Notes: a model not told the origin generated them from the letters alone. 13,352 bases of DNA from a bacterium (GCA_963663405.2 CAXXSM010000137.1:1-13352), one strand, 5' to 3'; shown: positions 1 through 13,352, numbered from the stretch's first letter. A program made the numbers and translations.

Positions 1-171
1 GCGGTTGAGGCGATCAAAGTCCTGTTGGGGATCGGCTCGACGCTGAATGGGAGCCTTCTCACTTTCGACGCGCTTGCAATGGAATTTCGCAAAGTCCCCA
101 TTCCACGCGATGCGAGCTGCGCGGTGTGCGGTGAAAATCCTTCGATTACTGAACTGGTTGATTACGAATGA
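1..171 (+). CDS. MoeB/ThiF/HesA-family adenylyltransferase, C-terminal fragment (5' truncated by window edge)
   Basis: Not in the ORF track. Frame 1 reads AVEAIKVLLGIGSTLNGSLLTFDALAMEFRKVPIPRDASCAVCGENPSITELVDYE* with TGA at 169-171. The 'EAIKxLLG...L..FDAL...R..CxxCG' pattern is the zinc-binding C-terminus of MoeB/ThiF proteins. There is no rhodanese extension. Confidence 0.88.
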   Translation, partial: AVEAIKVLLGIGSTLNGSLLTFDALAMEFRKVPIPRDASCAVCGENPSITELVDYE

Positions 172-181
172 GACGGTTTAA

Positions 182-1192
182 TCATTCATCCTTAACCGCG
201 TCGAGGAAACGTTGAAGCAGCGCGTCTCCGATAACCGGGCGGTATTCCTCATAGACCGGTTGGGAGGCGTCTTTAAACTCACGCGCGCTTTCGGGCGTGG
301 GTGCGCTGATTTGCATTCCCTTCTCTTTTAGAAATTCAAGGTGATCTTTTTCATTTTTTACGACGGTGTCCCGTTGGAACTTCGCCGCTTCTTGGGCGCA
401 TTCACGGAGGATTTGCTGTTGTTCCGGCGTAAAGCGATCCCATACGCGCTGGCTCATGCAGAAGATCAGCGGATCGAACGAGTATTCCCAAAGCGTCAGG
501 TAGGGCTGCAGTTCGTGCAGGCCTGTGGAATGAATCACGTGGAGCGGATTTTCCTGGCCGTCCATCGCGCCTTCGCGCAGCGCCACAATGAGATCGCCGA
601 AATTCATCTGGCTTGGATCGGCGCCCCAGTGCCGAAACAAGGAGATGTACATCTGAATCGATGGCACGCGGATTTTCAGATCACGCAGATCCTCGAGTTT
701 CTCGACCGGCCGCCTTCCATTGGTCAGACGCCGGAAGCCGTTGAATCCATATGCCAGTCCAACGATTCCTTTCGCTTGCAGGGAATCAAGCATCTCCCGC
801 CCCAATGCGCTCTCACAAACTTTTTCGGCTTCCTCATACGAATCAAACAACCAAGGGAGCGACCAGACGGTCCATGTTGGATCGATCACGGTGAGAAGAA
901 TGGAGGATTCCCACGAGCCGCCCAACGTGCCCGCCTGCACCATTTCCAACTCGGTCCGCTGGTTGTTTTTGGAGAGGGAAGAATTGGTCACAAGCCGTAT
1001 GGGAATTTGCTCACCGAGTCTCTCTTCCACCAATTCCTTCCACTTCACAGCCCCCACATGCCACTCGGATTGATCGCTGAGAATATGGCTGAATGTGACA
1101 TTCACAGGCCGGTTGGATTGCCCACACCCAAGCAGCAAACCAGCCAGCGCCACGCAGAGGAGAAACTGGATCGATATTATCTTATTTCTCAT
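182..1192 (-). CDS. dctP: TRAP transporter substrate-binding lipoprotein, DctP family
   Basis: 336 aa with lipobox LLLGC. Family motifs: 'SLPWLF', 'NGFRRLT', 'DLRDLKIRVP' (conserved carboxylate-binding Arg) and 'GAMDGQENP'. An AAGGA Shine-Dalgarno lies upstream on the minus strand. Confidence 0.92.
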   Translation of the reverse strand: MRNKIISIQFLLCVALAGLLLGCGQSNRPVNVTFSHILSDQSEWHVGAVKWKELVEERLGEQIPIRLVTNSSLSKNNQRTELEMVQAGTLGGSWESSILLTVIDPTWTVWSLPWLFDSYEEAEKVCESALGREMLDSLQAKGIVGLAYGFNGFRRLTNGRRPVEKLEDLRDLKIRVPSIQMYISLFRHWGADPSQMNFGDLIVALREGAMDGQENPLHVIHSTGLHELQPYLTLWEYSFDPLIFCMSQRVWDRFTPEQQQILRECAQEAAKFQRDTVVKNEKDHLEFLKEKGMQISAPTPESAREFKDASQPVYEEYRPVIGDALLQRFLDAVKDE

Positions 1193-1338
1193 TTATTGTT
1201 TCCTTTTTTAATCTTGTAGAATATGGATTCTTATTGATATTCTTCCTGTTTTTTATGAGAATTTCAATCTTGGGGATGGATTAAACGCTGTAAAATAGGG
1301 CAGGCGTTATTCCTGCGGCGAAAGGAGATTGGAAGAAC

Positions 1339-2439
1339 ATGAAAGCCTATCACTGTTTTATTGGCTGGAATCGCATTCGCGTTTGCGGTTCAAAAACACG
1401 ATGGCGCAAGGGAATGAATACATAATTTTACACCATCCTCCCCTCCATGATTAGCACACCAAAAATAGTAAGTGATATCGCTTTTTTCACCTGATAAAAA
1501 AAATGGTGGCTACAGTGGGCGGTTCATGGAATAAAGTTTTCTTATGGGATGTAGGAACTGGAGAATTGCTAGATGAGTTAGAAGAACATGAGACAATAAT
1601 TGATATACTTGAATATTCGATGGACGGGCGATATATTGCGGTATCCGGACAGTATGGCCAGTTTTCTATTTTTGATGTTGAAAAAAAACAGAAAATGTAC
1701 CGAAAGATTTTGATACGATATGGTTCTCCTGACTACGATGAAATAGAACAAATAACGAATAATATTAAGTCGATGCTATTTTCACCTGATGGAGAGAGAC
1801 TGGTTGTGACCTTCTATCGTTGGATTTTTTGTCATAGATACGGAAACTGGTGAGACAATCCATCAATTCAGATTCGGAGAAGGTGAATATCCAGAATCAT
1901 CTTTACCTCAAGAACAGATGGAATATTTGTCGGATGGCAAGAGAATTATTGTAAGGTTTTTTCCGGGATATAGAATTATCGACACAATAACAGGTATACT
2001 CGTACGTTCTGAATATATTACGGAAAAAACCTTTTACATGTTATCGCAAGATAAAAAGAGTTTTTATTGTCTAAACAACACAAAGCCTACAGATGAATGG
2101 GAACTTCTAGAGTGGGATGTGGGAACGGGAGAATTCATAGGAAAAAAAGCGGACTTATATTTACCCAACCGGAGTGATATTTTATCCCCGGATATAAATT
2201 ATGTTCTCCATGGAAAATATAACAGTGGAGAAGCAAGTCTATCTAAAGTAAGCGATAAATCAACAGCGCTCGAGCTTACATCATTGGATCAAAACATCTT
2301 CAGCAAAGAAACCACGTGCAAAGTCTTTTCCCCCGACGGGAAAACAATCGGCTACGGCGCCGGAGGAGACGCCTACCTAATCGACATCTCCCATCTTACA
2401 TCCCATGCGGATTGGGAACTTTTCATGAATATGAACTAA
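1339..2439 (+). pseudogene. Secreted WD40-like beta-propeller protein, frameshifted as given (pseudogene or, more likely, sequencing errors); about 364 aa when restored
   Basis: AAGGAG SD near 1322-1327 and ATG at 1339. Removing one base from each of six runs (1342-1344, 1392-1396, 1440-1443, 1482-1487, 1496-1503, about 1810-1813) gives one ORF: MKPITVLLAGIAFAFAVQNTMAQ...KIVSDIAFSPDKKMVAT..., joining the 1503..1853 and 1918..2439 ORFs. Blade motifs recur: FSPDKK, YSMDGR, FSPDGE, YLSDGK, FSPDGK, and WDVGTGE twice. Confidence 0.82.
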
Positions 2440-2451
2440 TCGTTGCGGGAT

Positions 2452-3012
2452 TTACCCTTTGTCATAACGGAAAACATGTCCATCCGTGGCTGTGGGGGTG
2501 AGATTGGGGAGGGGGAACGCTTGAGCGACGACGCGGCATCCTGGTTTTAATTGGGACCAGATTTCCTTTTCAAACCGCGTCATGGCCTTTTTACCTAGAT
2601 AGCAGAAGATCACATCAGCGTTTTGTAAATCCGCCGTCCAGAAGTTTTTAAAATGAATTTCGGCTTTGCCGTATATTTTGGCTAGGATAAATAGGTATAC
2701 AGAAATCTCATACCCGATCGCCCGCGCGCTGAGGGTGGACGCTTCCCGCAGCAGCCTTCCATCACCGCAGCCCAGATCCACTACGACATCTCCCGGATGG
2801 ATCTCCGCCAGCGCGATCATGCGCCGGACTGTGGGATGATCAGTGGGTAGATAGGGCGATCCAAATAGCAAGCCATAGAGAGAGGGCAGCGTTAGGAGAA
2901 GAACCGGCGCGACAATCCACACAGCGTTCCATCCCAGCGCCGAATAGAGCGCCCATGAGAGAAAGACGGCTCCTAACAGGATAAGATATTCGATCACAAT
3001 AAAAGTCCTCAA
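2452..3012 (-). CDS. Membrane-anchored class I SAM-dependent methyltransferase (FAM173/archaeal aKMT-like)
   Basis: 186 aa with two N-terminal hydrophobic helices, then 'PYLPT', motif I 'VVDLGCGDGRLL', post-I 'IGYEIS', motif II 'ADVIFCYL' and 'LKPGCRVV'. The TTG start is uncertain. Confidence 0.85.
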   Translation of the reverse strand: MRTFIVIEYLILLGAVFLSWALYSALGWNAVWIVAPVLLLTLPSLYGLLFGSPYLPTDHPTVRRMIALAEIHPGDVVVDLGCGDGRLLREASTLSARAIGYEISVYLFILAKIYGKAEIHFKNFWTADLQNADVIFCYLGKKAMTRFEKEIWSQLKPGCRVVAQAFPLPNLTPTATDGHVFRYDKG

Positions 3013-3092
3013 GTAAATAAAATTACTCGATCGAAATCATATATGATCTTCTCAATCCATTCTCCCTTTATGAATGAACTTTTACTGATTCT

Positions 3093-4205
3093 TTACTTTC
3101 CGTCAGTCAGCCGGTGTTTAAGAAACCATTGATACAAATTGGGATCCATATACGCTCGAATCCAGGATCTATGTCCCACTCGTGGATAGATCGTAAATGT
3201 AACGTCTCCGCCCAGTTCTTTAACTTCATTGACAATCTCTTCCTGTACCTTTTTGGGAACGAGGATATCCCAACCGCCATGAAACGCCCAGATCGGTGTA
3301 TCGATTAAAGCCTCCGGTTTTGCCTTGGGAATATCGGGCGTTGTGTCGTAGAATCCCTTCGCCAAGCCCCACGCGTCTCCCCCGCCGCAGATTGGAGCCA
3401 GCGCGGCGAATCGATCCGGCTCGGCGCTTCCGAGACTCCACGATGCGAAACCTCCCATGCTGAAACCTGTTAGATAGATCCGTTTGGTATCGATCGAGTA
3501 ATGAGAGATCACCTCATCTAAAATCTCACTTAATTGATCGTTGTCCCACCATTCGTTATCAGGGCATTGCGGAGAGACTAAGACAAAATTGAAGTCGCCA
3601 CCAAAAACCTGATTCAGCGCCTGTCTATCCGCAACCAGTTTCGGAGGGCCATATTTTTTTACTCCTTTGAAATCATCTCCTCTCTCGTGCGCTCCATGAA
3701 GAAACATCATCAGCGGCCATTCCTTCTCTTCTTCACCATACGTCTTGGGGAGGTAGAGTAGATAATCGTAATGCGTATCCGACATCACCGGCGCCTGTTT
3801 TCCCGGCGCCGGGATGAAATGAGGGAGTGTGGAATCTCCAATGATTTCGATCCCATCGGCTTGCCCGGTAAAGACGGCGTCACAATCAGAATCAGTGGAA
3901 GGCGTCACAAAATATTGGAGTCTTTTCGAACCGGGAAGTGAAGCCAAATTCCACGAGATCACTCCATCCCGCAATTTCCCTTTTGAATGGACTTGATTGA
4001 CGATCCATCCATCGGGCGGAACCTCATTGACCGTGACTGTTTTCGCGTTACCGGTCAGTAAAATTTCCACCTTGAAACGTTGTTCATGTGAATACCCATT
4101 GTCTGGCAGCGTCCGCGACGCGCAAGGCGGAGCATATTCAACAGGTGTGAGATGACAAGAGAGACAGAGCGCGGTAACGAGCGCACAAAATACAAAAGTT
4201 CTCAT
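3093..4205 (-). CDS. Exported alpha/beta-hydrolase (phospholipase/carboxylesterase or predicted peptidase type) with an extra N-terminal beta-rich domain
   Basis: 370 aa with a signal peptide and possible lipobox (LCLSC). Motifs: 'YLLYLP', 'PLMMFLHGAHERG', 'VSPQCP', nucleophile elbow GFSMG, Asp in 'FHGGWD' and His in 'VGHRSW'. Confidence 0.9.
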   Translation of the reverse strand: MRTFVFCALVTALCLSCHLTPVEYAPPCASRTLPDNGYSHEQRFKVEILLTGNAKTVTVNEVPPDGWIVNQVHSKGKLRDGVISWNLASLPGSKRLQYFVTPSTDSDCDAVFTGQADGIEIIGDSTLPHFIPAPGKQAPVMSDTHYDYLLYLPKTYGEEEKEWPLMMFLHGAHERGDDFKGVKKYGPPKLVADRQALNQVFGGDFNFVLVSPQCPDNEWWDNDQLSEILDEVISHYSIDTKRIYLTGFSMGGFASWSLGSAEPDRFAALAPICGGGDAWGLAKGFYDTTPDIPKAKPEALIDTPIWAFHGGWDILVPKKVQEEIVNEVKELGGDVTFTIYPRVGHRSWIRAYMDPNLYQWFLKHRLTDGK

Positions 4206-4248
4206 CGAATTCTTCCCCCTATTCAGCGGCGTGATTGATTCTTTTCTC

Positions 4249-4282
4249 TATATAGTATATCTATATATTGTTTATATGTCAA
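4249..4282 (-). promoter_or_regulatory. sigma70-type promoter for the hydrolase gene, with an overlapping palindrome
   Basis: Minus strand reads TTGACA (4282-4277), 17 nt, TATACT (4259-4254), about 50 nt upstream of the ATG at 4205. The inverted repeat TATATAG-N5-CTATATA (4249-4267) covers the -10 box. Confidence 0.8.
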
Positions 4283-4320
4283 CAAATAATAGAAATTAAA
4301 AAAAACAATCCAATTGATTT

Positions 4321-4411
4321 GCAGGAAAGAGAATGCGAGGACCAGCGGGCGCATTTGAACGGAAACCCATTTCCGGATGAATGCGCGTAGTATCCTGCGC
4401 TTACTCCCTGC
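4321..4411. repeat. Long imperfect inverted repeat / stem-loop downstream of the GNAT toxin gene
   Basis: Nested arms: GCAGG 4321-4325 with CCTGC 4407-4411; GCG-AGGA with TCCT-g-CGC; GCGCATT 4349-4355 with AATGCGC 4380-4386; CGGAAA 4360-4365 with TTTCCG 4370-4375 around a CCCA loop. Confidence 0.65.
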
Positions 4412-4924
4412 CTAAAAACTTGCCTGAATCCGTTTCATGGGCAAAAACAATTTTCGGGGGGTATCAGGAAATGGACTAAAGCCATAGCGTTGATAAAATA
4501 CGGACGCATTTTCATTGATTGCATCAACAATCACAGCAAAAGCCCCAATGTCCTGACTATATTGCAAACTCTTATACAGAGCATCCATTAATAAAAAATC
4601 GCCGTAACCTTGCCCATGATAATTTTTATCAATGGCTAGGCGGCCAATGAGAATGGCGGGTAGAACTGGATATTTAGGAAGTTTCTTGATAATGGATTCA
4701 GGAAAATCATGAATGGGAATTCCGGTGGTTGAGAGGGTGTAATATCCAATAATGGATTTCAGATCGCTATCCATTAAAACATAAGGCGCGCAGATTTTTT
4801 TCTTACTATCTTGCTGGATGTAATGATGAAAATACGTATCCAGAGAATCCTCCCCACAGGAAAATAAATCCCTTTTGAGGCGCGAGGCTAATTTTTCAAC
4901 TCGGCATGAAGGGGAATTTGTCAC
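4412..4924 (-). CDS. GNAT-family acetyltransferase toxin (AtaT/TacT/KacT-like) of a type II TA system
   Basis: 170 aa. Motifs: 'FSCGEDSLDTYF', 'GYYTLS', 'PAILIGRLAIDKNYHGQGYG' (acetyl-CoA loop) and 'VIVDA...FYQRYGF'. Its GTG start overlaps the antitoxin stop (GTGA, 4921-4924). Confidence 0.93.
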   Translation of the reverse strand: MTNSPSCRVEKLASRLKRDLFSCGEDSLDTYFHHYIQQDSKKKICAPYVLMDSDLKSIIGYYTLSTTGIPIHDFPESIIKKLPKYPVLPAILIGRLAIDKNYHGQGYGDFLLMDALYKSLQYSQDIGAFAVIVDAINENASVFYQRYGFSPFPDTPRKLFLPMKRIQASF

Positions 4925-5208
4925 GAAATGCCTTGTTTTTCTTTGTAATTTCTGGCGGCTCTTTTCAATGTCTCATTAGGGTGCGTATCATCCTGGAGAG
5001 CCTCTACAAAAGCAAAACGATCCCGCAACGTAAGAGATAAAATCTCTTCTTCATGCAACACCTTCTTGGCCGCTTCCTGCGCGCTGTTAATAATGAAATT
5101 TGTTAACGTCATACCTTGAATCGCCGCCGCTTTGATAAACAATTCTTTTTGTTCTGCGCTAAGACGAGTATCAAAACGCTCTGTTCTTGTGGGCATGTTC
5201 GTCTCCAT
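4921..5208 (-). CDS. DUF1778-family ribbon-helix-helix antitoxin (AtaR/TacA/KacA-like)
   Basis: 'ERFDTRLSAEQKELFIKAAAIQGMTLTNFIINSAQEAAKKVL...LTLRDRFAFVEAL..PNETLKRA' is the DUF1778 pattern, and the gene sits directly upstream of the GNAT. The true start may be the ATG at 5196, which has GGAG 6 nt upstream. Confidence 0.93.
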   Translation of the reverse strand: METNMPTRTERFDTRLSAEQKELFIKAAAIQGMTLTNFIINSAQEAAKKVLHEEEILSLTLRDRFAFVEALQDDTHPNETLKRAARNYKEKQGIS

Positions 5209-5229
5209 AATTAAAACTTATTTATTACC

Positions 5230-5258
5230 ATTGTACGGCTTAAGGCCGTACATATCAA
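5230..5258 (-). promoter_or_regulatory. TA operon promoter with autoregulatory operator
   Basis: Minus strand reads TTGATA (5258-5253), 17 nt, TACAAT (5235-5230). A perfect inverted repeat TGTACGGC-N5-GCCGTACA (5232-5252) fills the spacer and overlaps the -10 box. Confidence 0.88.
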
Positions 5259-5351
5259 GCCTATAATTCTATTCCTACCGCCCTAATCCCTGTGTTCCCT
5301 CCCTGCCGGGGCCATGGGACTGGTTTTGTCTTGCGTGTTTTCCAGGTTCTT

Positions 5352-6758
5352 CTATTGTACTTCGGCGGGTTCCCGGTCGACGAAGATTTTACCGGGATTG
5401 AGGATGCCTTCGGGATCGAAGATGCGTTTGATCCGGCGCATGACTTTGATTCCCGTCTCGCCGACCATGAGAGGCAGGTATTTACTTTTCACGCAACCGA
5501 CGCCATGTTCCCCCGTGACGGCGCCGCCCAGTTCGATCGCTTTTTTGAAGATTTCTTCAAAACACTGTTCCACCCGCTCCATCTCTTCGGTGTCTCGCTC
5601 ATCCGTGAGGCAAGTGGGGTGCAGATTGCCGTCTCCCGCATGACCGAACGTCCCGATTTCGAGATTGTATTTCTCACGAACCGTATCGATGAACGCCAGC
5701 ATTTCGGGCACTTTGCTGCGCGGCACAGTGGCGTCTTCCAGAATTGTCGTCGGCCGCCGGCGGGCCAAGGCCGCCAGCGCCATCCGGCGCGCTTGGGCGA
5801 GCTGTTCGGATTCTTCCGCGTTTTGAGCGACCTTCACTTCGGACGCGTTTAAATTTTCACAGATCGATTGAACCGCTTTCGCCTCTTCTTCGACTTGGGC
5901 GGGATATCCATCGATCTGGATCAACAACAGCGCGCCCACGTCGCGGGGCAGACCGATTTTCGAGTAATCTTCCACACAGTTGATCGTCACGTTGTCCAAA
6001 AACTCCAACGCGCAGGGAATAATTTTACCCGCGATGATTCCCGCCACCGCCCGGCCCGCCGAGACCATGTCAGGGAAATACGCCAACAGAGTTTTATTCG
6101 CGGCGGGTGGAGGAAGCAGCCGCAATAGAATTTTCGTTACAATGCCCAGTGTTCCTTCGGAACTGACCAGGATTTTTTTCAAATTGTAGCCGGAGACGTC
6201 CTTCTTCGATTTACTGCCGGTCCAGAACACCTCCCCATTCGGAAGAACCACTTCCAGACCAAGCACGTAATCTTCCGTTACGCCGTACTTCAAACAGCGG
6301 AGACCACCGGAATTTTCGACCACGTTTCCGCCGATTGTTGAAATCTTCATGGAGCCGGGATCGGGGGGATAAAACAATCCCCGCTTCGCTACTTCCGCCG
6401 CGAGGGTGGCCGTGATGACGCCTGGTTCCGTCGTGATAGTGAGGTTTTCTTCGTCGATTTCCAGAATTCGATCCATACGGACAAAGTTGAGGACGATCCC
6501 CCCTTCAATCGGCACACTGCCGCCGGACAAGCCGGTGCCGGAACCACGCGGCACAACGGGAATTTTATTATCATGCGCCCATTTCATAATCGTGGACACT
6601 TCCTTTGTGCTGACAACATGGACAATCGCGGCGGGCGCGGCGGATATATGCGGTGTGCCATCGTATGAATACGTGACGACGTCCTCCGGATCGCTCAAGA
6701 CACGGTCCGGATCTACAAAACCTTTTAAAGCGGAAACGATCTGTTCTTTCGAAAGCAT
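5352..6758 (-). CDS. glcD: FAD-linked oxidase, GlcD (glycolate oxidase subunit / D-2-hydroxyacid dehydrogenase) family
   Basis: 468 aa. Motifs: 'PRGSGTGLSGG', 'YPPDPGS...STIGGNV.ENSGG...KYGVT', 'FGHAGDGNLH', 'TGEHGVG' and 'FDPEGILNPGK'. Confidence 0.9.
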   Translation of the reverse strand: MLSKEQIVSALKGFVDPDRVLSDPEDVVTYSYDGTPHISAAPAAIVHVVSTKEVSTIMKWAHDNKIPVVPRGSGTGLSGGSVPIEGGIVLNFVRMDRILEIDEENLTITTEPGVITATLAAEVAKRGLFYPPDPGSMKISTIGGNVVENSGGLRCLKYGVTEDYVLGLEVVLPNGEVFWTGSKSKKDVSGYNLKKILVSSEGTLGIVTKILLRLLPPPAANKTLLAYFPDMVSAGRAVAGIIAGKIIPCALEFLDNVTINCVEDYSKIGLPRDVGALLLIQIDGYPAQVEEEAKAVQSICENLNASEVKVAQNAEESEQLAQARRMALAALARRRPTTILEDATVPRSKVPEMLAFIDTVREKYNLEIGTFGHAGDGNLHPTCLTDERDTEEMERVEQCFEEIFKKAIELGGAVTGEHGVGCVKSKYLPLMVGETGIKVMRRIKRIFDPEGILNPGKIFVDREPAEVQ

Positions 6759-6838
6759 GTCGATAACCTTTGATTAGAGAAAATGCTGGGGGAAGAAAGA
6801 AATGAAAACAGGATAAGATGAACGAACGCGCTCGTTTT

Positions 6839-9538
6839 TCACTTCTCTTTCTTCTTGCCCCAGACAACGATCTGATTGCCCTTACGTCCATATTCTACCA
6901 TCGTTCCAGGACACTCGAAACCGATCGCGTCAGGGGAATGAAAAACACTCATCGAGCGGGGGGGCGCGTCTGTATACACCCGCCGATTACACCAGGCCGC
7001 CGTGAGAGCGCGGCCTTTTGTATCCGCGAAGAGTTCATACGAATCTGACATTGGAGAAAATTTCGCGCGGAGATACGAGCCGTTGACCATGAGATATGTA
7101 AACCGCTTCGTTACGCGATTGCGGGAAAGAACCACGAGATCAGCGTCCGACTTGACGAATTCATTATCGATCCCTTTTCCCATATTGATTGCTATAATCT
7201 CTAAACCAGCGCGCCATTCCAACACCCGGATTCCCGGCAGTGGAAGAATCGCGTATTTCAATTCGAATTTCTCCCGCCCCCGCTGTTCGACCGTGGCGCA
7301 ATAGAAGAACGGCTCCTTGGGATTCGCCAGCTGCGCTTCAAAGAAACGGCCCATTACGCCAGTGGAATATCCCGCTTTGCGGATTGAATCGGGTGAGAAA
7401 AGAAGATTAAGAATTCCCGTTTTTTCCGTCTTGATGGCGCCAGCCCGTTCGGCGTTGCGGATAAGTTTCCATTCTTCTAAAGACATGTATTCCTCTTCTT
7501 CCTGCGCGTCTTTGGGAATGATGAAGAATGAGCCGGGGATTTCATCATCTACCGCGCTGACGCTCTCATCAGGCAATTGGACGTTGATGTATTCAATCCG
7601 CTTGGCGGAACTGGATTTCTCCGGAAAATGAGCGATCACCGAGATCGGAGGGCCGATCCCCCCTTGATGACGGTGAACGGCGATTGTCCGTCCCGTAGGT
7701 GAAAACGTATTCCAGCAGGAATAGATTGGCGTGATGAATGGAGTGGCCTCTTGTGGTGAATCAACCGAACCGGTTTCGATTAATGGGATTACGTAAGTTG
7801 ATGGCGCGATCTCTGTCGCGCTGGAAATCGATTCAGTGGAGGAGGGGATTTCATGATGCCACCGCCATTTCGTTTCATTGTCGTATGCGAAAAAACTATC
7901 GTGGTCAATCACAACCGTTCCGCCCCAGATCGTTTGTTTTGCCGCCTGTGATCCTAGCATAAACGATCCCCGTGGTGTGTGATTCGAAAACAAGGCGAAC
8001 CGATGACGGGGATAGGAGACAAAATCGGTTGTGTACTGATTGGCCCCGCTGGGCGCGGAAGGCGCATGCCAATAGAGGAATGTGTAGGGATGGGAATCTG
8101 TGTCCGCGGCGTAATCCGCCCAGACAACGCCCGCGTTCGAATCGGGATCATCCCGCGAAGCTAATAGATACAACGGCCCCCAGACCGGCGGCAGTTTTAG
8201 ATCCACCGGTTTACGCCAACCCGCTTCCCGCTCCTGAGGGGTCGGTGGTTCTTTAGGAGGCGTAAATGTCTTCGGCCGGGGCTGCATATACATTTCCAGT
8301 TGCTCCCGCAAGGTGAGCCGCCGCATGCCATCATTTAACGAATCTTTATAATCCAACGCGGAGACCGGCCCCACAAGGCCGGGATTGGGTGGAGGTTCAA
8401 TGGGAGATTCGGTTTCTTTACCCTCCTCTAATTCCGCATCCTCCTCTGGCAGAGCCGGCGGCGCCGCGACCATGAACAAGGCGCTTGAGTCCGGCGCCCA
8501 GGGATCGAGCATCGGGAACGTAATCCGTGGCAGAACGAGATGGGATGAGCCGGGAACGCGATGGGCTTCCAGCGCGGACACGATTTTCGTGTATGTTTCC
8601 TTCCGTCCGATGTGGGGGTATCCCATTCGTTTCATACATTCAATCCAGGGGATTGCAAGGTGGAGAATGGTCTCATAATACGGCAGCGGATGACGGAACT
8701 GATTATCCTCCGTCACAAGATTCTCCATCCCCTCTCGTGTAAGTGTCACCGCCCGGTATAAGTCTGGTAAAAACGTTTGAACGGCAAACAACTCGTCTTT
8801 TTCCCATTCAAAAGGATAGACCGAGATGCAGAATAGAGCGGTCATTCCCAGCGCGGCTCCTAACAGCGTTTTCTCTTCCGGTGAAAACCTGTCCGGTTCG
8901 GATGTGGAGCAAAAAACCGACAGCCGGTTGAGGATTCGCTTAAACCGTTGGTTGGGATCATGCCGGTCGATTGTGTCGATGCGGTTATAGATCGTATCGT
9001 AAAGGATCACATCCAACGCAAGCAGCGCCGCCTGCCGGGCGTCAAATTCAATGACGGGAAAACCCATTTCCGAGATCGATTCTTGGGGTTCGAAATAATC
9101 CAGCAACCGGTAGAATTCGATCTGCAATCCTTTCTCAGCCCATTTTTCCTGTTTCAGTCCATATTCACACGCTATCTCGCAGAGCGCCTGGGTATAGGCG
9201 GCCATATTTTCATCGTTCAGAAATTTGGGATTGAAGGTATCACTTTCATCAAACGGTCCCTCACCCAGCCAGCCGGGTGATTCTTTGTCAACGTACGCTT
9301 CCACTCGATCCCGGAACTCATCCCTTCGTTCTTCGAAAAATGGTTTGTTGATTAAATTGCGTGTTTTTCTAAAATGAATCCGATCCGCCAGGAGAAGGGG
9401 ATGGCCCCTTTCTTGGATGCGGGTGATAATCCGGTCCGGCACGGGAGGAATGATATCACTGGGTTGAGCGCATTCCGTCCTATGGCTGGTTATGATAACG
9501 AGAGCAATGATGAGGAATTTCAACATTCGATGGAACAT
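6839..9538 (-). CDS. Large exported hypothetical protein, possibly a heparinase II/III-like (alpha/alpha toroid + beta-sandwich) fold with a Pro/Glu-rich insertion
   Basis: 899-aa uninterrupted ORF with an N-terminal signal peptide (MFHRMLKFLIIALVIITS...ECA). It has an early 'HPLLL' motif, a helical first half and a beta-rich second half ending 'SDADLVVL...YLMVNGSYL'. The ORF is secure and the fold assignment is tentative. Confidence 0.75.
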   Translation of the reverse strand: MFHRMLKFLIIALVIITSHRTECAQPSDIIPPVPDRIITRIQERGHPLLLADRIHFRKTRNLINKPFFEERRDEFRDRVEAYVDKESPGWLGEGPFDESDTFNPKFLNDENMAAYTQALCEIACEYGLKQEKWAEKGLQIEFYRLLDYFEPQESISEMGFPVIEFDARQAALLALDVILYDTIYNRIDTIDRHDPNQRFKRILNRLSVFCSTSEPDRFSPEEKTLLGAALGMTALFCISVYPFEWEKDELFAVQTFLPDLYRAVTLTREGMENLVTEDNQFRHPLPYYETILHLAIPWIECMKRMGYPHIGRKETYTKIVSALEAHRVPGSSHLVLPRITFPMLDPWAPDSSALFMVAAPPALPEEDAELEEGKETESPIEPPPNPGLVGPVSALDYKDSLNDGMRRLTLREQLEMYMQPRPKTFTPPKEPPTPQEREAGWRKPVDLKLPPVWGPLYLLASRDDPDSNAGVVWADYAADTDSHPYTFLYWHAPSAPSGANQYTTDFVSYPRHRFALFSNHTPRGSFMLGSQAAKQTIWGGTVVIDHDSFFAYDNETKWRWHHEIPSSTESISSATEIAPSTYVIPLIETGSVDSPQEATPFITPIYSCWNTFSPTGRTIAVHRHQGGIGPPISVIAHFPEKSSSAKRIEYINVQLPDESVSAVDDEIPGSFFIIPKDAQEEEEYMSLEEWKLIRNAERAGAIKTEKTGILNLLFSPDSIRKAGYSTGVMGRFFEAQLANPKEPFFYCATVEQRGREKFELKYAILPLPGIRVLEWRAGLEIIAINMGKGIDNEFVKSDADLVVLSRNRVTKRFTYLMVNGSYLRAKFSPMSDSYELFADTKGRALTAAWCNRRVYTDAPPRSMSVFHSPDAIGFECPGTMVEYGRKGNQIVVWGKKKEK

Positions 9539-9694
9539 ATAGATTCCGCCTGTATGTGTTCAATCGCCTTGGAAGAGGGATTGGTACCTTTCATATCCTG
9601 TTTTTTCCGAAGAAAACACAAGACTGGGTCGTTGTTTTAGATTACAATAGATAGGATATCACAAACCCTCATAGGCGCCAGAAGGAGATGGATC

Positions 9695-10456
9695 ATGGAT
9701 ACTGTTATGAAAACTCTCCTCGCTAAAAAACTGAGCGGAATCGATGTGTTCACGATTGGCGTAATCGCGCTCGCGTTGATTGTGGGGTGGACTTTTTACG
9801 CGCATTCAGGAGTGAACGAGCAAGTGCTGAACAAATTGCGTCAACGGATGGTCGACCGGCAGATTCAAGGCAGGGGAGTGAAAGACAACAACGTGCTCGC
9901 CGTCATGCGCAAAGTGGAACGTCACAAGTTCGTTCCCGAAGATATGATCCGCTACGCGTACGATGACAATCCTCTGCCGATTGGTGAAGGCCAAACCATC
10001 TCTCAACCGTATATCGTAGCGTTAATGACCGAACTGCTGAAACTGAAGAAAACGGATACCGTTCTGGAGATTGGGACCGGGTCCGGCTATCAAGCGGCGG
10101 TGTTGGGCGAATTGGCGAAAGAGGTCTATACTATCGAGATTGTGGAAAAACTAGGCAAGCGCTCCAAGGAACTGCTCGAATCGCTGGGCTATAAAAATAT
10201 CCATGTCAAAATCGGTGACGGCTACCAGGGATGGCCTGAAGAAGCCCCATTCGACGCCGTCATCGTCACCGCCGCGCCCGACCATATCCCCCAGCCATTA
10301 GTCGATCAGTTGAAAGAAGGCGGCCGCATGGTAATCCCCGTCGGAAAAACCTACCAGGAACTGATCTTGATTTCCAAAACCGAAAAGGGAACCCAGAAAA
10401 AAGATATCATTCCTGTGCGGTTTGTGCCTATGACGGGGGAAGCGGGGGAACGGTGA
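9695..10456 (+). CDS. pcm: Protein-L-isoaspartate(D-aspartate) O-methyltransferase with an N-terminal hydrophobic segment
   Basis: Motifs: 'AYDDNPLPIGEGQTISQPYIVALM', 'VLEIGTGSGYQAAVL', 'GDGYQGWPEEAPFDAVIVTAA', 'QLKEGGRMVIPVG' and 'VRFVPM'. AAGGAG SD at 9682-9687. Confidence 0.96.
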   Translation: MDTVMKTLLAKKLSGIDVFTIGVIALALIVGWTFYAHSGVNEQVLNKLRQRMVDRQIQGRGVKDNNVLAVMRKVERHKFVPEDMIRYAYDDNPLPIGEGQTISQPYIVALMTELLKLKKTDTVLEIGTGSGYQAAVLGELAKEVYTIEIVEKLGKRSKELLESLGYKNIHVKIGDGYQGWPEEAPFDAVIVTAAPDHIPQPLVDQLKEGGRMVIPVGKTYQELILISKTEKGTQKKDIIPVRFVPMTGEAGER

Positions 10457-10460
10457 ATTC

Positions 10461-10488
10461 TCCGCTATAATAATAGTGGATTATTTCT
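10461..10488 (+). terminator. Probable intrinsic terminator of pcm
   Basis: Stem TCCGCTAT (10461-10468) pairs with ATAGTGGA (10473-10480), with one G-U pair and a 4-nt loop. It is followed by TTATTTCT and begins 4 nt after the pcm stop. Confidence 0.55.
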
Positions 10489-10495
10489 CATTGGA

Positions 10496-10553
10496 TTGTA
10501 ACGTGATATCTTAAACAGTATAAGTATTTTATTCTTGAATAAACAGTGTTTAT
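10496..10553 (+). promoter_or_regulatory. Candidate promoter and operator palindromes for the two-gene PIN module
   Basis: TTGTAA (10496-10501), 17 nt, TATAAG (10519-10524). Downstream are two overlapping palindromes, TTTATTC-tt-GAATAAA (10528-10543) and ATAAACA-g-TGTTTAT (10539-10553). The region is AT-rich, so chance matches are possible. Confidence 0.45.
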
Positions 10554-11379
10554 CATCATGAATGCGAATAGTGAGATTAGAATAGAGACTTTCGGTCATA
10601 CCGCTGAAATGTCCGCCCAAGACATCTCTGATATCCTGTTGGGTGTCACAGACGCCTTGCGTTATCTTTCCAGTGAAATTGACAAGGATATGAACGATGA
10701 TGAGTGGATCATAAATTATTTATCCATGCAATCACCACTTCTTGCTTGCGTTATATACAAAAGTGATAACAAGATAGGGTGCGAAACCAGAAAAGATTTT
10801 TTTCAAGGATTGGAATGTATACAATCAGGAAAAGAATTACCGATATTTTTTAACAAAAAAATCCTACAATCTATAAAAAAAGTATGTAACGTCGGACAGA
10901 AAATAAACGGCCAAATTAAAATATCTTCCGGTGAATATTGTTGTGTAATATCGACAAAGGAATTTGCCGCCAATCTGGAATCGATACTTAAAAAACTCGA
11001 GAGAACATTCCACTATGAATGGACTACTTTAATTGGTCAATTACAAGATGTTGATAGTAAGGATAAAAAAAGCGATCATGAACCTTGTTTATATTTATAC
11101 TCTAAATTGTATAATAATACTATAATATGCTATTTTAATGGTAAAATGTTCGAAGAAATTCGAGACAATCTTCAATTCAATCCGATCGATGTATCGATCT
11201 TTGGGAAAGTAAAATTTGATAAATACAATCAACCAGTAGAAATTGTTGAAATAACGCAATACAAAATACTGAAACCAAAAGTTAAATTTTCTGAAATAAA
11301 ACCGCATGGAATTTTAGATTTAACGGGGAGTGTTGATTCTGTTGATTATATCCAACAGGTTCGACAGGGTCATGAGTGA
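10546..11379 (+). CDS. Hypothetical protein, putative large antitoxin/partner of the downstream PIN protein
   Basis: 277-aa AT-rich ORF whose likelier start is the ATG at 10558. It has an alpha/beta N-terminal part, a beta-rich OB-like C-terminal part and the tail 'ILDLTGSVDSVDYIQQVRQ'. Its stop overlaps the next start (GTGATG, 11376-11381). Confidence 0.8.
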   Translation: MFIIMNANSEIRIETFGHTAEMSAQDISDILLGVTDALRYLSSEIDKDMNDDEWIINYLSMQSPLLACVIYKSDNKIGCETRKDFFQGLECIQSGKELPIFFNKKILQSIKKVCNVGQKINGQIKISSGEYCCVISTKEFAANLESILKKLERTFHYEWTTLIGQLQDVDSKDKKSDHEPCLYLYSKLYNNTIICYFNGKMFEEIRDNLQFNPIDVSIFGKVKFDKYNQPVEIVEITQYKILKPKVKFSEIKPHGILDLTGSVDSVDYIQQVRQGHE

Positions 11380-11930
11380 TGAGGATTACAGATTCGAAGC
11401 GAGTATTATGGGATACATGCATTGTTATCGATTTTATACAAATTATGCACAATCGGAATAATATATCTATTCCAAACAGCGATACAAAGTATTTTCATTC
11501 CATCTTAAAGATTTGGGATAAATATGAAAGAGGTGATATTGATATCTTTTGTTCGACGTTGGCAATCGTCGAGGCTGTGCATTTAAAAGGTATATTACCG
11601 CCAATGCAAGTTAAATATATTTTGGATTTTTTTGATTCCATACGGGATTCTGTAATCGCGGTTGGTATAGAAATAGCAATAAGAGCAAATCAAATTAGAA
11701 ATCTTAGTAATATAAGTCTTTGTCAATATGATTCGATTCATCTAGGCACAGCGCAAGTTATGAACTGCAATATAGTAATTACAAGAGACAACAAGAAACC
11801 AAGACCTTTCTTAGCAAGAGATAATCAGCACAAAACAGATAATGGAAACCGCATTAGAATATTAAAGCCGGAAGATTATATTGAAAAATGTGAAGTAGAG
11901 TTAAAAGTGGAACAAGAGGAAAAAGAATAG
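11376..11930 (+). CDS. PIN-domain (VapC-like) ribonuclease
   Basis: All four PIN acidic positions are present: 'VLWDTCIVI' (D), 'STLAIVEA' (E), 'YDSIHLGTA' (D) and 'VITRD' (D). The start is GTG 11376 or ATG 11379. Confidence 0.88.
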   Translation: MMRITDSKRVLWDTCIVIDFIQIMHNRNNISIPNSDTKYFHSILKIWDKYERGDIDIFCSTLAIVEAVHLKGILPPMQVKYILDFFDSIRDSVIAVGIEIAIRANQIRNLSNISLCQYDSIHLGTAQVMNCNIVITRDNKKPRPFLARDNQHKTDNGNRIRILKPEDYIEKCEVELKVEQEEKE

Positions 11931-12011
11931 GATATATTCAAGAATTTGAGATTGTCTTTCTTTACTAACAAGACAACTCTTGACAGATTTCTCGAAGATC
12001 ACTTTTTCCAT

Positions 12012-12082
12012 TTGATATTATTTTTAAAATTTCTGATAATGATAATAAAATGCGATCGTTAACATCTCCATTTAAACGATCG
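12012..12082 (+). promoter_or_regulatory. Candidate promoter and leader hairpin for the epimerase operon
   Basis: TTGATA (12012-12017), 17 nt, GATAAT (12035-12040). An inverted repeat CGATCGTT (12053-12060) / AACGATCG (12075-12082) lies in the leader. Confidence 0.4.
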
Positions 12083-12102
12083 ATCTGCGATGGTTGAGGC
12101 TT

Positions 12103-13116
12103 ATGAATGATTCTCTCTATGAACGGCGGTTTGCTGACCGGAGTGTTCTAATCACTGGTGGGATAGGCTTTGTGGGGTCGAATCTTGCGATCCGGCTGGT
12201 CTCGCTGGGCGCTCGTGTTACATTGCTGGATAATATGCTCCCCCTATATGGGGGGAATCTATTCAATATCGAAAGCATAAAAGACCGCGTACATGTTAAT
12301 TTCTGCGATGTGCGCGACCGGCCTTCGATCGAGTATCTTGTGAAGGGGCAGGAATACATCTTTCATCTGGCGGGGCAGGTCAGCCACGTTGACAGCGTCC
12401 TCGATCCATTCACCGATGTGGATATAAACGTGAATGGAACCCTCGCCGTTCTTGAGGCCTGCCGCCAATACAATCCGGCCGCGAAGATTATCTTCACCGG
12501 CACACGTGGGCAGTACGGTTCTTCGATAACGCTTCCTGTGAACGAAGACGCGCCCACCAATCCCAAAGGGATCTATGCGATCACCAATCTCGCCGCCGAG
12601 AAGATTATCCTGATGTACCACAACGTCCATCAGCTGCCGGTGTCTGCCTGCGCATCACGAACACCTATGGACCGCGCCACCATATGAAGCATAACCGCTA
12701 CGGCGTCGTCAATTGGTTCATCCGCATCGCGCTCGAAAATGAAACGATCCCGATCATGGGTGATGGCAAGATTATACGGATTATCTGTACATTGATGATC
12801 TGGTGGACGCGTTGCTCACGACCGCCGCATGTGAAGAGGCGTATGGGCAAATCTTCAATGTGGGCACTGAAAACCTACCGATTTCAATCAATTGGGGGAA
12901 GCCATTGTCCGGATTGCGGGTTCAGGCTGCTGCGCTTTCGCTCCGTTTTCCAAAGAACGGAAACATGTCGAACCAGGGCATTACTACGCGGACATAACTA
13001 AAATCCAATCGCAGCTGGGATGGGAACCGCGCGTCTCTCTCGAAGAGGGGCTCAGCCGGACCATCGAGTTTTACCGCCGGAACCGGGAACACTATTGGAG
13101 GACGGAACATGCGTGA
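12103..13116 (+). pseudogene. NAD-dependent epimerase/dehydratase (extended SDR), frameshifted as given (probably sequencing errors); about 338 aa when restored
   Basis: 'VLITGGIGFVGSNL' and 'IFHLAGQVS' are present. Adding one base at each of 12639-12640, 12778-12779 and about 12869-12873 restores 'CLRITNTYGPR', 'RDYLYIDDLVDA' and 'FNVGTGKPT', leading into '[22 protein letters not shown]'. This joins the ORFs at 12094, 12684, 12803 and 12892. Confidence 0.88.
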
Positions 13117-13352
13117 AATGCCCGTCCTCGTCACTGCGGTTGGATCAACCACCGCGCTCTCCGTTATCAAGGGACTGCGCGCGCAGGAGGAATATCCAGT
13201 ACGCGTCATAGGCACGGATACTCACTCCCCACCGGATATTGCGGGCTCAACCTTTTGCGACACCTTTTACACTGTCCATCCTGCGTCGCATCCCGATTAC
13301 TTTACCCAGCTGTTGGAAATCGCTTCCTATGAAAGCGCGCGGGTATTGATTC
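13109..13352 (+). CDS. ATP-grasp protein (CarB/PylC-like N-terminal domain), 3' truncated by window edge
   Basis: Not in the ORF track. GGAGG SD at 13097-13101, and the ATG at 13109 overlaps the epimerase end. It reads [37 protein letters not shown]...[37 protein letters not shown], the pre-ATP-grasp pattern common in polysaccharide loci. Confidence 0.8.

Follow-up and report, generated by a model that had tools for sequence, protein, structure and literature searches.

A putative toxin-antitoxin-like operon pairing a VapC-type PIN nuclease with a long OB-fold partner of an unnamed family

VapB antitoxins are typically shorter than about 100 aa and carry an RHH, AbrB, Phd or HTH domain. Addiction modules are common on plasmids and phages, and toxin-antitoxin pairs are also said to reside inside Tn3-family transposons. 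A different kind of partner appears in the accessible part of a preprint, which pairs a PIN RNase with a protein of a domain presented as novel, 'HelixGK', in which helices accompany a Greek-key beta-sheet, within a ParA-linked module (bioRxiv 10.64898/2026.10.19.760177). PIN subfamilies with atypical contexts and function not known, PIN.4 to PIN.7, are described in the PIN classification, as far as its available text goes (PMC5499597). An OB-fold partner of PIN is mentioned neither in the available portions of that classification (PMC5499597) nor in those of the NetFlax paper (PMC10440598). On the side of phage defence, the available part of one study names DUF6575 as one of the domains present in E. 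coli anti-phage systems obtained by experimental selection (PMC9519451).

We analyzed a two-gene unit in a bacterial DNA window of 13,352 nucleotides, the window being the whole of contig C137 from an 8.44-Mb draft genome. A preliminary description made by reading the window by eye had seen an AT-rich pair of genes behind pcm, joined by a TGATG stop/start overlap, and both observations were verified. GC content is 0.30-0.36 across a stretch of ~1.6 kb (10601-12200) as compared to 0.46-0.53 on both sides. The two genes, ORF1 and the PIN gene, are co-oriented on the + strand and share one base between the ORF1 stop codon (TGA, 11377-11379) and the PIN start codon (ATG, 11379-11381). The neighbor on the 5' side is pcm, with its stop at 10456 (Pfam PCMT, E = 1.1e-66), and the 3' neighbor of the pair is an NAD-dependent epimerase/dehydratase gene. 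The features of the locus, in window coordinates, are as follows.

10461..10480, + strand: terminator-like hairpin after pcm, an 8-pair stem followed by a T-run, on the left border of the AT-rich segment
10496..10524, + strand: candidate promoter recognized by eye only, TTGTAA (10496-10501), 17 nt, TATAAG (10519-10524)
10531..10541, no strand assigned: left arm ATTCTTGAATA of an 11-nt perfect inverted repeat flanking the pair
10558..11379, + strand: ORF1, the long antitoxin-like partner, 273 aa, of an unnamed family
10558..11004, + strand: N-terminal alpha/beta domain of ORF1 (residues 1-149), a ferredoxin-like sandwich in the model
11008..11280, + strand: OB fold of ORF1 (residues 151-241), of SSB/RPA/anticodon-binding type in the model
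11317..11364, + strand: C-terminal tail motif DLTGSVDSVDYIQQVR of ORF1 (residues 254-269), with a helix at 261-269 and a near-invariant R269
11379..11930, + strand: VapC-type PIN nuclease, 183 aa, with D12, E65, D118 and D137 and a C-terminal extension of ~45 aa
11935..11945, no strand assigned: right arm TATTCAAGAAT of the 11-nt perfect inverted repeat flanking the pair

Start codons at ATG 10558 for ORF1 (273 aa) and ATG 11379 for the PIN gene (183 aa) agree with homolog N-termini in the alignments. The start of the unit had been placed at 10546, which is an in-frame GTG upstream, and we moved it to ATG 10558, where the homologs match. The pair had also been credited with a promoter of its own. 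A promoter scan returned no + strand site in 10457-10557, which leaves the TTGTAA/TATAAG pair recognized by eye; the scan misses it since the last base of its second hexamer is not T. All of the peptides quoted in the preliminary description were found in the translated proteins.

The closest described systems are VapBC modules, with which the pair agrees on the toxin side and the operon side but not on the antitoxin side. On the shared sides, a PIN protein with the acidic quartet is encoded behind an upstream, co-oriented partner gene with a 1-base overlap, copies are multiple and patchily distributed, and decay strikes the toxin genes first. The short conserved stretch at the partner's C-terminus can also be aligned in register with the tails of small VapB-like proteins from the same phylum, albeit in a comparison chosen post hoc. 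The differences lie chiefly in the partner, which at 273 aa is not a small antitoxin with a DNA-binding domain. In place of RHH, AbrB, Phd or HTH, it has a ferredoxin-like domain followed by an OB fold in the model. The PIN protein also differs, having an extra C-terminal extension of ~45 aa.

Two other comparisons are less close. Like Tn3-borne toxin-antitoxin pairs, the pair can directly adjoin a mobile element's transposition gene, but the element here belongs to the IS1595 family and the antitoxin-like gene represents a new type. The HelixGK protein, compared by the accessible part of its description only, could correspond to an OB-containing partner. However, there was no ParA-type gene among 88 neighbor ORFs scanned with Pfam, and the neighbors in the window are pcm and the epimerase gene.

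Sequence searches place ORF1 in a genuine protein family that is without a name in Pfam, NCBIfam and PADLOC, and is therefore missed by current genome annotation. An exhaustive HMMER search with ORF1 returned 115 cluster representatives at E ≤ 1e-3, including 16 at E ≤ 1e-10 and four, counting the query, at E ≤ 1e-30. These relatives were mostly ~250-300 aa in length and aligned over most of the query, and a word-index homolog search with ORF1 recovered only ORF1 itself. ORF1 had no Pfam match, its sole NCBIfam and PHROG rows were weak and implausible (E = 0.083 and 0.018, respectively), and no Pfam or NCBIfam domain was identified in ORF1 or 70 further relatives. The Pfam tRNA_anti-codon OB model was touched by two of 60 aligned members, with no meaningful Pfam match otherwise. 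Eight of nine family representatives were nameless and the other was called 'hypothetical protein'. Searching solved structures by sequence gave nothing useful for ORF1 or for its family profile. These results bear out the view that the partner lies far above classical VapB size and lacks an RHH, AbrB, Phd or HTH domain, having 273 aa and no match in Pfam or NCBIfam. The preliminary description had also proposed checking whether the pair was already covered by PADLOC, and PADLOC-DB v2.0.0 offered zero families for either ORF1 or the PIN protein at E ≤ 1.

The fold of ORF1 was modeled with AlphaFold from a 60-sequence alignment, resulting in a pLDDT of 89.9 and a pTM of 0.72. An alpha/beta N-domain and an OB-fold-like region had been proposed by eye, and the model returned both: an alpha/beta sandwich at residues 1-149 and an OB fold at residues 151-241. 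Modeled separately, the N-domain reached a pLDDT of 93.4 and a pTM of 0.88. A Foldseek search with it returned nothing at E ≤ 1e-3, and ACT- and ferredoxin-like rows gave the best VIA Z score, 5.6. These best matches reflect a generic arrangement, and no family name can be given to this domain. Residues 151-241 are predicted to form a five-stranded OB barrel of the SSB/RPA/PriB/anticodon-binding type, the best match being 4dam_A (Z = 8.8, rmsd 4.1, 89 residues aligned). Nine chains matched at Z ≥ 8, and many SSB, RPA, PriB and MCM-N rows fell at Z 7-8.4. Conserved aromatic and basic columns are present within the OB domain, two of which are missing from the window copy (L178, D211). With a mean net charge of +0.4, the domain as a whole is not distinctly basic.

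The OB fold is joined to a short C-terminal helix (261-269) by a linker modeled with low confidence (residues 241-260, pLDDT 57-70). This tail is the best-conserved stretch of the ORF1 family, with a consensus of DITGGxDSxEYVRxLRD, and T256, the Gly column at 258 and R269 are kept in at least 90% of the family alignment. The preliminary description had likened the tail to that of small VapB-like antitoxins. In the same phylum, small antitoxins encoded upstream of canonical VapC genes are 75-131 aa and have tails of the form ..EAD.FIR.ERD.WD. When the entire ORF1 family was compared to these small VapB-like antitoxins, profile-profile comparison gave a probability of 1.3%. In contrast, a comparison of tail profiles only aligned the motifs in register with a score of 13.3 (P = 0.009), which was reached by 0 of 100 column shuffles, although this constitutes weak support because the test was picked after seeing the tails. 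The proposed likeness is hence weakly supported for the tail and not supported for the protein as a whole.

A distant branch of the family provides a second view of the tail. Its members are ~310-380 aa, have the middle and OB parts in common with ORF1, and end in another tail (G.WPGDE.DEE...AL..LS). At 8 of 11 distant-branch loci, the gene is followed by one for a canonical PIN of a different subfamily, shorter at 137-157 aa (Pfam E 1e-11 to 1e-17). The coincidence of another tail with another PIN subfamily implies that tail type tracks toxin type.

Taken alone, the window PIN protein scored 19.6 bits on PF01850, which is under the cut-off of 23.6. Its assignment draws on an alignment (A2) of 13 of the proteins encoded directly 3' of ORF1 relatives, all 13 of which matched PF01850 (best E = 7.6e-14). 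D12 and E65 were invariant across the 13 sequences, and D118 and D137 were kept in at least 90% of them. The consistent PF01850 matches together with the conserved acidic residues therefore identify the window protein as a VapC-type PIN domain. All four catalytic acidic residues are present in the window copy, as had been read from the sequence, so its catalytic set is intact. The C-terminal extension of ~45 residues is common to the closer relatives. A word-based homolog search with the PIN protein found one relative only, and a sequence search against solved structures yielded nothing useful.

To quantify pairing, we tallied loci drawn from genomes of the phylum, a Planctomycetota sample, and genome and metagenome contigs. 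There were 29 loci with a full-length ORF1 relative, of which 27 were assessable, and a search with a 12-sequence ORF1 subset contributed 3 genome loci and 13 metagenome loci. At 26 of the 27 assessable loci, ORF1 was immediately followed on its own strand by an intact or remnant PIN gene, the exception being L018. Searching from the PIN side across 35 genomes of the phylum returned 15 places at E ≤ 1e-28, and 14 of these had an ORF1-family gene directly upstream; at the exception (L092), the PIN gene is itself interrupted by a stop codon. Pairing is near-obligate from both directions, although the counts overstate independence because many of the genomes are kin (e.g., L024 and L065 are 93% identical). 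The preliminary description had called for a neighborhood survey of pairing and defence-island enrichment, and had considered ORF1 homologs commonly lacking PIN genes to be evidence against its reading. Near-obligate pairing was borne out from both sides, with 1 of 27 assessable ORF1 loci lacking a PIN. Enrichment was not, as Pfam matches among the 88 neighbor ORFs were mostly metabolic.

The family is patchily distributed, being present in 11 of 35 species genomes of the phylum and matched in 11 of 301 sampled Planctomycetota genomes. A second whole pair exists in the same genome on contig C3, with 38% and 52% identity to the window copy. Distances among ORF1 proteins were correlated with those among their PIN partners (r = 0.85, 23 pairs), and 0 of 2000 permutations reached this value. 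At the level of sequence distances, this co-divergence indicates that the two genes are inherited as a unit, which does not by itself imply that their products bind.

Decay of the pair is asymmetric. Beside an intact ORF1 we found an 85-aa PIN fragment (L008), a PIN in two pieces (L016), no PIN gene at all (L018), and a shortened PIN (L019). A stop codon removes the PIN C-terminal extension in the second copy of the window's own genome. Short proteins with the OB fold and tail persist without a PIN gene at three further loci (L025, L067, and L069). Broken PINs accompanying an intact ORF1 are the pattern expected of a toxin and its antidote.

We examined 1.5 kb on each side of pcm in 17 relatives and the pair was absent from all 17, while the gene upstream of pcm was conserved in 13. 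The absence of the pair from the relatives' pcm loci shows that the unit, horizontally acquired, is a local insertion in this genome, which is consistent with its low GC content. Across loci, a Pfam scan and tblastn revealed that at 10 of 25 assessable loci the pair is immediately preceded, in the same orientation, by a gene for an IS1595-family transposase or by what is left of one. The C-terminal end of this gene lies 15-66 nt before ORF1 or, in L065, overlaps the called ORF1 start. Only L008 has a clearly intact transposase (297 aa). In L060 and L063 the contig ends within the transposase gene, and the remaining linked ones are truncated or pseudogenized, with several in-frame stops in L022. 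The other 15 of 25 assessable loci retain an intact pair without a transposase remnant, and the window belongs to this group, having no IS1595 transposase gene or remnant.

The link between the pair and IS1595-family transposases is new information. Literature on IS1595 passengers, on IS1595 with toxin-antitoxin modules, and on ISNwi1, ISNha5 and ISPna2 contained no description of the pair that we could find. An IS1595 gene abutting the pair at 10 of 25 loci suggests transposon cargo, and this linkage points to selfish cargo at least as much as to defence. Candidates for terminal inverted repeats were weak (18 nt at 83% in L022, 19 nt at 84% in L008, and 21 nt at 95% in L063). The 11-nt inverted repeat around the window pair is of uncertain significance: its length was reached by 2 of 200 shuffles, and among 23 loci searched, none of the 22 others had an inverted repeat flanking the pair. 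No tblastn match to two family members was obtained in plasmid and phage collections, and viral contigs contained no locus related to the 12-sequence ORF1 subset.

Given these results, we consider it moderately probable that the pair constitutes a toxin-antitoxin-like operon from a family without a name, composed of a PIN toxin and a long-form antitoxin, that travels as mobile selfish cargo. The downstream VapC-type PIN ribonuclease would be the toxin and the upstream 273-aa ORF1 its long-form antitoxin. The two proteins would bind one another, with the C-terminal helix of ORF1, tethered by its flexible linker and bearing the near-invariant Arg, filling the active-site groove of PIN and thereby neutralizing it. 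The ferredoxin-like N-domain and SSB-type OB fold would take the place of the DNA-binding domain of classical VapB, and this body presumably has a ligand of its own. Relatives often carry the module directly behind an IS1595 transposase gene, whose decay it outlasts, and in this genome a copy lacking the transposase was inserted after pcm.

Several observations count against the toxin-antitoxin-like reading. The window PIN falls under the PF01850 cut-off, there were no matches in the plasmid and phage collections, and many of the counted loci come from related genomes. On the side of the partner, the whole ORF1 family compares to small VapB-like antitoxins with a probability of only 1.3%, the comparison restricted to tails was chosen after the fact and gave a modest score, and the OB domain is not clearly basic, with L178 and D211 at conserved basic or aromatic positions in the window copy. 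As for cargo, the window copy lacks a transposase gene.

Among the alternatives, the one that survives best is the sensor-antitoxin interpretation of the preliminary description, namely that a nucleic acid or protein of a phage (for instance ssDNA or an SSB-like factor) is recognized by the N-domain and the OB fold, whereupon PIN is released from the tail and its RNase activity aborts infection. An OB fold of the SSB/RPA type would suit such a sensor, as would the resemblance of the ORF1 model to phage proteins. Foldseek searches of BFVD with the whole model recovered, among others, two phage proteins, one unnamed and 270 aa long (E = 3.4e-10, TMq 0.53) and the other a DUF6575 (PF20215) protein (E = 1.2e-8, with a low TMq of 0.36). 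DUF6575, the named family closest to ORF1 by structure, was also its nearest named Atlas cluster (0.78-0.79, with a low TM of 0.46). However, the DUF6575 Pfam model was matched by 0 of 71 ORF1-family members (60 + 11) at E ≤ 0.01. The listing of DUF6575 among domains of anti-phage systems, in the available part of that source (PMC9519451), is a lead for the defence reading and not a test of it.

Genomic context offers the defence reading a few restriction or methylase neighbors (at L063, L032, and L036). Among the 88 neighbor ORFs, these occur alongside another PIN gene, an IS1-like transposase and a reverse-transcriptase fragment, but the matched ORFs are mostly metabolic, and neither protein of the pair matched PADLOC at E ≤ 1. 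We regard sensor-antitoxin defence as unlikely. Taken as a whole, the earlier interpretation is partly supported: a PIN nuclease is coupled to a large multi-domain partner, whereas sensing of nucleic acid or a phage protein followed by abortive infection is speculation.

Less likely still is that the pair is not a toxin-antitoxin module but a two-subunit nucleic-acid-processing enzyme, in which the OB protein recruits RNA, tRNA or ssDNA for PIN, possibly as an accessory of IS1595 transposition. OB folds of the SSB, RPA or anticodon-binding type bind single-stranded nucleic acids. The top Foldseek rows were tRNA-synthetase anticodon-binding domains, and the conserved aromatic and basic positions in the OB domain would be apt for such a role. 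The tight, same-strand linkage of a transposase gene at 10 of 25 loci would likewise fit a transposition accessory. Against this stand the 15 of 25 loci, including the window, where the pair is intact without a transposase remnant, and the mostly truncated or pseudogenized state of the transposase genes where they do adjoin it. Broken PINs beside intact partners also fit an antidote better than an obligate cofactor, and an enzyme of this kind would give no evident function to the conserved, flexibly tethered tail.

An extended version of our preferred reading merges it with sensing. The pair would then be a transposon-borne conflict module, spread by IS1595, in which single-stranded nucleic acid, whether arising in phage replication or in transposition, is read by the body of ORF1 (N-domain and OB fold) and the tethered tail then frees PIN, making ORF1 a sensor-antitoxin distinct from named toxin-antitoxin and defence families. 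We consider this version improbable. Mere adjacency without coupling, with ORF1 an unrelated hypothetical gene beside a solitary PIN gene, is barely credible, being contradicted by pairing at 26 of 27 and 14 of 15 loci, by overlapping or abutting reading frames, and by co-divergence at r = 0.85.

If the long partner of the toxin-antitoxin-like operon is indeed an antitoxin, it would represent a new architecture for PIN/VapBC modules, in which a VapB-like tail has been retained. The family would then be a clean test case for the swapping of an antitoxin's body while its toxin-binding tail persists. The recurrence of the pair directly behind IS1595 transposase genes suggests that such modules also travel on small insertion sequences, besides Tn3 transposons and plasmids.

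An IS1595-family transposase gene, or a C-terminal remnant of one, lies directly 5' of the ORF1 relative and on the same strand in ten loci other than the window (L008, L022, L012, L009, L010, L091, L024, L060, L063 and L065). The gap between the 3' end of the transposase gene and the ORF1 relative is 15-66 nt, apart from L065, where the transposase overlaps the called start. The majority of these transposase genes are truncated or pseudogenised.

In the window, the ORF1-PIN pair is flanked by an 11-nt perfect inverted repeat (arms 10531-10541 and 11935-11945), whose length was matched in 2 of 200 shuffles. No counterpart of this repeat was found among 22 other loci. In the transposase-linked locus L063, the gene directly 3' of the pair (2107-3294) encodes a fusion of a DNA methylase (N6_N4_Mtase) with an Mrr-type nuclease. 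An inverted repeat of 21 nt, 95% complementary, with arms at 127-147 and 3879-3899, encloses the entire block.

Downstream of the pair in the window, in the region 12094-13351 (+), an epimerase/dehydratase ORF ends at 197 aa, covering only profile positions 1-176 of 332. Two ORFs 3' of it in other frames (12684-13001 and 13109-13351) had no match in a Pfam scan. This arrangement suggests a gene that is broken or carries a frameshift, or else a misassembly. On the pcm side, the pcm loci of 17 relatives were examined, and in 13 of them a homologue of the 899-aa ORF listed below adjoins pcm. The window also holds a second toxin-antitoxin pair at 4412-5208 (-), within a separate stretch of lower GC (0.39-0.42 in the GC profile), and a further AT-rich segment at 1201-2400 (+; GC 0.36-0.38).

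Other features of the window
1503-1853, +, 116-aa ORF, weak WD40 and beta-propeller matches (Pfam)
1918-2439, +, 173-aa ORF, zero Pfam matches
4412-4924, -, GNAT acetyltransferase gene, overlapping the next
4921-5208, -, TacA-like antitoxin gene (PF08681, E 2.4e-22)
6839-9538, -, 899-aa ORF, zero Pfam matches

Some relatives carry only part of ORF1.

Partial relatives (coordinates within each locus)
L070 and L071, 2306-2590, 94-aa protein with the family tail motif alone (..IDITGGQDSAEYVRELRDGD)
L025, 2935-3351, short OB fold plus tail, nothing else
L067, 1575-1943, likewise
L069, 289-951, likewise

L070 and L071 are two sites of a single 110-kb metagenome contig, within which the 5 kb around the tail-motif gene seems to be duplicated. 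There, the next gene is a small winged-helix-like ORF rather than a PIN gene. No PIN gene was found adjoining the three OB-fold-plus-tail proteins, which may be remnants of decayed pairs.
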